Origin: Clostridia bacterium
GTDB taxonomy: Bacteria; Bacillota; Clostridia; Oscillospirales; CAG-272
Assembly (NCBI GenBank): GCA_017447775.1
Contig: JAFSMU010000030.1
Location: 21,872 to 85,871, forward strand
DNA: 64,000 nt
Reading direction: 5' to 3'
Notes under the pieces: generated by a model
The model's input: the letters and a program-made list of their open reading frames with translations, nothing else
The model's database searches: none
Told to the model about the DNA's origin: nothing
Program-made: the position numbers and the translations under genes
In this document: positions 1-64,000 of the stretch, one piece after another
How the letters are laid out: the number at the start of each line of letters is the position of its first letter
Numbering within the stretch: position 1 is the first letter of the stretch

Positions 1-843
1 AACAGTCGCGGAGCATCCGCAGCCCGAGCCACCGGAGTGAACGTCCTGCGTTTTGCAGTTGTATATCATAAGTCCGCAGTCGTTGTAGTTTTTGCTCATA
101 TCATATCCTTTTGTTCCCATGATCTCGCATAGAATAGAGTGGCCTTCCATACCGAGATCGCCCGTCAGAATGAGGTCATAGTCGGACGGGGACGTATTTG
201 TCTCATCAAAATATCTTTTGAATGTGTTTATTGCCGCCGGCGCCATGGCGGCGCCCATGTTGTTTGCGTCGCTGATCCCCATGTCTATCGGGATGCCCGG
301 CATAACGTCGCAGATAAACGGCCCCGCTCCGTCAAGCGATAAGATCACGGCGCCCGCACCCGTAACCGTTCTTTGCGATGTCGGCGGACGCTGGCCGCCG
401 TATTCGATCGGGAAGCGGAACTGTCTTTCCGCCGAGCAAAAGTGCGATGAAGTAACAACGGCGCATTTTTTATAATACCCCGCGCCGAGCATCATCGACG
501 CTATCGCAAGCCCTTCCGCAAAAGTTGAACACGCGCCGTATATTCCGAAATACGGCTTTGCAAATCCCAGCGCGCCGTATGCCGATCCCGTACATTGATT
601 CATAAGATCGCCCGCGAAAATTACCTCGATATCACTTGGCGACAGTTTTGCTTTTGCAAGAGATGTGTTCACGGCAAGCCGCTGCATTTCGCTTTCCGAC
701 TTTTCCCACGTGTCCATGCCGAAAGTCGAGTCGTTGTCGTGAATATCAAAATCGGTCCCGAGCGGGCCGTCGTATTCTTTTTTGCCGACGACTGACGCGC
801 CTGATATTATCGATGGAGCATGAGATAGTTTAATAATGCTCAA
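1..843 (-). CDS. spoVAD: Stage V sporulation protein AD (SpoVAD), N-terminal ~281 codons; the 3' end runs off the window start
   Basis: Absent from the supplied ORF track because it is open at the window edge and has a TTG start. Reverse translation in the frame ending at nt 1 gives MSIIKLSHAPSIISGASVVGKKEYDGPLG...FGIYGACSTFAEGLAIA...SSHFCSAERQFRFPIEYGGQRP...QDVHSGGSGCGCSATV, a thiolase-like SpoVAD pattern. The TTG at 843-841 overlaps the spoVAC stop, and GGGGTGA lies just upstream. Confidence 0.85.
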   Translation of the reverse strand, partial: MSIIKLSHAPSIISGASVVGKKEYDGPLGTDFDIHDNDSTFGMDTWEKSESEMQRLAVNTSLAKAKLSPSDIEVIFAGDLMNQCTGSAYGALGFAKPYFGIYGACSTFAEGLAIASMMLGAGYYKKCAVVTSSHFCSAERQFRFPIEYGGQRPPTSQRTVTGAGAVILSLDGAGPFICDVMPGIPIDMGISDANNMGAAMAPAAINTFKRYFDETNTSPSDYDLILTGDLGMEGHSILCEIMGTKGYDMSKNYNDCGLMIYNCKTQDVHSGGSGCGCSATV

Positions 844-1286
844 AATATCACCCCCGCAAGCCAATAAATCACGCCGTAGATCACCGACGAAAGCGTGCCG
901 TAAACGATGACAGGACCGGCGACGGTAAACATTTTTGCTCCGACGCCGAGGATAAAGCCTTCGCTTTTGTCGTCTATCGCCGACGCCACAATAGAGTTTG
1001 CAAATCCCGTTATCGGAACGAGAGTGCCCGCTCCAGCAAAGCGTGCTATATCGTCAAAAATGCCGATGCCGGTAAGCAGTCCGGCGAGGAAAATAAACGT
1101 TATCGGAACAAGGGACTTTGCCGTGTTCCCGTCGATCCCGAGCGATAAAAACAGCATGCTCAGCGCCTCGGCGCAGGCGCACAAAAAACCGCCGACGAAA
1201 AATGCTTTTGCGCAATCGGCAATGACAGGAGATTTTTTTGAATGTCGCTTTGAGTATTTAATATACTCATTTCTGTTCATATCCAT
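840..1286 (-). CDS. spoVAC: Stage V sporulation protein AC (SpoVAC), small multi-pass membrane protein
   Basis: 148-aa ORF with about 4 TM segments (FFVGGFLCACAEAL, ITFIFLAGLLTGIGIFD, PITGFANSIV, GPVIVYGTLSSVIYGVIYW). It sits immediately upstream of spoVAD and overlaps it, the classic spoVAC-spoVAD order. Confidence 0.85.
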   Translation of the reverse strand: MDMNRNEYIKYSKRHSKKSPVIADCAKAFFVGGFLCACAEALSMLFLSLGIDGNTAKSLVPITFIFLAGLLTGIGIFDDIARFAGAGTLVPITGFANSIVASAIDDKSEGFILGVGAKMFTVAGPVIVYGTLSSVIYGVIYWLAGVIF

Positions 1287-1362
1287 AAACGAACCCCGAT
1301 GATTGTATTCTGCTCTTATTGTTTTCTTTTGGCTTTTTTATATTTGTGGAAAATGATTGAAA

Positions 1363-1388
1363 GAAAAAAACGCGGTTGCCCGCGTTTT
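1363..1388. terminator. Rho-independent terminator (bidirectional hairpin) after the BofC-like gene
   Basis: The stem cgcgg/ccgcg (1371-1384) is flanked by an A-run and a T-run, directly after the stop codon at 1389-1391. Confidence 0.6.
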
Positions 1389-1799
1389 TCAGTTGCACAA
1401 ATCCATAATATATGACGTGAGTTCTTCTTCCGAATATATCTCAACTCCGACCGAAAGCGCTTCTCTGTCGTCGGCGCTCAAAAGAAATTCGGGCATATTC
1501 AGTGATCTGACCGTATTACCGTCGTTGTCTTTTGCAACGACAAACCCGTTTTCTGTTTTGATTATATATTTCGGTTCGCTCACGACTGCCGCCGCCTGTT
1601 CGTCTTGCTTTGGCGGCTGTTCGATTTTTTCCGTCTGCTCATTTGTGCTTGCAGCCGCTTCGATCGTTTTCATCGCTTTGTCATACTGCGCCTTCGTTCT
1701 GCCGCTTACGTTGATGCAGACTATAACGGCTATCACCGACAAAACCAAAGCGACAGCCGAAAAAAGAACCGATATTCCGCTCATTTTTGAATTTTCCAT
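1389..1799 (-). CDS. Membrane-anchored protein with a BofC C-terminal-like domain (sporulation-associated, hypothetical)
   Basis: The track ORF 1389..1985 is trimmed to the ATG at 1799 (MENSKMSGISVLF...), which has AAGAGGA 8 nt upstream. The longer version would overlap the divergent PBP gene. It has one N-terminal TM helix, and its C-terminus (YIIKTENGFVVAKDNDGNTV...LSADDREALSVGVEIYSEEELTSYIMDL) resembles the BofC_C pattern. Confidence 0.5.
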   Translation of the reverse strand: MENSKMSGISVLFSAVALVLSVIAVIVCINVSGRTKAQYDKAMKTIEAAASTNEQTEKIEQPPKQDEQAAAVVSEPKYIIKTENGFVVAKDNDGNTVRSLNMPEFLLSADDREALSVGVEIYSEEELTSYIMDLCN

Positions 1800-1888
1800 A
1801 ATCATATCCTCTTTTTCCATTTTTCTGTATTCATATTGTTGTCGATTTTTGCCACAATATTCAAAGAAATAAAAACAAGAGGCAGGAT

Positions 1889-4276
1889 ATGAAAAAAATA
1901 ATAAAACGCACGGCCATAGCAGCGGCGCTGACGATTTTATGCGTCGTACTCGCGCTCTCGTCGGGCTTTGCCGTAATATATGCATATATCAGTAAAAACG
2001 TCGATGCGTCGCTTGATTTTGAGTCGCTGATGTCGGCAAAAGGACTTACAAGCACTATTGTGTACCTTGATGAAAACGGTCGGGAGCGGGAGCTTGTTCA
2101 GCTTCACGGAGCGGAAAACAGGATCTGGACTGATATCGAAAACGTCCCCGATCACGTCATCGACGCTTTTATATCAATTGAAGATCATCGCTTTTTTGAG
2201 CATGACGGAATAGACTTCAAACGCACTGTCGGTGCTGTCTTGAACTTCGCCGGGAACGGCGGCGGCTTTGGCGGCTCGACCATAACCCAACAGCTTATAA
2301 AAAACCTGACCGGCGACGATCAGAACACGATCAAAAGGAAAATACGCGAGATCCTTCGCGCCAAAGAGCTTGAAAAAAACGTTTCAAAAAAGGATATTCT
2401 CGAAGCGTATCTGAATACGGTTTATCTTTCAAACGGATGCTACGGCATTCAGACGGCGGCGGAGTGCTTTTTTTCAAAGGACGTATCAGAGCTTTCTTTG
2501 CCCGAGGGAGCGGCGCTTGCGGCAATACTGAAATATCCGTATAAATATGATCCGATAAGAAACCCCGAGCAAAACACGCAAAGAAGGAACACCGTTCTTT
2601 TGCGGATGTACGAGCTTGGCAAAATCAGCGAGGATGAATACAGCTCGGCGATAAGCAAACCGCTTGAACTGAACACCGTAAAAGAAAAAAACGCCTCGCG
2701 AAATTTATCGTGGTTTGAGGAAACGGTGATCGACGAGGTCGCCGACGCGCTGTGCGAAAAATACAAGTGCGATAAAAAGACGGCCATCAAGAAAATTTAC
2801 AGTGGAGGACTTAAAATCGTTTCCACGATAAAGCCGGATATCCAGTCGGCGCTTGAAAAAGTGTATGAAAACGAGAAAAACTTCCCCGCGTCGGGAGTCC
2901 TTACGCCGCCGGAATCAGCGTCTGTCGTGATCGATTCCCGCACGGGCGCGCTATTGGCAGTCGTCGGCTCGCGCGGCGAAAAAAAGTCGGACAGAATAAT
3001 GAATTACGCAACTCAGCTCACTCGCTCCCCCGGCTCCGTGTTGAAGCCGCTAAGCGTTTACGCGCCGGCGCTCGATAAGGATATTATAACGTGGGCAAGA
3101 GTTTACGACGACGTGCCTGTTCTTTTTGAGCAGACGGATGACGGATTTACCGCGTGGCCGAAAAACAATCCGAGAGTCTATTCGGGACTGACAAACGTAA
3201 ACCATTCGATTGAAAAATCCATAAACACAGTCGCTGTCAAAGTTTTGCGCGATCTCGGCATACGGGAATCGTATGAATTTTTGAAAAAACTCGGAATAAA
3301 AACGCTCACCGACGGAACAAAAAGCAAGGATGGCAAGTGGCTGTCGGATATCAGCGAAGCGCCGCTTGCACTCGGAGCGACGACAAACGGATGCACGCTA
3401 TATCAGGTCGCGGGCGCATATACGATGCTTGCAACTGACGGAACGTTCAGAAAGCCGCATTGCTTTACAAAAGTATACGACGACAAAGGCGAGCTGATTC
3501 TCGAAAATGAAACGGGCGGCGAAAGGATGATATCGGCGGAAAGCGCGGATATAATGACGAGAATGCTTGAAAACGTCGTCAAAAACGGCACGGCAAAAGG
3601 AATGAAAATATCCCAAAACGTGAGCGTTGCCGGTAAAACAGGCACGTCCAACTCAAATACCGACCGCTGGTTTATCGGATATACTCCCGATTATATCTGC
3701 GGCGTTTGGTACGGCTATATCGACGCGCGCGACATCGGCAATTTTTCAAAAAATCCCGCCTGCACTGTTTTTGATTCCGTCATGAGCGAAATATATAAAC
3801 TCACGCCGGAACTCTTGTCAAACGAATTCGAGAAAAGCAAAAACGTCGTTTCGTGCCTGTATTGCAGGGATTCCGGCTGCCTTGCCGACGCCGACTGCAT
3901 TCTCGATCCCAGAGGATCGAGGATAGAGCTTGGCTATTTCAAAAAAGGGACCGAACCGCAAAGTCATTGCGACGCGCACGTCTGCGTCGAATACGATGAC
4001 GGGGTGATTTGCGACGGCGCATTCCATTTTGATTCAAAAAAGGTCGCGCTCGTAAAAAATTATACAAGGTCGTTCCCTTGTCCCGTCACGGTTGAGGACG
4101 CGCAATATACGTACCGATACCTTTCCCCGCTTTATCCGCCAAACACAAGCGCCGACGGCGCATATTTTGACTCCCTTGCCGCCGACGGCGAGTATTTCGG
4201 CTGCTCCGGCGTCCAAAAAGCGTTCAATCGCTCCAAAAACCAAAGCAATGCGATCGAAGATCAACACGATGAATAA
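1889..4276 (+). CDS. Class A penicillin-binding protein (bifunctional GT51 glycosyltransferase / transpeptidase, PBP1A-type)
   Basis: 795 aa with an N-terminal TM anchor. GT51 motifs are EDHRFFEHDGID, GGSTITQQLIKN and RKIREILRAKELE. Transpeptidase motifs are SPGSVLKP (SxxK), SIN-type and KTGTS. The Cys-rich C-terminal extension is treated in findings. Confidence 0.93.
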   Translation: MKKIIKRTAIAAALTILCVVLALSSGFAVIYAYISKNVDASLDFESLMSAKGLTSTIVYLDENGRERELVQLHGAENRIWTDIENVPDHVIDAFISIEDHRFFEHDGIDFKRTVGAVLNFAGNGGGFGGSTITQQLIKNLTGDDQNTIKRKIREILRAKELEKNVSKKDILEAYLNTVYLSNGCYGIQTAAECFFSKDVSELSLPEGAALAAILKYPYKYDPIRNPEQNTQRRNTVLLRMYELGKISEDEYSSAISKPLELNTVKEKNASRNLSWFEETVIDEVADALCEKYKCDKKTAIKKIYSGGLKIVSTIKPDIQSALEKVYENEKNFPASGVLTPPESASVVIDSRTGALLAVVGSRGEKKSDRIMNYATQLTRSPGSVLKPLSVYAPALDKDIITWARVYDDVPVLFEQTDDGFTAWPKNNPRVYSGLTNVNHSIEKSINTVAVKVLRDLGIRESYEFLKKLGIKTLTDGTKSKDGKWLSDISEAPLALGATTNGCTLYQVAGAYTMLATDGTFRKPHCFTKVYDDKGELILENETGGERMISAESADIMTRMLENVVKNGTAKGMKISQNVSVAGKTGTSNSNTDRWFIGYTPDYICGVWYGYIDARDIGNFSKNPACTVFDSVMSEIYKLTPELLSNEFEKSKNVVSCLYCRDSGCLADADCILDPRGSRIELGYFKKGTEPQSHCDAHVCVEYDDGVICDGAFHFDSKKVALVKNYTRSFPCPVTVEDAQYTYRYLSPLYPPNTSADGAYFDSLAADGEYFGCSGVQKAFNRSKNQSNAIEDQHDE

Positions 4277-4280
4277 TTCA

Positions 4281-4311
4281 AAAATCCGTGCACATCGCAC
4301 GGATTTTTTTA
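4281..4311 (+). terminator. Rho-independent terminator of the PBP gene
   Basis: aaaaatccgtgcacatcgcacggattttttt forms the stem atccgtgc/gcacggat followed by T7. Confidence 0.75.
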
Positions 4312-4374
4312 ATACTATACCGTCAAAATACGCATTTAATAAATGTTAGCATACGCTTATTCGCACGAAAAATC

Positions 4375-4402
4375 TTGACATTTTCGTTTTATGTGATATT
4401 AT
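4375..4402 (+). promoter_or_regulatory. Sigma-A-type promoter for the ferredoxin gene
   Basis: TTGACA (4375-4380), a 16-nt spacer, then TATTAT (4397-4402) preceded by TGn (extended -10). Confidence 0.5.
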
Positions 4403-4464
4403 ATAAATGTGGTGATTATGAAATCATACATAATTCTAATTCACAAAAGGTGAGGAGAACAGTT

Positions 4465-4638
4465 ATGCCTTATGTAATCGATGCCGATAAATGCCTCGGC
4501 TGCGGCGCTTGCGCAGATGCGTGCCCGGTTGGCGCTATTTCCGAAAAGGACGGCAAATACGTTATCAATCCCGACGAGTGCATTGAATGCGGCGCTTGCG
4601 CCGGCACGTGCCCTGTTGAGGCTCCCGAGCTTAAATAA
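4465..4638 (+). CDS. 2x[4Fe-4S] ferredoxin (57 aa)
   Basis: MPYVIDADKCLGCGACADACPVGAI...CIECGACAGTCPVEAP contains two CxxCxxCxxxCP motifs. AGGTGAGGAG precedes the ATG at 4465. The 5' part of track ORF 4288..4638 is rejected. Confidence 0.93.
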   Translation: MPYVIDADKCLGCGACADACPVGAISEKDGKYVINPDECIECGACAGTCPVEAPELK

Positions 4639-4793
4639 TTTCGGAATACGTATCAAAGAAGGACTCTCAAAGAGTCTTTTTTTGATTTTGGGGTTTATTT
4701 TTTTTCGTTGTTGTGATATATTATAATCCGAAATAAATAATTTTTGTGTTTTTGCATATAATTACCTTCTGAAGAATAATCGGAGGTGATTAA

Positions 4794-5975
4794 ATGAAAA
4801 ATGCCGTTATACCGGTTCTGCTTGGCGCCGATATGAACTGCTATAGCCTGGCGCGTGCTTTTCACGAGGCTTACGGTGTTAAATCGCACGTTTTCGGGAA
4901 AGTTGAGCTTGGAGCGATAAAGTATTCAAAGATAATACGTTTTACCAAAATACCGCCCCTTGATGAAACGGAAAAAGTGATCGACACACTTGTGGATTTC
5001 GCGAAAAATGCGCCCCAAAAGCCGTATATCTTCGGCTGTACCGACGAGTACGTCGTGTTCATTTCAAAATACAAAAGCGTTCTTGAAAAGTATTACGTTT
5101 GCGTATGCCCCGACAAAGAAACAGTTTGTGAATTTTCGGAAAAAGACAATTTTTACAAAAAATGCGCGGAATTGTCGATCAAATACCCCGAATACATCTG
5201 CTTAAACAAAACAGAAGACGCGGAAAAGCTTAAATCACCGCCTTTTGAATACCCGATTATAATAAAGCCGTCGTGTTCATATAAATACTGGTATCATCCG
5301 TTTGACGGAATGCAAAAAGTTTACGTTGCAAAGGACTTTGAGCAAGCAAAAGAAACAGTAAATAAAATTTACCTTTCCGGATACAACGGCAAAATAATAG
5401 CGCAAAAGAAGATAAATAACGCCACACAATACGTCGCAACATGCTATTCCGAAAACGGAAAAAATACTTTTTGCATCGGGCGTGTTCTTCTCGGCGAGGT
5501 TACGCCGAAAGGAGTAGGAAACCACGTCGCGATAATAACGGAAAATAATGATGATATAAAAGAAAACGTAAACCGTTTTCTTTCCGGAATAAAATACTGC
5601 GGCTTTTCAAATTTTGATATTCTGTGCGATGAAAAAAGCGGTAAATTATATTTACTTGAAATAAATTCAAGACTTGGCAGAAGCAATTATTATATGACTG
5701 CCGCCGGCATGAATCCCGCACGGATCGCGCTTGAAGGTAAATTCGATTTACCTCAAACGAGCATTTTCTGGCACTCTGTTCCGAAAAGCATAATTGTAAA
5801 GAATGCGTCGCCCGCCGATAGATCGCTGATCAAAGAGCTGTCAAAAGCAGGACGTGATTATTCAACGTTCTTTTACGGCCACGACCTTAAAAGCCCGATG
5901 CGTCTTGCATACGTTGCGGCGCATCAACTCGGCTTTTTTGCAAAATACAAAAAATACGGCTCGCTCGGTATATGA
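4794..5975 (+). CDS. ATP-grasp carboxylate-amine ligase (candidate D-aspartate ligase-like enzyme)
   Basis: 393 aa. The N-terminus is VLLGADMNCYSLARAFHEAYGVKSHVFGK, and the C-terminal part (YCGFSNFDILCDEKSGKLYLLEINSRLGRSNYY) fits an ATP-grasp fold (E-x-N metal-binding region). GGAGGTG lies upstream. It is coupled by a 4-nt overlap to the racemase gene. Confidence 0.7.
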   Translation: MKNAVIPVLLGADMNCYSLARAFHEAYGVKSHVFGKVELGAIKYSKIIRFTKIPPLDETEKVIDTLVDFAKNAPQKPYIFGCTDEYVVFISKYKSVLEKYYVCVCPDKETVCEFSEKDNFYKKCAELSIKYPEYICLNKTEDAEKLKSPPFEYPIIIKPSCSYKYWYHPFDGMQKVYVAKDFEQAKETVNKIYLSGYNGKIIAQKKINNATQYVATCYSENGKNTFCIGRVLLGEVTPKGVGNHVAIITENNDDIKENVNRFLSGIKYCGFSNFDILCDEKSGKLYLLEINSRLGRSNYYMTAAGMNPARIALEGKFDLPQTSIFWHSVPKSIIVKNASPADRSLIKELSKAGRDYSTFFYGHDLKSPMRLAYVAAHQLGFFAKYKKYGSLGI

Positions 5976-6679
5976 AAACGCTCGGTATTATCGGCGGTCT
6001 CGGTCCGCTTGCATCGGCTGAATTTTATAAAAAAATTTGCAAAATGACCGACGCGTCATCCGACAAAGAACACATTGATGCCGTTATCACAAGCTTCTCG
6101 TCAACGCCGGACCGCTCGGCTTTTATACTCGGAGAAAGCGATAAAAGCCCTTTGCCAAAACTTAAAAATGCACTTGCAACACTTGAGAGCTGCGGCGCCG
6201 AAGTCATTGTAATGCCGTGCAACACGGCGGACTTCTTTTATGACGAGCTTCACTTGCTTACATCGGCTGATTTTCCAAGCATTACGCGGGAAACGGTGGC
6301 GTATGCTTATTCTCGCGGCGCAAGAAAGATCGGGATAATAGCAACCGACGGAACGGTAAATAGCGCTATATATCACAGGCTTTGCAACGAATACGGCATT
6401 ACCCCGCTATTTCCCGATAAACGCGATCAAACTAAAATAGTAAATGATATTTACTCTATAATAAAGGCGGGAAATTCAGATGTAAAATCCGTTTACTGCG
6501 TAGCGATGTCATTGCTTGAAAAATGCGATAAGGTTGTATTTGCCTGCACGGAGCTATCTCTGATAGACATTTCAATGTGGCAAATCAAAAACAATATTAT
6601 TGACTCAACCGAAGTTCTCGCAAGACGTGCAATAGAGCTTTGCGGCGCAAAATTACGCGCCGAATACATAGAAAGATAG
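5972..6679 (+). CDS. Aspartate/glutamate racemase-superfamily enzyme (aspartate racemase-like)
   Basis: MKTLGIIGGLGPLASAEFYKKI at the N-terminus. Both catalytic Cys contexts are present (VIVMPCNTADFF and VVFACTELSLI). Confidence 0.85.
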   Translation: MKTLGIIGGLGPLASAEFYKKICKMTDASSDKEHIDAVITSFSSTPDRSAFILGESDKSPLPKLKNALATLESCGAEVIVMPCNTADFFYDELHLLTSADFPSITRETVAYAYSRGARKIGIIATDGTVNSAIYHRLCNEYGITPLFPDKRDQTKIVNDIYSIIKAGNSDVKSVYCVAMSLLEKCDKVVFACTELSLIDISMWQIKNNIIDSTEVLARRAIELCGAKLRAEYIER

Positions 6680-6689
6680 GGGGTAAATT

Positions 6690-8144
6690 ATGGTAAATAC
6701 AGACGGGATCGCGTCGATTCTCGGCGTTTCACCTTGCCGTATTAATATCGAAATTCAAGATATTACCTGTAATTCCAAAGAATGTGGCGAAGGGATCGCC
6801 TTTGCCGCGCTTGTCGGCGAAGAATTTGACGGCCATAATTTTGCAGATGACGCATATCTTCGCGGCACAAGAGTATTCTTCGTAGAACGTAAATTAAATT
6901 TACCCCAAGACTGCATCCAATTCATCGTTGATGATTCGCGCGCCGCGCTGTCATCGGTTTCCCTGTTCGTTCACCAAAACCCGCAAAAAAAATTAAAGCT
7001 TATCGGCGTTACCGGCACAAAAGGCAAGTCGACTGTTGTGCTGATGATACATAAAATACTGACAAGCATTGGCAAAAAAGCGATTTTTTCAAGCACTCTC
7101 GGCATAAATACCGACGGCTCGCTTTTCCCTTCTTTTAATTCAACTCCCGAAAGCGACGATATGGCAAGGTTCCTTTCAAGAGGTGTCGACTCGGGCGCTG
7201 AATATGCAGTTATCGAGGTTTCTTCTCAAGGAATAAAGCAGAAAAGAGTGGGCGCGTTAAAGTTTGACATTGGCGTTATGACAAACCTATCCCGCGATCA
7301 CATCGGGCGCGGCGAACACAGTGATTTCGCCGAATATATGACGTGCAAACAAGCTTTTTTTGAAAAGTGCAAATTCGGGATATTCAACGCTGATGACAAG
7401 TATTTTTCCGAGTTTTCAAATATATGCGAAGGTTCTTCGTACGGAATCAAAAACTCAGCCGACATTTCTGCAAAAAACGTTAAAATTGAGCGCCTGTCAA
7501 ACGATTTTCGCAGTGAATTTGACATTTCATCGCCCGGTCAAACGGCTCATTTTTCGCTCCCGATACCCGGAACGTTTGCCGTTTATGACGCGCTTGCCGC
7601 CGTCGGAGCGTGCATAAAACTCGGTATTCCCCTATCAAAATGCGCCGACGCGCTTTTAGATTTTCATATTGAAGGGCGATTTGAAAAAATAAACGTCGAG
7701 CGCGATATCGACATTGTTATAGATTACGCTCACAATGGAGAGAGTCTGAAAAGCGCTCTGAAAACCGCGCGACGACTTGCTCGCGGAAAAGTTGTTTGCG
7801 TTTTCGGTTCAGTTGGCGGGCGCACGGAAATGCGCCGCGCCGCTTTGGGAAAAGCCGCGGACAAATTTGCGGATGAATGTATTTTGACATCTGACAACCC
7901 GAATTTTGAAAATCCGCTTGACATTTTGTCAAAAATAGCGGATAATATAACGGGCGTGCCGTATAGAATAATTCCGGATCGCGAGGAAGCGATAAGATTT
8001 GCCATTGAAAACGCAGACGACGGCGATTTTATTCTTATATGCGGCAAAGGACATGAAAAATATCAGCTCGTCAGCGGCAATAAAATACCGTTTGATGAAA
8101 AGGAAATTGTAACTAGCGCATCAAAAATCAAAGCAAACATATAA
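6690..8144 (+). CDS. murE: UDP-N-acetylmuramoyl-L-alanyl-D-glutamate--diamino-acid ligase (MurE family), non-DAP (Lys-type) motif
   Basis: 484 aa with the Mur-ligase P-loop GVTGTKGKST, plus DYAHNGESL and a C-terminal GKGHE. The substrate-specificity tetrad reads DNPN (7893-7904) rather than DNPR. Confidence 0.85.
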   Translation: MVNTDGIASILGVSPCRINIEIQDITCNSKECGEGIAFAALVGEEFDGHNFADDAYLRGTRVFFVERKLNLPQDCIQFIVDDSRAALSSVSLFVHQNPQKKLKLIGVTGTKGKSTVVLMIHKILTSIGKKAIFSSTLGINTDGSLFPSFNSTPESDDMARFLSRGVDSGAEYAVIEVSSQGIKQKRVGALKFDIGVMTNLSRDHIGRGEHSDFAEYMTCKQAFFEKCKFGIFNADDKYFSEFSNICEGSSYGIKNSADISAKNVKIERLSNDFRSEFDISSPGQTAHFSLPIPGTFAVYDALAAVGACIKLGIPLSKCADALLDFHIEGRFEKINVERDIDIVIDYAHNGESLKSALKTARRLARGKVVCVFGSVGGRTEMRRAALGKAADKFADECILTSDNPNFENPLDILSKIADNITGVPYRIIPDREEAIRFAIENADDGDFILICGKGHEKYQLVSGNKIPFDEKEIVTSASKIKANI

Positions 8145-8159
8145 AACAAGGAGCTAACA

Positions 8160-9182
8160 ATGAAAAAATTTATTTTATCAGAGGGCGGCGAATTCAGAAA
8201 GCTGAATCTTCACTGCCACAGCAAAGACTGTTCCGACGGTAGACTTACGCTTGCGGAGCTTAAGGATTTTTACAAATCTCATGGGTATGCCGGCGTTGCG
8301 TTTACCGATCACAACGTTCTTATTGATCACAGCGATCTTTCCGACGATGATTTTATTGCCATAACCGGCACTGAGATAAACTTCGACTGCACAACCGATC
8401 CAAAAGGCGCGGAACGTTGCTACCACATAAATCTTCTCGCAAAAAAGCCGGACAATACCGCCCTTGTGTGCTATAACCCGAAATATATAAATATGGTAAG
8501 CAGCAAGCAGTATATCCCCACGCAAAAATACGTCGGGACGCCCGATTTTGAACGTGAATACACAACGGAGTGCATCAACCGCTTTATAAAAGAAGCGAAC
8601 AACCACGGTTTTCTTGTTACATATAATCATCCGCGCTGGTCAATGCAGACGTGGGAAGACTATAACGGACTTCGCGGCCTTTGGGGCATGGAAGTCAACA
8701 ACGGCGACTGCTATCGCTATTGCGGCAGACAAGATCTTAACGAGGACATCTACGACTGGTTTTTGCGCCACGGAATAAACATTTCCCCTATTGCCGCCGA
8801 TGACAACCACGATATTCGCCCAATGGGACATCCGAAATTCGACAGCGGCCTTTCGTGGGTCATGGCAAAAACGGAAAAGCTCGATTATGCATCAATAATG
8901 GACGCTCTCGAGTCGCGCAATTTCTATTCGTCAAACGGTCCGGAAATATACGAGTGCTACGTTGAGGACGGATATATCCACGTAAAAACTTCCCCGTGCG
9001 AGTTTATCCGCGTAAACACGCAGCTGCGCGCCGTAAAATCCGAGTGCGGAGAAAAGCGCGGCGAGCCTGTTACGGAATGCCATTTTGAAATACCCGAGAA
9101 CGCCAAATATGTCCGCGTAACAGTTACTGACTTTGACGGCTCAACAGCGTGGACAAACGCGTTTTACGATCTCAAAGATTAA
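8160..9182 (+). CDS. PHP-domain metal-dependent phosphoesterase family protein
   Basis: LNLHCHSKDCSDGRLTLAELKDFYKSHGYAGVAFTDHN is the PHP motif I/II pattern. Later motifs are YNHPRW and AADDNHD. AAGGAG lies upstream. Confidence 0.65.
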   Translation: MKKFILSEGGEFRKLNLHCHSKDCSDGRLTLAELKDFYKSHGYAGVAFTDHNVLIDHSDLSDDDFIAITGTEINFDCTTDPKGAERCYHINLLAKKPDNTALVCYNPKYINMVSSKQYIPTQKYVGTPDFEREYTTECINRFIKEANNHGFLVTYNHPRWSMQTWEDYNGLRGLWGMEVNNGDCYRYCGRQDLNEDIYDWFLRHGINISPIAADDNHDIRPMGHPKFDSGLSWVMAKTEKLDYASIMDALESRNFYSSNGPEIYECYVEDGYIHVKTSPCEFIRVNTQLRAVKSECGEKRGEPVTECHFEIPENAKYVRVTVTDFDGSTAWTNAFYDLKD

Positions 9183-9281
9183 GATATCAAATAAAATGAA
9201 GAAGCGGTGAGAAAACCGCCCGTTTCAAACGACTAATTTGCAACAACGATTACGGCGAATGATAAAAAAAGGAGGTCAAAA

Positions 9282-10943
9282 ATGAAAAAAACGATTTGTT
9301 CCTTTCTTGCCGTAATATTTCTGACTGCGACGCTTGCGTCGTGCCAGCTTTTCGAGCAGGTAGAAACGTCTTCGACAACTCCAAGCAATGCCATTGTTAC
9401 AGAGCCGTCCACGTCGACTGCATCGACACAAACCACGCCGCAGTCGTCGGAAGCGACGACCGCCGCGCCGTCGACCGGTCAGACGTCGGAGTCTACCGCG
9501 ACGGAGCAGACGACTGTCGTCACCGAACCGAGCGCAACAACAGAGGATACGTCGTCGACCGTGCCGACCGCAACGACTGAGCCGACCGGCACCACTCAAG
9601 GTTCGGTCACTCCGATGCCGCCTCAGGGGGCGGGCGGGATATCGCTCACAAGCGTTGCCGATCTGTTTGATATCGTCAAAAACGGAGAAAATGCAAAAGC
9701 GATCAAGTATTTATCAGCATCACAAGAAAAATACAGAGTATATTTCAAAAAAACTTTCGGGCTCATTTCCGAACTTGAATTTCCTGTTTTCCCGACATTT
9801 GATGGAAATATTGACATCTTGAGAGATGATTCGTCGATCCATATCTTCCCTCATGCGAACGACAGGTTTGAACTTATTTTTAATTTTGACTACGACGGTC
9901 GCACCGGCAATATTTTCATATTTACGCTTGACTGCGACGTATCGAATCAGAAGAATGCCGCGGCAAATGTCCTCGGTGAAACAAGGACGGTTTACTATAG
10001 TGAGCATTTCGGAGACAATAGCTTTTACACCAAGATGTATTTCAAATACAACGACGTTTGGATAGTGATGGACGTTCACGGTGTAAGTTATGAAAAAGCG
10101 ATCGAATACCTCGAAAAGCTCGGCTTCGCTGATGTCAAGGACGCCGTTTACACAGCGGACAAGGGTTTGAAAAAGCAGTTAAGTGAAATATGCGTCCTTC
10201 CTACTGACATAGGATCTGCTTATGAGGACGACGACGCCGTTTGGTTTGCCGGCGACGCCAGCGACATTCAAAACAACCGCACAAGAGCATTCGGGCTGAA
10301 AAATGGCGAAACATTCTTCGGCTTTGACGTTGATATCAAATATCGGTTCGACACGAAAAAAATAGCCCTCGATGTATTCGCGTTCGATACGGACGCGGAA
10401 ACCGGCAACAGTATCGACGTAGATATAGCCGAACTCGGAAATTATTACAAATTACTCGGTATCAACGTTTGCTTTTGGAATGATAAACTGACGATCCTTC
10501 CCGATGTTGAAGATATCGAAATGCTCGAAAGCATGAAAATAAAAGATCACGAAAGCTATCGTATCGGATATTTTCTCGCTGCGTTGCCTTTGAATAACCC
10601 CGACAAATCAAAGCTCAACACCAATGACGGTTATAAAGTCGTTTTGAAAAAATGCAATTTCGGAGAAATAGCATCTGCAAAAAGCATTCTTCTCGAAAAA
10701 GGCGATGATTTCGACGAAAAAGACGTTGAACTTTTCGCCCGTGAGATAGAAAAAGCATATTGGAAAAAAGTTCTCGCTTACTACGGGATAAAGGACGAAC
10801 AAATCGTTGGATATTCCGACTGTTCGTCGCCGATGGACATCATGACCGTCACGCTTGAGCTTGACGAGAGCCAGCTTGAAACGATGTCAAATATCGACGG
10901 ATATATCACGCAGATAGCGACAGCTTCAAACGCTTTTGAATAA
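9282..10943 (+). CDS. Lipoprotein of unknown function with a long S/T/P/E-rich tether
   Basis: The signal peptide plus lipobox is MKKTICSFLAVIFLTATLASC. About 100 aa of low complexity (TSSTTPS...TEPTGTTQGS) are followed by a roughly 430-aa globular part with no motif I recognise. AAGGAGG lies upstream. Confidence 0.8.
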   Translation: MKKTICSFLAVIFLTATLASCQLFEQVETSSTTPSNAIVTEPSTSTASTQTTPQSSEATTAAPSTGQTSESTATEQTTVVTEPSATTEDTSSTVPTATTEPTGTTQGSVTPMPPQGAGGISLTSVADLFDIVKNGENAKAIKYLSASQEKYRVYFKKTFGLISELEFPVFPTFDGNIDILRDDSSIHIFPHANDRFELIFNFDYDGRTGNIFIFTLDCDVSNQKNAAANVLGETRTVYYSEHFGDNSFYTKMYFKYNDVWIVMDVHGVSYEKAIEYLEKLGFADVKDAVYTADKGLKKQLSEICVLPTDIGSAYEDDDAVWFAGDASDIQNNRTRAFGLKNGETFFGFDVDIKYRFDTKKIALDVFAFDTDAETGNSIDVDIAELGNYYKLLGINVCFWNDKLTILPDVEDIEMLESMKIKDHESYRIGYFLAALPLNNPDKSKLNTNDGYKVVLKKCNFGEIASAKSILLEKGDDFDEKDVELFAREIEKAYWKKVLAYYGIKDEQIVGYSDCSSPMDIMTVTLELDESQLETMSNIDGYITQIATASNAFE

Positions 10944-10954
10944 TAAGAGATAAC

Positions 10955-10982
10955 AAAAAAGCCGCCGCAGGCGGCTTTTTTG
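10955..10982. terminator. Bidirectional rho-independent terminator between convergent genes
   Basis: aaaaaagccgccgcaggcggcttttttg. Confidence 0.8.
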
Positions 10983-11462
10983 TTATCTCAAATAATCGTC
11001 GATCTCTTCTCTGCTATGCATTACGATAACACATTTGTCAGCATATTTTTCAAGAAGTTCAAGAATTTTCGGCTTTGACGACGCCTCAAAATCTTTGACA
11101 AACGAAATAAAATCTTCATCGCCTCCGTCGTCGATCCACGGCATATCAGAGCGCGCCTTCCCTTTACGCGATTTGATCCCGTCAAGGCAGACGTCAACGG
11201 GAATATCGAGGAAAAATACCGTGTCGCAGGCACAGATTCGCCGCTCCATTGTTCGCCCGTAGTTGCCGTCGATGATCCATTCGTCTTCCTTTAATAATTC
11301 GTCAAGGCGAGCGTCGAAAACATCTCTTGAAACTGTTGTTCTGTCTGCGTTCCAGTAAAGCATATCGAGGTGAAAAAGCGGCAAACCGGTCTTTTTTTGA
11401 AGCGCGCGCGCAAAAGTGCTTTTGCCGCCGCCGGGACAGCCGATGATTATGACTTTTTTCAT
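10983..11462 (-). CDS. P-loop NTPase / adenylate-kinase-like protein (topology modulation protein-like)
   Basis: Trimmed to the ATG at 11462: MKKVIIIGCPGGGKSTFARAL (Walker A), then LDMLYW...IIDGNY. It starts 1 nt after the stop of the upstream GNAT gene. Confidence 0.75.
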   Translation of the reverse strand: MKKVIIIGCPGGGKSTFARALQKKTGLPLFHLDMLYWNADRTTVSRDVFDARLDELLKEDEWIIDGNYGRTMERRICACDTVFFLDIPVDVCLDGIKSRKGKARSDMPWIDDGGDEDFISFVKDFEASSKPKILELLEKYADKCVIVMHSREEIDDYLR

Positions 11463-11463
11463 A

Positions 11464-11997
11464 TCAAACTTTAATAACGTACCGTTGAATGACCTCGCCG
11501 AAGCGCTCGCTGTAAAACTCTGCGTCAAGCACGCCGCCGTTGTTCATTATCGTCTTTGCGGAGGCAATATTTACCTTGTCACACGAAACGATGACGTCGT
11601 TGATTCTCATCAGCTTGCAAACGCGCACCCCTTCGGCAAGCATTTGCGTGGCATAATGTTTTCTGCGTTCAGTCGGGCGAATACAGTACCCGATATGTCC
11701 CGCTTCGGCGAGGATAAAATCGTTCTCGCCAATGCGAATATTCATCATGCCGATAATGCGGTCATCGTCCTCTCGGACGTAGAAGTATGTAAGCGCGGGG
11801 ACTTTTTTCGGATAATCGACATTTGCTACGTCGATAGCGGCGTTTACTTTTTCAAGCCAGCTTTCGTAAGTCTTTCCCTCTTTAACAAAGCTGTCAAGAC
11901 TGCCGCTGCCGTCGACTTCGGAGCCATACTCAAAAAATTCATTTATAAATTCAATCGCCTTTTCTTTGTAGGCGAGCGTTGGAAATACGAGTTTCAT
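11464..11997 (-). CDS. GNAT-family N-acetyltransferase
   Basis: Trimmed to the ATG at 11997, with AAGGAGG 5 nt upstream. The acetyl-CoA-binding region is HIGYCIRPTERRKHYATQML, and the tail is ASAKTIMNNGGVL. Confidence 0.8.
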   Translation of the reverse strand: MKLVFPTLAYKEKAIEFINEFFEYGSEVDGSGSLDSFVKEGKTYESWLEKVNAAIDVANVDYPKKVPALTYFYVREDDDRIIGMMNIRIGENDFILAEAGHIGYCIRPTERRKHYATQMLAEGVRVCKLMRINDVIVSCDKVNIASAKTIMNNGGVLDAEFYSERFGEVIQRYVIKV

Positions 11998-12020
11998 TTT
12001 TGCCTCCTTTTTATAATACG

Positions 12021-12689
12021 TCAATTTACTTTTTTATGATATGACGCGCCGCCGTCTTTTTCGAGCAGAATATCGGACAGCAGCACCACACTTTGGGTTT
12101 GATCTCCGTCGGTTTCGAATATTATTTGCATGTATGAATCCGCGTTAATTTTCACCGTCGAGGAATATAAACCGTTTTTGTATATCGCGTTCGCGGTGAT
12201 CGGAGCCGCCCCGATGTAATTCGGGTAAATATAGATTTTTCCGTTTTCGGTGGTGTTCAGATTGAATGTTACCGTAAGTTCACCGCTGATATAATATAAA
12301 TCCACATCATATACAATTATATCTTTGCGCGTTTCTTTCTGCTCATTATTACGCTTTGCATAAAATCCCGCGAAAAAGCACAAAACGCCGACCGCAACAA
12401 TCAAGATGCAGGCTAACACTGATAAAATAATAATTTTTCTGCTCGTTATCTTGCTGCTTTGGCAGCTGATTTCAGGTTTTGCCGCGTCGATTTTCTCTTT
12501 GCCCGCAAGCTCATCAAGGCTGATCTTCAAAATTTCTGACAATTTGATAAATTTGTCGGCGTCGGGCATACTTTCTCCGCACTCCCACTTGCTGACCGAC
12601 TGGCGGCTGACGTCGAGCTGCTCCGCAAGGTTTTCCTGCGTTATGCCGAGTTCCTTTCTGCGCTTTGTCAAAATTTCGCTGAATGTCAT
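12021..12689 (-). CDS. XRE-family HTH protein with a TM helix and an extracytoplasmic domain
   Basis: Trimmed to the ATG at 12689, with GGGGGGAG upstream. The HTH is MTFSEILTKRRKELGITQENLAEQLDVSRQSVSKWECGESMP, and the TM helix is IIILSVLACILIVAVGVLCFFAGF. Confidence 0.8.
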   Translation of the reverse strand: MTFSEILTKRRKELGITQENLAEQLDVSRQSVSKWECGESMPDADKFIKLSEILKISLDELAGKEKIDAAKPEISCQSSKITSRKIIILSVLACILIVAVGVLCFFAGFYAKRNNEQKETRKDIIVYDVDLYYISGELTVTFNLNTTENGKIYIYPNYIGAAPITANAIYKNGLYSSTVKINADSYMQIIFETDGDQTQSVVLLSDILLEKDGGASYHKKVN

Positions 12690-12715
12690 ATTTAACGCTC
12701 CCCCCCTTTGAATTT

Positions 12716-12806
12716 TCGGAACGTTTTCGTTCCTATGGGCAAAGTATATATTTTTTATAGGTTGCAATCAACCGACAAAACCTTTCATTTGCGCAACCGT
12801 AGGTTG
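12716..12806 (-). promoter_or_regulatory. Promoter and two palindromic candidate operators upstream of the XRE gene
   Basis: On the minus strand, TTGATT, a 17-nt spacer and TATACT. The -35 lies inside the palindrome GGTTGcaatCAACC (12760-12773). A second palindrome, CAACCgtaGGTTG, is at 12794-12806. TAGGTTGCAAT occurs twice as a direct repeat. Confidence 0.4.
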
Positions 12807-12825
12807 CAATGCAGATTTTTTATCA

Positions 12826-12891
12826 ATTATTTAATTATAAACCTCCATAACCTTTCCCTGTCCGCTTTGTCGGCGTATGCTATGCCGACGC
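12826..12891 (-). pseudogene. Remnant of the 3' end of a 3-methyladenine glycosylase gene (last ~21 codons plus stop)
   Basis: 12840-12891 matches 13687-13738, the 3' end of the intact glycosylase gene, at 47/52 nt. It translates to RVGIAYADKADRERLWRFIIK*, against RVGIAYAEKADRERLWRYKIK* in the intact gene. Confidence 0.7.
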
Positions 12892-12905
12892 GTACAACGC
12901 AAAAT

Positions 12906-13138
12906 CTTATTTTAAACATTTCAGCACGAATAGGTCGCGTTCTATCCAGTGATAGCCTTTCCCGATGAGTTTTTCATTTATTTTTATCGCTTCTTTGACG
13001 GTGGTAAGTACGGGTTCTGTTTTGTAACAAAGCTGTCAAGACTGCCGCTGCCGTCGACTTCGGAGCCATACTCAAAAAATTCATTTATAAATTCAATTGC
13101 CTTTTCTTTATAGGCGATAGTCGGAAATACGAGTTTCA
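12906..13138 (-). pseudogene. Internally deleted GNAT acetyltransferase remnant (5' ~38 codons plus a frameshifted C-terminal piece)
   Basis: 13025-13138 matches 11884-11997, the start of the intact GNAT gene, at 109/114 nt (MKLVFPTIAYKEKAIEFINEFFEYGSEVDGSGSLDSFV). It keeps an AAGGAG RBS and then stops after ...TKQNPYLPPSKKR*. The next frame reads TVKEAIKINEKLIGKGYHWIERDLFVLKCLK*, which looks like a GNAT C-terminus. Confidence 0.65.
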
Positions 13139-13151
13139 TAATTTACTCCTT

Positions 13152-13676
13152 TCAGTCGTAAAGTTTCGCGTCCCAAATGCTTTTGAAATTCTTTTCAAGT
13201 TGAATGTCACTGACAATCTTTTCGTAAATGTCGGGACGGTAATGTTTTATTGCATTTAATACTTTTTTGTTTATTGGAAGAATGACGCACTGTCTTATGT
13301 CCTGTCGGCGTATGCTTTTTTCATTGAATTTGCCAAAATAGATACACATCGCCCTGATCGGGCGGAAAAAGAAATTTTTTCTTAAATGATAGTTCGCCCA
13401 CGATGTTGAAACAATAAAGTTTTCTGCTTTTTCCCATTTAATGCTCAAATGTCCGTTTGAAAGACCGCTCGGTGAAACGACGGAAACAGAATATGCGTTT
13501 CCGTACTGGAAAAATAAAATAAACCATATTACCAGAGCGAAACCGAGCATTGTGAAAAAAACAGTGACCTGTTTTGTGATAATGAACAATATCACTCCCA
13601 TTACGACCGGCACGGCGGGTACTTGTAGTGTGTACCAAAAAATCCGTGGGCAAGCAAGCGTTCTTACCGTTTTCAT
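13152..13676 (-). CDS. Hypothetical 2-TM membrane protein (possibly bacterial PH-like domain)
   Basis: 174 aa with two adjacent TM helices (VPVVMGVILFIIT, VFFTMLGFALVIWFILFF) and a soluble tail. An ATGA overlap with the upstream glycosylase stop indicates translational coupling. No motif was recognised. Confidence 0.6.
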   Translation of the reverse strand: MKTVRTLACPRIFWYTLQVPAVPVVMGVILFIITKQVTVFFTMLGFALVIWFILFFQYGNAYSVSVVSPSGLSNGHLSIKWEKAENFIVSTSWANYHLRKNFFFRPIRAMCIYFGKFNEKSIRRQDIRQCVILPINKKVLNAIKHYRPDIYEKIVSDIQLEKNFKSIWDAKLYD

Positions 13677-14182
13677 TTTATCTTATACCTCCACAGCCTT
13701 TCCCTGTCCGCTTTTTCGGCGTAGGCAATGCCGACGCGCGGGGACGTTTTATATTCCGGTATTTCTTCCCTGTCCTCGATCCAAAGTTCGCTCGGAGTCG
13801 CGCCCGTGAGATCGCACTTGTTTTGTGCGCGGGTGATGCCGAGCGCCTTTGTCAGCTTGCCGGGGCCGTTATATTCCCCGGCGCCGCGAATGAGCACCGC
13901 CTCCGGATGTCCCACGTTTCCCGACACCACGTTCAGCATATCGTACATTCCGTAGCAAAGGTAAATATACGCTATGCCGCCGTGCTCGTACATCGGCTCG
14001 GTGCGCTGAGTTTTTCCTTTGTGGGCGTGGCAGGCGGTGTCCTCCTCGCCAAAGTACGCTTCCGTTTCATTTATTACAAGACGGCGAACAGTGTCGCCGT
14101 CTTTTTTGCATAATACGCAGCCGAGCAAGCGCGGTGCAAGCTCGGGAGCGGGCAATGAAAAATCAATCATCAATACTGCCAT
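13673..14182 (-). CDS. DNA-3-methyladenine glycosylase (Mpg/AAG family)
   Basis: LLGCVL...VINETEAYFGEEDTACHAHKGKTQRTEPMYEHGGIAYIYLCYGMYDMLNVV...EAVLIRG is the Mpg family pattern. The start is uncertain: the ATG at 14182, or the ATG at 14170 overlapping the metG stop. Confidence 0.85.
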   Translation of the reverse strand: MAVLMIDFSLPAPELAPRLLGCVLCKKDGDTVRRLVINETEAYFGEEDTACHAHKGKTQRTEPMYEHGGIAYIYLCYGMYDMLNVVSGNVGHPEAVLIRGAGEYNGPGKLTKALGITRAQNKCDLTGATPSELWIEDREEIPEYKTSPRVGIAYAEKADRERLWRYKIK

Positions 14183-16125
14183 TCGGGCTTTGTATAGAAG
14201 TCCGATTTCGGTTCAAGGAAGTTAAATTTGTGTCCCTCGTCCGTGATCTTGTCGATGGAATCGAAGATATTGTCCCACGAGAAAACGCTGTCGGGAAGGT
14301 TCATGAATTTCATCACCTTTTCGGTCGAAGCGGGGGCAACGGGATGCGCCAGCACGGTCGCGGTTTTTACCATGTGCGTCGCGTCGATCACCGCCTGATC
14401 GAAAGCCGCTTTGTCAAACGATTCATTGAACGGCTTGAACAATGCCGAAATTTCCTTGTTTATCGTGCGGAAATACTCTTCAAGATCGTTCATCACAAGA
14501 TAAAAGCTCTGCGTCGCCATGTGATTTTCCACTTTCACAATAGCTTCGTCGGCCGCAGTCTTTACGCTTTCGCTGACGTTGCCGCGCGGGATCGTCTGAT
14601 CGCCGTCGTTGAATTTCTGGAACGAATAGAACAGCGTGCGCGTCGCACGGTTGAGCAGGTTGGTGAACATACTCCATTCCTTCTGCGCGGGATCGGGAGA
14701 TGTGTCGTCTTTGTTCGGGCCATAGGGCTTTGGCTGAAACGGCACGTTCTGTATGCCGAGTCCGAGTCCGAGGAAGTGAGCACGGAGCTGTTCTGCGCTG
14801 TAATGCGTAAGCAATTCCTCCGCCATCGGCGGCTTGATCTTACCGCTGCTGCTCGCCTTTGAATTGAAGAAAAGAATGTGCTTGTTTGCGATAATGCGCG
14901 GCATTTTGAACTTTTTATCGTAATAACCGCCCTCGTTTATCGCCTCGAACATTCCCATTTCGGCAAGGTGATAGAAATAAATGTTGTCCTCGCCGATGAA
15001 CTGATAAACTATCGCGTCGTCGTCGCACCACCAGTTCTTCCACTCTGTTTTGTCGTGCCCGATCGACTCAAGATACGTTTCCGTAAACGAGATCGGCGCC
15101 CAGAGCGACTCCGGCCATACCCAGAAAGTCAGTCCCTTCATGCCGTCGCATTCCGGAACGGGAACGCCCCACTCGATATTGCCGGAAAGGCGGAACGGAA
15201 CGAGCGTTTTGCCCGTGCGGAAGCGGATGCCGTTTTCCGAAAGGATGCTCGTCGCCGCTTCTCTGTCGGAAAGCTTGTCAAAGATGACGCGAAGCATTCC
15301 GCGCGCCTCTTCCTCCTCGTATTTGCAACTAAACGAAGCGAGTTTTTCCTTTACAACGTCTGCAAATTCCGTTTTCGTGTAGATTATCGGGTTTTTGAGA
15401 AATTCGCGGCATGCAACCGACGTCGTCTTACGCAGATTTTCGTTTGCATCTTTGTCATCCATCATCTTGATGAGAAAATCCATGTATTTTTCAAGGTCGA
15501 AATACCAGTTTTCGACCTCGCGCAGCGTCGGGCGCTCTCCGGAAAGCGTGCTGACGGGGGCAATAAGCTCCTCCGGGAAATACTGATGTCCCAGCGCGCA
15601 CTCGTCTGCATAGCCGACTTCGGATTTACACCCGTCGATGGGGCATCTGCCCGTCACCTGACGACCGTTCAAGAACGTCTGATATTTCTCGTCGTAGAAC
15701 TGCTTTGTGGAAAGCTTTATAAGCGCGCCTGATTTTTTAAGCGCCGCGAAAAACTCCGCGCTGTACTCGGTGTGCATTTTTCCGCTTGCTCCAAGCGCTG
15801 ACGCCGCGAAAAGCGACGGCGAAATAAGATATTCGTCGAGCGTTCTCTTTTGCTTGTCGTGGTTCGATTTTACAAAGTCGAGGATCGTGCCGTCAAACTT
15901 CCCTTCATCGACAAGAGAATTGTATTTTGCGACGATCGGCGAACCGTAGCAGTCCGTGCCCGACACGAAAATAACGTTTTCACCGCCGATTCTGTCGCGC
16001 AGAAAACGCGCAAAGCAGTCCGCGTGAACGAACACGCCGCCGACGTGTCCGAAGTGAAGCTCCTTTGATCCGTACGGCATACCCGCCGTTATAAGCGCTC
16101 TTTTTGGGAAATTAGGTCTATCCAT
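14170..16125 (-). CDS. metG: Methionine--tRNA ligase
   Basis: 651 aa. The HIGH-type motif is PYGSKELHFGHVGG. The zinc knuckle is GRCPIDGCKSEVGYADECALGHQYFPEELI, and TFWVWPESLWAPISF is also present. The KMSKS region is divergent (NSKASSSGK). Confidence 0.85.
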   Translation of the reverse strand: MDRPNFPKRALITAGMPYGSKELHFGHVGGVFVHADCFARFLRDRIGGENVIFVSGTDCYGSPIVAKYNSLVDEGKFDGTILDFVKSNHDKQKRTLDEYLISPSLFAASALGASGKMHTEYSAEFFAALKKSGALIKLSTKQFYDEKYQTFLNGRQVTGRCPIDGCKSEVGYADECALGHQYFPEELIAPVSTLSGERPTLREVENWYFDLEKYMDFLIKMMDDKDANENLRKTTSVACREFLKNPIIYTKTEFADVVKEKLASFSCKYEEEEARGMLRVIFDKLSDREAATSILSENGIRFRTGKTLVPFRLSGNIEWGVPVPECDGMKGLTFWVWPESLWAPISFTETYLESIGHDKTEWKNWWCDDDAIVYQFIGEDNIYFYHLAEMGMFEAINEGGYYDKKFKMPRIIANKHILFFNSKASSSGKIKPPMAEELLTHYSAEQLRAHFLGLGLGIQNVPFQPKPYGPNKDDTSPDPAQKEWSMFTNLLNRATRTLFYSFQKFNDGDQTIPRGNVSESVKTAADEAIVKVENHMATQSFYLVMNDLEEYFRTINKEISALFKPFNESFDKAAFDQAVIDATHMVKTATVLAHPVAPASTEKVMKFMNLPDSVFSWDNIFDSIDKITDEGHKFNFLEPKSDFYTKPEWQY

Positions 16126-16127
16126 TA

Positions 16128-17804
16128 TCAGCCTCTCAATCTTTCAATCTGTTTTTCAATACGCTCTTTTACTTTGTCCTCTCCAAGCACCTGCATAACG
16201 CTGAACATATCCGGAGAGTTCTGCTTGCCTGTCACGGCTACGCGAATAAACGAGCTGATATCTCCGACGTGACCGCGGTAAGCGTCGGGATTTGTTTTGT
16301 ATTCCTTCGTTTCGCGGGCAAATCCGAGTTCTTCGGCGACGTCCTTGATTTTATCAAACCACACTGTTTGCTCATCTTTGGGATCGTAGACTTTAAGATA
16401 CTTCCTAAGCGCCGATCTTATCGTATCCGCGTCGAAATTCTCGGGGTAAATGCCATTTACGTCGTAATATTTGTCATAGAAGAAGCCCATATACCCCTTG
16501 ACTTCGCTCCAAAGCGCAAAATCTTTGCGCGGTTTGTTGCCGCCGCGACCTATCGACAGTGCGGCCTTTGTGTATTCGGGATCACGGGTAAATTCTGCGT
16601 AAAACTCAGCGTCAAATTCCTTTGCCCAAGCGGCGACCTCGTCATATACCTTGTCGGCGCTCATACGGGAAATTATATTCTTCGATACGTCGGAAAGCTT
16701 GGCTATATCGAACAGTGATCCCGCGGCGTTCATTTTCTTTGCCGAAAACTTAAAGTCGTCAAGCGGCGCCGTCGGATTTGCGCGCCGCCAGTCCTCGAAG
16801 TTTGAGTTCAGTATCGTCAAAATGTACTCAACGACGCTCTCCGTGGGATAGCCCTCGGATTTGTAATACGACAGTGCAAGTTCGGGATCCTTGCGCTTTG
16901 AAAGCTTGCGCTTTGACGTGCCGTCCATCTTCATCAGCGTGCCGATGTGAACGTATTTCGGAAGCTTGTGTCCGAGCGCTTGGAAAAGCTGGATGTGGAA
17001 CGGAAGGCTCGCCAGCCATTCGTCGCCGCGAACGACGTGCGTCGTTCTCATCAAATGATCGTCGACCGCGTGCGCGAAATGATATGTCGGTATGCCGTCG
17101 CTTTTGAGAAGAACGTGGTCGATGTCGTTTTCCGTTATGTCTACCTCGCCTTTGATAAGGTCGTTGTATTTGAATTTATGTTCAATACTGCCTGTCGAGC
17201 GGAAGCGAAGCACCCATTTATTGCCCTTGGCAATCTCCGCCTCGATATCTTCTATCGGTCTGTCGCGCCATTTCGCCCACTTGCCGTAATAGCCGAAGTT
17301 AGCCTTTTCCGCTTCCTGCTCGGCGTGGAACTGTTCAAGCTCCTCTTCGGTGCAGAAGCACGGGTACGCCTTGCCCTCACGGACGAGCTTTTTCGCGTAA
17401 ACGTGGTAAATAAACGCGCGCTGGCTTTGCTTATACGGGCCGTATGCGCCCTTGTCGCAAATGTTGCCGTTTTCGTCAAGAGCCGCGCCCTCGTCGAAAA
17501 TAATGCCGTAGTGAGAGAGCATTTCGATAAGCATTTCCGACGCTCCGGCGACCTCGCGCTTAGCGTCCGTATCCTCGACGCGCAGATAAAGCACGCCGCC
17601 GCTCTGGTGAGCCAGACGCTCGGAGGTAAGCCCCTGCATTATATTTCCGAGATGAACAAATCCCGTAGGACTCGGCGCAAGGCGCGAAACGATAGCGCCT
17701 TCGGGGAGATTTCTCGGAGGATAGAGCTTTTCCATATCGTCGACTGTCTGCGTGACATTCGGGAAAAGAAGCTCGGCAAGTTTTTCGTAATCAATTGTGT
17801 TCAT
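16128..17804 (-). CDS. gltX: Glutamate--tRNA ligase (long clostridial form)
   Basis: RLAPSPTGFVHLGNIMQGL (HIGH region), LRVEDTDAKRE, and KLSKRK (KMSKS). 558 aa. Confidence 0.85.
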   Translation of the reverse strand: MNTIDYEKLAELLFPNVTQTVDDMEKLYPPRNLPEGAIVSRLAPSPTGFVHLGNIMQGLTSERLAHQSGGVLYLRVEDTDAKREVAGASEMLIEMLSHYGIIFDEGAALDENGNICDKGAYGPYKQSQRAFIYHVYAKKLVREGKAYPCFCTEEELEQFHAEQEAEKANFGYYGKWAKWRDRPIEDIEAEIAKGNKWVLRFRSTGSIEHKFKYNDLIKGEVDITENDIDHVLLKSDGIPTYHFAHAVDDHLMRTTHVVRGDEWLASLPFHIQLFQALGHKLPKYVHIGTLMKMDGTSKRKLSKRKDPELALSYYKSEGYPTESVVEYILTILNSNFEDWRRANPTAPLDDFKFSAKKMNAAGSLFDIAKLSDVSKNIISRMSADKVYDEVAAWAKEFDAEFYAEFTRDPEYTKAALSIGRGGNKPRKDFALWSEVKGYMGFFYDKYYDVNGIYPENFDADTIRSALRKYLKVYDPKDEQTVWFDKIKDVAEELGFARETKEYKTNPDAYRGHVGDISSFIRVAVTGKQNSPDMFSVMQVLGEDKVKERIEKQIERLRG

Positions 17805-17831
17805 TTTTTATATTGTCCTTTCGGTTATTTT

Positions 17832-18395
17832 CTAATGTCCCGGGTAGATCGTTTTACCCTTTATTTTTTCTTTAAGCTGATCGAGTGATCGCATAAGATC
17901 GCCGAAGTTGCCTCCGGGTAAATCTGTGCGTCCATACCCGCCGTGAAACAGCGTGTCGCCGGTAAAAACCGCGTCGCCGCAAAAATAACATACAGATCCC
18001 GCGGTATGCCCCGGCGTATGAACGACTTTGAAGTCAAGCGAGCCGATATTTATCACGTCGCCGTTTGAAACTGTCTTGAATTCTGAATTTTGCACCGTGT
18101 CCTTGCCGAAAAATATGCGCGACGCATTGAGATATCCGTCGCTCAGCATCACAGCATCAAATGCGTGGATATATACGTCGGCACCGGTAAGACGTACAAG
18201 CTCGTCGACGGCGCCGATGTGGTCAAAATGTCCGTGAGTCAGCAGTATCGCCTTGATATCAAGTCCGGCATTTTTCGCCGCGTCGTATATTTTATCGCCG
18301 CAAGAGGCGGGATCGATGACGGCGGCCGTTTTTTCATCGCCGACGATATAGCAGTTTGTGCCGATCGGCGGAAGTGTTAAAGTGATTATGTCCAT
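17832..18395 (-). CDS. MBL-fold metallo-hydrolase (hydroxyacylglutathione hydrolase-like)
   Basis: LLTHGHFDHIGA (HxHxDH), HTPGHTAGS and TGDTLF. It is the first gene of the MBL-gltX-metG-mpg co-directional string. Confidence 0.85.
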   Translation of the reverse strand: MDIITLTLPPIGTNCYIVGDEKTAAVIDPASCGDKIYDAAKNAGLDIKAILLTHGHFDHIGAVDELVRLTGADVYIHAFDAVMLSDGYLNASRIFFGKDTVQNSEFKTVSNGDVINIGSLDFKVVHTPGHTAGSVCYFCGDAVFTGDTLFHGGYGRTDLPGGNFGDLMRSLDQLKEKIKGKTIYPGH

Positions 18396-18499
18396 AAATT
18401 CACCAAAGAAAATAAATACGCAATATGTATTTTATCACAATATTTAATTTATGTCTATATTTTATTTGCAAAAACATTGCAAAAATTCAAAAAAATTAT

Positions 18500-18528
18500 T
18501 GATAACGGCTGATTTTGGTGATATACTA
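18500..18528 (+). promoter_or_regulatory. Sigma-A-type promoter for the tagA-like gene
   Basis: TTGATA (18500-18505), a 17-nt spacer, then TATACT (18523-18528), with TG upstream of the -10. Confidence 0.5.
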
Positions 18529-18550
18529 TATTTGAATTATAATCGCGGAG

Positions 18551-19300
18551 GTGCGCGTGGAAAAGATAAATATTCGCGGACTGACGTTTGACAACGTGAC
18601 GCGCAAAGAAGCTGCCGAACTTGCACAAAATCTGATGGATAGCCCGGGGGCATCAACTGTATTTACGCCGAATGCCGAAATAGCATATAACGCAAGCCGC
18701 GACGACGAGTTTATGAAGGTGCTTTGCCTTGCCGATATTTTGCTCCCCGACGGCGCGGGAATAATAAAAGCGTCGCGTATTCTCGGAACGCCGCTCAAAG
18801 AAAAAGTGGCGGGCGTCGATTTCGGGCTTGACGTTGTAAAAATGTGTGCCGAGCGGGGTTTTTCCCTGTTTTTGCTCGGCGGAAAGCCCGGCGTTGCGGA
18901 TGCCGCGGCAAAAAAGCTATGCGAGATTTACCCGGATCTTAAGATCGCGGGAGCCCGTGACGGATATTTTGAAAAAAAAGGCGAGGAAAGCGACAGAATA
19001 GTCGAGATTATAAACTCATCGTCAGCAGACGTATTGTTTGTGTGCCTCGGCTCGCCGTCGCAGGAAAAATGGGCGGCGGAAAGCAAGGACAAACTGAACA
19101 CCGTAAGACTTTTATGCTGTCTTGGCGGAAGCATCGACGTTTACGCCGGAAATGCAAAACGTGCGCCGAAGGTGTTTATCAAAACAAGCACGGAGTGGCT
19201 TTACAGGCTTATTAAAGATCCGCGCCGTCTCGGCAGAATGATGGCTCTGCCAAAATATATCAGAGATACGAAAAAATATAAAAAATCAATGGGTAAATAA
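18551..19300 (+). CDS. WecB/TagA/CpsF-family glycosyltransferase (N-acetylmannosaminyltransferase-like)
   Basis: VFTPNAEIAYNASRD...LLPDGAGIIKASRILG...FLLGGKPGVADAAAKKL fits the family pattern. The start is a GTG at 18551 or, more likely given GGAGG at 18547-18551, the GTG at 18557. Confidence 0.85.
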   Translation: MRVEKINIRGLTFDNVTRKEAAELAQNLMDSPGASTVFTPNAEIAYNASRDDEFMKVLCLADILLPDGAGIIKASRILGTPLKEKVAGVDFGLDVVKMCAERGFSLFLLGGKPGVADAAAKKLCEIYPDLKIAGARDGYFEKKGEESDRIVEIINSSSADVLFVCLGSPSQEKWAAESKDKLNTVRLLCCLGGSIDVYAGNAKRAPKVFIKTSTEWLYRLIKDPRRLGRMMALPKYIRDTKKYKKSMGK

Positions 19301-19361
19301 AATTTACCATACGCTTATGTCAAATTAAATGTAAATAAAATTTACTTTTGCGGAGGAAAAA

Positions 19362-20480
19362 ATGAAATACACTGCAAAACAGTACGTCGATTTAATGTCT
19401 TACGCAGGCGGTGTGCGTCCGATGTTCTCGGAGCTTTTCGGGCCGATCGTTGGGCTTGATCGCGAGTGGCGAGAGCAAGGCGCGACGGATGAAATGATAG
19501 AAATGCGCGGATTTGCTTTTGATTACGTGCCGTATTATCAGCTCGGCGAGCTTGATTCCATTCATCGTCCGAAAGACGTTGTTATCGAAGACAACGACGA
19601 GTACTACATATTTATCGACCATTACGGCAGAAAAATGAAAATGGTTAAGGCAACGGCGACAATTCCCCTTCCGCAGTCATACCCCGTCGAAACGATGGAC
19701 GACTGGCTGAAAATCAAGCACATGTTTGAATATTCCGACGAGCGGATCACCGACGAAATGCTTGAAAAGGCCATCGCTTTGCAGAAAAACGGCACGCTCA
19801 TAAAATCGGAAATTCTCGGAGGCTTCGATATTTTGCGCGAGCTTATGGGTGAGGAAAACTGCTGTGTCGCCTTCTACGACGACGAGGAACTTGTGCGCGA
19901 CATACTCGATACGATATCAAAAACAAACGTAAAAGTGCTTGAAAAGATCACAAAATACATAACGATAGACCAGCTTTCCATTCACGAGGATATGGCAGGA
20001 AAAACGGCTCCGCTTATCGGGCCGAATATAGTAAATGAATATTTACGTCCGTATTACCGCGCGTCGTGGGATATAGTAAAAGACAGCGGGACAAAGCTGT
20101 TTTGCCAGGACAGCGACGGCAATATGAATCAGGTCATCGACGCGTTTATTGATTGCGGGGTAAATATTTTTTACCCCTGCGAACCCGCCGGAGATATGGA
20201 CATCGTTCGCCTTCGCGAAAAATACGGCCATAAAATAGCATTCCGCGGAGGGATAGACAAACACGTCCTTCGCCGGACAAAAGAGGAGATAAAGGCGGAG
20301 CTTGATTATAAAATGCAGCCGAAAATGATGGAGGGCGGTATCGTGTTCGGACTTGACCACCGAATCCCGAATGCCACTCCGCTTGAAAATTACATATATT
20401 ACGTAAATTATGCGCGCGAAAAACTCGGCCTTGACCCGTACGAAAAAGCGGAAAAGGGCTGGGGACGCATGGCTTTCTGA
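19362..20480 (+). CDS. Uroporphyrinogen decarboxylase (URO-D) family protein, methyltransferase-like
   Basis: 372 aa. It has the URO-D/MtaA-like C-terminal pattern (FRGGIDKHVL...GGIVFGLDHRIPNATPLENYIYYVNYAREKLG). GGAGGA lies upstream. The assignment is from overall resemblance only. Confidence 0.55.
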   Translation: MKYTAKQYVDLMSYAGGVRPMFSELFGPIVGLDREWREQGATDEMIEMRGFAFDYVPYYQLGELDSIHRPKDVVIEDNDEYYIFIDHYGRKMKMVKATATIPLPQSYPVETMDDWLKIKHMFEYSDERITDEMLEKAIALQKNGTLIKSEILGGFDILRELMGEENCCVAFYDDEELVRDILDTISKTNVKVLEKITKYITIDQLSIHEDMAGKTAPLIGPNIVNEYLRPYYRASWDIVKDSGTKLFCQDSDGNMNQVIDAFIDCGVNIFYPCEPAGDMDIVRLREKYGHKIAFRGGIDKHVLRRTKEEIKAELDYKMQPKMMEGGIVFGLDHRIPNATPLENYIYYVNYAREKLGLDPYEKAEKGWGRMAF

Positions 20481-20481
20481 T

Positions 20482-21015
20482 ATGTATATCTGGACGGCGG
20501 CAGACGCCGGATGCGCATTAGGCGACGTGCGCGCCAAGTCGGAAAAGCTTGCGGCTGAATTCGGCTTTGACAAGACGGCTTTTTCCCTGCCGCAGCATAT
20601 TTCCCTGAAAATCTCTTTTTTCATAGACGATGAGAGAGCGAGCGAGGTTATCGACGTATTATCGGATTATTTTTCATTGCTCCGCCGTTTTGAAGTTGAA
20701 ACGGACAAAATCGAAGTGTCGGGCGGAATCGTATGGCTGAAAATCAAAAAAACAGACGCGCTTTTATCCTTACACTCATCGCTTGACAAGATGATGAGCG
20801 AAAAATACGGCATAACTCCGCACAAGTTTGACAACGACTTTATTTTTCACTCAACACTCTATTTCGGGACGGAAAACGAGGCGTCGTCAATGTTTGAAAT
20901 ACTGAAAGATCAACCGTTTCAAAAAAGCTTCACCTCAGACGGTATTTTTATCGGCACGTCCGAAAGCGGCCTCCCCGGAACATATAAAGTTGTTCGCCAT
21001 ATAGGCCTTAATTGA
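20482..21015 (+). CDS. 2H phosphoesterase superfamily protein (LigT / 2'-5' RNA ligase-like)
   Basis: Trimmed to the ATG at 20482. Two HxS/T motifs are spaced as in 2H enzymes: PQHISLK and IFHSTLY. Confidence 0.65.
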   Translation: MYIWTAADAGCALGDVRAKSEKLAAEFGFDKTAFSLPQHISLKISFFIDDERASEVIDVLSDYFSLLRRFEVETDKIEVSGGIVWLKIKKTDALLSLHSSLDKMMSEKYGITPHKFDNDFIFHSTLYFGTENEASSMFEILKDQPFQKSFTSDGIFIGTSESGLPGTYKVVRHIGLN

Positions 21016-21097
21016 CCGATAATATCGAAAAGTATTTACAAAATGAAAAAAATATGTATAATAAATAGTGATTTTATGTAAAAAGGACGGTGTGAAA

Positions 21098-22165
21098 ATG
21101 AAACGCAAGGTACTTGTCATCGGCGACAGTTATATGAATCTGCAAATGAACGTTCCGGGAGCAGCCACAACGCATGAAACGGTTTACGGCGGCGCTTACA
21201 GTTATCACCCGAGCGGATCGTCGGCGATATCTGCGATAACCGCGGCAAAAAGCGGCGCTGACTGCACATTCTGCACGCGTCTCGGCGAGGATGCAAACGG
21301 AGAGCGACTTTTCAATTATTATAAAGCTTGCGGGCTTGATATGACCTTCATCAAGGGCGTAAAAGACGCGCAGACAGGTATGAAATTCACGGCTTATGAC
21401 GAACTTTCGACGATAACGTACGCCGTCAAAGGCGCAAATGGCACAATGTCAAAAGCCGACATTGACGACGCTTTTTCTTGCTTCCCCGACCTTATGCTTA
21501 TTCCGCACGACTACATAGCCGTGTCAAGCGAAAGCCAGCTTGTTTCAAATTCAGAAGGCGAAAGCGAGATCGACAGAAATATAGGGGATACACATTCGTT
21601 CACGCGTGTAACTCAGCCGCAAACATCGCGCCCGGAAAGCCTTGCGCTTTACGCCATAAACAAAGCGATGGAGCGCGGAGTTGAGATGGCGGTCGAATAC
21701 ACGGAAACGACGTCGCTTTTGCCGCTTGACAGAGTAAGCGGGATAAAGATAATCGTTATTTCCGAGGAAATGCTGAAAAAAGTTACCGGGACGGCGCCGA
21801 TTTCAATTGAAAAAACGCTCAGCGCGCTTCTTTCTTTCTCATCGAAAATTCACGCAAAATATTACGTCGTTCAAAAAGGAAACGATACCTCCTTCATTTA
21901 CGACGGCATTCATTTTGAAATCCCGCAGGCGCCCGCCGTTATCAAATCGCTTTCTCACCAGGTCGGCACGGGTATGAATTCAACGTATACGGGAGCTATG
22001 ATCGCCGAATATCTTTCGTCAAAGGATATTCTCCGTTCTTGCAAATACGCGCAGGTCGTAAGCCTTTTGACGCGTGAGCCGCTCGGCATTTTCAACCACG
22101 TTCCGAGCCGCGCACAAGTCGATCAGTTCCTCGGCGAGTGCGGACTTTCCCTTGATACGATATGA
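21098..22165 (+). CDS. PfkB/ribokinase-like fold protein with degenerate catalytic motifs
   Basis: MKRKVLVIGDSYMNL...FCTRLGEDANGERLFNYYKACGLD has a ribokinase-like N-terminus. The C-terminal GAGD-type motif reads VGTGMNSTYTGAMIA, and a 40-50-aa acidic/Ser-rich insertion is present. Confidence 0.55.
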   Translation: MKRKVLVIGDSYMNLQMNVPGAATTHETVYGGAYSYHPSGSSAISAITAAKSGADCTFCTRLGEDANGERLFNYYKACGLDMTFIKGVKDAQTGMKFTAYDELSTITYAVKGANGTMSKADIDDAFSCFPDLMLIPHDYIAVSSESQLVSNSEGESEIDRNIGDTHSFTRVTQPQTSRPESLALYAINKAMERGVEMAVEYTETTSLLPLDRVSGIKIIVISEEMLKKVTGTAPISIEKTLSALLSFSSKIHAKYYVVQKGNDTSFIYDGIHFEIPQAPAVIKSLSHQVGTGMNSTYTGAMIAEYLSSKDILRSCKYAQVVSLLTREPLGIFNHVPSRAQVDQFLGECGLSLDTI

Positions 22166-22602
22166 CGGATAAACCGAAAAGACTTCTCGGCGTCGACCTC
22201 GGCGCCGCGCGGACCGGGCTTGCAAGGTCCGACGATCTCGGGATGTATTCCGTCGGGCTTGGGAATATAAAAAGCTACGATCTCGACAAGGCGGCGCTCA
22301 AAGTCGCCGAAAAGGCGGAAGAGATCAACGCCGACATAATAATTATAGGAAAACCGGTAAATATGAACGGAACGCTCGGCGAAAAAGCGCACCTTTGCGA
22401 GCAGTTCGGGCAAAAAGTTTCGCAGTTTACAAAAATACCGATAGATTTCTTTGACGAGCGCCTGACGACAGTTGAGGCGCACCGGATACTCGGCGAATCC
22501 GGCATACGCGCAAAAAACAGGAAAAACATCGTCGATTCCCTTTCTGCCGAGATAATTCTGCAAGGGTATATGGATATGTTAAAAAATAAAAATTCAAAAT
22601 AA
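22162..22602 (+). CDS. ruvX: Holliday junction resolvase-like protein RuvX (YqgF)
   Basis: [18 protein letters not shown]...[17 protein letters not shown]...DERLTTVEA. Confidence 0.9.
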
Positions 22603-22612
22603 AGAGGACATT

Positions 22613-24010
22613 ATGGAAAACACGGCAAAAACAATGGAAAAAATAGTCGCGCTTTGCAAAAACCGCGGCTTCGTATTCGCAGGCTCCGAAATATACGGCG
22701 GCCTTGCAAACACGTGGGACTACGGTCCGCTCGGCGTCGAGGTGAAAAACAACATCAAACGCGCTTGGTGGAAAAAGTTTGTTCAGGAAAACAAGTACAA
22801 CGTCGGACTTGATTCGGCTATTCTTATGAACCCGCAGACGTGGGTAGCGTCGGGACATCTCGGCGGCTTCTCCGATCCTCTTATGGACTGCCGAGAGTGC
22901 AAAGAGCGCTTCCGCGCTGATAAAATAATCGAGGATTACTGCGCCGAAAAAGGCATCACGCTCGATAAACCCGTCGACGCAATGTCGCAAGCCGAGATGA
23001 AGTCGTTCATCGACGATAACAACGTCCCCTGCCCCTCGTGCGGCAAGCACAACTTCACTGATATTCGCCAGTTCAACCTCATGTTCAAGACGTTCCAGGG
23101 CGTTACGGAAGACGCGAAAAACACAGTTTATCTCCGTCCCGAAACGGCGCAAGGCATATTCGTAAACTTTGTAAACGTTCAGCGCACAACGCGCAAAAAG
23201 CTCCCGTTCGGTATCGGTCAGATAGGCAAATCGTTCAGAAACGAGATCACGCCGGGCAACTTCATTTTCCGCGTGCGCGAGTTCGAGCAGATGGAGCTTG
23301 AATTTTTCTGCGAGCCTGACACAGACCTTGAATGGTTCGGATACTGGCGCGGTTTCTGCCGCGATTGGCTCCTTTCCCTCGGCATTAAGGAAGAACACCT
23401 GCGCCTGCGCGACCACGATCCCAAAGAGCTTGCGTTCTATTCAAAAGCGACGACCGACTTCGAATTTCTGTTCCCGTTCGGCTGGGGCGAGCTTTGGGGC
23501 ATTGCGGACAGAACGAATTACGACCTCAACCAGCACCAGACGGTTTCCGGCAAAGACCTTACGTACTTCGACCAGGAAAAGAACGAAAGATACATTCCTT
23601 ACGTTATCGAGCCGTCACTCGGCGTTGAGCGCTCATTCCTTGCGTTCCTCGTTGACGCATACGATGAAGAAGACCTCGGCGACGGCGATATGAGAACTGT
23701 TCTTCGCTTCCACCCGGCTCTTGCTCCGTTCAAGGCGGCTGTCCTTCCTCTTTCAAAGAAGCTCAGCGAAAAAGCGGTTGAAATACACGACGAGCTTTCA
23801 AAATACTTCCCTACAGACTTCGATGAAACAGGCTCTATCGGCAAACGTTATCGCCGTGAGGATGAGATCGGCACGCCGTTCTGCATCACATACGACTTCG
23901 ATTCCGAAAACGACGGCTGCGTAACGGTACGCGACAGAGATACAATGCAGCAGGAAAGAATAAAGATAGCCGATCTTTGTTCTTACATCGAAAAGAAAAT
24001 GGAATTCTGA
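22613..24010 (+). CDS. glyQS: Glycine--tRNA ligase (homodimeric class II, GlyQS)
   Basis: [46 protein letters not shown]...; 465 aa. Confidence 0.93.
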
Positions 24011-24011
24011 T

Positions 24012-24045
24012 AAAAAAGCCCCGCCCAAGCGGCGGGGTTTATTTT
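24012..24045 (+). terminator. Rho-independent terminator of glyQS
   Basis: aaaaaagccccgcccaagcggcggggtttatttt. Confidence 0.8.
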
Positions 24046-24050
24046 GCTAT

Positions 24051-24101
24051 AATAAAACAAAAAAGCGCTCTTTCGAGCGCCTTGGCTGCGGAATAGGGAT
24101 T
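24051..24101 (-). repeat. Direct-repeat copy 1: tRNA-Gln 3' fragment (19 nt, 24083-24101) plus its downstream terminator
   Basis: It is 51/51 nt identical to 24222-24272. It contains the rc of AATCCCTATTCCGCAGCCA (part of the T-loop, the T-stem 3' strand, the acceptor 3' strand and CCA) plus the hairpin gcgctctttcgagcgc with a T-run. Confidence 0.85.
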
Positions 24102-24221
24102 TTCCGTCGCTATTGCTCCTATCGCGCGCTTCGCGCTTGCCCACGTCGGCGAAAACAGTCATTAAGACTGTTTTCTTCCGAGCTGTTGACACAGCTCTCC
24201 CTCCTGGTTCGAATCCCTTGA
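24102..24221. other. 120-nt multi-hairpin insert between the two repeat copies (candidate small structured RNA or integration scar)
   Basis: The hairpins are gcgcg-ctt-cgcgc (24124-24136), gaaaacagtc-attaa-gactgttttc (24151-24175, 10 bp) and agctgt-tgac-acagct (24181-24196). AATCCC (24212-24217) can pair with GGGATT (24096-24101) to close the whole unit. Confidence 0.35.
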
Positions 24222-24272
24222 AATAAAACAAAAAAGCGCTCTTTCGAGCGCCTTGGCTGCGGAATAGGGATT
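24222..24272 (-). repeat. Direct-repeat copy 2 (overlaps the 3' end of the intact tRNA-Gln and its terminator)
   Basis: Identical to 24051-24101. The repeat period is 171 nt. Confidence 0.85.
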
Positions 24273-24327
24273 CGAACCCCAACAAACAGAGTCAGAGTCT
24301 GTCGTGCTGCCGTTACACAATTCCGCA
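24254..24327 (-). tRNA. tRNA-Gln (anticodon CUG), CCA encoded
   Basis: The rc reads TGCGGAA TT GTG..CAC G ACAGA CTCTGAC TCTGT TTGT TGGGG TTCGAAT CCCTA TTCCGCA G CCA. It has a 7-bp acceptor with U1-A72, the anticodon loop C-U-CUG-A-C, a canonical T-arm and a G73 discriminator. Confidence 0.9.
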
Positions 24328-24345
24328 ATATTCGGAACAGAATGT

Positions 24346-24374
24346 ATTATATCAAATTTGATCGTCTTTGTCAA
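24346..24374 (-). promoter_or_regulatory. Consensus sigma-A promoter driving tRNA-Gln
   Basis: On the minus strand, TTGACA (24374-24369), a 17-nt spacer and TATAAT (24351-24346) with TGn. The tRNA starts about 19 nt downstream of the -10. Confidence 0.65.
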
Positions 24375-24484
24375 TATTTTTTTGAAAAATCATTTTTATT
24401 TTTTTATCCCCCGTTTTTATTGTAAAAATTGCACAATTTTTGTCGTTTGAATTTGTTTTTTTCATTGAAAATTTGTTTTATTTA

Positions 24485-24512
24485 TTGACAAAAATTGAAA
24501 GTATGCTATAAT
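24485..24512 (+). promoter_or_regulatory. Consensus sigma-A promoter for the sigma-factor gene
   Basis: TTGACA (24485-24490), a 16-nt spacer and TGcTATAAT (-10 at 24507-24512). Confidence 0.6.
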
Positions 24513-24554
24513 TAAAATAAATTTCTATAGGTTCTGCTTGCACTTTTTTTATTC

Positions 24555-25088
24555 ATGGACGAAAAAAAGGAATTGTCTTTCAATAATCTTTATGAGTCTT
24601 ATCTTCCGCTGATGAAGAGCGTCGCTCAAAAAACCGCGGAAATATACTCATTGCCCGATTCCGAATTCGACGATCTGCTTCAGGAAGCGGCGATAGCTTT
24701 ATATACTTCCGCGGCGGCATTCGACAAGGAACGCGGCGTTTCGTTTGGCGTTTATGCAAGGATCTGCATCAAAAATAAGCTGATTTCGTATATAAATCAG
24801 CGTTTTAAGTCGGCTCGCATACCGGATGAGGTATCGCTTGACGAAATATTGGACATTGAAAGCGACGATACAACGCCGGACAAGTTCGTTGTTGGAAAAG
24901 AATCGCTTGACATTTTGAAGAATACAATCGACGAGATGCTGACGGATTTTGAAAGCTCTGTACTATGGCTGTATATAAGCGGTATGTCGTACAATGATAT
25001 TTCAAAAGCACTGTCAAAGCCTCTGAAAACAGTTGACAATGCCCTTCACAGGATCAAGGTCAAGTTACGGAAAATATATCCCCGTTAA
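24555..25088 (+). CDS. Sigma-70 family RNA polymerase sigma factor (small, group 3/4; SigH-like region 2-3 linker)
   Basis: Region 2 is DLLQEAAIALYTSAAAFDKERGVSFGVYARICIKNKLISYI. The region 4 HTH is GMSYNDISKALSKPLKTVDNALHRIKVKL. No adjacent anti-sigma gene is present. Confidence 0.8.
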   Translation: MDEKKELSFNNLYESYLPLMKSVAQKTAEIYSLPDSEFDDLLQEAAIALYTSAAAFDKERGVSFGVYARICIKNKLISYINQRFKSARIPDEVSLDEILDIESDDTTPDKFVVGKESLDILKNTIDEMLTDFESSVLWLYISGMSYNDISKALSKPLKTVDNALHRIKVKLRKIYPR

Positions 25089-25241
25089 TTTGCCTTTATC
25101 ATTATTTGTTTCAAAGCCGGATATCCGGTTTGAAATATATGCCCGAATAGCTTAATCAAGAGCGTTGTTATCAAAGATGTCGGTTGGAGTCCGTCTTGGG
25201 GCAAATTAAAAAACACCAAAAAATCAAGCGAGGTATGAAAA

Positions 25242-25517
25242 ATGTACGAGGACAAAACTTTAATTTGCAAGGACTGTGGCAAAGAGTTCGTATTCACCGC
25301 AGGTGAGCAGGAATTCTATGCTGAAAAGGGCTTCCAGAACGAGCCGCAGAGATGCAAGGAATGCCGTGTTGCAAGAAAGAACGCAGCTAAACCCGCCCGC
25401 GAACTGTTTACGGCAGTTTGCGCTAAATGCGGAAAAGAAGCTAAAATTCCTTTCGAGCCGAAGAGCGACAAACCGGTTTATTGCAGCGAGTGCTTCGCAG
25501 CAATGAAGCAGGCATAA
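25242..25517 (+). CDS. Zinc-ribbon protein (two CxxC...CxxC knuckle pairs)
   Basis: The first pair is CKDCGKEFVFTAGEQEFYAEKGFQNEPQRCKEC. The second pair is CAKCGKEAKIPFEPKSDKPVYCSEC. 91 aa. Confidence 0.8.
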   Translation: MYEDKTLICKDCGKEFVFTAGEQEFYAEKGFQNEPQRCKECRVARKNAAKPARELFTAVCAKCGKEAKIPFEPKSDKPVYCSECFAAMKQA

Positions 25518-25532
25518 TTCAGTCAAAAATGC

Positions 25533-25560
25533 AAGCCTCCGTTAATTCGGAGGCTTTTTC
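25533..25560 (+). terminator. Rho-independent terminator
   Basis: agcctccgttaattcggaggcttttt. Confidence 0.75.
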
Positions 25561-25643
25561 TTATGAAAATTTACAATTATGAGATTGACTCAAAGGCAAT
25601 ATTGTGATATATTAAGTATATAATAAAAATATACGGTGGTAAA

Positions 25644-26201
25644 ATGAAATTTCTTAAAATTACACTTGTTATCATACTGGTATTTGCGTCTGCCGTCGCA
25701 ATTGTTTCGTGCGGCAAAAACGACGACGCGCCGAAGGATATGCAAAGGGCGAGCAGCGAGTTCGTAAATTACGTTCTTTTCGTTCCGAAAACGTGGACAG
25801 TCGACAAAACGGACGGCGTTATTTCCGCATACGTTGCCGACGATAAAAGCAACGTCAGCGTAACGACTTTCACGCCAACGCGCTCATACGACAGCGTTGT
25901 CGACTATACGGAAGAATACCTTAAAACACTCGAAAAGACGTATGTCGGGTATGAGTATATTGAAAAGGAAAGCCTTATCCCGACAGCCGAAAAGCTTGAA
26001 ACGGGCATAACGCTCGGCGGCGTTAACGCCACTCGCCTTGTTTACAAGCTCAGCCAAGGCGACACGGTCTACAAAATAATGCAGGTCATAATATCCGCCA
26101 AGGGATACGTTTACACTCTGACCTACACTGCCCTTGCCGATAAATACGACGCGCACGTCGACGACGTTGCGAAAATCATCGCGGAGTTCAAATTCAAATA
26201 A
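25644..26201 (+). CDS. Lipoprotein of unknown function
   Basis: The signal peptide plus lipobox is MKFLKITLVIILVFASAVAIVSC. 185 aa. Confidence 0.75.
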   Translation: MKFLKITLVIILVFASAVAIVSCGKNDDAPKDMQRASSEFVNYVLFVPKTWTVDKTDGVISAYVADDKSNVSVTTFTPTRSYDSVVDYTEEYLKTLEKTYVGYEYIEKESLIPTAEKLETGITLGGVNATRLVYKLSQGDTVYKIMQVIISAKGYVYTLTYTALADKYDAHVDDVAKIIAEFKFK

Positions 26202-26202
26202 A

Positions 26203-27372
26203 ATGACGATACACTATCTTGACAATAGCGCGACGACTCCGCTTTGCGACGCTGCGAAAGCGGCGATCGAAAAGACGGCAAACGATATTTTCGGCAACCC
26301 GTCGTCCCTTCATACGATAGGAGTCGACGCCGAAAGCGCCGTTGAAGCGGCACGTGCGGACATTCTTCGCGCAATGGGATTTCATAATTCTGACGGGACG
26401 CTGATTTTCACATCCGGAGGAACAGAAGCCGCCAACCTCGCCATTATCGGATGTGCAACGGCAAAAGCGCGTAATAAAGGCAAAACGGTGATCGTCGGCG
26501 AAACGGAACACGACTGCGTGCTGAAATCAGCCGATCATTTGTCAACGCTCGGATATAAAGTCGTGAAAATCCCGTCGCCCGACGGCGTGTGGGATATGGA
26601 AAAATACCTTGCAGCGCTTGACGAAAACGTAATACTTGTATCAGCAATGCTTGTAAACAACGAAACGGGCGCTGTAAACGATATAAACGAGATTGCAAGA
26701 GCCGCGCGCGCGGCGTCCCCCGGTGTGCTTGTGCATACTGACGCGGTTCAAGGGTTTTTGAAGCTCGACGGAAGGCTTTCCGATCTTGACGTCGATATGA
26801 TCAGCATAAGCGGCCATAAGATCGGCGCCCCGAAAGGTGTAGGCGCTCTTTACATAAAAAACAGCGTTATAAAATCGCGCTCCATTGCGCCGATCGTTTT
26901 CGGCGGCGGGCAGGAAAAGGGGCTGCGCTCGGGAACCGAAAATACGATCGGCATCTGTGCTTTCGGCGCGGCGGCAAAATACGGCAAGGAAAACCTTAGT
27001 AAAAACCTTTTGCATATCGCTTCCCTGCGCGAAAGACTCATAAGCGGACTTTGCGACGTCGACGGCATCCGCCTGAACGTTCCGAAGACGCAATTTTGCG
27101 CGCAAAACATCCTCAACATGACCGTTTTCGGCATAAGAAGCGAAACAATGCTCCACCACCTTTCAAGCTACGGTGTGTTCGTTTCAAGCGGATCGGCGTG
27201 CGCGTCGAACACCGGACACAGCTCGCAGGCGCTTTTATCATTCGGACTTCCCGAAAAAGAAGCCGGCGAATCCATTCGCGTAAGCCTCGGCGTTCAGAAC
27301 ACGGAGGACGATATCGACGCGTTCATATCCGCCCTTAAAGACGGAATATCGAAGCTTGTGCGTCGGAGGTGA
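26203..27372 (+). CDS. Cysteine desulfurase (NifS/IscS class V aminotransferase)
   Basis: Trimmed to the ATG at 26203: MTIHYLDNSATTP. The PLP lysine is in SISGHKIGAPKGVGALY, and the active-site Cys is in SSGSACAS. Confidence 0.9.
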   Translation: MTIHYLDNSATTPLCDAAKAAIEKTANDIFGNPSSLHTIGVDAESAVEAARADILRAMGFHNSDGTLIFTSGGTEAANLAIIGCATAKARNKGKTVIVGETEHDCVLKSADHLSTLGYKVVKIPSPDGVWDMEKYLAALDENVILVSAMLVNNETGAVNDINEIARAARAASPGVLVHTDAVQGFLKLDGRLSDLDVDMISISGHKIGAPKGVGALYIKNSVIKSRSIAPIVFGGGQEKGLRSGTENTIGICAFGAAAKYGKENLSKNLLHIASLRERLISGLCDVDGIRLNVPKTQFCAQNILNMTVFGIRSETMLHHLSSYGVFVSSGSACASNTGHSSQALLSFGLPEKEAGESIRVSLGVQNTEDDIDAFISALKDGISKLVRRR

Positions 27373-27376
27373 ATTT

Positions 27377-27802
27377 ATGATAATTACGACTCATTCGACG
27401 GCACAGACCGAAAGCGCGGGAGAAATGATCGCAAAAACGCTTCACCGCGGCGATTTTGTCGCCATGTTCGGCGATCTCGGCGTCGGGAAAACGGCATTTG
27501 TACGCGGCATGGCAAAGTATCTCTGCCCCGGAGCGAGAGTTCAAAGCCCGACGTACACGATAGTCAACGAATATCGCGGTTCGATCCCGCTTTATCATTT
27601 TGATATGTACCGGATCGACGGCGAGGAAACGCTTTACGCGACAGGATTTTTCGATTATATCGATAACGGGATCTGCGTTGCGGAGTGGTGCGAAAATATA
27701 GGCCCGTACATACCCGATCGCTCGGTGATCGTCAAAATCGAAAAAGATCCCTCGGGAAACGACACTGAGCTCAGAACAATAACTATAGAGGACAGAAGAT
27801 GA
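27377..27802 (+). CDS. tsaE: tRNA t6A37 biosynthesis ATPase TsaE
   Basis: Trimmed to the ATG at 27377, with GGAGGTG upstream. Motifs are GDLGVGKTAFVRG (P-loop), SPTYTIVNEY and YHFDMYRI. Confidence 0.9.
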   Translation: MIITTHSTAQTESAGEMIAKTLHRGDFVAMFGDLGVGKTAFVRGMAKYLCPGARVQSPTYTIVNEYRGSIPLYHFDMYRIDGEETLYATGFFDYIDNGICVAEWCENIGPYIPDRSVIVKIEKDPSGNDTELRTITIEDRR

Positions 27803-28518
27803 AAATACTTGCAATTGACACATCGGCAAAAACGGCGAGCGCCGCTGTCTGCGACGGAACACGTCTGCTTTCGATTTACACGCAAAACGTTGGACTGACG
27901 CAAAGCGAAACGATGCTTCCGATGGTTGAATCGATACTGCGCGACTCGAAAATTTCAGTTGACGATATCGACGCCCTCGCCTGCACGACGGGGCCGGGAT
28001 CGTTCACCGGCGTGAGGATAGGCGTTTCCGTTGTGAAAGGACTTGCATTCGGCAAGGAAAAGATATGTATCGGCGTTTCATCTCTGAAATCCCTTTCCTA
28101 CAACGTTGATAATACCGACGCGCTTATCGTTCCGGTCATGGACGCACGCGCCGACAGGCTTTATTGCGCCGCTTTTGAAATAAACGGCGGAAAGCGGAAG
28201 AGGGTTCTCGATGACGACGTGATGACGGTCGGCGAGCTTGAACAAAAACTCGCTGCTATCGGGCGTGACGTTATATTTGTCGGCGACGGAAGAAATATCG
28301 CAAAGAAAATGACTCGCGTCAGCTTTGTTGAAGCTCCGTATCTCCTATCCGACGCAAACGGATATTCTGTCGCGATGGCGGCGCTTGACGAATACGAAAA
28401 TGCCGATGATAACGCAAAAAAAGCGTTTACCGATATGAATTTATGCCCTGTTTACCTGCGTCCGTCGCAGGCCGAAAGGACGCTTGTCGAAAAGGAGAAA
28501 CAAAATGGAAAAAATTAA
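27799..28518 (+). CDS. tsaB: tRNA t6A37 biosynthesis protein TsaB (YeaZ)
   Basis: MKILAIDTSAKTASAAV...TTGPGSFTGVRIGVSVVKGLA. It overlaps tsaE by 4 nt. Confidence 0.9.
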   Translation: MKILAIDTSAKTASAAVCDGTRLLSIYTQNVGLTQSETMLPMVESILRDSKISVDDIDALACTTGPGSFTGVRIGVSVVKGLAFGKEKICIGVSSLKSLSYNVDNTDALIVPVMDARADRLYCAAFEINGGKRKRVLDDDVMTVGELEQKLAAIGRDVIFVGDGRNIAKKMTRVSFVEAPYLLSDANGYSVAMAALDEYENADDNAKKAFTDMNLCPVYLRPSQAERTLVEKEKQNGKN

Positions 28519-28948
28519 GATCGCTCTCGGCGCCGACCACGCCGGATATGCGTATAAGGCAAAATTTATAGAATACCTCACATCCCTCGGGTATGAGTGC
28601 GTAAACTGCGGGACAGACAGTGCCGAGAGCGTTGACTATCCGATATACGCCGATAAGGTATGCAAGCAGGTAACGGATGAGGGCTGCAAGTTCGGCATTC
28701 TGATATGCGGCACGGGGATCGGAATGAGCATGGCGGCAAACAAACACCACGCCATACGCGCCGCCCTTTGCGGCGACGTCGAGTCCGCAAAGCTGACGAG
28801 AATGCACAACGACGCAAACGTCCTCTGCCTCGGCGCAAGGATAATCGATTACGACAAGGCAAAGGAAATTCTCGACGCTTTTCTCGGCCAGTCTTTCATG
28901 GGCGAGCACCACATTCGCCGCGTAAAAATGCTTGACGAATTGATTTAA
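28505..28948 (+). CDS. rpiB: Ribose-5-phosphate isomerase B
   Basis: Trimmed to the ATG at 28505, with AAGGAG upstream. The sequence is MEKIKIALGADHAGYAYK...ILICGTGIGMSMAANK...NDANVLCLGAR. Confidence 0.92.
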   Translation: MEKIKIALGADHAGYAYKAKFIEYLTSLGYECVNCGTDSAESVDYPIYADKVCKQVTDEGCKFGILICGTGIGMSMAANKHHAIRAALCGDVESAKLTRMHNDANVLCLGARIIDYDKAKEILDAFLGQSFMGEHHIRRVKMLDELI

Positions 28949-29021
28949 TACTTTATTATACAAATTTTTGTCAAATTATCTGTTATTATATACAAAAATT
29001 TTGGGAATACAAATAATATTA

Positions 29022-29051
29022 TTGACATCTATCACCGTTTTGTGATATAAT
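29022..29051 (+). promoter_or_regulatory. Sigma-A-type promoter for the surface-protein gene
   Basis: TTGACA (29022-29027), an 18-nt spacer and TATAAT (29046-29051). AT-rich direct repeats TTATTATA(TA)CAAA(AA)TTTTG lie upstream at about 28955-29003. Confidence 0.45.
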
Positions 29052-29110
29052 TTTATAAACCAAAAAAGGTGAAATAAAAAATTTATATATTTCAGAAAGG
29101 AAACAATCAA

Positions 29111-31234
29111 ATGAAAAAGATTTTAGCAACGCTTATTGCTGTTATCTTCATCATCAGCGCTTTCTCTGTTCTTGCTTTTGCGGCTGAAACAGCAGAAGGA
29201 CATCCGCTCACGCTCGATATGTACGGCGGCTATCTGAAGAGCTATTCAGGTCTTGATTTCAGCAATGAAAACAACATCTGGACCGTATACGACGAGGACA
29301 GCGGCAAATGGGTATACAGCGAAAAGTACAGCCAGTTCCTCACTGACGGCACGTACAATTCCAAAACAGGCAAGCTTGAAAACGTAACGAAGATGTACTA
29401 CTCTATCTTCGACGACGACGAGGGTATATATCAGATTCTTATCGACGGCGAATGGGTTGAAGAAGACTGGGATTACCCGGACAACAACGATCTTATCAAG
29501 ATCCCCGCAAGCCCGTATATTTCCTCGCTCGGCAAAGATTACCTCGGCTCAGGAAGCAAAACAAGACTTGAGTGGGAAGTCAGCCCCGACGGCGAGTACA
29601 TCACTTTCAAATCCGTAAGCACGAGCGCAAGCCCCGGTATCGCATTTGAAATTGACGAATCCAGAAAATATTTCACCATTGGTAAAGAAACCGATGAAGA
29701 CGGCACAACTCACGAAGCAAAACCGCACGCTGAATATGCGGCTATCAGAGTAAGAAACCGTTCGTCGGCTTCCCTGTTCTCCTTTGCAGTTGTTACATCC
29801 AGCACAAACGGCGGTAACGCTTTTACGGGAAGAGCATTCTTTGATTACAAAGACGAAAGCTACAAATCCAACTCCGGCGAATGGGAAACATACATTATAA
29901 ATATGGCTCAGATCGCCGCTGACAACAACGAAAACTCCGCTTGGAACTCCAATCTCCGCGCTCTCGCGATCTTCCCGTTCGGTTACGGAAAGACAGACGG
30001 CACAGGCGCGTACAACGGTGCCGAAATCGACATCGATTATATCGTGATCGGTTCCAAGGAATACTGCGAAAACTACAAGAGCGAACTTCAGAAAGAAGAA
30101 GAGAGCGTTTCTTCCATTAAGCTCATCAGCGAACCGACGAAGAAAGACTACCGCGTTGGCGATACACTCGACCTTTCCGGACTTGTTATCGAAGCTACAT
30201 ACGATGACGGCAGAGTTGAAGAAATCACAGACTGCGGCGCTTCTTATGACTTCACAACGGCTCCCGAGAGCGGCAAGACAACAGTTACTCTTAAATACGG
30301 CACAAAGACAACTCCTATCACATACGAAGTAAACATTTCCGGTATCAAGTCCGTTTCCATCAACGGCATCGACGCTGATGAAAAACCGTATCCGACATCA
30401 TTTGAAATCTCAAAGGTTGCCAACGGCATAACGGCTGAACTCATAAAAGGCCTTACCCTGACTGTTGAATATGAAGACGGATATGTAGACGACAAATATA
30501 CGCCCACATCGAGAAACTGCGAGCTTTCCGGCAAGGAAGCAGGCACTCAGGTCGTTACCGTTAACCTTTACGGAACAAAAGCTTCTTATTCGGTTAACGT
30601 CATCAACGTTTCTTCCATTACGGTAAACGGCGTTAAAAAGACTGTCCACTATGGCGAAACGATTGAAAAAGGCGATCTTGACATTACTTGCGTATATTCC
30701 GACGGCAGCGAGAAGTCCATTAGCGATGCAGGACTTGTTGACAGTATCACGGATATCACGTATTCAACAAAGACAGCCGGCGAAACGGAAATTTCCGTTA
30801 CCGTTGTAAACGAAGCATACGGCGTTAACATCACAGGCACAGGCAAGATGACTGTTGAAACACCGAAGGCTCTTGTTGTAAAGAGCAACCCCACAAAGAC
30901 AACGTACACTCCGGGCGACACGCTTGACACAACAGGTCTTGTTCTCGCTTACACGTACGAAGACGGCGCAGAGAGAGAAGTTGCGATTGCCGACGTCGAC
31001 AAACCGAAGTACGACTTCTCCGAACCGGGCGAAAAGACAGTTACGATCACATCCGGCAGCCTCAGCGCTACGTTTACCGTAACAGTTGACGGTACGGCTC
31101 CCACAAGACCGGCATCGTCATCCAAACCCGCATCAAGCGGCGGTTGCGGTTCCTTCATTGGAGCAGGCGCAATAGCTGTAATTGCATGTGCAACGGCGGC
31201 AGGCGTTGTAATCTGCAAGAAGAAAGACAACTGA
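29111..31234 (+). CDS. Cell-surface protein: signal peptide, ~310-aa unknown N-domain, four Ig-like (Big_3-like) repeats, C-terminal TM anchor
   Basis: The signal peptide is MKKILATLIAVIFIISAFSVLAFA. There are four repeats of about 85 aa, e.g. KKDYRVGDTLDLSGLVIEATYDDGRVEEI...TVTLKYG and KTTYTPGDTLDTTGLVLAYTYEDGAEREV...TVTITSG. The C-terminus is a TM helix followed by KKKDN, with no LPXTG. Confidence 0.85.
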   Translation: MKKILATLIAVIFIISAFSVLAFAAETAEGHPLTLDMYGGYLKSYSGLDFSNENNIWTVYDEDSGKWVYSEKYSQFLTDGTYNSKTGKLENVTKMYYSIFDDDEGIYQILIDGEWVEEDWDYPDNNDLIKIPASPYISSLGKDYLGSGSKTRLEWEVSPDGEYITFKSVSTSASPGIAFEIDESRKYFTIGKETDEDGTTHEAKPHAEYAAIRVRNRSSASLFSFAVVTSSTNGGNAFTGRAFFDYKDESYKSNSGEWETYIINMAQIAADNNENSAWNSNLRALAIFPFGYGKTDGTGAYNGAEIDIDYIVIGSKEYCENYKSELQKEEESVSSIKLISEPTKKDYRVGDTLDLSGLVIEATYDDGRVEEITDCGASYDFTTAPESGKTTVTLKYGTKTTPITYEVNISGIKSVSINGIDADEKPYPTSFEISKVANGITAELIKGLTLTVEYEDGYVDDKYTPTSRNCELSGKEAGTQVVTVNLYGTKASYSVNVINVSSITVNGVKKTVHYGETIEKGDLDITCVYSDGSEKSISDAGLVDSITDITYSTKTAGETEISVTVVNEAYGVNITGTGKMTVETPKALVVKSNPTKTTYTPGDTLDTTGLVLAYTYEDGAEREVAIADVDKPKYDFSEPGEKTVTITSGSLSATFTVTVDGTAPTRPASSSKPASSGGCGSFIGAGAIAVIACATAAGVVICKKKDN

Positions 31235-31247
31235 TATTTTAATGCTT

Positions 31248-31287
31248 GTACCCTTGCCGATAACATCGGCAAGGGTACATTTTTTTG
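31248..31287 (+). terminator. Rho-independent terminator
   Basis: gtacccttgccgat-aac-atcggcaagggtac followed by T7. Confidence 0.85.
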
Positions 31288-31297
31288 AAGGTGAGAT

Positions 31298-32065
31298 ATG
31301 TATCCGTATGCACTTTTCGGCGACATAACGCTTTACGAGGTATTTTTATCCCTCGGCGTTGTTTGCGCGCTTGTTGTGTTCAGAATAATGGCGGACAAGC
31401 TGAAAATAGGCGCAAAGCTGTTCAATTTTACGCTTATTTGCGGATTGTGCGCGATCGCAAGCGGTATCTTTTTCGCCGTTTTCGTTCAAGCGCTCTACAA
31501 TATTGCCGACAGAGGTGCATTCATTATAGATAAGGATACGGGCGCAACGTTTGCAGGCGGTCTTATCGGCGGTGCGGCGGTATTCTTTATCATTTATTTC
31601 ATCTTCGGGAAAAAAGCGGACAAAAACTATAAAAATCAGCTTTGGAAAATCATCGAATGCGGCGCGTGTGCAATTCCGGCAGCGCACTCGCTCGGGCGGA
31701 TCGGCTGTCTTATGGCGGGGTGCTGTCACGGGCAAAAGACCGATTCTTTTATCGGGATCTATATGCACAATCTCGGTTACAAGGCTGTTCCCACACAGCT
31801 TTTTGAGGCGGTATTCCTTGCGATCCTCGCGGCCGCTTTGATCGTTCTTACCGTAAAAAAAGGGCGCTATGCGATGGTCGTTTACCTTATATCATACGGT
31901 GTGTGGCGTTTCTTTATCGAATTTATCAGGGACGATTACAGGGGCGAATCGCTCGTTCCGTTCCTGACGCCATCGCAGCTTATTGCCTTGCTGATGATCA
32001 TCGGCGGGATCGTGCTTTTGGCGCTTACACGTCGGCACGTAAAGATGGCGGTGCAAAATGAGTAA
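31298..32065 (+). CDS. lgt: Prolipoprotein diacylglyceryl transferase
   Basis: GRIGCLMAGCCHG, PTQLFEAVFL and IEFIRDDYRG, on a multi-pass membrane profile. Confidence 0.9.
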   Translation: MYPYALFGDITLYEVFLSLGVVCALVVFRIMADKLKIGAKLFNFTLICGLCAIASGIFFAVFVQALYNIADRGAFIIDKDTGATFAGGLIGGAAVFFIIYFIFGKKADKNYKNQLWKIIECGACAIPAAHSLGRIGCLMAGCCHGQKTDSFIGIYMHNLGYKAVPTQLFEAVFLAILAAALIVLTVKKGRYAMVVYLISYGVWRFFIEFIRDDYRGESLVPFLTPSQLIALLMIIGGIVLLALTRRHVKMAVQNE

Positions 32066-32843
32066 GATCAGCAGAAAAACGTGCATTATTGCGCTTATGA
32101 TCGCTGTTTTGGCATTGACTGCGATAGAAATAATAAAACCTTCGCCGTTTGATGACGCCGAAATAAACAGATCGTTTCAAGCGATTATTTCTCGCGCTGT
32201 CGGCGCAGCTTTGTTCATTTTGATCGCCATATATCTCGGTTACGATATTTTCGGATTAAAAAAGGCGATAAACAAAAAAGCGCTGTTCGCGCTTCCCTGC
32301 CTCATTGTCGCGCTGAACAATTTGCCATACGTCGCGCTTATGCGCGGGGACGCAATGATAACAGGCGCGCCTGCCGAGATCTATTTTTTCATTTTGGAAT
32401 GTATATTCGTCGCACTGTTTGAAGAAGTTGCATTTCGCGGAGTGCTGTATCTTACTTTGCAGAAAGGACGAACAACGCGGCGCGGACTGTTCTTTTCTGT
32501 AATCGTTTCATCGGTCGTGTTCGGGCTGTTCCATTTGATAAATCTGTTTTACGGCGCGTCGATCGGACAAACGGCGCTTCAAGTCGGGTATTCGTTCCTT
32601 GTCGGATGTATGTGCGCCTTTGTACTTATTAAAACAGGCAGTATATGGTACTGCGTTATTATTCACGCAATTTATAACTTCTGCGGGCAGATAGTTTCCC
32701 GTCTGGGTGCGGGAGAGATGCTGAACGCACCGCAAATTATCATCACAGTCATAATTTCACTTTTGTGCGCTATTTATATAGTGATCATCTTATTCAAGTC
32801 AACGCCTGACGACGTTGGAGGATTTTATATTTCAAAGGAGTAA
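32058..32843 (+). CDS. CPBP-family intramembrane glutamic endopeptidase (CAAX protease-like)
   Basis: Motifs FEEVAFRGVLY, FGLFHL and HAIYNF. It overlaps lgt by 8 nt. Confidence 0.88.
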   Translation: MSKISRKTCIIALMIAVLALTAIEIIKPSPFDDAEINRSFQAIISRAVGAALFILIAIYLGYDIFGLKKAINKKALFALPCLIVALNNLPYVALMRGDAMITGAPAEIYFFILECIFVALFEEVAFRGVLYLTLQKGRTTRRGLFFSVIVSSVVFGLFHLINLFYGASIGQTALQVGYSFLVGCMCAFVLIKTGSIWYCVIIHAIYNFCGQIVSRLGAGEMLNAPQIIITVIISLLCAIYIVIILFKSTPDDVGGFYISKE

Positions 32844-32845
32844 AA

Positions 32846-34198
32846 ATGGGACAGGCTACAATTATTTCACTTATCATTTTTGCGGCGACATATGTGCTTA
32901 TGCTCGCCTTTCAGAAGGCGCGCCCGTATATCGTGCTTGCGTCGGCGGCGATTTTCGTTCTTATCGGTACAACCGGCTGGATTTCGGGGTTTTCATACTC
33001 ATTTGTCGACGCTGTATCGCAGATAGACTGGAACGTTCTTATGATGATAGCCGGCACGATGGGACTTGTGTACCTTTTCATCGAGTCGAAAATGCCGCAG
33101 CTTATCTCCGACGTGCTTATTTCAAAAGTGCCCGACGTGCGTGCCGCGGTAATTGTTCTGTCACTATTTGCCGGAATAATATCCGCGTTTGTGGATAACG
33201 TCGCAACGGTCATTATGATTGCGCCTGTCGCGATCTCGTTTTGCAAAAAGCTGAATATTTCGCCCGTTCCGGCGATAATCTGCATTGCCATATCGTCAAA
33301 TTTACAGGGCGCGGCAACACTTGTCGGAGATACGACGTCAATTCTTCTCGGCAAGGCGGCAAACCTTGATTTCTTCGACTTTTTCTGGGACGAGGGACGG
33401 CTCGGAATGTTCTTTGTCGTTCAGCTTGGCGCAATTGCGGCGACGCTTGTCATCGCTTGGCTGTTCCGCAAGCAAAATCAAAAGATCGATATGCACGAGC
33501 GCACGGAAGTAAAGGATAAAGTGCCGACGGTTCTTCTCCTTTTAGCCATAGCAACGCTTATCGCGGCGTCTTTCATTCCATACAAATCAAACGCCGCAGA
33601 AGGACAGTTCTACAAACCTGAAATAACAAACGGACTTATCTGTATGTTCTATTTTATCGTAGGACTTGTTTACAAAGTGATAAAAACAAAGAAATTCGAT
33701 ATCGTCAAAAACGCCCTCAAAGAAATAGACTATTATACAATAGTTCTTCTTGCGGGATTGTTTATCGTCATCGGCGGAATTACGGAAGCCGGCGTTATCG
33801 ATTGGCTCGGCCAGACGATTTCAAAAGCAGGCGGCAGCGGCGGGTCCGTGTTCCTTGTCTATACGATAATAGTCTGGGCGTCCGTTCTTCTTTCCGCGTT
33901 CGTTGATAACATTCCGTACACGGCGACGATGCTGCCCGTTGTCGCGGTAATTGCGAACACGCTGTCAACGTCAGTCGGTTCGGTAAATCCAAAGCTCCTT
34001 TACTACGGATTGCTTGTCGGCGCAACACTCGGCGGAAATCTGACGCCTATCGGCGCATCGGCAAATATCGCCGGGATCGGAATCCTTCGCAAAGGGGGAT
34101 ATGAGGTAAAATCGGGCGAGTTTATGAAATACGGCATACCGATAACACTTGCCGCAGTTGTCACGGGGTATCTTCTCGTGTGGGCGATCTGGTCATAA
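32846..34198 (+). CDS. ArsB/NhaD-superfamily (SLC13/citrate-transporter-like) anion permease
   Basis: 450 aa with about 12 TM segments and the family's typical N- and C-terminal halves (IAISSNLQGAATLVGDTTSILL; GATLGGNLTPIGASANI). Confidence 0.75.
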   Translation: MGQATIISLIIFAATYVLMLAFQKARPYIVLASAAIFVLIGTTGWISGFSYSFVDAVSQIDWNVLMMIAGTMGLVYLFIESKMPQLISDVLISKVPDVRAAVIVLSLFAGIISAFVDNVATVIMIAPVAISFCKKLNISPVPAIICIAISSNLQGAATLVGDTTSILLGKAANLDFFDFFWDEGRLGMFFVVQLGAIAATLVIAWLFRKQNQKIDMHERTEVKDKVPTVLLLLAIATLIAASFIPYKSNAAEGQFYKPEITNGLICMFYFIVGLVYKVIKTKKFDIVKNALKEIDYYTIVLLAGLFIVIGGITEAGVIDWLGQTISKAGGSGGSVFLVYTIIVWASVLLSAFVDNIPYTATMLPVVAVIANTLSTSVGSVNPKLLYYGLLVGATLGGNLTPIGASANIAGIGILRKGGYEVKSGEFMKYGIPITLAAVVTGYLLVWAIWS

Positions 34199-34226
34199 AA
34201 AAAGCAGGCTATGCCTGCTTTTTTAT
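34197..34226. terminator. Bidirectional rho-independent terminator between convergent genes
   Basis: aaaaaaagcaggctatgcctgctttttt. Confidence 0.85.
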
Positions 34227-34573
34227 TTATTGTCTGCCGCTTCATCCGTTTTTTTCGGAAATTCGCTTAGTCCCACAACACTGTCGACCGGAAGCGAAAA
34301 CGCGATTCCCTGTCCCGCGGTGTTAAGTCCGACTGATTTATACAGCGCATGAAGCACCGCGTCGCGTATTTCCGACTTTACTATTATCATCACGACCTCT
34401 TTTTCGGGCTGAACAACTATTCCAAAAGCCTTTTCGGCTTCGCTGTTTGCGGTTCCGCGCGCGTGAATAACAGTGCCGCCGCCGGCTCCCGCTTCCCTTG
34501 CCGCGTCCATAACCGTATCGGTAAATCCCGCATTTACAATGCAAAAAATAACTTCGTGGTCAAATTTTTTCAT
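34223..34573 (-). CDS. P-II-like signal-transduction protein (116 aa)
   Basis: It has the ferredoxin-like beta-alpha-beta pattern. The B-loop-like C-terminal motif is TAGQGIAFSLPVDSVVG, where canonical P-II has GDGKIFV.PV. The T-loop region is RGTANSEAEKAFG. Confidence 0.7.
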   Translation of the reverse strand: MKKFDHEVIFCIVNAGFTDTVMDAAREAGAGGGTVIHARGTANSEAEKAFGIVVQPEKEVVMIIVKSEIRDAVLHALYKSVGLNTAGQGIAFSLPVDSVVGLSEFPKKTDEAADNK

Positions 34574-34582
34574 ATCACAACC

Positions 34583-34987
34583 TCATTTCTGATCGCTCAA
34601 AAACCTGTATGCCGCAACACCGATCACGGATGACATCGGAACGGTAAACGCTATACCGCGCCCGTTTTTAACTGTTGAAAACTTTTCTTCGAGAAATTTC
34701 AGCGCCGACGCGCTGTTGTCCTCGCGCACTACCCCGACGACAACAGCCTTATCCGAATCGGAAAGGCCGATGCGTTCAAGCATCTCAGAGCTTGCCGTAC
34801 CGTCGGCGGAAAGGATCAGCGATGCGTTTATGCCGTACGATTGAAGCAGCGCCGCATAAAGCTCGGCACGCTGGCGCGGAATGATCAAAAAAAGCACTTT
34901 AAGCTTCGGCGGCGTCGGCTTTTGTTCCTGCCTTCTTTGAGGGGATTTTTTCGGCTTTTTTTCCGACTTTATTTCGTTTTCGTCCAT
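34583..34987 (-). CDS. P-II-like protein with a Lys/Pro/Gln-rich N-terminal extension (134 aa)
   Basis: The core is LKVLFLIIPRQRAELYAALLQSYGI...NGRGIAFTVPMSSVIG. The N-terminal ~30 aa are MDENEIKSEKKPKKSPQRRQEQKPTPPK. Confidence 0.65.
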   Translation of the reverse strand: MDENEIKSEKKPKKSPQRRQEQKPTPPKLKVLFLIIPRQRAELYAALLQSYGINASLILSADGTASSEMLERIGLSDSDKAVVVGVVREDNSASALKFLEEKFSTVKNGRGIAFTVPMSSVIGVAAYRFLSDQK

Positions 34988-34997
34988 GCCGTCCTCC

Positions 34998-36539
34998 TTA
35001 CATGAAGCTGATTATCTGTTCGTCGTCAGCATTGAGGATGCGGCGCAGCGCCGCCTTTTCGCTGACCTTCTTTTTCATTATAGCGCGGAATCCGAGGAGC
35101 TGGATCGTTATAAGCGGCGTCATCGCTACCATTGCGACAATACCGAATGCGTCCGTCATTATGCTGTCGACATTCCCGTTCATTGCAAAGCATACGCCGA
35201 TCGTCATCGGCAAAATAAAGCTTGACGTAAGCGGGCCGCTCGCAACGCCGCCCGAGTCAAACGCGATCGCCGTATAAAGTCCCGGCACAAAGAACGAAAG
35301 CGCCAACGATATGAAATACCCGGGTATAAGGTAGTAAAGAATATTGAACCCGAGCGCAATTCTCAGCATCGAAAGCCCGATAGAAAGCCCTACGCCGACG
35401 GAAAGCGCTATCATCATTGAGCGCTTGCTCACCATGCCGTCGGTAATTTGCTCTACCTGACGGTTCAATACGTGGACGGCAGGCTCTGCAAGCACAACAA
35501 CGGCGCCGATGGCAAAGCCGAACAATACGACAAGCCACTCGTGCCCGCTTGACGCAAGATCGCCGCCGAGCTTGTATCCTATCGGCATAAAACCGATTTC
35601 GACAGCCGTCAAAAATATAACAAGTCCCAAAACGGTGTAGATTATTCCGACGCCTATTTGCAAAAGCTTCTTTTTCGGAAGTTTAAGGCAAGTAAACTGC
35701 AAAATTATAAAGAAAACCGACACAAGTCCGATAGCGATCAAAACTTCCTTCGTTTTGTGAAGAAGAATATTGAATATGCCGAGCGAAAGAGTGCTTTCCA
35801 TCGAATAATCGGGCAGTTCGTATGAAATTTCGCCTTTTGCAAATATGCCCATCGCCATAACCGCGATTATCGGGCCAACCGAGCAAAGAGCAATCAGACC
35901 AAAGCTGTTTTCGCGCGCGTTTTTGCCGCCGAGCGTCATCGCTATACCGACGCCAAACGCCATAATAAAAGGTACTGTTATCGGCCCCGTCGTTACGCCG
36001 CCCGAGTCAAACGCAAGCGCGAGGAAGTTGCCGTGTCCGCCGACGGCGACAAGCGACGTCAGCATAAACAAAAGCATATAGAACAAAAGCAGCATCATCG
36101 AAAGCGGGCGCTTTGTAACGATCCTTACAACCGCCAACACCAAAAACAGCCCGACTCCGACGCCGACGAAAACGATCAGCGCCGTGCCGTTCAGTATGCT
36201 TGAAACCTGCCCCGAAAGCACTGAAAGATCAGGCTCGGCGACCGTGATAAGCATTCCCATAAGGAAGCATACGGCAAGTATCACGGGCAGTTTTGCCGTT
36301 TTTGAAAGCCCGGCGCCGATGTGATCGCCCATCGGAGTCATCGCAAGGTCAGCGCCGAGATTAAACAAACTGATGCCGAGAACGAGAAAAAGCGCGGATA
36401 CGATAAACACCGTTATCTCATTCGCGCTAAAATCGACGAGCGGAGTAAAATTAAGCAAAATGACAATCGCAACAACGGGGGCGACGGAAACCGTCGCCTC
36501 CATAAGCTTTTTACCGAGCGTTGTCATAAGCTTATTCAA
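34998..36539 (-). CDS. DUF1538-like polytopic membrane protein (putative transporter)
   Basis: 513 aa with about 12 TM segments. It shows an internal two-fold repeat, each half carrying the motif AFDSGGVTTGP or AFDSGGVASGP (FDSGGV...GP occurs twice). It is the first gene of a three-gene string with the two P-II-like genes. Confidence 0.7.
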   Translation of the reverse strand: MNKLMTTLGKKLMEATVSVAPVVAIVILLNFTPLVDFSANEITVFIVSALFLVLGISLFNLGADLAMTPMGDHIGAGLSKTAKLPVILAVCFLMGMLITVAEPDLSVLSGQVSSILNGTALIVFVGVGVGLFLVLAVVRIVTKRPLSMMLLLFYMLLFMLTSLVAVGGHGNFLALAFDSGGVTTGPITVPFIMAFGVGIAMTLGGKNARENSFGLIALCSVGPIIAVMAMGIFAKGEISYELPDYSMESTLSLGIFNILLHKTKEVLIAIGLVSVFFIILQFTCLKLPKKKLLQIGVGIIYTVLGLVIFLTAVEIGFMPIGYKLGGDLASSGHEWLVVLFGFAIGAVVVLAEPAVHVLNRQVEQITDGMVSKRSMMIALSVGVGLSIGLSMLRIALGFNILYYLIPGYFISLALSFFVPGLYTAIAFDSGGVASGPLTSSFILPMTIGVCFAMNGNVDSIMTDAFGIVAMVAMTPLITIQLLGFRAIMKKKVSEKAALRRILNADDEQIISFM

Positions 36540-36579
36540 CTCCGCACCCCTTTTCGTATTTTAGTTATTGATTTTCCGT

Positions 36580-38632
<2,053 letters not shown>

Positions 38633-38646
<14 letters not shown>

Positions 38647-38661
38647 AAAGTCCGTTTTTTA
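38633..38661. terminator. Bidirectional terminator
   Basis: aaaaaacggactaaaaagtccgtttttt. Confidence 0.75.
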
Positions 38662-39870
38662 TATTACCTGAAAAATATAGAATTTAAGATACCCCGTTTC
38701 GGGAACGTTCCAAAGCATCGGGTGGTCGGGCGACTGAGCGCGCGCCTCGATCTGTTTCAGCTCAACTCCCGCGTCGCGCGACGCGTTGTAAAGCATCTGA
38801 CAAAACAGGTCGTCCCTCATAAAATGCGAGCATGAGCAAGTTGCGAAAAGCCCGCCCCGGCTGAGCAATTTCATCGCGCGGTAATTTATTTCGTGATAAC
38901 CTCGCTCGGCGTTTTGCACTGTTTTGCGGCTTTTTGTAAACGCCGGCGGGTCAAGGATGATAAAATCGTACTCTCCCCTGTTTGTCGACGAAAGAAGATC
39001 GAACACGTCGGCACAGACAAATTCCATTTTGTCTGAAAGACCGTTAAGTTCGGCATTTTTTCTCGCCTGTGCAAGCGCCGTTTCGGAAATGTCGACGGCC
39101 GTAACGTGCTCAGCTCCTCCGCGCGCGGCATTCAGCGCAAACGAGCCTGTGTGAGTAAAGCAGTCAAGCACGCGCTTTCCCTCTGCCAAGCGCGCAACGG
39201 CGGCACGGTTGTATTTCTGATCGAGAAAAAATCCCGTTTTCTGCCCGTTTTCAAAATCAACGTTATACTTAATGCCGTTTTCAACGATAGTCGTTTCAGT
39301 TGCGCTTGGGTGTGAGTCGCCGTACCAGCCTTTATATTCTTCAAGTCCCTCAAGCTTTCTGATATTTACGTCGTTGCGCTCGTATATGCCGTTAATTTTC
39401 TCCCCCATTTCGGAAAGAACGTCGATAAGCGCGGAAAAGATAACGCCTTTTCGCATCTCGGTGCCGTATGAAAGAATTTGCGCCACAAGGATATCGCCGT
39501 ATCTGTCAACAGTAAGTCCGGGCAGCCCGTCAGCCTCGCCGAAAATAAGGCGACAGCACGAAAAATCGCCCTTCATTACGGTTTTTCTGTATTCAACCGC
39601 GTATCTTACACGGCGGTAAAAAAACGCGTCGGTGAACGTTTCGTTTGCGTTTGCTGTCAGCACACGCACGCGGATTTTGCTGTTTTCGCTGTAAAATCCC
39701 GTGCCGAGATATGCGCCTGAAAGCGATATGACGTCGGTCATCGCGCCGTTTTCGATTTTTTCCGATGACGACACAATTTCCGCGTCATACACCCAAACGT
39801 GACCGCCGCGCAGTGATCGCTCGGCTTTTTTTGATACCGTTACAAACGGAAAATTTCTTGAACTTTTCAT
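38659..39870 (-). CDS. Class I SAM-dependent rRNA methyltransferase, RlmI-like (PUA + MTase)
   Basis: The N-terminus is RGGHVWVYDAEI (PUA-like). The SAM site is VLDCFTHTGSFALNAA, followed by ILDPPAFTKS. 403 aa. Confidence 0.8.
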   Translation of the reverse strand: MKSSRNFPFVTVSKKAERSLRGGHVWVYDAEIVSSSEKIENGAMTDVISLSGAYLGTGFYSENSKIRVRVLTANANETFTDAFFYRRVRYAVEYRKTVMKGDFSCCRLIFGEADGLPGLTVDRYGDILVAQILSYGTEMRKGVIFSALIDVLSEMGEKINGIYERNDVNIRKLEGLEEYKGWYGDSHPSATETTIVENGIKYNVDFENGQKTGFFLDQKYNRAAVARLAEGKRVLDCFTHTGSFALNAARGGAEHVTAVDISETALAQARKNAELNGLSDKMEFVCADVFDLLSSTNRGEYDFIILDPPAFTKSRKTVQNAERGYHEINYRAMKLLSRGGLFATCSCSHFMRDDLFCQMLYNASRDAGVELKQIEARAQSPDHPMLWNVPETGYLKFYIFQVI

Positions 39871-41357
39871 CTTCCGCCCGCAAATTCAACATATCTGTCA
39901 AACGCCGCGCGTCCCTTTTCCGTATCTTTGAACACGCCGGCGTCCGAGAGAACGGCGACAAACGTTTTTCCGATCTCTTTTTTTAGTATATCGTCGATGT
40001 TATCCTTGTTTACGGTGTAATTTCCGATAAATTCAGATACCCATGACGCGTGCTTTGCTGTAAGCTCGTCGGATAAAAGATCGCGCCCGTTTATTATCGC
40101 GTCAGCAACGGCAGCCATTTCTTTTTTCAGTCTTGACGGAAGAACCGCAAGCCCCATAACTTCGATAAGACCGATGTTTTCCTTCTTGATGTTGTGCTTA
40201 TCGGGGTGCGGATGGAAATATCCGAGCGGATATTCCTCGGTCGTTATATTGTTGCGAAGCACAAGATCGACCTCGTATGCGTCGCCGCGGCGGCGGACTA
40301 TCGGGGTAATTGCGTTGTGATCGGCACCGTTCGTATTTGCAAATACAAAAGCAGACTCGTCGGAATATACGTTCCACGTATCGAATATATGCGACGCAAG
40401 CGCCACAAGCTCGTTCTTATCGGTCGAGCGCAGGCGAACAACCGGCATCGGCCATTTTACAAGTTCGGCGCAAACGCCGTCGTATCCGTCAAATTTCACG
40501 GTGCGGCGCGCCGGAGCCTTTGCCATCGCAAATTCATATCTGCCGCCCTGCATATGTTCGTGCGCGAGTATGGAGCCGCCGACGATCGGAAGTCCCGCAT
40601 TTGAACCGATAAAATAATGCGGGAACTGCGAGACGAAATCGAGCGCGCGGCGCACGGTGTTGATATCGACGTTCATCGGTCTGTGATCAGCCGTCAGCGC
40701 GATGCAATGCTCGTTATAGTAAACGTACGGCGAATACTGCAAAAACCAATCCTCGCCGTTGAGCTTTATCGGAATTATGCGGTGATTTGAACGCGCGGGA
40801 TAGGAAAGCGTTCCGGCATATCCCTCCGCCTCGCGGCAGAGCTGGCACTTCGGATATCCCGACTGCGGCATACTCTTTTGCAAAGCTATCGTTTTGGGGT
40901 CTTTTTCCGGCTTTGAAAGGTTGATCGTTATGTCAACGTCGCCGTATTCGCACGGATAAACCCATTTAACGTCCTTTTTCACGCGGTACGTGCGAATGTA
41001 GTCGCTCGCACGGGAAAAATCATAATACCAGTTTGTCGCGCTTTCAGGCGATTCCTTATAAAGCGACGAAAACTTCGATATAACGTCGCTCGGGCGCGGA
41101 GTAAGCGCACCCATGAGCTTTGCGTCAAAAACGTCGCGCTCGGCTGTCGTTTCCCCGATAATTCCCTTTTTGTATGCCTCGTCGCACAGCGCGCCGAGTA
41201 TTTCTTCAAGAGGAGCGCCCTCCGCCTCTTTATCCGCGTATTCATTTTCGCCGAGGAGCGAAAGAAGCGAGTTTATCGCCCATACCTCGTCGGCTTTTTC
41301 AATAAGCCCATGCGAGAGCGCGTAGTTTACCAGTTGACGTATCCTTGTTGAAATCAT
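39867..41357 (-). CDS. galT: UDP-glucose--hexose-1-phosphate uridylyltransferase (GalT, Firmicutes type 2)
   Basis: 496 aa. The N-terminus IRQLVNYALSHGLIEKADEVWAINSLLSLLG is typical of type-2 GalT, and GGSILAHEHMQGG is the active-site region. Confidence 0.85.
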   Translation of the reverse strand: MISTRIRQLVNYALSHGLIEKADEVWAINSLLSLLGENEYADKEAEGAPLEEILGALCDEAYKKGIIGETTAERDVFDAKLMGALTPRPSDVISKFSSLYKESPESATNWYYDFSRASDYIRTYRVKKDVKWVYPCEYGDVDITINLSKPEKDPKTIALQKSMPQSGYPKCQLCREAEGYAGTLSYPARSNHRIIPIKLNGEDWFLQYSPYVYYNEHCIALTADHRPMNVDINTVRRALDFVSQFPHYFIGSNAGLPIVGGSILAHEHMQGGRYEFAMAKAPARRTVKFDGYDGVCAELVKWPMPVVRLRSTDKNELVALASHIFDTWNVYSDESAFVFANTNGADHNAITPIVRRRGDAYEVDLVLRNNITTEEYPLGYFHPHPDKHNIKKENIGLIEVMGLAVLPSRLKKEMAAVADAIINGRDLLSDELTAKHASWVSEFIGNYTVNKDNIDDILKKEIGKTFVAVLSDAGVFKDTEKGRAAFDRYVEFAGGR

Positions 41358-42481
41358 TTTTTATCTCTCCTTTTGAAGAATTGGTAAAAGTAACACGGTA
41401 TCATTCCGTTATAAAGTTTTCTGACTTTGTCGGCGCGGCGGCCATACAGCCGTTCAAAACCCTCGTGCGACGTTATGACGTACACCTGCCACGGTTCAAG
41501 CGTTTTGAAGTGCGCGCCCATTTTTTTGTATAGTTCTTCCGTCTGCGCCATTGTAAACATACGCTCGCCGTACGGAGGATTGCATACTATAGTGCCTCGC
41601 CTGCCGCCCGTCGTGATTTCAAGCGCGTTGCGCTCAAAAGCCTTTACCGTGCCGAGCACTCCGGCGCGCTTGACGCATTCCTTAGCAAATGCGACGCTCT
41701 CGGGGTTGATATCGGAAGCGTATGCCTCAAATTCCGTCTTTTTCACCGCCGATCTTGCTTCGTCTTTGGCGTCTTTCCATATCTTTTTATCGAAAAAAGC
41801 AAACTGTTCGCCGGCAAAATTGCGGTTTGCGCCGGGGGCTATGTTGTTCATTATCATCGCCGCTTCGATAGCTATTGTACCCGAGCCGCAGAACGGATCC
41901 CAGAACAACACGTCCTCGCGCGGACGGGCGATAGACGCAAGCGCCGCCGCAAGCGTTTCGCGCAGCGGAGCGTCAAGCGTACCCGGTCTGTATCCGCGCT
42001 TATGTAGCGCCGTGCCCGACGTGTCTATCATCAGCATCGCTTCGTCTTTGAGGATGAAGAACTCTATCTGGTATTTTATGCCGTCCTCCGCAAACCACGA
42101 CGTTCCAAATTTCGATTTCAGCCGCTCGACGACGGCTTTTTTAACTATTTTCTGGCAGTCCGGGATCGAGAACAACGCGCTTTTTATCGAATGTCCCTTG
42201 ACGGGAAATTCATCGCGCTCACCGATGTAGTTTTCCCACGGTATGCTGCGGACGCCTTCAAAAAGCTGCTCAAACGTCGCAGCGCGGCATTCCCCCGCCA
42301 AAATGAACACGCGCTCCGCAAACCGAAGCCATGTATTGCACCTTGCGGCAGCGCCCTCGTCGCCTTCAAAAACGACTCTTCCGTCAATTGTATTTATTCT
42401 CTTGTAACCGAGCGCGTCTATCTCCTCGCCGAGCAGATGCTCAAGCCCGAACAGACACGTTGCAACGTATTTGTATGTCAT
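41354..42481 (-). CDS. THUMP-domain class I SAM-dependent RNA methyltransferase (RlmL/YpsC-like)
   Basis: DPFCGSGTIAIEAA (SAM) and CNPPYGERM (NPPY). A THUMP-like N-terminal half is present. Confidence 0.85.
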   Translation of the reverse strand: MTYKYVATCLFGLEHLLGEEIDALGYKRINTIDGRVVFEGDEGAAARCNTWLRFAERVFILAGECRAATFEQLFEGVRSIPWENYIGERDEFPVKGHSIKSALFSIPDCQKIVKKAVVERLKSKFGTSWFAEDGIKYQIEFFILKDEAMLMIDTSGTALHKRGYRPGTLDAPLRETLAAALASIARPREDVLFWDPFCGSGTIAIEAAMIMNNIAPGANRNFAGEQFAFFDKKIWKDAKDEARSAVKKTEFEAYASDINPESVAFAKECVKRAGVLGTVKAFERNALEITTGGRRGTIVCNPPYGERMFTMAQTEELYKKMGAHFKTLEPWQVYVITSHEGFERLYGRRADKVRKLYNGMIPCYFYQFFKRRDKK

Positions 42482-42558
42482 ATTTTGCCTTTCAAGCGTT
42501 TTACTTACATCAGTATACCATAAAATACGGCAAATTTCAATAAATTTTCCGTTTTATA

Positions 42559-42587
42559 TTGACAAAATATACGCATCGTTATATAAT
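42559..42587 (+). promoter_or_regulatory. Consensus sigma-A promoter for the citrate synthase-aconitase-IDH operon
   Basis: TTGACA (42559-42564), a 17-nt spacer and TATAAT (42582-42587). Confidence 0.6.
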
Positions 42588-42632
42588 CATTGTATGATTG
42601 TATACAATAATACAAAATTCAAGGAGATCGAT

Positions 42633-44012
42633 ATGTTATCACTCAGCAATCAGTCAAACCTGCTTGAACTTTCTCAGTACAAGTATTCCCTTCAGGATGT
42701 CGAGGAGCCTAATCTCTACCGCGAGATTTACCCTTATTCCGAGGTACCGAAAATTCCCTTCAACCACCGCCGTGTGCCGATAAGCATGCCTGAAAAAATA
42801 TGGATAACCGACACCACCTTCCGCGACGGGCAGCAGTCGCGCGCGCCGTACACGCCCGAGCAGATCGTCCATTTGTATAAACTTCTTTCAAAGCTCGGCG
42901 GCGAAAACGGGATAATCCGCCAAAGCGAGTTTTTTGTTTACAGCAAAAAAGACCGCGACGCGCTTTATAAATGCATGGAGCTTGGGCTGAAATTCCCCGA
43001 AATAACGACGTGGATACGTTCAAGCAAGCAGGATTTTGCGCTTGTTAAAGATATCGGCATAAAGGAAACGGGTATTCTCGCTTCATGCTCCGACTACCAT
43101 ATATTCAAAAAGCTCGGTATGACGCGCCGTCAGGCGCTGGACCATTATCTCGGCGTTGTAAAAGACGCGCTTGAAGCCGGGCTTCATCCGCGCCTTCACC
43201 TTGAAGACCTGACAAGAGCCGATTTTTACGGCTTTGTCGTTCCGTTTGTCAACGAGCTTTCTGAGCTTTCGGAAGCGTCCGGCGTGCCGATAAAGATAAG
43301 AATGTGCGACACTATGGGTTACGGTGTGCCATATCCCGGCGTTGCGCTTCCTCGAAGCGTGCCCGGCATTGTTTACGGTCTGCGTCACTATGCGGAGGTG
43401 CCGTCCGATATGCTTGAATGGCACGGACACAACGATTTTTATATGGCTGTCGTCAACGCAAGCACCGCTTGGCTTTACGGCGCTTCTGCTGTCAACTGTT
43501 CTCTGCTTGGAATCGGCGAGCGCACGGGAAATATACCGCTTGAAGCGATGGTTATGCAGTACGCGTCGTTCAGAGGAACGTTTGACGGAATGAACCCCGA
43601 GGTCATCACAGAGATCGCCGATTATTTCCGCCGCGATATAGGATATAAAATTCCCGAAATGACGCCGTTTGTGGGCGATAACTTCAACGTTACCCGTGCG
43701 GGGATCCACGCAGACGGAATGATGAAAGACGCGGAAATTTACAACATTTTCGATACGGAAGCAATCCTTGATCGCCCCGCGTCGGTGAGCATATCGAACA
43801 CGTCGGGACTTGCGGGCATTGCCTTTTGGATAAACGCGCACTACTCGCTTGTCGGGGATGATATCGTATCGAAAAAAGACGACGTTTGCACGGCTGTCAA
43901 AAATGCGGTTGACGCTCTGTACGCCGACGGCAGAACGACCGTTATGAGCGACGGCGAGCTTGAAGACATTATAAATTCCGTCGCGCCGGGCAGATTTTCA
44001 AAAAGAGGTTAA
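42633..44012 (+). CDS. Homocitrate/isopropylmalate-synthase-family enzyme, predicted Re-face citrate synthase
   Basis: Trimmed to the ATG at 42633, with AAGGAG at 42621-42626. The DRE-TIM metallolyase motifs are ITDTTFRDGQQS and WHGHNDFYMAVVNA, followed by GIGERTGN. Its position directly upstream of aconitase and IDH suggests citrate synthase. Confidence 0.7.
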   Translation: MLSLSNQSNLLELSQYKYSLQDVEEPNLYREIYPYSEVPKIPFNHRRVPISMPEKIWITDTTFRDGQQSRAPYTPEQIVHLYKLLSKLGGENGIIRQSEFFVYSKKDRDALYKCMELGLKFPEITTWIRSSKQDFALVKDIGIKETGILASCSDYHIFKKLGMTRRQALDHYLGVVKDALEAGLHPRLHLEDLTRADFYGFVVPFVNELSELSEASGVPIKIRMCDTMGYGVPYPGVALPRSVPGIVYGLRHYAEVPSDMLEWHGHNDFYMAVVNASTAWLYGASAVNCSLLGIGERTGNIPLEAMVMQYASFRGTFDGMNPEVITEIADYFRRDIGYKIPEMTPFVGDNFNVTRAGIHADGMMKDAEIYNIFDTEAILDRPASVSISNTSGLAGIAFWINAHYSLVGDDIVSKKDDVCTAVKNAVDALYADGRTTVMSDGELEDIINSVAPGRFSKRG

Positions 44013-44013
44013 A

Positions 44014-44634
44014 ATGAGCAACGTATACAATGCAATTGAGGAAAAAATCATTTCCGGTGAATACAAATCGGGCGAGCAGATAACGGAAATGCGTCTGTCA
44101 AGTGAGCTTGGAGTGAGCCGCACGCCCGTGCGCGAGGCGCTTGCGATGCTCGAGAAGGACGGACTTATCGAGCTTATTCCGAACAAGGGCGCTATCGTGC
44201 GCGGAATATCGGAAAGCGATCTTGTCGATATTTACGCGATACGCGAAAGACTTGAAGGGCTTTGCGCCCTGCTTTGCGCCGAAAGAATAGACGATAGGGG
44301 GCAACGGGAGCTTTCGGATATAGCTGAGCTTTCCGAATTTTACCTTTCAAAAGGCGACGCCGAAAAGCTCTCCGAGCTTGACTCGCGCTTTCACGCCTGC
44401 ATTTACGCACACTGCGGCTCGCGGATGCTGCAAAAGATACTTTCCGATCTTCACAGAGCCATCGGCGCTTATCGCCGCCGCTCGATAGAAAACCCAGAGC
44501 GCACGTCAAAGTCCGTAGCTGAGCATCGGAGAATATACGAGGCGATAAAAGACAAGGACTCCGCTCTGTCGGAGGAGCTGATGTCACAGCACATAAACGC
44601 GGCTTTGAAAAATCTTTTGAGCCTTGGAAAATGA
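44014..44634 (+). CDS. GntR-family transcriptional regulator (FadR/FCD subfamily)
   Basis: LSSELGVSRTPVREALAMLEKDGLIELIPNKGAIV (wHTH). A helical FCD-like C-terminal domain is present. Confidence 0.88.
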   Translation: MSNVYNAIEEKIISGEYKSGEQITEMRLSSELGVSRTPVREALAMLEKDGLIELIPNKGAIVRGISESDLVDIYAIRERLEGLCALLCAERIDDRGQRELSDIAELSEFYLSKGDAEKLSELDSRFHACIYAHCGSRMLQKILSDLHRAIGAYRRRSIENPERTSKSVAEHRRIYEAIKDKDSALSEELMSQHINAALKNLLSLGK

Positions 44635-44647
44635 CGGGAGAAAGAAA

Positions 44648-46579
44648 ATGGGATATACGATTTCACAAAAAATAATCAAAAGCCATCTTATCACGGGCGA
44701 TATGACGCCCGGATGTGAGATAGGTCTTAAAATTGACCGCACTCTCACACAAGACGCGACGGGGACGATGGCTTATCTTCAATTTGAGGCAATGGGGATA
44801 GATCGCGTAAAGACCGAGCTTTCCGTTGCGTACATAGATCACAACACGCTGCAATCCGGGTTTGAAAACGCTGATGATCACCGTTATATTCAGACGGTCG
44901 CCAAAAAGCACGGCATCTTCTTTTCCCGTCCCGGAAACGGGATCTGCCATCAGGTGAATCTTGAAAGATTCGACGTGCCGGGAAAAACGCTCATCGGCTC
45001 TGACAGCCATACGCCGACGGCGGGCGGACTCGGAATGCTTGCTTTCGGCGCTGGCGGGCTTGACGTCGCCGTTGCGATGGGCGGCGGCGCGTATTACATA
45101 ACGATGCCGAAAATGCTCGGCGTCAAGCTTGTAGGAAGTCTTGCGCCAAACGTCAGCGCAAAGGACGTTATTCTTGAAGTGTTGCGAAAACTTACCGTCA
45201 AGGGCGGCGTCGGGTATATCGTCGAGTATTTCGGCGACGGTGTAAAAAGCCTTTCGGTGCCTCAGCGGGCAACGATAACGAATATGGGCGCGGAGCTTGG
45301 CGCAACGACGTCAATTTTCCCCGCCGACGACGTAACGCGCGCTTTTTTGGCGGCACAAGGCAGAGAGAATGATTTTTCGCCCGTTTTCCCCGACAGTGAC
45401 GCAGTTTACGATAAGACGATACAAATTGATCTTTCATCCCTGCAACCTTTGGCGGCGTGTCCGCACTCGCCCGACAACGTAAAATCGATATCCGAGCTTG
45501 CGGGAATGAAAATAAGTCAGGTATGCGTCGGTTCGTGCACGAATTCTTCCCTTTCGGATATGCTGACCGTCGCCGCTATGCTAAAAGGCAAAACGGTTCA
45601 CCCCGACGTTTCGCTTTCGATCTCTCCGGGGTCAAAGCAGGTATATGAAATGATGGCACGGTGCGGTGCGCTCGCCGATATAATTGCCGCAGGCGCACGC
45701 GTGCTCGAATGTGCGTGCGGCCCATGCATTGGAATGGGATTTTCGCCGAAATCGGCGGGCATTTCACTGCGGACGTTCAACCGCAACTTTGAGGGGCGAT
45801 CAGGCACAAAGGATGCAAACGTCTACCTCGTTTCGCCCGAAACCGCGATAGCGTCGGCGCTCGCCGGAGTCATTACGGACCCGACGACGCTTGAAGCCCC
45901 GACGATAAATCTTCCCGAAAAATTCATTATAAACGACAACCTTATCGACGCGCCGGCAACCGAGAAAGACGCGGACGGCGTTACCGTTGAGCGCGGCCCT
46001 AACATCAAGCCGATACCGAGCGGGAGCGTTCCGGCGAAGGATTTAAGCTGCAAGCTCGTTCTTAAAGTCGGCGACAACATAACGACCGACCACATAATGC
46101 CCGCGGGCGCAAAGATTCTTCCGTATCGCTCAAACGTTCCGAAGCTCTCCGAATTCTGCTTCACCGTATGCGATCCGGGTTTTCCCGAAAGAGCAAAAGC
46201 GACGGGAGGCGGCATTATCATAGGCGGACAGAACTACGGGCAAGGCTCGTCGCGCGAGCACGCGGCGCTTGTGCCGCTTTACCTCGGGATAAAGTGCGTC
46301 GTTGCAAAGAGCTTTGCTCGCATACACGCGGCAAACCTGATAAATTTCGGAATACTGCCGCTCACTTTTGAAAACGAGAGCGACTATGATAAATTCACCG
46401 AGGGCGACGACATTATGATCGACGGTCTTTATGACGCCGTAAAATCCGCCGACAAGCTGACGCTTACGGACAAAACAAACGGCGCCGTCGCTACGCTGAA
46501 TATCACGCTTACAGAGCGCCAGCGCAATATTATTCTTGCGGGGGGACTTCTCGCGTACACAAAAAACGGAGGAAAATAA
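44648..46579 (+). CDS. Aconitate hydratase (about 640-aa clostridial type)
   Basis: Trimmed to the ATG at 44648. The sequence is IDRTLTQDATGTMAYLQFE and IGSDSHTPTAGGLG, with the Fe-S cysteines in VGSCTNSS and ECACGPCIGMG. The swivel domain carries GQNYGQGSSREHAA. Confidence 0.9.
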   Translation: MGYTISQKIIKSHLITGDMTPGCEIGLKIDRTLTQDATGTMAYLQFEAMGIDRVKTELSVAYIDHNTLQSGFENADDHRYIQTVAKKHGIFFSRPGNGICHQVNLERFDVPGKTLIGSDSHTPTAGGLGMLAFGAGGLDVAVAMGGGAYYITMPKMLGVKLVGSLAPNVSAKDVILEVLRKLTVKGGVGYIVEYFGDGVKSLSVPQRATITNMGAELGATTSIFPADDVTRAFLAAQGRENDFSPVFPDSDAVYDKTIQIDLSSLQPLAACPHSPDNVKSISELAGMKISQVCVGSCTNSSLSDMLTVAAMLKGKTVHPDVSLSISPGSKQVYEMMARCGALADIIAAGARVLECACGPCIGMGFSPKSAGISLRTFNRNFEGRSGTKDANVYLVSPETAIASALAGVITDPTTLEAPTINLPEKFIINDNLIDAPATEKDADGVTVERGPNIKPIPSGSVPAKDLSCKLVLKVGDNITTDHIMPAGAKILPYRSNVPKLSEFCFTVCDPGFPERAKATGGGIIIGGQNYGQGSSREHAALVPLYLGIKCVVAKSFARIHAANLINFGILPLTFENESDYDKFTEGDDIMIDGLYDAVKSADKLTLTDKTNGAVATLNITLTERQRNIILAGGLLAYTKNGGK

Positions 46580-46580
46580 A

Positions 46581-47750
46581 ATGGACTATACGAAAAATCT
46601 CGACTTTGCGTGCGAAAAATTCAGAAAAATACTGCTTAAACAGCTCGCGCGCGTTGAAGATATGAAGTCGCAGGGCGATTTTACCGATTACTCGACGCTT
46701 GACACTATCCGCATTGGCATCTGCGGCGGCGACGGCATAGGTCCGATAATCACCGCGGAAGCGGAGCGCGTGCTGAAATTCATCCTATCCGACCTTGAAA
46801 AGAGCGGAAAAATCGAATTTGTAAAGATAGACGGGCTTACGCTCGAAAATCGCATAGCGCACGGCAAGGCGATCCCCGACGACGTAATGGATGAGCTTAA
46901 ATCTTGTCAGATAATTCTGAAAGGCCCGACGACAACGCCGCAAAAAGGCAGCGGAATGCCGAACATCGAAAGCGCGAACGTCGCAATGCGCAAAGCGCTC
47001 GATCTGTTTGCAAACATCCGCCCCGTAAAAGTGCCGTCAGAAGGCATAAACTGGACCATCTTCCGCGAAAACACCGAGGGCGGCTACGCAGTCGGAAGCG
47101 AGGGATTCAACGTCACCGACGACCTCGCCGTCGATTTTGTCGTGACGACAAAGCAAGGCTCCGACAGGATCGCGCGCATCGCGTACGATTTCGCGCACAA
47201 AAACGGATTTAACCGCGTGTCGCTCGTCACAAAGGCGAACGTCGTCAAGACGACGGACGGCAACTTCCTCGAGGACTGCCGCAAAGTGGCAGCGCTCTAC
47301 CCCGATATCACGACTGACGAATGGTACGCCGACATAATGACGGCAAAGCTCGTCGACACAAAGCGTCGCCGCGATTTTCAGGTGCTTGTGCTCCCGAACC
47401 TCTACGGCGACATTATCTCCGATGAAGCGGCGGAATTTCAGGGCGGCGTCGGCACGGCGGGGTGCGCAAATATCGGCAAGAAATACGCGATGTTCGAGGC
47501 GATTCACGGCTCGGCTCCGCGAATGATCGCCGAGGGGCGCGGCAAATACGCCGATCCGTGCTCGATGCTCCGCGCGTGTGTGATGCTTCTCTCGCACATC
47601 GGCTACAAAGATCGCGCAGACAAGCTCGAACGCGCGCTCGATATATGCTCATTTGAGGAGAAAAAGCTCGTCATCACGGGGCGCGACACGGGCGCGACTT
47701 GCGAGGAGTTCGGCGAGTACGTGATGGAAACGCTGAAAAAGCTCGGATAA
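46581..47750 (+). CDS. icd: Isocitrate dehydrogenase (isocitrate/isopropylmalate dehydrogenase family, NAD(P)-dependent)
   Basis: Trimmed to the ATG at 46581, with GGAGGA upstream. The sequence is IGICGGDGIGPII, FRENTEGGY and LPNLYGDIISDEAA, then AIHGSAP. The cofactor cannot be decided by eye. Confidence 0.85.
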   Translation: MDYTKNLDFACEKFRKILLKQLARVEDMKSQGDFTDYSTLDTIRIGICGGDGIGPIITAEAERVLKFILSDLEKSGKIEFVKIDGLTLENRIAHGKAIPDDVMDELKSCQIILKGPTTTPQKGSGMPNIESANVAMRKALDLFANIRPVKVPSEGINWTIFRENTEGGYAVGSEGFNVTDDLAVDFVVTTKQGSDRIARIAYDFAHKNGFNRVSLVTKANVVKTTDGNFLEDCRKVAALYPDITTDEWYADIMTAKLVDTKRRRDFQVLVLPNLYGDIISDEAAEFQGGVGTAGCANIGKKYAMFEAIHGSAPRMIAEGRGKYADPCSMLRACVMLLSHIGYKDRADKLERALDICSFEEKKLVITGRDTGATCEEFGEYVMETLKKLG

Positions 47751-47847
47751 AAAGTTATGTAAACTTTACAAAATCTATTGACATTTGTTGGCAAATGTAT
47801 AATAATAGAGAAAAGACAAACAAGTTACAAGGTTTTTTGAGGTCGAT

Positions 47848-48429
47848 ATGGAAAAGAAAAACATCATCTATTGGGTCATAATTGTAGCACTTGTGATAGT
47901 TCTCACTATTTTTCTTGTACTGTTAATCAACCAAAATACCGAAAAAGCATCCAAGCCGGAAAGAACCACATACGTTTTGCCGCCCAAAACTGTTATTTGG
48001 CTTTTCGATTCTACAGTTGAAGAATTTTTTGTGAAAGACTTTGCTTTTAATCAATATTGTGAAGATTATCGAAAACACGCTTTGGTAGATAATGACGGCA
48101 ATCTTGTTCTTAAACTTACAAAAGATCAAGAAAACGGTATGTTAGTTTGGCTAGGCGACCGTTCGGGACGCGCAAGAAGTGCGGGAATGGAAATATCAAA
48201 CGACTATACTCATATTACTTATGTTTGCACTGCAAAAGAGTTTATGAATAATTATCCGTTTTTGCTTCACTATGAACTCGGATTCAGACAACTGTTTTCC
48301 GGCAAAGATCCTGCATCAATCAGAATCACTTATACAATAATTGGAAAAACAACAAATAAGGTTATTTATGATGTGACTTGGCCGGAAAGTGAGTTGGTTT
48401 TCGATTCTCGGAATCCCGATTGGTATTGA
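47848..48429 (+). CDS. Hypothetical membrane-anchored protein in an AT-rich islet
   Basis: 193 aa with an N-terminal TM helix (IIYWVIIVALVIVLTIFLVLLI). No recognisable motif. It is clearly more AT-rich than its neighbours. Confidence 0.6.
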   Translation: MEKKNIIYWVIIVALVIVLTIFLVLLINQNTEKASKPERTTYVLPPKTVIWLFDSTVEEFFVKDFAFNQYCEDYRKHALVDNDGNLVLKLTKDQENGMLVWLGDRSGRARSAGMEISNDYTHITYVCTAKEFMNNYPFLLHYELGFRQLFSGKDPASIRITYTIIGKTTNKVIYDVTWPESELVFDSRNPDWY

Positions 48430-48469
48430 TTTATCGGAAAAACCGATAGAATAAAACAGTTTTCCAAAA

Positions 48470-48498
48470 TAAAAAGAGCCGCTCGCGGCTCTTTTTTG
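48470..48498 (+). terminator. Rho-independent terminator
   Basis: aaaaagagccgctcgcggctctttttt. Confidence 0.8.
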
Positions 48499-48578
48499 CG
48501 CACCCGACAAAAAGGGGTTGGGGAAAAATGTCGGGCGCGCATTGTCGGCGCCTTTTTTCGTTTTTTTCGCATAAATCC

Positions 48579-48607
48579 TTGACAAGCGGGAAAAATTATG
48601 GTAAAAT
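48579..48607 (+). promoter_or_regulatory. Sigma-A promoter of the serS leader
   Basis: TTGACA (48579-48584), a 17-nt spacer and TGgTAAAAT (-10 at 48602-48607). Confidence 0.6.
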
Positions 48608-48613
48608 TCTCAT

Positions 48614-48816
48614 TTGTAAAGGCATTGACGGAGAAAAAAGCCGCATTTGTTTTTCAGAGAGTCTGCGGGCGGTGCGAGCAGACAAACAGACGGCGATTTC
48701 CGCTCCCGAGCCGCGCGCGACGAGCGCGACGTATGACTGCGTTAAGGTTTTTGAGTTAAATTCAAGGTGGTACCGTGCTTATGCACCCTTGCTTATGCGG
48801 GGGTGCTTTATTTTTT
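48614..48816 (+). promoter_or_regulatory. T-box riboswitch leader (tRNA-Ser-responsive) controlling serS
   Basis: Stem I carries cAGAGAGtctgcgggcGGTGcgAG. The T-box core AAATTCAAGGTGGTACCGTGC is at 48758-48778. The terminator is gcaccc...gggggtgc plus a T-run (48783-48816). A candidate UCC specifier lies at 48699-48701, but this is not certain. Confidence 0.8.
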
Positions 48817-48839
48817 GAAAAAATTTTTCGGAGGAAAAT

Positions 48840-50126
48840 ATGATAGACTTAAAATTTTTACGTGAAAATCCCGATGTTGTAAAGCAAAACATCAAAAACA
48901 AATTCCAGGACGCAAAGCTTCCGCTCGTCGACGAGGTCATAGCGCTCGACGCAGAGAACAGAGCCACAATTCAAGAAGCGAACGATCTGCGCGCCGAGAA
49001 AAACAAGTGCTCCAAGGCAATTGGCGCTCTTATGGCGCAGGGCAAGCGCGACGAAGCGGAAGAGATGAAGAAAAAAGTCGCCGAGAGCGCGGCGCGTCTT
49101 GCCGAGCTTGAAGCAAAGGAGCCTGAGCTTGAAGAAAAGATCAGGGCTATAATGATGAAAATACCGAACATCATCGATCCGAGCGTTCCGATAGGCAAGG
49201 ACGACAGCGAAAACGTCGAGGTCGAGCGTTTCGGCGAGCCGGTCGTTCCCTCTTTTGAAATTCCCTACCACGCAGACCTTTTTGAAATGTTTGACGGCAT
49301 CGATCTTGACGGTGCGCGCCGCGTCGCGGGCAACGGATTTTATTATCTTTTGGGCGACGTTGCACGTGTCCACAGCGCCGTTACGGCTTATGCGCGCGAT
49401 TTTATGATAAACAAGGGATTCACATACGTTATCCCGCCGTTTATGATCCGCGGCGGCATCGCCGAGGGCGTTATGAGCCAGGGCGACATGGACGCCATGA
49501 TGTATAAAATCGAGGGCGAGGACCTGTATCTTATCGGCACATCAGAGCATTCGATGATCGGACGTTTCTGCGATCAGATAATCGCCGAGGATACGCTGCC
49601 TTTGACGCTGACGTCTTTCTCCCCGTGCTTCCGCAAGGAAAAAGGCGCGCACGGAATAGAGGAGCGCGGCGTTTACCGCATACATCAGTTTGAAAAGCAG
49701 GAAATGATCGTTATATGCAAACCCGAGGATGCTATGGACTGGTACAACAAGATGTGGAGCTACAGCGTCGAATTCTTCCGCTCGCTCGACATTCCCGTCC
49801 GTCAGCTCGAATGCTGCTCGGGAGACCTGGCAGACCTGAAAGTCAAATCGTGCGATATCGAGGCTTGGTCGCCGCGCCAGCAGAAGTATTTTGAGGTTTG
49901 CTCCTGCTCGAACATGGGCGACGCACAGGCGCGCAGACTCAAAATGCGCGTAAAAGGTGCAGACGGCAAGATGTACCTTCCCTTCACGCTCAACAACACA
50001 GTCGTTGCACCGCCGAGAATGCTCATCGCGTTCTTTGAAAACAATCTTCAGGCTGACGGCTCGGTAAAAATTCCCGAAGCGCTTCGCCCCTACGTCGGCG
50101 GCATGACGGAAATAAAGAGAAAATAA
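48840..50126 (+). CDS. serS: Serine--tRNA ligase
   Basis: MIDLKFLRENPDVVKQNIKNKF with an N-terminal coiled coil. Class II motifs are FRKEKGAHG...RIHQFEKQE and TLNNTVVAPPR. GGAGGA lies upstream. Confidence 0.93.
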   Translation: MIDLKFLRENPDVVKQNIKNKFQDAKLPLVDEVIALDAENRATIQEANDLRAEKNKCSKAIGALMAQGKRDEAEEMKKKVAESAARLAELEAKEPELEEKIRAIMMKIPNIIDPSVPIGKDDSENVEVERFGEPVVPSFEIPYHADLFEMFDGIDLDGARRVAGNGFYYLLGDVARVHSAVTAYARDFMINKGFTYVIPPFMIRGGIAEGVMSQGDMDAMMYKIEGEDLYLIGTSEHSMIGRFCDQIIAEDTLPLTLTSFSPCFRKEKGAHGIEERGVYRIHQFEKQEMIVICKPEDAMDWYNKMWSYSVEFFRSLDIPVRQLECCSGDLADLKVKSCDIEAWSPRQQKYFEVCSCSNMGDAQARRLKMRVKGADGKMYLPFTLNNTVVAPPRMLIAFFENNLQADGSVKIPEALRPYVGGMTEIKRK

Positions 50127-50130
50127 ACGC

Positions 50131-50161
50131 AAAAAAAATCGGGCATACGCCCGATTTTTTT
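50131..50161. terminator. Bidirectional terminator between convergent genes
   Basis: aaaaaaaatcgggcatacgcccgattttttt. Confidence 0.85.
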
Positions 50162-52787
50162 AGTATTTGTGGCTTTCTTTAACAAATTCCTCGTATTTTT
50201 CCTCGCTGTCAAGGTAAATAAATTCCTGACTGCTCGTCATGAGATACTTTCCGTTCATGCCGGACGGGATGCTGAATATCGCCCTTGCGCGATAGCCCTC
50301 GCTCGTCAGATGCGGCTCGTCGTATTCCCAGCGGTTGCCGATATGCACGGGCAGAAATTCGTCCTTCGTCGCGGCGGGAACGGAATACGACACAAGGTCA
50401 CACTCGGCGTATATCGCCTCTCCCCATGTCGATTTTATCTTCACTATTCCGACGCCCGGTGCGAAGAAATATTCCTTCACGCCGCAGTGCATACGTTTGT
50501 AGCCGTCCCCGTAAAACCACTTGTCGTCCTCGCCGTCGGGCTTGTCGACGCGAAGCGTCACCTTGCGGCAATTTTCAAATGTACCGGCGGGAACGGTTAC
50601 GGTGCCGCCGTCATCGACGGTGAAGATGAATTTGCCGTCGTCGGTGTCCCTTTCCTCGCGGTAGCCGACCGTCCATTTGTCGTCCCACAGCGTTTTCATA
50701 AAGTGATCAAGATACCTGAACGGCTTGATCCCGAATATCCTGTCCTCATATCTGCCGCGCTTGCCGAAGCGGAACGGACCGAGGGACGACACGACGTACT
50801 GATTATCAAATTTCACCCTGCTTTCAGAGACGGAAACGGTAGAAGCGTTTATCGACGACGGGCAGAGGCGGCTTTTGCCGTATTTGCGATATTCCATGAG
50901 CCGTTCGAGCGATTCTATCGCGTAAAGCGATATGCGAACGGATTCCTCGTTTATGTTCAGCCGCACGCCGCGCTTGAGCATTTCGAGCGCCTCTTCTATT
51001 TTCCAATCGCCGCAAAGAACGTCGGCAAACGAAAGATATACGGACGAGTCGAGATCAGTTGCGTTTTCAAAATCCTTCGACAGCGCCGCGGGCTCCGAGA
51101 CGGCGATGTTGACGAGCTCTCCGTCAAAATATTCCACCGTGCGCTCGATGTGCTGATACGCCCATTCCGGTTGATTGGGATTTTTGTACACCCATCTGTT
51201 GCCGACGGCGCACGGGAAATATCCGTCCCCGCCGACGACGGTGTATTCCGTAAGCTCGTATGTTTCGATCTTTTCGCCGTATTTCGCCTCGGCTTTGACA
51301 AGCCCGACGTTTTTGGCGTAGAACATATCGAGCGTAAACTCCCCGTCGTATCTTAGCTCGCCCGACGTCTTAAAATGCATACAGTCCGTGAATTTTCCGA
51401 TGGATATTTCCACGTTTTCGTCGTAGCCGACACATTCAAGCGTCGATTCTATTTTTTGAATACGGTATTTATCATTACCCGTTATCTTATCGCCCGGCTT
51501 CATCGACGTGTCGAACAGCACGCGGTTTGCCGTTGACGCAAAGAAGATAAATGACGAAAACCGGTTTGACATCCCCATAAACGACTTGTTCGAAAATCCC
51601 GGCTGATTGTGGAAAAGCAGGCGCGTCCCGTCGAATATAAGCCCCTCGGCAGTCGCGTCAAAACCGTATTTTGTCCCGCCCGCGTAGGCGTTCTCCTTCA
51701 ATTCGGCGATTTCGCGCCGCGCGGCGACAGCGTTTGCGTGATATGCGTCTTCTTTGTCTAAAAGCTCTTCCGCCTCCGCGAACGCTTTGTCCGCCTCGTC
51801 CTCTCTGTCAAGACGCAAAAGCGTCGCGCCTTTCCAAAAAAGGATCGCGCCCTTTGCGCTTTTGTAAGACGGCTCGCCCTTGAACTGCTCTATCTTCGGC
51901 AGCGCCTCGCCGTCGAGAAGATCAAGGCGTTGGTTTTCGTTGCGCAGCGCATTCATTTTCTTAAAGAAATGGACTGAGAATGCCTTGGCGTTGCAGCCCT
52001 CTTCCGCCGCTTTGAGCTGTTTTTCTTCAAGGTCGGAAACATCTTCTCCTTTTCCCCAATGCGGCATAGACATCGTTTGCGAAAGATAATTTTGCTTCGT
52101 TTTTTCGTCCTCGATGGTGTTTATCAGCGTTATCGTCTCGCTTACGTCGGCATAAAATTTATCGTCGAGACGTCCGTGTACCGTCCGATAACGCGACAAC
52201 GCTTTTATGCGTTTTTCAATTTTGTCTTTAAGTATAGTTATATTGTCTTTGTATTCGTTCATATCGTAAAGCTCCTTTCTTAATTGCTCGCGCGCGTCGT
52301 AAAGTCGGCTCTTGACCGTATTCTCCGAAAGATCGAGCCGCGCGGCAATGTCGCTCACCTTCATTCCGCGAAAATAGAACATTTCGGCGACGGCGCGCTT
52401 TTTTTCGCTGAGACGCGAGAGCGCCGCGTACACGCGCAAATTTTGCTCCTTTTGTATCGCCGCGTCGAGCGGCGATGAATCGTTTGACGGGAGAAGCTCC
52501 GCCATATCGTCTATATCCTCGTCCGTGCGGCGGGACGAAAGACGGCGGAAGCATTTTCGCCGCGCTATTTTATACAGCCACGGCGCGAATTTGTCGTGGT
52601 CGGACAGCGACGGCAGATAGACGAACGCGTCGACGAACGCCTCCTGCGTCGCGTCGTCGGCGTCAAAGCCGTTGCCGCACAGAGAGAGGCACACGCGGCG
52701 AACGCCGTCAAAATACTTTTTGACGAGCAGTCCGAAGTCGTCTTTTTTGCCGTCGAGTATGTTTTTTATAATGTCTCTGTCATCCAT
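50160..52787 (-). CDS. ECF-type sigma-70 factor fused to a ~700-aa soluble C-terminal extension (875 aa)
   Basis: aa 1-175 cover sigma region 2 (DATQEAFVDAFVYL...FAPWLYKIARRKC) and the region 4 HTH (GMKVSDIAARLDLSENTVKSRLYDAREQL). A helical/TPR-like stretch follows, then two copies of a beta-rich module, each ending in GNRW(V/E)Y. I see no hydrophobic TM segment. AAGGAGGGGG lies upstream. Confidence 0.8.
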   Translation of the reverse strand: MDDRDIIKNILDGKKDDFGLLVKKYFDGVRRVCLSLCGNGFDADDATQEAFVDAFVYLPSLSDHDKFAPWLYKIARRKCFRRLSSRRTDEDIDDMAELLPSNDSSPLDAAIQKEQNLRVYAALSRLSEKKRAVAEMFYFRGMKVSDIAARLDLSENTVKSRLYDAREQLRKELYDMNEYKDNITILKDKIEKRIKALSRYRTVHGRLDDKFYADVSETITLINTIEDEKTKQNYLSQTMSMPHWGKGEDVSDLEEKQLKAAEEGCNAKAFSVHFFKKMNALRNENQRLDLLDGEALPKIEQFKGEPSYKSAKGAILFWKGATLLRLDREDEADKAFAEAEELLDKEDAYHANAVAARREIAELKENAYAGGTKYGFDATAEGLIFDGTRLLFHNQPGFSNKSFMGMSNRFSSFIFFASTANRVLFDTSMKPGDKITGNDKYRIQKIESTLECVGYDENVEISIGKFTDCMHFKTSGELRYDGEFTLDMFYAKNVGLVKAEAKYGEKIETYELTEYTVVGGDGYFPCAVGNRWVYKNPNQPEWAYQHIERTVEYFDGELVNIAVSEPAALSKDFENATDLDSSVYLSFADVLCGDWKIEEALEMLKRGVRLNINEESVRISLYAIESLERLMEYRKYGKSRLCPSSINASTVSVSESRVKFDNQYVVSSLGPFRFGKRGRYEDRIFGIKPFRYLDHFMKTLWDDKWTVGYREERDTDDGKFIFTVDDGGTVTVPAGTFENCRKVTLRVDKPDGEDDKWFYGDGYKRMHCGVKEYFFAPGVGIVKIKSTWGEAIYAECDLVSYSVPAATKDEFLPVHIGNRWEYDEPHLTSEGYRARAIFSIPSGMNGKYLMTSSQEFIYLDSEEKYEEFVKESHKY

Positions 52788-52886
52788 TTGCGCCCCCTCC
52801 TTTCGTCAAATTGTTTTGTAGCTACACCCATAAGTGCCCGTTAATAATTAAAAGGTTTGCTTTTTTTGACAATACTAAAAAATTTT

Positions 52887-52920
52887 ATAAAAAACGCACC
52901 GATTTTACATTGGTGCGTTT
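52887..52920 (-). terminator. Rho-independent terminator after the DUF402-ASCH gene
   Basis: The minus strand reads aaaaacgcaccaatgtaaaatcggtgcgtttttt. Confidence 0.75.
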
Positions 52921-52921
52921 T

Positions 52922-53806
52922 TCAAATAAGTTTTATTTTTATCCCGAGCACGCCGTGCTCTTTTTCATTTTTCTCGCTGTAATACGCGCGCATTTGCTCA
53001 GCTCCGCCGGCGGCGTCAATACCCATCTGAAAACCCATTTCGGCCATGGGGTATTTTTCAAACAAAGTGATAAAATCGCGCTCGCGGTAAAGGTCAACGA
53101 CCTTGACGCGCAAATTTTTATCGCCACAGGCGAAATTTATTATATCGCCGACGCATATTTTTTGCCGCTTTTCGTCGTTGAGGCGAAGCTCTATCGTTTT
53201 TTCTCCGCGCAAAATCTTCTCAAAAGGCTCGTGAGTGAGATTCATTTCAAAAGTCTGCCTGCGGTCAAGCTCCGGCAAAAGATACGCAAAATATTTTTCG
53301 CAAAGCGAAATAAGATTTGATACGTTTTCCCCGCCGAAATCGTCTATCACCTTTTTGGCTGTTCTATGCGCTTTTTCATACTGATATTTCGTGATCTCGC
53401 CGCCGTCAAGCGCCGCCAAAAGCTCGTCTTCGTCGAGTATGAACACCTCCCCATGCGATTTTATCGCAACGTCAAGGTACAAATCGCAAAAGTACGTCCG
53501 CTTTCCGTCGATGACGTTATAATCGGTCATATCAAAATACGCGTGATCGAACTTCCCGTCTTTATCAAAAAGCGCCGTAAGCCAGAAAAGCTCGTTTTTC
53601 GGCGCAAGTTGAAGCCAGAAATATCCCTCGTCGATTATCGTTATTTTTATACCGTCGTCATACGTGCAAAACGACGGCGACGCAAGCTTATTGAACCTTA
53701 TAAGAGAGCAAACGCCGTCAAATTCGGGAAGCTCACAATACGCAAAATCGCGGTCGAGCACGCTTTTCCACGGGGTGCGCTCGATGTTTCTGAATTTTTC
53801 TCCCAT
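52922..53806 (-). CDS. Fusion protein: DUF402 (nucleoside di/triphosphatase-like) N-domain + ASCH/PUA-like C-domain
   Basis: The N-half YFDMTDYNVIDGKRTYFCDLYLDVAIKSHGEVFILDEDELLAALDGGEIT fits the DUF402 pattern. The C-half FEMNLTHEPFEKILRGEKTIELRLNDEKRQKICVGDIINF...HGVLGIKIKLI fits the ASCH pattern. Confidence 0.7.
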   Translation of the reverse strand: MGEKFRNIERTPWKSVLDRDFAYCELPEFDGVCSLIRFNKLASPSFCTYDDGIKITIIDEGYFWLQLAPKNELFWLTALFDKDGKFDHAYFDMTDYNVIDGKRTYFCDLYLDVAIKSHGEVFILDEDELLAALDGGEITKYQYEKAHRTAKKVIDDFGGENVSNLISLCEKYFAYLLPELDRRQTFEMNLTHEPFEKILRGEKTIELRLNDEKRQKICVGDIINFACGDKNLRVKVVDLYRERDFITLFEKYPMAEMGFQMGIDAAGGAEQMRAYYSEKNEKEHGVLGIKIKLI

Positions 53807-53807
53807 A

Positions 53808-54578
53808 TTATTTCAAAAAGCGCGGCTGCATCGGCTCGATAACTTCGATCCCGAATTTGTCGGCATATTTTTTGCCGAGCATAATTCCCTCTTCTTCCGC
53901 AACGTCGCACGGGCGGTGAGCGTCGCAGCCGAATATCGCTTTGTTGCCGACCTTTGCCGCTATGCGCCAGAACTCGTCAACGGGGTAAAATCTTCCCTCG
54001 CGCAAGCCGAGCAGATTTATTTCAAGCGGCGTGTCGTGTTCCTTGGCGCATTGGCAGATTCGCGTCATGTACTCGCGGTAAATGTCGATGTCGCCTTTAT
54101 AATTCATCACGTCAGGGTGAGCGATGTAAAAGAACAGGCCGCTCTTAATCGCGGATATCACCGACTCGACGTAATCGGAAAGGTCACTTTCGCTCTCCGT
54201 TGGAGTGGAGCTGCTGCTTTGTCCTATTTCGGTCTTTCTGTAATGCTGACCTAAAATAAGGTAATCGCATTTGCGGCTTTTTATCAGCTCAACGGTTTTG
54301 TCAACGTATTCGGGGTAATACTCCATTTCATAGCCGATATAAAGCTTTATTTTCCCCGAAAACTCATCTTTGAGCGCTTCGATAGACTCAACGTATTCTT
54401 TTTGCTGCTCGTGCGTCATTCTGAATCCGGAATAATACCCGTCGGGAAAACAATAAGGCGAGTGATCGGAAAAGCCGAGCACCTCAATTCCCCGCTGTAT
54501 TGCATATTCAACGTATTCCCTGTCGGTCCCGCTTGCGTGATTGCAGCGATATGTGTGCGTATGATAATTTGCTTTCAT
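53808..54578 (-). CDS. Histidinol-phosphatase-family PHP protein (HisJ-like)
   Basis: Trimmed to the ATG at 54578, with GAAGGAAG upstream. The sequence is MKANYHTHTYRCNHASG...GFSDHSPY...IAHPD...GCDAH. Confidence 0.8.
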   Translation of the reverse strand: MKANYHTHTYRCNHASGTDREYVEYAIQRGIEVLGFSDHSPYCFPDGYYSGFRMTHEQQKEYVESIEALKDEFSGKIKLYIGYEMEYYPEYVDKTVELIKSRKCDYLILGQHYRKTEIGQSSSSTPTESESDLSDYVESVISAIKSGLFFYIAHPDVMNYKGDIDIYREYMTRICQCAKEHDTPLEINLLGLREGRFYPVDEFWRIAAKVGNKAIFGCDAHRPCDVAEEEGIMLGKKYADKFGIEVIEPMQPRFLK

Positions 54579-54721
54579 GTTTTCATCTTCCTTCAAATTA
54601 TCATTTTATCATAAAACAAAGCCTTTTACAATATGAAAACGAAAAAAATGTCGATATTTATCTTTCATAAACGGCACATATCCGCATAAGATTTACCAAG
54701 TCAAAAAAACGGAGGATAATT

Positions 54722-55645
54722 ATGAAAAACACGTACAAACCCGAAGGACTCAAATTTATGACCACCGAAAACAGAGAGTATCTGTATTCCCAAACCTCGC
54801 TCGAAAAAGCAATGCTTCAGGATAAGATAATCGAAGCGGCGGCGACGATGTGCACCGGAGATATGTCTCTTTCCGTCAACCTCGGATGCATGGAGGGCAT
54901 AATGGAAAAAGGCGAAACGGCGCTTTCTGACGGCGAGGTCAAAGATATCGCGGTTATAACGCGCGTGGGCAAACCGGTATGCTTTAAGGTGATGTCGATA
55001 GAAAAGCTTCACGGAGCGCCCGTTGCCTTTCTTTCGCGGCGCATGGCGCAGCAGGAATGTATGGAAAATTACATCAAAATGCTGATCCCCGGCGACGTAA
55101 TAGACGCAAAAGTCACCCATCTTGAACCTTTCGGCGCGTTTGTCGATATCGGGTGCGGGATAGTTTCGCTTATGCCGATAGATTCCATCTCCGTTTCGCG
55201 CATTTCTCACCCGAAAGACCGATTTCGCACGGGAATGTTCATCAAAGCCGTGGTAAAGAGTTTTGACGAGCAGACCGAGCGCGTTTGCGTATCTCACAAG
55301 GAGCTGCTCGGCACGTGGGAGCAGAACGTTGAAAAATTCTCGATCGGAGATACTGTTGCCGGGACGGTGCGTTCTGTCGAGCCGTACGGGATATTCGTCG
55401 AGCTGACGCCAAACCTTGCCGGGCTTGCGGAATACAGAGATGATATCGCCGTGGGAGATCGCGCGGCAGTTTACATAAAGAACATCATCCCCGAAAAAAT
55501 GAAAGTTAAGCTTGTGATCGTCGATTCGCAAAGCGATGAACCGATCGCCGACAACGCGACATATTTTGAAACACGACAGCACATTTCCGAATGGATATAT
55601 TCCCCGTCGGTATGTTCCAAAGTGATAAAAACGGTATTTGAATAA
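54722..55645 (+). CDS. S1 RNA-binding domain protein (two S1 folds)
   Basis: The two S1 folds read GDVIDAKVTHLEPFGAFVDIGCGIVSLMPIDSIS and GDTVAGTVRSVEPYGIFVELTPNLAGLAE. GGAGGA lies upstream. The longer antisense ORF 54701..55750 is rejected. Confidence 0.85.
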   Translation: MKNTYKPEGLKFMTTENREYLYSQTSLEKAMLQDKIIEAAATMCTGDMSLSVNLGCMEGIMEKGETALSDGEVKDIAVITRVGKPVCFKVMSIEKLHGAPVAFLSRRMAQQECMENYIKMLIPGDVIDAKVTHLEPFGAFVDIGCGIVSLMPIDSISVSRISHPKDRFRTGMFIKAVVKSFDEQTERVCVSHKELLGTWEQNVEKFSIGDTVAGTVRSVEPYGIFVELTPNLAGLAEYRDDIAVGDRAAVYIKNIIPEKMKVKLVIVDSQSDEPIADNATYFETRQHISEWIYSPSVCSKVIKTVFE

Positions 55646-55678
55646 AAAAATACGCGGCATTGCCGCGTATTTTTTTAT
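55644..55678. terminator. Bidirectional terminator
   Basis: aaaaaaatacgcggcattgccgcgtattttttt. Confidence 0.85.
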
Positions 55679-56109
55679 TTGATCAAAATTTTTAGCATGA
55701 GATATTCGCTTAAGTAATCGCTTCCGCCGCTGTACGTGCGTTTTACGCACATATAATACTCGCCAAACGGAACGGAATCATCAAGTCCATATCCCGTTTT
55801 TGTGCCGTTTTCATCGTAAATGCCGACAAGCTTAACCTCGGTTTTGCCGCCTTGAACAAGCGTTATTTCGTAAGTTCCGCTGATCTGTTCTACGGGGATT
55901 TCGTCGCGGTGCTTTTCGATAAGCTCAGTTATCGTTGCGTATATACCCTCGCCATCGGATACAACGCCGCCCTCGCCGGAATAAATCAAGATGTCAAGCG
56001 TTTTTATTTGATTTTTTCCGATAAAGATGCCGTAGCTATCGTTTTTCGAGCATCCGCATACGCAGACGGCAAACGCTATTACAAACAGCACTGATATCAG
56101 CTTTTTCAT
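55675..56109 (-). CDS. Small lipoprotein of unknown function
   Basis: The signal peptide plus lipobox is MKKLISVLFVIAFAVCVCGC. 144 aa. Confidence 0.7.
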   Translation of the reverse strand: MKKLISVLFVIAFAVCVCGCSKNDSYGIFIGKNQIKTLDILIYSGEGGVVSDGEGIYATITELIEKHRDEIPVEQISGTYEITLVQGGKTEVKLVGIYDENGTKTGYGLDDSVPFGEYYMCVKRTYSGGSDYLSEYLMLKILIK

Positions 56110-57518
56110 GCCTTGAAGAATGCTTCGAGCGCTTTGTGCGTCTGGTAAACGTCAGTCTTTGAAACAACCTCGCACGGAGCGTGCATCGAGAGAACGGGAA
56201 CGCCGATATCGATGGTGTCTATATTTCTCTGCGCGATATACTTTGCAACTGTGCCGCCGCCGCCCTGATCGACTTTGCCGAGTTCCGCCGTCTGCCATAC
56301 AACGCCCGCTTTATCAAGAAGATTTCTCACGTACCCGACAAATTCAGCCGACGCGTCGTTTGAGCCGCCCTTGCCGCGCGAGCCTGTAAATTTCGTAACA
56401 ACAACGCCTTTGTTTACAAAGCAGCCGTTGCGTTTTTCGATGACCTCGGGGAAATTGGGATCAAACGCCGCGTTAACGTCTGCCGAGAGGCATTTTGAGT
56501 TAGCGCGTACAACAGCGTCGTCAACGCCAAACGTCTTTGAAAGAGAAGAAACGATATCAAAGAATACTTCGCACTGCATACCGCTGTTGCCCTCGCTGCC
56601 GATCTCTTCTTTGTCCGCGAGAACCGCCATTGCCGTGTGAGCGGGCTTTTTCTGCGCGAGAAGAGCCGTTATTGCGGGATACGAGCATACTCTGTCGTCG
56701 TGACCGTATGCAAGGATCATACTTCTGTCAAAGCCTACGTCGCGCGCTTTTGTCGCTGGAACGGCACAGATCTCGGCACTCATAAAATCGGCCTCTGTTA
56801 TACCGTATTTTTCGTTGAGAAGCGCCAGAACGTTGAGCTTTACGCCCTCCGACGTCTTTTCGTCAAACGGGCGCGAGCCGACAAGGATATTGAGCTGTTC
56901 GCCCGTGATGCCGTCGGCAAGCGATCTTCTCATCTGATCGCCGGCAAGATGCGGGAGCAGATCGTCGATGTAGAATACGGGATCGCTTTCGTCCTCGCCG
57001 ATGACGAAATCAATCGTTTCGCCGTCAGCCTTTGTAATAACGCCGTGAAGCGCGAGCGGGATCGTCGTCCACTGGTATTTTTTAATACCGCCGTAGTAAT
57101 GCGTTTTGAAATATGCCATCCCGTCCGCTTCGTAAAGCGGATGCTGCTTTAAGTCGGTTCTCGGGGAGTCGATGTGAGACGCGCTGAGATTGATGCCTTT
57201 TTCAAGGCTTTCCGTGCCGACAACAAACGCGACAAGCGATTTTTTGTGGTTGTCATAGTAGTACTTTCCGCCGACTTTAACTTTGTCGCCGAGGCTATAC
57301 GGCTTGAAACCTTTTGCGACGAGAAGCTCTGTCGCGCTCTTGACGCATTCGCGCTCCGTCTTGCCGTTGTCAAGGAACTTTTTATAGTCCTCGCAATAGT
57401 CGTATGCCGCCTTGACGTCAGCATTGCTCATAACCTCGTAGGTGTTCTTCGCTTTGTAGAAAAGCTTTTCGGAAAGCTCTGCGGCTTTGCTCTTTGTTTC
57501 TGTTTTTTTCGTTGCCAT
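56106..57518 (-). CDS. M18-family aminopeptidase (aspartyl aminopeptidase-like)
   Basis: 470 aa. Motifs are SASHIDSPR, the metal ligands in AYGHDDR and DKEEIGSEG, and SMHAPCE. Confidence 0.85.
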   Translation of the reverse strand: MATKKTETKSKAAELSEKLFYKAKNTYEVMSNADVKAAYDYCEDYKKFLDNGKTERECVKSATELLVAKGFKPYSLGDKVKVGGKYYYDNHKKSLVAFVVGTESLEKGINLSASHIDSPRTDLKQHPLYEADGMAYFKTHYYGGIKKYQWTTIPLALHGVITKADGETIDFVIGEDESDPVFYIDDLLPHLAGDQMRRSLADGITGEQLNILVGSRPFDEKTSEGVKLNVLALLNEKYGITEADFMSAEICAVPATKARDVGFDRSMILAYGHDDRVCSYPAITALLAQKKPAHTAMAVLADKEEIGSEGNSGMQCEVFFDIVSSLSKTFGVDDAVVRANSKCLSADVNAAFDPNFPEVIEKRNGCFVNKGVVVTKFTGSRGKGGSNDASAEFVGYVRNLLDKAGVVWQTAELGKVDQGGGGTVAKYIAQRNIDTIDIGVPVLSMHAPCEVVSKTDVYQTHKALEAFFKA

Positions 57519-57544
57519 TTTTTATATCCTCCGTTAATTATTTT

Positions 57545-58699
57545 TTATTTTGAGCCGTAAACGGCTTTATATTCTTCGTAACGTTCCATCACCCAGCGGT
57601 GATAGTTGCGCGCGGACGCATTCGGTATTTTATCATACAAAAGCGTAACCCCGTCGCTTGAATACTCGGGGTCTTTCAGCATACGGATGACGTTACCTAT
57701 TCCGTAGTTATACGCGACTATGACCTCGTCAACGCCGACAAGCCGCTCGGTGAGCCAATGAAGGTAATACGTTCCCGCCTTGATGTTCGTTTCAGCGTCA
57801 AACAGCGCGTCTTTGTCAGCGGGAGTTCCCGTTGCGGGCATTATATCGCCGAGATACGTCGACATTTTTATCTGCATAAGACCAAGTGCATTTGACGACG
57901 ATACCGCGTGCGCGTCAAACGCGCTTTCAACGTGTATCACCGCCATAACAAGACACGGATCAACGCCGTACATTTCCCCGTACTTTTTTGCAAGGGCAAA
58001 TGCGTCGTCGGCGTCTATGATCAGCTTTTCAGGCTTGTCGTCAGGCGGCGGCTGCGGCTCATCCCCGCTCCCGACGGGTACTGTCGGTTCATCTGGCTTG
58101 TCCACGTCTTTCGGGCGGTAAAGCTCTGTATATTTTTCAAAAAACTTCTCAACCCGCCCGACGTATGCCTTCGTTTCGGAAAACGGTATCTCGGATATGT
58201 CAAGCTCTCCCGAATCGTCGCAAAGCGCGGGATCTGAGAGCCAGCGGCGGACGTTTGTCGCCCCGGCGTTATATGCGGCGATCCCGCTCCTTGTCGAGCC
58301 GAAATAATCTATAAGCCGCGAAAGGTAATAGATACCCGCGTGGATGTTCGTCTCGGGATCATAAAGCGCGTCGGCGTCGGCGGGAGTGTTTATCACGGGA
58401 GCAATATCGTACAGGTACGTCGTCGGCATTATCTGCATCAGCCCGCGCGCGCCTTGGCGCGAGGTCGCGTCGGGATCAAATCCGCTTTCCGCCTTTATAA
58501 CGGCGTAAACGAGGTTTTCGTCAACACCGAAGAGTTCAGAATACTTTTCAACGTGCTCCGAATATTCTTTTTTGTACCCCATTTTGCCGAAAAAGCTTCT
58601 CACCGCGTCGGAAGAAAAGGCGATCACAACAAGCGCCAGAATTATTCCGATTATCGTTATTTCAAGCAATATCTCTGTCGGTGAGCGGCGTTTTTCCAC
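57545..58699 (-). CDS. Membrane-anchored lytic transglycosylase with two tandem SLT domains
   Basis: An N-terminal TM helix is present. The two SLT cores are AVIKAESGFDPDATSRQGARGLMQIMPTTY and AVIHVESAFDAHAVSSSNALGLMQIKMSTY, separated by a Pro/Asp-rich linker. Confidence 0.88.
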   Translation of the reverse strand: MEKRRSPTEILLEITIIGIILALVVIAFSSDAVRSFFGKMGYKKEYSEHVEKYSELFGVDENLVYAVIKAESGFDPDATSRQGARGLMQIMPTTYLYDIAPVINTPADADALYDPETNIHAGIYYLSRLIDYFGSTRSGIAAYNAGATNVRRWLSDPALCDDSGELDISEIPFSETKAYVGRVEKFFEKYTELYRPKDVDKPDEPTVPVGSGDEPQPPPDDKPEKLIIDADDAFALAKKYGEMYGVDPCLVMAVIHVESAFDAHAVSSSNALGLMQIKMSTYLGDIMPATGTPADKDALFDAETNIKAGTYYLHWLTERLVGVDEVIVAYNYGIGNVIRMLKDPEYSSDGVTLLYDKIPNASARNYHRWVMERYEEYKAVYGSK

Positions 58700-58702
58700 T
58701 GT

Positions 58703-59293
58703 TTATTTCTCCAATTCCGCAAGCATTTTTGACACATTCTTTTCAAGATCAGAAATGCCGCCCTCGTTTTCTATAATATATACGCACTTTTCGCGGTAAA
58801 AATCATCGTTTTTTTGAGATGACGTCCTTATCGCCGCATCACTTACGTCAAGCCCGTCGCGCTCAGCCACCCTCTTTGCACGCATCTCTTTGCCCGATAT
58901 CACGCCGACAGTCAAGTCACACACGCTGTCAAGTCCGGATTCAAACAGAAGTGGCGCGTCGATCACGATTTTGCCGCCTGCCGATAACTGTTCCATAACT
59001 TTTTTCTTTATTATCGGGTGGCTTATCGCCGTCAGCAGCGAGAGCTTCTCCTTGTCGGCAAAAACGCTCTTTCCGAGCGCGCGTCGGTCGATCTTCCCGT
59101 TTGCGTCAAACACGCCGTTTCCGAAATGCGCCCTGACGGCGTTTATATACTCCGGGACAGCGTCGATATCGTGCGAAATTTTGTCGCAGTCGACAATGCG
59201 GTACCCGGCATGGCAAAACATTTTTGCCACAGTGCTTTTTCCGCTTCCCGAGCTTCCCGTAAGACCGATTATCACGTTTGTCCCGCCTTTCAT
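58703..59293 (-). CDS. coaE: Dephospho-CoA kinase
   Basis: IIGLTGSSGSGKSTVAKMF (P-loop) and IVIDAPLLFESG. Confidence 0.9.
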   Translation of the reverse strand: MKGGTNVIIGLTGSSGSGKSTVAKMFCHAGYRIVDCDKISHDIDAVPEYINAVRAHFGNGVFDANGKIDRRALGKSVFADKEKLSLLTAISHPIIKKKVMEQLSAGGKIVIDAPLLFESGLDSVCDLTVGVISGKEMRAKRVAERDGLDVSDAAIRTSSQKNDDFYREKCVYIIENEGGISDLEKNVSKMLAELEK

Positions 59294-60337
59294 TTATTTG
59301 TTGAGGTAAACGAGCGTATATCCCGACGCTTTGAGCATTCTGTTGTACGTCGCAAGATCGATTCCCACAGGCTCGACCGCGGTCGCGAGAATCTTTTCAA
59401 CGTCAGTGCCGTCAAAGTTCCGCAGTGCCGAAAACAGTGCTTTCGCGTGCGCTTTGCCGTCGCTCCTCTTTCCGAATCTGACAACGTTGCCGCCGTTTAT
59501 CATATCGGCGACCTCATCAAAGCACAAGACGCCGATCTTGTCGCCATTTTTTACATGACTGTTTATGTATTCGGCACATTCCGCGTTATCGCCGACAAGA
59601 AGAGTTACCTCGGCGCGCGGCGCATAGTGTTTATACTTCATCCCCGGCGCAAGAGGCGCTTTGTCGGTTTCGTTTTTTTCCGTAATGCCGCGGTCAATTT
59701 TGAGATCGGGCAATATTTCAGACAGCATTTGCGGCGTTACAGCGCCCGGTCGAAGAAGCGTTGCTCCGCCGACATCGAGCTTTACGATCGTCGATTCAAG
59801 ACCGATATCGCACTCGCCGCCGTCGATTATCATATCGACCTTGCCGTCAAGGTCGTGTATAACGTGCTGTGCCGACGTCGGACTTGGCTTGCCGGAAATG
59901 TTCGCGCTCGGCGCGGCGATGGGAACGCGTGAAAGCCGTATCAGTTCGCGCGCCACCTCGTTTTTCGGGCAGCGTATTGCTACGGTATCAAGCCCGCCGG
60001 TCACGTTTTTCGGCACGATATCGCGCTTTGGCATTATTATCGTCAGCGGCCCCGGCAGGAATTTTTCCGCAAGAGCGTAGTACGTCGGCGGAACGAGAGC
60101 GTATTTTTCCGCATCCTCGGGTTTGTGAATATGCACTATAAGCGGGTTATCGGACGGGCGGCCTTTTGCCGCGTAAATCTTTTTTGCCGCGTCAGCGTCA
60201 AGCGCCGACGCGCCGAGTCCGTAAACCGTTTCAGTCGGGAATACGACAAGTCCGCCGCGGGAAATTATCTTCGCCGCGTCTTCAAGTTGAGGCGCAAGCG
60301 GTGAATTTGTGTTTATTTTTATGAATTTCGTTTCCAT
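59294..60337 (-). CDS. tsaC: L-threonylcarbamoyladenylate synthase (Sua5/YwlC long form)
   Basis: GGLVVFPTETVYGLGASALDADAAKKIYAAKGRPSDNPLIVHI. A C-terminal Sua5 domain is present. 347 aa. Confidence 0.9.
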   Translation of the reverse strand: METKFIKINTNSPLAPQLEDAAKIISRGGLVVFPTETVYGLGASALDADAAKKIYAAKGRPSDNPLIVHIHKPEDAEKYALVPPTYYALAEKFLPGPLTIIMPKRDIVPKNVTGGLDTVAIRCPKNEVARELIRLSRVPIAAPSANISGKPSPTSAQHVIHDLDGKVDMIIDGGECDIGLESTIVKLDVGGATLLRPGAVTPQMLSEILPDLKIDRGITEKNETDKAPLAPGMKYKHYAPRAEVTLLVGDNAECAEYINSHVKNGDKIGVLCFDEVADMINGGNVVRFGKRSDGKAHAKALFSALRNFDGTDVEKILATAVEPVGIDLATYNRMLKASGYTLVYLNK

Positions 60338-61402
60338 TTATATTCCGTTTTTCAGTTTTTCCGCCGTATCGGCTGAGATCAAAGCGTCAATGACCGACGC
60401 GATATTGCCGTTCATAAAGCTTTCAAGGTCGTATATCGTCATTCCGATACGGTGATCGGTTATGCGCCCCTGCGGGTAATTATACGTTCGTATGCGCTCG
60501 CTCCTGTCGCCCGTGCCGACCTGACTTTTGCGGTTTTCGGCGATCTCTGAGTCGCGCTTTGTTTTTTCAATGTCGTAAAGCTTTGCGCGGAGCATTTTCA
60601 TCGCCGTTTCTTTATTCTGAAGCTGGCTGCGCTCCGTCTGACATCCGACGACGATCCCCGTCGGCTTATGGATTATTCGTATGGCTGATTCCGTCTTGTT
60701 TATATGCTGTCCGCCCGCACCGCTCGATTTACACGTTTCAACCGTGATATCGTCGGGGTTTATAACGATATCCACGTCCTCGGTCTCCGGAAGAACGGCG
60801 ACGGTAACGGTGGACGTTTGTATTCTTCCCTGCGATTCCGTTTCAGGCACGCGCTGAACGCGGTGGACTCCGCTTTCATATTTCAGCTTTGAGTAAACGC
60901 CGGTGCCGGTCACCGATACCGATACTTCCTTAAAACCGCCAAGCTCCGTTTCGTTTGCGTCAAGCATCTGAAATTTCCAGCCGACGCTTGAAGCGAACAT
61001 CGAATACATACGGTAAAGATCGTACACAAACAGCGCCGCCTCCTCGCCACCGGCGCCGGCGCGGATCTCGAGAATCACGTTTTTGTCGTCATTCTCGTCC
61101 TTCGGTAAAAGCAAAACGGAGATGTCGTATTCAAGCTGAGACAGCCTTTCTCTTTCCGACTTTATTTCATCCTCCGCCATTTTGCGAAGCTCGGCGTCGC
61201 TGTCGGAGAGCATTTCTTCGGCCTCCTCGATCGCCTTGCGGCACGCGACGTACTCGTCGTATTTTTCTGCGAGCGGGCGAAGCTTGTTATGCTCTTTTAT
61301 CAGCTCAAGATATTGCTCGCGGTCGTTTATATACTCGGGCATTTGAAGTTTGTGTTCGATACTGTCAAATCTGTCTTTGATTTCCCGTACCCTGTTTATC
61401 AC
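60338..61402 (-). CDS. prfA: Peptide chain release factor 1
   Basis: SGAGGQHINKTESAIRI (GGQ) and TVAVLPE (RF1-type PxT region). The start is a GTG at 61402 with GGGGAGGG upstream. Confidence 0.92.
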   Translation of the reverse strand: MINRVREIKDRFDSIEHKLQMPEYINDREQYLELIKEHNKLRPLAEKYDEYVACRKAIEEAEEMLSDSDAELRKMAEDEIKSERERLSQLEYDISVLLLPKDENDDKNVILEIRAGAGGEEAALFVYDLYRMYSMFASSVGWKFQMLDANETELGGFKEVSVSVTGTGVYSKLKYESGVHRVQRVPETESQGRIQTSTVTVAVLPETEDVDIVINPDDITVETCKSSGAGGQHINKTESAIRIIHKPTGIVVGCQTERSQLQNKETAMKMLRAKLYDIEKTKRDSEIAENRKSQVGTGDRSERIRTYNYPQGRITDHRIGMTIYDLESFMNGNIASVIDALISADTAEKLKNGI

Positions 61403-61588
61403 GGCAATACCCTCCCCATTATAATGATATACATATTTTACTACAATAATCTGACATTTTCAATATATATTAAAAACTTTTTTGTTTCCCGACGTTTGAG
61501 TTTGAAGGCGAAAAAAAGAGATTTCGAGAGATTTTAAGAGGTTTGCACAAGTTAAATTAAAATTTTCAATTTTTTTTGAAAAAATGTA

Positions 61589-61617
61589 TTGACAACGCAA
61601 AGTCGGCGTGATATAAT
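61589..61617 (+). promoter_or_regulatory. Consensus sigma-A promoter for rplM-rpsI
   Basis: TTGACA (61589-61594), a 17-nt spacer and TGaTATAAT (-10 at 61612-61617). A leader of about 60 nt follows. Confidence 0.6.
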
Positions 61618-61680
61618 ACGAAACGTTGCAAAAGGGAGATTTATGCTCTCAGACAAAAATTTAACGGAGGATTTTACACG

Positions 61681-62112
61681 ATGTCCACTTATATGGCAAA
61701 AAAAGAAACAATCGAGCGTAAATGGTATATCATCGACGCGGCAGGCAAGCCGCTCGGCAAAACGGCTGTATGCGCAGCTACCATTCTCAGAGGCAAACAT
61801 CGCCCTGAATTTACGCCCCACGTTGACTGCGGCGAGTGCGTTATAATCATCAACGCAAAAGACGCTGTTCTCACAGGCAACAAACTCACACAGAAGTTCT
61901 ACCGCCGTCATTCCGGTTACATCGGAGGACTTAAGGAAACGAACTACAAAACACTTATGGCAACAAAGCCGGAGCTTGCTGTGCAGCTTGCCGTTAAAGG
62001 TATGCTTCCCCACAACACAATCGGTGACAAGAGCATCACAAGACTTAAAGTTTTCGCAGCCGAGGCTGTAAATTGCGAGTCGCTCAAGCCCATCGAAGTT
62101 ACGGTAGACTGA
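61681..62112 (+). CDS. rplM: 50S ribosomal protein L13
   Basis: KKETIERKWYIIDAAGKPLGKTA...LRGKHRPEFTPHVDCGECVIIINA. Confidence 0.95.
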   Translation: MSTYMAKKETIERKWYIIDAAGKPLGKTAVCAATILRGKHRPEFTPHVDCGECVIIINAKDAVLTGNKLTQKFYRRHSGYIGGLKETNYKTLMATKPELAVQLAVKGMLPHNTIGDKSITRLKVFAAEAVNCESLKPIEVTVD

Positions 62113-62131
62113 AGAAAGGAGTCATTGATCA

Positions 62132-62533
62132 ATGTATACAAGTGCTAAACCTTATTTCTACGGAACAGGCAGAAGAAAAAAATCCGTTGCAAGAGTTCGT
62201 CTTTATCCCGGAACAGGCACGATAACGATCAACGGTCGTGACATCGATGAATACTTCGGTCTTGAAACACTCAAGCTCATCGTTAACCAGCCCTTCGGCG
62301 TAACAGGCACGGAAGGCAAATTCGATATCGTATGCACAGCTAAGGGCGGCGGCATCTCCGGTCAGGCAGGCGCTATCCGTCACGGCGTTGCAAGAGCTCT
62401 TCTTCTCGCAGACGAAACGTATAAGCCCCTTCTCAAAAAAGCAGGACTTCTCACTCGTGACCCGAGAATGAAAGAAAGAAAGAAATACGGTCTCAAAGCC
62501 GCTCGTCGCGCACCGCAGTTCTCAAAGAGATAA
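62132..62533 (+). CDS. rpsI: 30S ribosomal protein S9
   Basis: [29 protein letters not shown]...[27 protein letters not shown]. Confidence 0.95.
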
Positions 62534-62546
62534 TCGATTTTATCAA

Positions 62547-62577
62547 GAAACGGCAGACAAACGTCTGCCGTTTTTTA
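62547..62577 (+). terminator. Rho-independent terminator of rplM-rpsI
   Basis: cggcagacaaacgtctgccgtttttt. Confidence 0.85.
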
Positions 62578-62589
62578 TGTATTGAAATG

Positions 62590-63267
62590 TTACTGTTGCT
62601 TTTTGCCTGCCCTTTTCGCGATCGCCCACTCGGCAACGCCGAATGCAAATGAAACGGTGAGCATCGAGAGCGCCGATATCGGCACCGCCCAGATCTTTCC
62701 GCCGAATGAGAATCCGTAAAAGTCCGGCCATTGCTCAAATACGATAACTTTAAGGAAATACAGCACCGAATAAAGCGCCGTCGGCACTATCGCCAAAAAC
62801 GTATATTTGAATTTTATCTGCGGCATACCTTCAAAAAACAGAAACGTAACGATAGCCATGACCGGCGTTATAAGGTGCATAAACAGGTTGTTCCCGTCAA
62901 AAAGCGAAAAATAACTGTGTCCGTTTACCACGAACATCGGCCCGAGGAAAAGGACCACCGTCATAAGAGTTACGGTGACAGATACCGTTGACGTGAATTT
63001 TATCAGGATAAGCCATTTCGGATATTTCACCTCGTCGCTTATCGCGCATTTAACGTTATAAACGGCAAACACAAGTGCCGCCGCCGCGACGAACAAATTG
63101 GAAAGCACGGTAAAATACCTCAAACTGCTCCAACCCGAAATGCCGAACCAGCTTGCATCTCTTATAATATCCGTTCTGAAATTATAGATGAACGCGCTTG
63201 CCGTGAAATAAACGATGGTAACGTTGAAAAGCAACGACGCTATGTTCAGTGTCCTTGTTTTTTTCAT
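62590..63267 (-). CDS. Hypothetical integral membrane protein (~7 TM)
   Basis: Trimmed to the ATG at 63267, with GGAGG upstream. The sequence begins MKKTRTLNIASLLFNVTIVYF.... The 5' part of the track ORF would overlap the tRNA-Pro promoter. Confidence 0.65.
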   Translation of the reverse strand: MKKTRTLNIASLLFNVTIVYFTASAFIYNFRTDIIRDASWFGISGWSSLRYFTVLSNLFVAAAALVFAVYNVKCAISDEVKYPKWLILIKFTSTVSVTVTLMTVVLFLGPMFVVNGHSYFSLFDGNNLFMHLITPVMAIVTFLFFEGMPQIKFKYTFLAIVPTALYSVLYFLKVIVFEQWPDFYGFSFGGKIWAVPISALSMLTVSFAFGVAEWAIAKRAGKKQQ

Positions 63268-63294
63268 TTGTGCCTCCGTAAATCTAAAATATTG

Positions 63295-63323
63295 TTGACA
63301 ATTTGTTTTTTTTCTGCTAAAAT
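63295..63323 (+). promoter_or_regulatory. Consensus sigma-A promoter for tRNA-Pro
   Basis: TTGACA (63295-63300), a 17-nt spacer and TGcTAAAAT (-10 at 63318-63323). The tRNA starts 9 nt after the -10. Confidence 0.6.
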
Positions 63324-63331
63324 AGCGTTGA

Positions 63332-63406
63332 CGAGGTGTGGCGCAATGGTAGCGCGCTTGCTTTGGGAGCAAGATGCTGCAGGTTCAAATCCTGTCACTT
63401 CGACCA
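63332..63406 (+). tRNA. tRNA-Pro (anticodon UGG), CCA encoded
   Basis: CGAGGTG TG GCGC AATGGTA GCGC G CTTGC TTTGGGA GCAAG ATGCT GCAGG TTCAAAT CCTGT CACTTCG A CCA. It has C1-G72, G37 and a full cloverleaf. 75 nt. Confidence 0.92.
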
Positions 63407-63411
63407 GAATT

Positions 63412-63439
63412 TGCCGTCGGTAATACGACGGCATTTTTC
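63412..63439 (+). terminator. Rho-independent terminator after tRNA-Pro
   Basis: tgccgtcggtaatacgacggcattttt. Confidence 0.8.
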
Positions 63440-63466
63440 ATGCGCGGCGAAAATCGCCCTTACATG

Positions 63467-63919
63467 TTACGCGGCCGATTTTTTGTTTTTGATAGCCTTT
63501 TTGATGTTCAGAAACAGGCTTACGAAAAGCGACGCCACAAGTATTCCGGCAGCAATGCCAAGGCAAGTATCAAGAGTTGTAAGCCCGTAAGTCTGCGCGG
63601 CGTCATAGTCCTTTGAAAGTATATTTGATACGGTATAATACAGCGCTCCGCCGGGGACAAGCGGGATGAGCGACGGGGTGAGGAATGTGACCGTCGGTGC
63701 CTTTCTTACCCGTGCTATGAGCTCGCTGTAAAGCGTTACGATAAACGCGGCGATCGTCGACGAAACGAAAGCGCCGAGCTGATCTGTCAAAAGGTAAAGT
63801 CCGCACGCGATAGCTCCGCCAATGACGGCAAATACAAGATGGCGCGGCTTAACGCCGAAAAGCACTGAAAAACCGATAGTGCCGACGATCCCGGCAATGA
63901 AAACAACAATATCGCTCAT
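63467..63919 (-). CDS. Threonine/serine exporter family protein, small subunit (DUF3815-like)
   Basis: 150 aa with 4-5 TM segments: MSDIVVFIAGIVGTIGFSVLFGV...LIPLVPGGALYYT. Confidence 0.7.
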   Translation of the reverse strand: MSDIVVFIAGIVGTIGFSVLFGVKPRHLVFAVIGGAIACGLYLLTDQLGAFVSSTIAAFIVTLYSELIARVRKAPTVTFLTPSLIPLVPGGALYYTVSNILSKDYDAAQTYGLTTLDTCLGIAAGILVASLFVSLFLNIKKAIKNKKSAA

Positions 63920-64000
63920 TATGCGGCACCTCCTGTTATAAGGATGGCCAAAGCGAAGCCGAATGCGATCATAAGCGCCAGCAGTAGCGATTCAATAAGC
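63919..64000 (-). CDS. C-terminal end of a membrane protein (probably the ThrE/DUF1212 partner); the 5' part lies beyond the window
   Basis: The rc reads ...LIESLLLALMIAFGFALAILITGGAA*, and its TAA overlaps the downstream ATG (TAATG). Only 27 codons are visible. Confidence 0.4.
   Translation of the reverse strand, partial: LIESLLLALMIAFGFALAILITGGAA

Follow-up and report, generated by a model that had tools for sequence, protein, structure and literature searches.

Among described systems, two come closest, the Lactococcus lactis operon racD-aslA and the Enterococcus faecium gene pair rac-asl(fm), which encode the D-aspartate ligase (EC 6.3.1.12; Bellais 2006 and Veiga 2006, cited in PMC4155827 and PMC13631041). 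The diamino acid at position 3 of the stem peptide is added by a different enzyme, MurE. In Escherichia coli MurE, Arg416 of the DNPR motif binds the distal carboxylate of meso-diaminopimelate (meso-DAP), and the L-lysine-adding MurE of Staphylococcus aureus lacks that arginine and reads DNPA. The DNPR arginine is not the sole determinant of MurE specificity (PMC3829189).

Here we describe a locus that joins these activities in one unit. It lies in a 64-kb window, the whole stretch of DNA analysed (64,000 nucleotides), from an uncultured gut Clostridia bacterium that is a spore-former. As in the racD-aslA and rac-asl(fm) systems, the ligase, an ATP-grasp enzyme of that family (linked through its Lactobacillaceae members), adjoins a two-cysteine Asp-type racemase, and the pair is predicted to place a D-Asp branch on the position-3 side-chain amine. 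The differences are several. Ligase identity to the lactic acid bacterial proteins is only about 30%, and the host, unlike L. lactis and E. faecium, belongs to a spore-forming lineage of Clostridia. Gene order is ligase then racemase, whereas the racemase comes first in Latilactobacillus curvatus, the one lactic acid bacterial pair examined. MurE sits inside the unit, whereas the L. curvatus murE is about 11 kb away. Also unlike the L. lactis and E. faecium systems, the window holds no asnB/asnH-like amidotransferase by tblastn. Table 1 lists the features.

Table 1. Features of the ligase-racemase-murE locus, in window positions.
Feature	Position	Strand	Remarks
Class A penicillin-binding protein (PBP1A family), upstream, context only	1889..4276	+	missing at this position in L005 and L012
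Hairpin GGACTCT-CAA-AGAGTCT followed by T-run	4661..4690	+	just 3' of ferredoxin gene (4465-4638); probable intrinsic terminator
AT-rich leader	4713..4789	+	two weak sigma-70-like matches (4713-4741, 4751-4780) and ribosome-binding site
ATP-grasp carboxylate-amine ligase, 393 aa	4794..5975	+	predicted D-aspartate (branch) ligase, AslA/Aslfm family homologue
PLP-independent two-cysteine amino-acid racemase, 235 aa	5972..6679	+	predicted aspartate racemase
MurE (UDP-MurNAc-L-Ala-D-Glu : diamino-acid ligase), 484 aa	6690..8144	+	DNPN replaces DNPR; predicted non-DAP residue adder
PHP-domain (CehA/McbA-like) metallohydrolase, 340 aa	8160..9182	+	15 nt past the murE stop, AGGAG site in front

The trio is tightly packed on one strand. 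The ligase stop and racemase start share ATATGAAAAC at 5970-5979, which gives an ATGA overlap at 5972-5975, and 10 nt separate racemase and murE at 6680-6689 (TAG ggggtaaatt ATG); every one of these coordinates agrees with the preliminary description. The unit has its own ribosome-binding site, GGAGGTGA at 4782-4789, as read from the sequence. Both sigma-70-like matches in the leader are agreements with the consensus, 9 of 12, and are not evidence of function. The hairpin probably separates the trio from upstream transcription; an automated scan returned its stem (4662-4676) on the minus strand only, and the plus-strand terminator reading comes from the T-run by eye. A search with Rfam models returned two tRNAs and no riboswitch or T-box leader in the window. 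The PHP hydrolase gene, a fourth gene overlooked in the preliminary description, starts 15 nt past the murE stop with an AGGAG site in front, so the hydrolase is probably co-transcribed with the trio in a four-gene unit. Among the loci examined, it adjoins the trio only in one close relative (L005), which places it outside the conserved unit.

Genes spoVAC-spoVAD-spoVAEb lie directly upstream, the annotated genes between 16 and 41 kb are housekeeping genes, and a tblastn search of the whole window with MurE as query gave no second Mur ligase; the trio is thus outside a dcw cluster, as had been proposed. Two close relatives, L005 and L012, lack the PBP1A-family gene at this position.

Family calls made earlier for the three proteins hold up. 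The ligase matches Pfam ATP-grasp_3 weakly but above threshold (30 bits, cut-off 23.2), the racemase matches Asp_Glu_race at 107 bits and retains both cysteine contexts (VIVMPCNTA and VVFACTELS), and MurE contains Mur_ligase, Mur_ligase_M and Mur_ligase_C and scores 395.1 bits against TIGR01085 murE (cut-off 257.3). The ligase matches Lactobacillaceae proteins named D-aspartate ligase over its full length and the next ATP-grasp group far more weakly, in keeping with the original assignment.

The ligase is, as judged by sequence, a full-length homologue of the lactic acid bacterial D-aspartate ligase family at ~30% identity. Its family profile aligns with a profile of Lactobacillaceae proteins, which are named rather than assayed as D-aspartate ligases, at 100% probability (hhalign, E 8.3e-99, 403 columns), end to end and including the C-terminal extension. 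By BLASTP it is 31% identical (E 1e-61) to a Pediococcus pentosaceus protein that JGI names D-aspartate ligase, as UniRef appears to do; two members of the ligase's own family, P0031 and P0040, carry the same JGI name. In a plasmid collection, this family matched at E 1e-45 to 1e-50 and the next ATP-grasp group at E 1e-11. Homologues also occur in Limosilactobacillus fermentum (30% identity) and in L. curvatus, where aspS and a gene for an amino-acid racemase are its neighbours; when the L. curvatus protein served as query, the matches listed were from Lactobacillaceae only.

Structural modelling is consistent with an ATP-grasp fold. The AF2 model has a pLDDT of 90.6, and in a Foldseek search of the PDB, biotin carboxylases and L-amino-acid ligases matched it with probability 1.0; these fold matches are generic ATP-grasp hits (TM about 0.55-0.6), uninformative on substrate, and a sequence search of the PDB gave no relative of the ligase. 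K158, E289, N291 and R293, which include the E-x-N-x-R block, are invariant across 30 homologues, and the protein is predicted to keep its nucleotide- and Mg-binding residues intact. Contigs of a Subdoligranulum variabile assembly carry the ligase-racemase pair, and the sole MurE of that assembly in the contig collection searched is of the DNPR type in a dcw-like setting, so the ligase family is not strictly tied to a non-DAP wall.

The racemase is predicted to be an aspartate racemase. It scores 171.6 bits against TIGR00035 (cut-off 93.1), and its best solved relatives are aspartate racemases, led by the Pyrococcus horikoshii enzyme (PDB 1JFL/2DX7; 1jfl, E 1.5e-39, residues 1-223). Its cysteines in VMPCNTA and ACTELS align with the catalytic pair Cys82 and Cys194 of 1jfl, and the residues aligned with Arg48 and Lys164, which we take to bind the aspartate side chain, are kept as well; a literature search returned no support for the roles of those two residues. 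Unlike the window racemase, the P. horikoshii enzyme is archaeal and stands outside any wall-synthesis context. A cysteate racemase model, CuyB, scores 179.7 bits, just below its cut-off of 190, which weighs against the aspartate assignment.

MurE lacks the arginine that binds meso-DAP in E. coli MurE. The window protein has the P-loop GVTGTKGKST, and its DNPN aligns with the E. coli DNPR, placing asparagine at the Arg416 position. Across 72 aligned MurE proteins linked to the ligase, the window's included, the motif is DNPD, DNPN, DNPG, DNPA, DDPD or DDPN, and arginine occurs in none; aspartate is the residue in most relatives. DNPR is the motif in every DAP-type reference (Bacillus, Fusobacterium, Monoglobus dcw and Subdoligranulum dcw). 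The window protein is without this signature of a meso-DAP-adding enzyme. In having three Mur ligase domains and no DNPR arginine it resembles S. aureus MurE (PDB 4C12/4C13; DNPA there, DNPN here), from which it differs in belonging to a separate clade, most members of which have an acidic residue there (DNPD).

Profile and tree evidence places these proteins apart from the known L-lysine ligases. The window MurE passes the NCBIfam 'DAP ligase' equivalog (420.7 bits, cut-off 373) and falls short of the L-Lys ligase equivalog PRK14022 (324.3 bits, cut-off 536). In a neighbour-joining tree, the 72 linked proteins form their own clade with no reference inside, nearest to DAP-type Firmicute MurE and farther from those of S. 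aureus and L. curvatus. Membership in the Bacilli L-Lys MurE clade is therefore not indicated; the PRK14022 result counts against that membership, not against lysine addition. Given the DAP-type nearest clade and the PRK14022 score, lysine specificity rests on one motif. The predicted substrate is a non-DAP residue, most likely L-Lys. Asparagine or aspartate at the Arg416 position suits a pocket that receives a positively charged side chain, be it Lys or Orn.

The three-gene arrangement is the norm, not a rarity, in uncultured Oscillospirales. Among the best 80 species-level loci of at least 582 matching stretches, 61 carry ligase, racemase and MurE, 10 carry ligase and MurE with no racemase within about 6 kb, and 8 carry ligase and racemase with no linked murE, an arrangement found in the Subdoligranulum/Ruthenibacterium clade. 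The ligase-racemase pair is thus kept in 69 of the 80 and a linked MurE in 71. In a dcw cluster, murE has a pbp/spoVD gene upstream and murF-mraY downstream. In none of those 71 do murF or other dcw genes lie beside the trio, and no trio locus contains a further Mur ligase; by contrast, related Clostridia have a DNPR MurE in the Monoglobus dcw cluster and in the dcw-like setting of S. variabile. A literature search found no paper describing the arrangement, in keeping with the preliminary claim that it is undescribed; in sequence data it is not unusual, being present in 71 of the best 80 loci. Literature searches likewise found nothing on a Lys-D-Asp wall in Ruminococcaceae or Oscillospiraceae, and the searchable literature yielded no report on the wall chemistry of related gut species with the unit. 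In a 2024 review, Ruminococcus, Oscillibacter and related gut genera have no peptidoglycan type assigned (PMC11382707).

We read the trio as a Lys(or Orn)-D-Asp peptidoglycan branch cassette, with a probability of about 0.6. One operon would set both stem-peptide position 3 and the side branch. MurE would add a diamino acid other than meso-DAP, most likely L-lysine, to UDP-MurNAc-L-Ala-D-Glu. The racemase would convert L-aspartate to D-aspartate, and the ATP-grasp ligase would activate the D-Asp beta-carboxyl as an acyl phosphate and join it to the position-3 side-chain amine on the nucleotide precursor. A transpeptidase would later cross-link through the D-Asp amine, giving an A4-alpha (Lys-D-Asp) wall like that of L. 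lactis and E. faecium.

Several lines argue for this cassette. The genes are tightly packed and translationally coupled, with their own ribosome-binding site behind a terminator-like hairpin; the ligase matches the Lactobacillaceae D-aspartate ligase family end to end; the L. curvatus homologue lies beside a racemase, matching the L. lactis racD-aslA operon (PMC4155827); and among solved structures, aspartate racemases come nearest to the racemase. The DNPx arginine is missing from all 72 linked MurE proteins, and linkage is conserved in 61 plus 10 of the best 80 loci. The 60 muropeptides that one study of mouse gut microbiota peptidoglycan targeted and quantified include Lys-type ones bearing Asp or Asn (PMC9942837), which is consistent with such walls. 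The Lys-D-Asp assignment of the preliminary description thus gains a D-Asp-ligase homologue, an Asp-type racemase, a MurE without the DNPR arginine and linkage across dozens of species; against it, the linked MurE clade is unrelated to known L-Lys ligases. Gene structure, family relationships, the absent MurE arginine and the conserved linkage are observed; which diamino acid, which D-amino acid and which acceptor take part is inferred from them.

The same logic may serve another chemistry, a possible but unlikely reading in which L-ornithine (A4-beta) or even meso-DAP (A4-gamma) occupies position 3, or a different D-dicarboxylic residue such as D-Glu forms the branch. The wall of Limosilactobacillus fermentum, which has the homologue at 30% identity, is Orn-D-Asp. 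Where the racemase is absent within about 6 kb (10 of 80 loci), D-Glu from MurI could serve, and a linked MurE clade unrelated to known Lys ligases leaves room for a different position-3 residue, as does the Subdoligranulum/Ruthenibacterium pairing of ligase and racemase with no linked murE, with its DNPR dcw-type MurE in S. variabile. Translational coupling of the window ligase to an Asp-type racemase argues against a different branch, and asparagine (window) or aspartate (most relatives) at Arg416 fits a cationic end, a criterion that does not separate Lys from Orn. Less probable still is that the trio provides a second precursor pathway, used under particular conditions, beside a dcw-linked DAP-type MurE, for instance with vegetative wall and spore cortex built differently. 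The host is a spore-former with spoVAC-spoVAD-spoVAEb directly upstream, none of the 71 loci in which MurE is linked places the trio beside murF or another dcw gene, and DNPR dcw-type MurE proteins are known in related Clostridia. Lysinibacillus (Bacillus) sphaericus, likewise a spore-forming Firmicute, offers a precedent, with a Lys-D-Asp vegetative wall and a meso-DAP spore cortex; the wall predicted here is Lys-D-Asp as well. Such a pathway is compatible with the branch cassette and would merely add another MurE.

A product other than peptidoglycan is scarcely credible. Mur-ligase and ATP-grasp folds also serve cyanophycin and poly-gamma-glutamate synthesis, and the ligases here might in principle make another polymer or metabolite containing D-amino acids, with cyanophycin synthetase as a weak match. 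That match reaches no more than 134 bits (cut-off 850), whereas on the MurE models the protein scores 395-421 bits, above their cut-offs, and none of the three domains is missing, the UDP-binding N-terminal one included.

The trio stands apart modestly in base composition and strongly in divergence. GC is 0.411 in the ligase, 0.442 in the racemase and 0.446 in MurE, where the window as a whole averages 0.484; for GC3 the values are 0.437-0.445 against 0.554 +/- 0.068, about -1.7 SD per gene, and returns to 0.545 in the gene after murE. The trio is thus AT-richer than its flanks, as had been noted by eye, to a modest degree. An accessory origin, which that observation had hinted at, is unsupported as a recent acquisition: a recently acquired island is very improbable. 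The GC3 deficit, the lower identity of the trio to L005 (46-62%, flanking genes 68-93%) and a conjugative Bacillus mycoides plasmid that carries an Asl-like gene and a racemase are what would favour it. Against it, the ferredoxin-trio-PHP slot is filled likewise in L005 and L012, most of the 80 related species carry the trio, its borders show no mobility genes, repeats or tRNA, and the window, L005 and L012 trios are mutually equidistant (55-61%), so that no lineage stands out as recipient. We rejected the island on the grounds that relatives keep the slot.

Sequence divergence in the trio greatly exceeds that of the flanking genes. We tentatively entertain, at rather low probability, an independent origin, with the trio acting as a self-contained module for the wall chemotype. 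Its MurE clade would have arisen in Clostridia, apart from the Bacilli Lys ligases and mostly with an acidic DNPD pocket. The module would diverge much faster than the flanking genes do, either by recombinational allele replacement or under diversifying selection, exerted for instance by phage lysins or host peptidoglycan sensors.

The enzyme kinds are already known, and the recurrence of the three-gene unit across related gut species is the modest new part. Ligase-racemase-MurE without arginine in the DNPx motif provides a genomic marker that would predict a branched non-DAP wall in at least 71 species-level uncultured Oscillospirales genomes, the total being probably hundreds. Automatic annotation labels linked MurE proteins 'DAP ligase', a name to be treated with caution. 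If most trio-bearing Oscillospirales have Lys-D-Asp walls, a large uncultured part of the gut Clostridia would be Lys-type, not the DAP type usually assumed. Host receptors tell DAP-type from Lys-type fragments, and Lys-type gut Clostridia, if real, would be relevant to NOD1/NOD2 signalling.

Sequence evidence points, with a probability we put at roughly 60%, to the trio being an operon that would set stem-peptide position 3 and the branch together, giving a Lys (or Orn)-D-Asp wall. MurE would place a non-DAP diamino acid at position 3, most likely L-Lys and possibly L-Orn, the racemase would supply D-Asp, and the ATP-grasp ligase would attach it, on the nucleotide precursor, to the side-chain amine of the diamino acid. 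The D-aspartate ligases (Asl) AslA of L. lactis and Aslfm of E. faecium are described as catalyzing this last reaction (PMC13631041, PMC4155827). We draw the link to the Asl family through Lactobacillaceae proteins named D-aspartate ligase.

The trio is compact and probably part of a four-gene transcription unit. All three plus-strand open reading frames lie exactly where the preliminary description placed them, and the sequence bears out both of the junctions it had reported: an ATGA at 5972-5975 in which the ligase frame ends and the racemase frame begins, and a 10-nt spacer, with GGGG inside, between the racemase stop and the MurE start. Upstream, the hairpin and T-run are followed by an AT-rich leader carrying two weak promoter-like matches and then the ribosome-binding site GGAGGTGA. 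Downstream, the PHP gene starts 15 nt past the MurE stop behind an AGGAG, which makes co-transcription of the trio with the PHP gene probable; the preliminary description had not included this fourth gene. The only gathering-level Rfam matches in the window are two tRNA genes, and Rfam found no riboswitch or T-box leader ahead of the trio. No other Mur ligase is encoded in the 64 kb and the annotated genes at 16-41 kb are housekeeping genes, so the unit stands outside a dcw cluster, as first proposed.

Coordinates of the trio, its neighbors and the tRNA genes in the window
Feature	Position	Strand	Description
Ferredoxin gene	4465-4638		2x[4Fe-4S], 57 aa; immediately upstream of ligase gene
Terminator-like hairpin and T-run	4661-4690		3' of ferredoxin gene
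ATP-grasp ligase gene	4794-5975	+	ORF, 393 aa
Racemase gene	5972-6679	+	ORF, 235 aa
MurE gene	6690-8144	+	ORF, 484 aa
PHP-domain hydrolase gene	8160-9182		CehA/McbA-like, below cut-off
tRNA gene	24257-24327	-	Rfam gathering-level match
tRNA gene	63332-63403	+	Rfam gathering-level match

Gut-metagenome scaffolds such as ENA ERZ28653718 scaffold_84 (240 kb) encode the identical ligase protein, with the same neighbors as in the window. These include a spoVAC-spoVAD-spoVAEb operon, and the host is thus an uncultured spore-former. A ferredoxin gene directly upstream of the ligase recurs at nine homologous loci (L005, L006, L008, L012, L014, L017, L024, L025 and L058), in lineages with a ligase identity of only 41-56%.

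The MurE of the trio is genuine and lacks the arginine that marks DAP-type enzymes. Its assignment to the MurE family stands (TIGR01085, 395 bits), and at the position of the E. coli DNPR motif it carries DNPN. The DNPR arginine (E. coli Arg416) hydrogen-bonds the distal carboxylate of meso-DAP; the Lys-specific S. aureus MurE has no such arginine, with DNPA instead and a negatively charged Lys pocket, and specificity does not depend on the motif alone (PMC3829189). We aligned 72 linked MurE proteins, those encoded beside the ligase at 71 loci and in the window, with references using MAFFT. Arginine appears in none of the 71 (DNPD in 55, DNPN and DNPG in five each, DNPA in three, DDPD in two, DDPN in one). 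Among the references, DNPR is found in Bacillus velezensis, Monoglobus (dcw), Subdoligranulum (dcw) and Fusobacterium, DNPA in S. aureus and DDPG in L. curvatus. In a simple neighbor-joining (NJ) tree the 72 linked proteins form a single clade that includes no reference; DAP-type Firmicute MurE proteins lie nearer to it, and the Lys ligases of Bacilli farther away. As judged from these sequences, the clade thus lost the arginine independently, and homology gives no basis for assigning it Lys specificity. No second Mur ligase was found at any trio locus. The window MurE passes the NCBIfam equivalog NF001126 'DAP ligase' (420.7 bits against a threshold of 373) without the DAP-binding arginine, and automatic pipelines probably mislabel the whole linked clade.

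The racemase is predicted to act on aspartate. Its best solved relatives are aspartate racemases (1jfl, E 1.5e-39), and alignment to 1jfl confirms that both catalytic cysteines are retained, as the preliminary description had it. Residues aligned with Arg48 and Lys164 of 1jfl, which we take to bind the Asp side chain, are also conserved. The protein also scores just below cut-off on a cysteate-racemase model, so the assignment to aspartate is tentative.

Family comparison connects the ligase to D-aspartate ligases. It is above cut-off, weakly, for Pfam ATP-grasp_3; no solved relative was found by sequence, and a confident AF2 model (pLDDT 90.6) matches the fold of ATP-grasp enzymes in general. 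In a plasmid collection that includes mislabelled chromosomal pieces, Lactobacillaceae proteins matched at 28-30% identity, with 92-99% of the length covered (E 1e-45 to 1e-50). They were the only strong non-clostridial matches there from bacteria with Lys/Orn-D-Asp walls. A split Bacillus mycoides plasmid gene scored comparably (32% identity, E 8e-45), and the next ATP-grasp group reached only E 1e-11. Within the Lactobacillaceae family, NCBI and UniRef use the name D-aspartate ligase for Ligilactobacillus sp., and JGI uses it for Pediococcus pentosaceus and other members; JGI also extends it to two members of the window ligase's own family. The preliminary description had likened the protein to such ligases, and profile-profile comparison of the two families upholds this with a full-length alignment of 403 columns (probability 100%, E 8e-99). 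Gene context agrees in kind: the L. curvatus homologue lies 3' of aspS and an amino-acid racemase gene. In L. lactis, aslA and the aspartate racemase gene racD form one operon, and lactobacilli with Lys-D-Asp walls carry aslA, which DAP-type L. plantarum lacks (PMC4155827). At two further loci asnB is the immediate upstream neighbor, in Lactobacillus crispatus of the Asl homologue (L094, 4030-7284) and in Collinsella aerofaciens of murE (L100, 2721-6275); this adjacency may mark an amidation step linked to branch or stem enzymes. The window holds no asnB homologue.

The arrangement is conserved across uncultured relatives. Homologues at 43-57% identity had ligase, racemase and MurE together in every case looked up, in differing neighborhoods. 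We scanned a GTDB-based collection with one genome per species, in which the best match to the ligase reaches only 56% identity, and analyzed the best 80 of at least 582 relatives. Nearly all of these 80 are MAGs whose label stops at Clostridia, Eubacteriales or Oscillospiraceae, and Ruthenibacterium, Flemingibacterium and Avispirillum are among the few with a name. The full trio in the same order occupies 61 of the 80 loci, ten have ligase and MurE with no racemase between them, eight have ligase and racemase without MurE (four of them with more than 5 kb left past the racemase), and one meets a contig end. Ligases from the MurE-less loci form one NJ clade, and pairs without a linked murE belong to Subdoligranulum, Ruthenibacterium and relatives (L028, L032, L048, L052, L078).

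Three rivals to a Lys (or Orn)-D-Asp operon carry more than marginal weight, and two of them keep its wall-branch logic. The chemistry may differ, with Orn or DAP as acceptor, or D-Glu as donor at the racemase-less loci. In its favor, contigs of one Subdoligranulum variabile assembly (L095, OY725879.1; L096, OY725839.1) carry both a murE-less ligase-racemase pair and, next to murF in a dcw-like setting, a MurE with DNPR. For the MurE-less clade this pattern suggests that the D-Asp branch may be placed on meso-DAP, or else a second wall type. The trio may also coexist with a second, DAP-type MurE that would serve the spore cortex. Lysinibacillus sphaericus is a precedent for a DAP-type cortex beside a Lys-D-Asp vegetative wall.

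The third rival, a recent island, follows from the accessory origin hinted at for this segment, and we reject it. The AT-richness behind that hint is true but modest: GC3 of the trio genes is 0.437-0.445 against 0.554 +/- 0.068 for 55 window ORFs, about 1.7 SD below the mean; in the PHP gene it is back at 0.545. Two related loci, L005 and L012, likewise hold the ferredoxin gene and then the trio in this slot, and neither mobility genes nor a tRNA flank the trio. The PHP gene follows in L005 (89% identical), has no match in L012 and is absent beside the trio in more distant relatives. Elsewhere in the window, an ORF at 47848-48429 (193 aa) has GC 0.364 and GC3 0.325, z about -3.4 against the rest, and is possibly foreign or spurious.

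The trio has nonetheless diverged more than its surroundings. Between the window and L005 (8001-11348), identity is 55% for the ligase, 46% for the racemase and 62% for MurE, against 68-93% for eight flanking genes. DNA identity is about 0.5-0.6 over 4850-7650, climbs to 0.71-0.73 over the final third of murE (from around 7650) and is about 0.8 within the PHP gene. Among the window, L005 and L012, the trio is equally distant in each pairing. Comparing locus L009 with L011 and L016 gives a weaker result in the same direction (trio 79-89%, most flanking genes 89-98%), with the exception of the flanking EamA gene, as divergent as the trio at 80-81%. The pattern suggests either that alleles were replaced while the slot stayed fixed or that wall chemistry evolved fast. 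Separately, the conjugative 546-kb Bacillus mycoides plasmid pl546 (L104, CP067054.1, locus 7980-9956) carries an Asl-like gene in two ORFs, then an overlapping amino-acid racemase gene, with a lipid II flippase Amj gene nearby. Because this plasmid holds both, it shows that the ligase-racemase pair can be mobile.

The enzymes are of known kinds, and their pairing follows the known racD-aslA logic. Unlike racD-aslA, the window unit has a different gene order, includes a dedicated MurE from a separate, independently derived non-DAP clade, is broadly conserved, and belongs to a host group without a listed peptidoglycan type in a 2024 review (PMC11382707). We found no description of the ligase-racemase-MurE arrangement in the literature searched, in keeping with the earlier suggestion that it was undescribed in clostridial lineages. 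Rather than revealing a new mechanism, the trio is of use for predicting wall chemotype from genomes.

Follow-up and report, generated by a model that had tools for sequence, protein, structure and literature searches.

A hairpin-rich, protein-less DNA module behind tRNA genes of gut bacteria: a possible miniature mobile element or a new RNA

Main finding

A 120-nt non-coding, strongly folding insert lying between a glutamine tRNA gene and a duplicate of the tail of that gene was found to be one copy of a large family of conserved modules, here called X, which sits behind several kinds of tRNA gene in gut Clostridia of the order Oscillospirales. X has no match in Rfam or in the phage, plasmid and viral collections searched. 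The copy was noticed in a 64,000-nt stretch of DNA (the window; Clostridia bacterium, GCA_017447775.1, contig JAFSMU010000030.1, positions 21,872 to 85,871). Our preferred reading, held at a probability of about 40%, is that X is a miniature non-autonomous module that recombines at the tRNA T-loop and acts as folded DNA. The main alternative is a new RNA made by read-through of the tRNA terminator.

Architecture of the locus

The first-pass annotation of the window described a perfect 51-bp direct repeat made of the last 19 nt of tRNA-Gln(CUG) plus its terminator, bracketing a 120-nt insert with no protein and three strong hairpins. This observation is correct and every coordinate was confirmed. 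The two 51-nt copies are 100% identical and 171 nt apart, and the repeat corresponds to tRNA positions 58-76 plus 32 nt of terminator. The 19-nt tRNA end occurs twice in the window whereas about 0.02 occurrences are expected by chance. The perfect 10-bp stem is real, and the closing helix proposed between GGGATT and AATCCC is part of the minimum-free-energy fold. The 171-nt unit folds at -67.9 kcal/mol, z = -4.5 against dinucleotide shuffles, and the opposite strand folds equally well (z = -4.6). The first-pass annotation missed a 13-nt perfect inverted copy of the tRNA T-arm (the anti-T), which is a longer partner for the 5' end of the insert than the hexamer in the distal repeat copy. The features, from the tRNA promoter outwards, are as follows.

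24346..24374, minus strand: promoter of tRNA-Gln, TTGACA, 17-nt spacer, TATAAT, with an upstream TG (12 of 12 matches in a consensus scan; no promoter-like site lies directly upstream of the insert)
24254..24327, minus strand: tRNA-Gln(CUG) gene, intact, CCA encoded (ARAGORN; Rfam RF00005, 57.3 bits)
24222..24272, minus strand: proximal repeat copy, tRNA positions 58-76 (24254-24272) plus terminator T (terminator-like hairpin 24233-24254 and T-run)
24102..24221, minus strand: the 120-nt insert, comprising the next eight features
24206..24218, minus strand: anti-T, 13 nt (AGGGATTCGAACC) perfectly complementary to the T-loop and T-stem 3' strand of the upstream tRNA (24266-24278); it can also pair over 7 bp with the start of the distal repeat copy
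24198..24205, minus strand: conserved purine block AGGAGGGA, Shine-Dalgarno-like, part of the invariant 5' region; no conserved start codon or ORF follows it
24180..24197, minus strand: hairpin P2, 7-bp stem, loop GTCA
24151..24175, minus strand: hairpin P3, perfect 10-bp stem GAAAACAGTC/GACTGTTTTC, loop TTAAT
24137..24151, minus strand: nearly invariant block CGCCGACGTGGGCAA, identical or nearly identical in all 8 loci compared, encoding the 'FADVG' peptide used to find the family
24126..24136, minus strand: mini-hairpin P3b, GCGC-GAA-GCGC (GAGC-GAA-GCGA in most relatives; site of a 51-nt hairpin expansion in locus L096)
24107..24118, minus strand: hairpin P4, here GAGC-AATA-GCGA (5-6 bp Watson-Crick stems in loci L141, L142, L144 and L145)
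24102..24106, minus strand: junction motif CGGAA, abutting the distal tRNA-end copy at position 58
24051..24101, minus strand: distal repeat copy, tRNA positions 58-76 (24083-24101) plus a second copy of terminator T (hairpin 24062-24083)
24016..24040, either strand: bidirectional terminator shared with the convergent glycyl-tRNA synthetase gene (22613-24010, plus strand; identified by Pfam), marking the outer boundary of the locus

Homologous modules in other species

Homologous inserts were found in seven other species-level loci, behind tRNA-Gln in L096, L134, L141, L142, L143 and L144 and behind tRNA-Arg in L145. A covariance model scored them at 86-114 bits. The model found no other copy in the window or in 1.4 Mb of related loci away from tRNAs; a weak hit of 16 bits in locus L064 lies in coding sequence with no tRNA nearby and was rejected. 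The body of X is about 105-185 bp and the whole unit about 150-250 bp. The layout is tRNA, terminator, anti-T, conserved body, a copy of tRNA positions 58-76, and a terminator, with every intact copy followed by a terminator-like hairpin with a T-run. The motif CGGA(A/G)A or GGTAA lies directly before A58 in all 6 loci that keep the distal copy. L134 and L142 lack a clean distal copy, and L145 has an intact tRNA-Arg followed by X and then a Gln-like tRNA end. In L141, L143 and L144 the repeat is exactly positions 58-76, stopping at CCA, and the terminator behind the distal copy differs from the proximal one, whereas in the window and L096 the repeat runs through the terminator. In L144 the distal copy differs from the tRNA by one base (AGTCCC against AATCCC) while the anti-T matches the tRNA. 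The anti-T has 11-17 contiguous complementary nt in all 8 loci, and it changes together with the tRNA in L143 (TTCGAGT with GGGACTCGAAC) and in L145.

Relatives sought in GTDB genomes through the neighbouring glycyl-tRNA synthetase were at best 83% identical and none keeps tRNA-Gln or X after the synthetase, so this single genome scan gave no comparative locus. Among sigma-factor homologs only L096 was informative; loci L097 and L113-L121 lack the tRNA. Of 16 hits in a metagenome scan, 15 were chance matches (a reverse-complemented tRNA next to a chance 12-mer) and only L134 was a true hit. A peptide-profile search gave 93 representative clusters. All were short spurious ORFs of 36-174 aa read across X except one, a chance hit over a few residues of a 2045-aa protein. 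These ORFs lie behind several tRNA types, and at least 16 of the 93 hold two copies of X. Reading the peptides back was compatible with a copy of at least 19 nt of the cognate tRNA end in 12-13 of the 15 ORFs that span both, across at least five different tRNA ends.

Conservation and covariation of the hairpins

The first-pass annotation had set the absence of conservation or covariation in relatives, together with a match to the end of a known integrative element, as grounds for regarding the insert as a simple deletion scar. The outcome was the opposite: conservation and covariation are present, and no phage, plasmid or viral contig in the collections searched was matched. Across the 8 loci three local hairpins covary, next to long invariant blocks, with 14 pairs changed on both sides: 6 of 7 pairs in P2 (97.9% of cells paired), 4 of 9 counted pairs in P3 (98.6% paired) and 4 of 6 pairs in P4. 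On the curated alignment as a whole, 87% of cells are paired and 17 pairs show changes on both sides. None of 500 shuffles reached this, and controls in which the alignment was slid fell to 25-43% paired. RNAalifold had already given 7 such pairs on three sequences before any hand alignment. In P3b the inner two pairs are invariant, while the outer two are G.A/A.G in 7 loci and Watson-Crick in the window. No G-U pair was found among 170 stem cells, against 15 among 174 pairs in terminators of the same loci, though this comparison rests on 8 hand-aligned sequences. The loops are mostly C(GNA)G or C(GNNA)G, and the tetraloops are mostly not GNRA.

Variation in copy number

Copy number at a locus runs from 0 to 3 or more. 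Locus L012, from a close relative with an identical sigma-factor protein, has an empty site, with one copy of the 51-mer (one mismatch) and no insert in an otherwise nearly identical intergenic region, although repeat-mediated deletion could produce the same state. Locus L013 carries an insert-end/repeat/insert-start junction, which means a tandem array or a circle. L141 has 2 identical units and L142 has 3.2 units. Genomic neighbours differ at every locus. Hairpin stems and terminators have diverged completely between species, so no recent transfer between species is visible. The neighbouring tRNA-Ser in L141 has the same layout as X but with an unrelated body, and none of the other tRNAs among the 43 in the loci examined has it.

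Searches for mobility genes and known relatives

No integrase, transposase, relaxase or reverse transcriptase was found next to the window copy, using Pfam on eight flanking ORFs covering most of 19.4-27.4 kb, or in the 10-kb flanks of L141, L142 and L144. No tnpA or tnpB gene, or TnpB or IscB gene, lies in these flanks, and none of the 93 peptide clusters is the size of TnpB. No LGH...Y motif was found in six-frame translations of the window. The only trace of an integrase was a 61-aa C-terminal fragment of a tyrosine recombinase (PF00589, 33.3 bits), outside the unit, about 150 nt beyond the distal copy in L143. Seven exact-pattern scans of IMG/VR with both insert ends, the att-like 51-mer and four conserved blocks gave only chance matches in GC-rich coding DNA or reverse-complemented phage tRNA genes. 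BLAST of the window X and the L141 X against INPHARED phages and PLSDB plasmids found nothing, including no ICE-bearing record. Scans of the window locus, L141, L143 and L145 against Rfam 15 with permissive E-values, which include families for IS605-linked RNAs, reported only the tRNA at a significant score.

Other identities for the insert were considered and rejected. It is not a tRNA on the opposite strand (class II, with a long variable arm), as the T-arm-like sequence cannot form a T-stem, the hairpin loops vary and lack U33, and neither ARAGORN nor the Rfam tRNA model reports a second tRNA or a tmRNA on either strand. A small protein gene was rejected because, although a start codon sits at the same place in three loci, there is no conservation beyond the nucleotide-conserved block, the frame runs through the tRNA fragment and the terminator, and the interior has no ORF conserved across species. 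An acceptor-like mini-helix at the 3' end, CGGAA with UUCCG in the window, is not kept in L141, whose tRNA has a different acceptor stem. The integron core motifs (RYYYAAC and GTTRRRY) are absent from the unit by inspection, and an informal comparison with oriT nick sites, the sso CS-6 motif and the IS91 target GAAC, which offers leads only, showed no convincing match.

Interpretation

The layout of the unit, the conservation of the body in sequence and hairpin structure, its presence behind several tRNA types and the range of copy number are established by the sequences compared; mobility, its mechanism, any single-stranded DNA activity, and any transcript or its function are inferred. The interpretation in the first-pass annotation, which offered a novel tRNA-linked small RNA, a miniature non-autonomous element or the scar of a deleted island, is partly supported, as the scar is now unlikely while the other two readings both remain possible on present evidence. 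In the mechanism that we favour, a unit made of tRNA 3' end, terminator, anti-T and body would recombine with a tRNA gene in the T-loop, at or just after position 57/58. The tRNA end and terminator of the unit would rebuild a working tRNA gene and the original 3' end and its terminator would be pushed to the far side. The recombinase would be supplied in trans, and we suspect a T-loop-specific tyrosine recombinase. Once inserted, the two tRNA-end copies would allow precise loss, giving the empty site, and tandem amplification by recombination between repeats. In this view the anti-T pairs with the unit's own tRNA-end copy and, with the Watson-Crick-only body hairpins and their loops, may act as a folded single-stranded DNA signal, rather than as RNA, by analogy with integron attC sites, the CTX phage attP hairpin and transfer or replication origins. 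In this view also, since the proximal and distal terminators of the window are identical, the 51-bp repeat must have been homogenised or duplicated recently.

Support for site-specific insertion comes from the exact 58-76 repeats, the distinct distal terminators, the match to the cognate tRNA, and the report that a T-loop attP core can be retargeted to other tRNAs in phage Ms6 (PMC1762012). The empty and tandem sites, the differing genomic neighbours, the integrase fragment in L143, the lack of G-U pairs in the stems and the same layout at the tRNA-Ser in L141 also speak for this reading. Against it, no autonomous relative was found, no mobility genes lie in the flanks examined, and no recent transfer between species is visible. 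Classical att sites do not carry an inverted copy of the core 35-50 bp away, thus the anti-T is not explained by known integrase biology. The arrangements in L145, L142 and L134 need secondary rearrangements, and the repeats that run through the terminator need a second step. The long invariant unpaired blocks and purine-rich loops on the tRNA-sense strand fit a functional RNA equally well.

The main rival, possible but rated below the mobile reading and in line with the putative read-through RNA of about 170 nt with a tRNA-like 3' end proposed in the first-pass annotation, is a structured non-coding RNA forming a functional 3' trailer, from the anti-T to the distal tRNA-end copy and stopping at the second terminator, with the anti-T pairing either with the T-arm of the co-transcribed tRNA or with the RNA's own 3' tRNA-end copy, and the conserved loops binding a protein or a ligand. 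X lies directly downstream of a tRNA gene with a perfect promoter, covarying hairpins beside invariant unpaired blocks are the usual signature of a functional RNA, the GAA and GNNA loops and the AGGAGG block all lie on the tRNA-sense strand, the anti-T tracks the upstream tRNA across tRNA types, and the strong fold and the lack of nearby mobility genes also agree. However, a predicted stable terminator hairpin (-13 to -25 kcal/mol, followed by a T-run) separates the promoter from X in every locus and no promoter lies in front of X. The lack of G-U pairs, the mostly non-GNRA tetraloops, the equal folding of the opposite strand and the lack of an Rfam match count against it. Loss of X from a close relative and a copy number of 0 to 3 or more are odd for a housekeeping RNA, L134 and L142 lack the 3' tRNA-end part, and spread to several tRNA types still requires some form of mobility.

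The remaining explanations appear unlikely. X could be an old, now immobile flank of tRNA genes, with repeats arising locally by replication slippage, template switching or unequal crossing-over around strong hairpins and quasi-palindrome correction keeping the anti-T complementary to the T-arm. Arrays do end in partial units (the fourth copy in L142 and the second tRNA-Ser unit in L141), the perfect 51-bp, 186-bp and 193-bp repeats are clearly recent local events, and the empty site could be a repeat-mediated deletion, but the junction to position 58 is the same across species and dozens of peptide clusters, homologous bodies lie behind different tRNA types each with its matching tRNA end, so the body must have been copied between loci, and most tRNAs in related genomes have nothing of the kind. 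Spread by reverse transcription is slightly less likely still: cDNA synthesis would start at the 3' end of a tRNA or pre-tRNA, stop in the T-loop near position 58 and switch to X RNA, producing X fused to tRNA positions 58-76, and the terminal redundancy would then guide insertion next to the same tRNA gene. The Neurospora Mauriceville retroplasmid captures tRNA sequences in this way. The 5' edge of the repeat is fixed at position 58, the copy matches whichever tRNA is upstream, and the 3' edge coincides with an RNA 3' end in every case, being the mature CCA end in L141, L143 and L144 and lying in or just past the T-run, near where the primary transcript would end, in the window and L096. Against this, no reverse transcriptase is present in any flank examined, CCA is genome-encoded so the mature-end signature is not diagnostic, site-specific recombination predicts the same edges because only the tRNA part is under selection, and no poly-A or variable-length target duplications were seen. 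Least likely is the plain scar of a prophage or island that integrated into tRNA-Gln and lost its interior. A direct repeat of a tRNA 3' end is the classic att signature, tRNA gene fragments from integration are widespread (PMC9897764) and an integrase fragment lies near the L143 copy, but the same interior with the same junctions is conserved and structurally constrained in eight loci and 93 peptide clusters, it matches no phage, plasmid or viral contig in the collections searched, and independent deletions would not repeatedly leave the same remnant.

Comparison with known systems

Prophages and genomic islands with a T-loop att site, such as mycobacteriophage Ms6 and, reportedly, the T-loop 'sublocation' class of Williams 2002, share with X a direct repeat that starts in the T-loop and ends at the tRNA 3' end, a tRNA rebuilt by the proximal copy, presence/absence and tandem accretion at the site, and documented retargeting (PMC1762012; PMC9897764). 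X differs in its small size, in having no integrase, excisionase or cargo, in its inverted T-arm copy and in its conserved multi-hairpin interior. Cis-mobilizable elements (CIMEs), att-flanked ICE derivatives lacking recombination and transfer genes, are likewise flanked by attL- and attR-like repeats and expected to depend on a partner in trans or in cis (PMC5704250). CIMEs are kilobase-sized decay products of a recognisable ICE, whereas X is about 120 bp, is conserved across species and tRNA types, and showed no descent from an ICE or IME in the collections searched. With integron attC sites and the CTX phage attP(+) hairpin used by XerCD, X shares stems conserved in structure more than in sequence, a recombinase that is not encoded in the unit, and tandem arrays, and the tRNA-end copy paired with the anti-T would rebuild a double-stranded copy of part of the chromosomal target. 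However, no integron integrase or rolling-circle replication gene is present, the target is a T-loop and not attI or dif, and single-strand activity is inferred only from pair and loop statistics.

MITEs and other small intergenic repeats (BOX, RUP, ERIC, Correia, REP/BIME, IS200/IS605-derived PATEs) resemble X in their size of 100-200 bp, lack of coding capacity, high folding potential, many copies across genomes and dependence on an enzyme in trans. Copies of X are instead tied to a tRNA gene 3' end, the duplication is 19-51 nt of tRNA and not a 2-10-bp target duplication, and the only inverted repeat is the anti-T against the tRNA end, with no terminal inverted repeats of the transposon type. 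tRNA trailer-derived RNAs, such as the 3' external transcribed spacer of leuZ in E. coli, also lie in a tRNA 3' flank, and TnpB omega-RNAs have a structured scaffold followed by a 3' guide, comparable to the 19-nt segment of X that is identical to a genomic target and is followed by a terminator. Here a full terminator precedes X, and the proximal junction would itself be a target of such a guide.

A more speculative possibility, which we regard as doubtful but not excluded, is that X and the unrelated tRNA-Ser module in L141 represent a previously unrecognised class of protein-less elements that home to tRNA genes. The spare tRNA 3' end with its terminator and the inverted T-arm would fold together, as single-stranded DNA or as RNA, into a mimic of or guide to the T-loop target, and the unit would insert at position 57/58 of whichever tRNA it matches using a host or helper enzyme. 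This would be a nucleic-acid-specified targeting scheme not covered by known integrase, transposase or Xer-exploiting elements.

tRNA genes are the classic landing sites for phages and genomic islands, but the units known to use them are kilobases long and carry their own integrase, whereas X is a module of about 120 bp with no genes, conserved across many uncultured gut Clostridia and several tRNA types. In either case X explains why assemblies of these genomes often break at tRNA genes and is a source of the partial tRNA sequences that can confuse annotation. If X is an RNA, it is a new widespread class tied to tRNA expression. If X is mobile, it would be the integrase-world counterpart of a MITE and would point to a recombinase that reads a folded mimic of the tRNA gene, of interest to both mobile-element biology and genome engineering.

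The tRNA-Gln locus

A search for repeats within the window returned two 51-nt copies that are 100% identical and 171 nt apart. As ARAGORN and Rfam both place an intact tRNA-Gln(CUG) on the minus strand at this locus, the repeat is tRNA positions 58–76 plus 32 nt of terminator. The observation made in the first-pass annotation, namely a perfect 51-bp repeat of the tRNA 3' end and terminator bracketing a structured 120-nt insert, was therefore confirmed. The features of the locus are as follows.

24051–24101: distal copy of the 51-nt repeat
24102–24221: the 120 nt between the copies, holding no ORF conserved across species
24151–24175: perfect 10-bp stem within the insert
24206–24218: 13-nt perfect inverted copy of the tRNA T-arm, here called the anti-T
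24222–24272: proximal copy of the 51-nt repeat
24254–24327 (minus strand): tRNA-Gln(CUG) gene
24346–24374 (minus strand): sigma-70-type promoter of tRNA-Gln
24450–24489: 20-nt tandem pair, AATTTGTTTTTTTCATTGAA / AATTTGTTTTATTTATTGAC, overlapping the -35 region of the following promoter
24485–24512 (plus strand): sigma-70-type promoter of the ECF sigma-factor gene
24555–25088: ECF sigma-factor gene
25242–25517: gene for a 91-aa double treble-clef zinc-finger protein (PF13451 and PF23477)

The 19-nt tRNA end occurs twice in the window whereas about 0.02 occurrences are expected by chance. Read with the tRNA, the 171-nt unit is predicted to fold at -67.9 kcal/mol (z = -4.5) and the fold includes both the 10-bp stem and the GGGATT/AATCCC closing helix described in the first-pass annotation, although the opposite strand folds about as well (z = -4.6). 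The anti-T had been overlooked. Each repeat copy holds a terminator-like hairpin with a T-run. The locus lies between a glycyl-tRNA synthetase gene and the divergent ECF sigma-factor gene, and the two promoters, both of which match the consensus at 12 of 12 positions, face away from each other. The zinc-finger protein encoded after the sigma factor is possibly its anti-sigma partner, and this gene pair is kept in all of the sigma homolog loci even where tRNA-Gln is absent.

Variation within the species

Contigs encoding the same synthetase or sigma factor mostly carry an identical unit. However, one contig, L012 (Logan SRR17284448), has an otherwise nearly identical intergenic region with a single copy of the 51-mer and no insert, and is thus an empty site. 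At its end (L012:1–30) this contig diverges from the window just outside the shared bidirectional terminator, where the synthetase stop codon should be, so that its upstream neighbour may differ or the contig end may be chimeric. A further contig, L013 (ERZ28018698), begins with the last 8 nt of the insert joined to a repeat copy and then to the start of the insert, a junction that exists only in a tandem array or a circle. Five independent assemblies of this species (L003, L009, L010, L011 and L014) break inside or at the edge of tRNA-Gln or the repeat, which fits with the repeat, or copy-number heterogeneity, confusing assemblers. The unit is therefore polymorphic in copy number (0, 1, 2 or more) among close relatives.

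Homologous inserts at other loci

Nothing similar to the insert was found in Rfam, in INPHARED phages, in PLSDB plasmids or in IMG/VR. A sigma-factor homolog with 64% identity led to L096, a locus where another species has tRNA-Gln, its own different terminator, a homologous insert and again the tRNA end plus that species' own terminator. One metagenome scan added a further locus, L134. Gene callers sometimes call spurious ORFs across such elements. The insert was translated in the frame that reads TVFADVG and used to search the protein collections, giving nine hits. A profile search of 1.84 billion representatives then gave 93 clusters, all of them ORFs of 36–174 aa except for one 2045-aa protein matched over only a few residues. 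The DNA of five more loci (L141, L142, L143, L144 and L145) was recovered. A covariance model built from the eight loci scores all copies of the insert, hereafter X, at 86–114 bits and finds no other copy in the window or in 1.4 Mb of related DNA.

Layout and covariation of the family

The shared layout is tRNA, terminator T, anti-T, body, a copy of tRNA positions 58–76 (here called 'a') and a terminator. The body contains, in order, an invariant AAGGAGGGAGC-like block; hairpin P2 of 2–7 bp; GGAAG; hairpin P3, AAAAC-N4-loop-N4-GUUUU; a nearly invariant block of about 30 nt, YGCCGACGYGGGCAACGAGCGAAGCGAGGCGA, which includes a GAGC-GAA-GCGA mini-hairpin (P3b); the variable hairpin P4; and CGGA(A/G)A, which abuts position 58. 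In the L096 copy a 51-nt imperfect hairpin (L096:175–225) is inserted exactly in the loop of P3b, an expansion segment at a position that is a GAA triloop in the other loci.

On a hand-curated alignment, which MAFFT left unchanged, 87% of cells pair and 17 pairs show changes on both sides. None of 500 shuffles reaches any of the five measures, and sliding the partner column by 1–3 positions drops pairing to 25–43%. Hairpins P2, P3 and P4 carry 6, 4 and 4 covarying pairs, respectively. As these are short local hairpins the hand alignment leaves little freedom, though it was still fitted by eye and eight sequences are few. RNAalifold had already found 7 covarying pairs on three sequences that were aligned automatically.

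Relation of X to the adjacent tRNA

In all eight loci the 5' end of X has 11–17 contiguous bases complementary to the T-loop and T-stem 3' strand of the upstream tRNA but only 5–11 such bases complementary to the distal 'a'. The anti-T tracks the tRNA. In L143 the tRNA T-loop is TTCGAGT and the anti-T reads GGGACTCGAAC, while in L145 the upstream gene is tRNA-Arg and the anti-T matches its T-stem (AAAGGG with CCCTTT). Reading back the peptides suggests the same in two of the ORFs, P0052 and P0100, where the T-loop is TTCGATT and the anti-T is GGGAATCGAAC, though this last point is an inference from the codons.

ORFs that span both the tRNA end and the post-X copy show different tRNA ends, for example FESLALRQ with KKSLALRH, FESLTLRQ with KKSLTLRQ or IPNSPP, FESHRLRQ with KSHRLRQ, IPDESP with IPDESP, and the tRNA-Arg end NPFQRAK. 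X sits behind several tRNAs with a matching tail. A permissive back-translation test finds a compatible run of at least 19 nt in 12–13 of 15 such ORFs but, as the null mean is 12.7 nt and the null maximum is 22 nt, this is supportive rather than strong. At least 16 of the 93 ORFs contain two copies of X. L141 has two identical 186-bp units and L142 has three 193-bp units plus a partial fourth.

In L141, L143 and L144 the repeated segment is exactly positions 58–76, ending at CCA, and the terminator after the distal copy (T') is unrelated to the proximal terminator T. In L144 the distal copy has one difference from the tRNA while the anti-T matches the tRNA. This is what site-specific integration at the T-loop predicts, as the incoming unit would supply the proximal tRNA end and a terminator while the host's original end and terminator would move to the far side. 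In the window and in L096, however, the repeat runs on through the terminator and, given that terminators differ completely between species, this identity must be recent (conversion or duplication). L134 is cut inside P4 and L142 lacks a clean 'a'. L145 combines tRNA-Arg, an Arg-matched anti-T and a decayed Gln-type 'a', after which there is a decayed inverted tRNA-Gln 3' end, TGGCAGCGGAATAGAGGATTC (L145:920–985); this mosaic suggests recombination between X copies at different tRNA loci. These three loci need secondary rearrangements under any model.

Search for recombinase genes near X

The flanks of L141, L142 and L144 (10 kb) and of L134 (9.7 kb) hold housekeeping genes only. A Pfam search of eight ORFs flanking the window copy, covering most of 19.4–27.4 kb, also showed housekeeping genes only, and a six-frame motif scan of the whole window found no tyrosine-recombinase catalytic motif. 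The one exception is L143, where a 61-aa C-terminal fragment of a tyrosine recombinase (L143:968–1150, plus strand; PF00589, 33.3 bits, E = 5e-8), preceded by stop codons, lies about 150 nt past the distal copy. A third, decayed tRNA-end-like stretch, CCCGAATCCCCTCCGCAGG (L143 about 870–890), lies between them. The site has therefore hosted an integrase-bearing element, but the fragment lies outside X.

DNA or RNA

Stems P2 and P3, the inner pairs of P3b, and P4 contain 0 G-U among 170 cells whereas minimum-free-energy folds of the terminators in the same loci contain 15 G-U among 174 pairs. Most loops are C(GAA)G or another G-N-A triloop, or G-N-N-A tetraloops with a pyrimidine at the third position. 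Hairpins of the d(GCGAAGC) type are exceptionally stable as DNA, whereas structured RNAs favour GNRA and UNCG loops. Both strands fold equally well and a predicted stable terminator hairpin precedes X in every locus. These points lean towards a DNA-level role, but they rest on few sequences. Against this, the purine-rich loops and the AGGAGG block are strand-specific, every intact copy ends in a terminator and long unpaired blocks are invariant, all of which also fit an RNA.

A second family with the same plan

In L141 the neighbouring tRNA-Ser(GCT) (L141:9209–9552, minus strand) is followed by its terminator and a 16-nt perfect anti-T, then by an unrelated body of about 60 nt made of three short hairpins with GAA, GCA and AGA triloops. 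Next come a 21-nt copy of the tRNA-Ser 3' end, the terminator again and a partial second unit (125-nt repeat, spacing 149). Among 43 tRNAs in the non-redundant loci examined, only the X-bearing ones and this one have a downstream anti-T of 11 nt or more. The only other tRNA in the window, tRNA-Pro (63332–63406, T-loop TTCAAAT), has a plain terminator with no anti-T and no duplicated 3' end. The architecture, not only the X sequence, therefore appears to be the functional unit.

Interpretation

The interpretation of the first-pass annotation, which offered a tRNA-linked small RNA, a miniature non-autonomous element or the scar of a deleted island, is partly supported. The most likely mechanism, held tentatively at about 0.4, is that X is a miniature non-autonomous module that recombines at the tRNA T-loop with an enzyme supplied in trans, and whose hairpins act as folded DNA. 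The main rival, itself doubtful, is a structured RNA made by read-through, and these two leading readings are not mutually exclusive. A retro-copying origin or purely local duplication are weaker alternatives, and a plain island scar is unlikely.

Of the known systems, X would work most like a T-loop-targeting integrative element, with a repeat from the T-loop to the 3' end. Phage Ms6 shows that such cores can be retargeted (PMC1762012) and fragments of this kind are common (PMC9897764). X differs from these elements in that it contains no integrase and shows no descent from any known element in the phage, plasmid and viral collections searched. Nor did it have the features tested for MITEs, integron attC sites, IS200/IS605 derivatives or tRNA-like genes, or match any Rfam family. 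X is therefore regarded as a variant of the T-loop-targeting plan that has these differences, and it is possible, though unlikely, that it is a categorically new, nucleic-acid-specified homing module.

Recombination, the enzyme in trans, the action of the hairpins as folded DNA and the read-through transcript are all inferred. What the analysis itself supports well is that the insert behind tRNA-Gln is not a chance remnant but a member of a large, conserved, structured family linked to tRNA genes, which has no match in Rfam or in the phage, plasmid and viral collections searched and which is dynamic in copy number.
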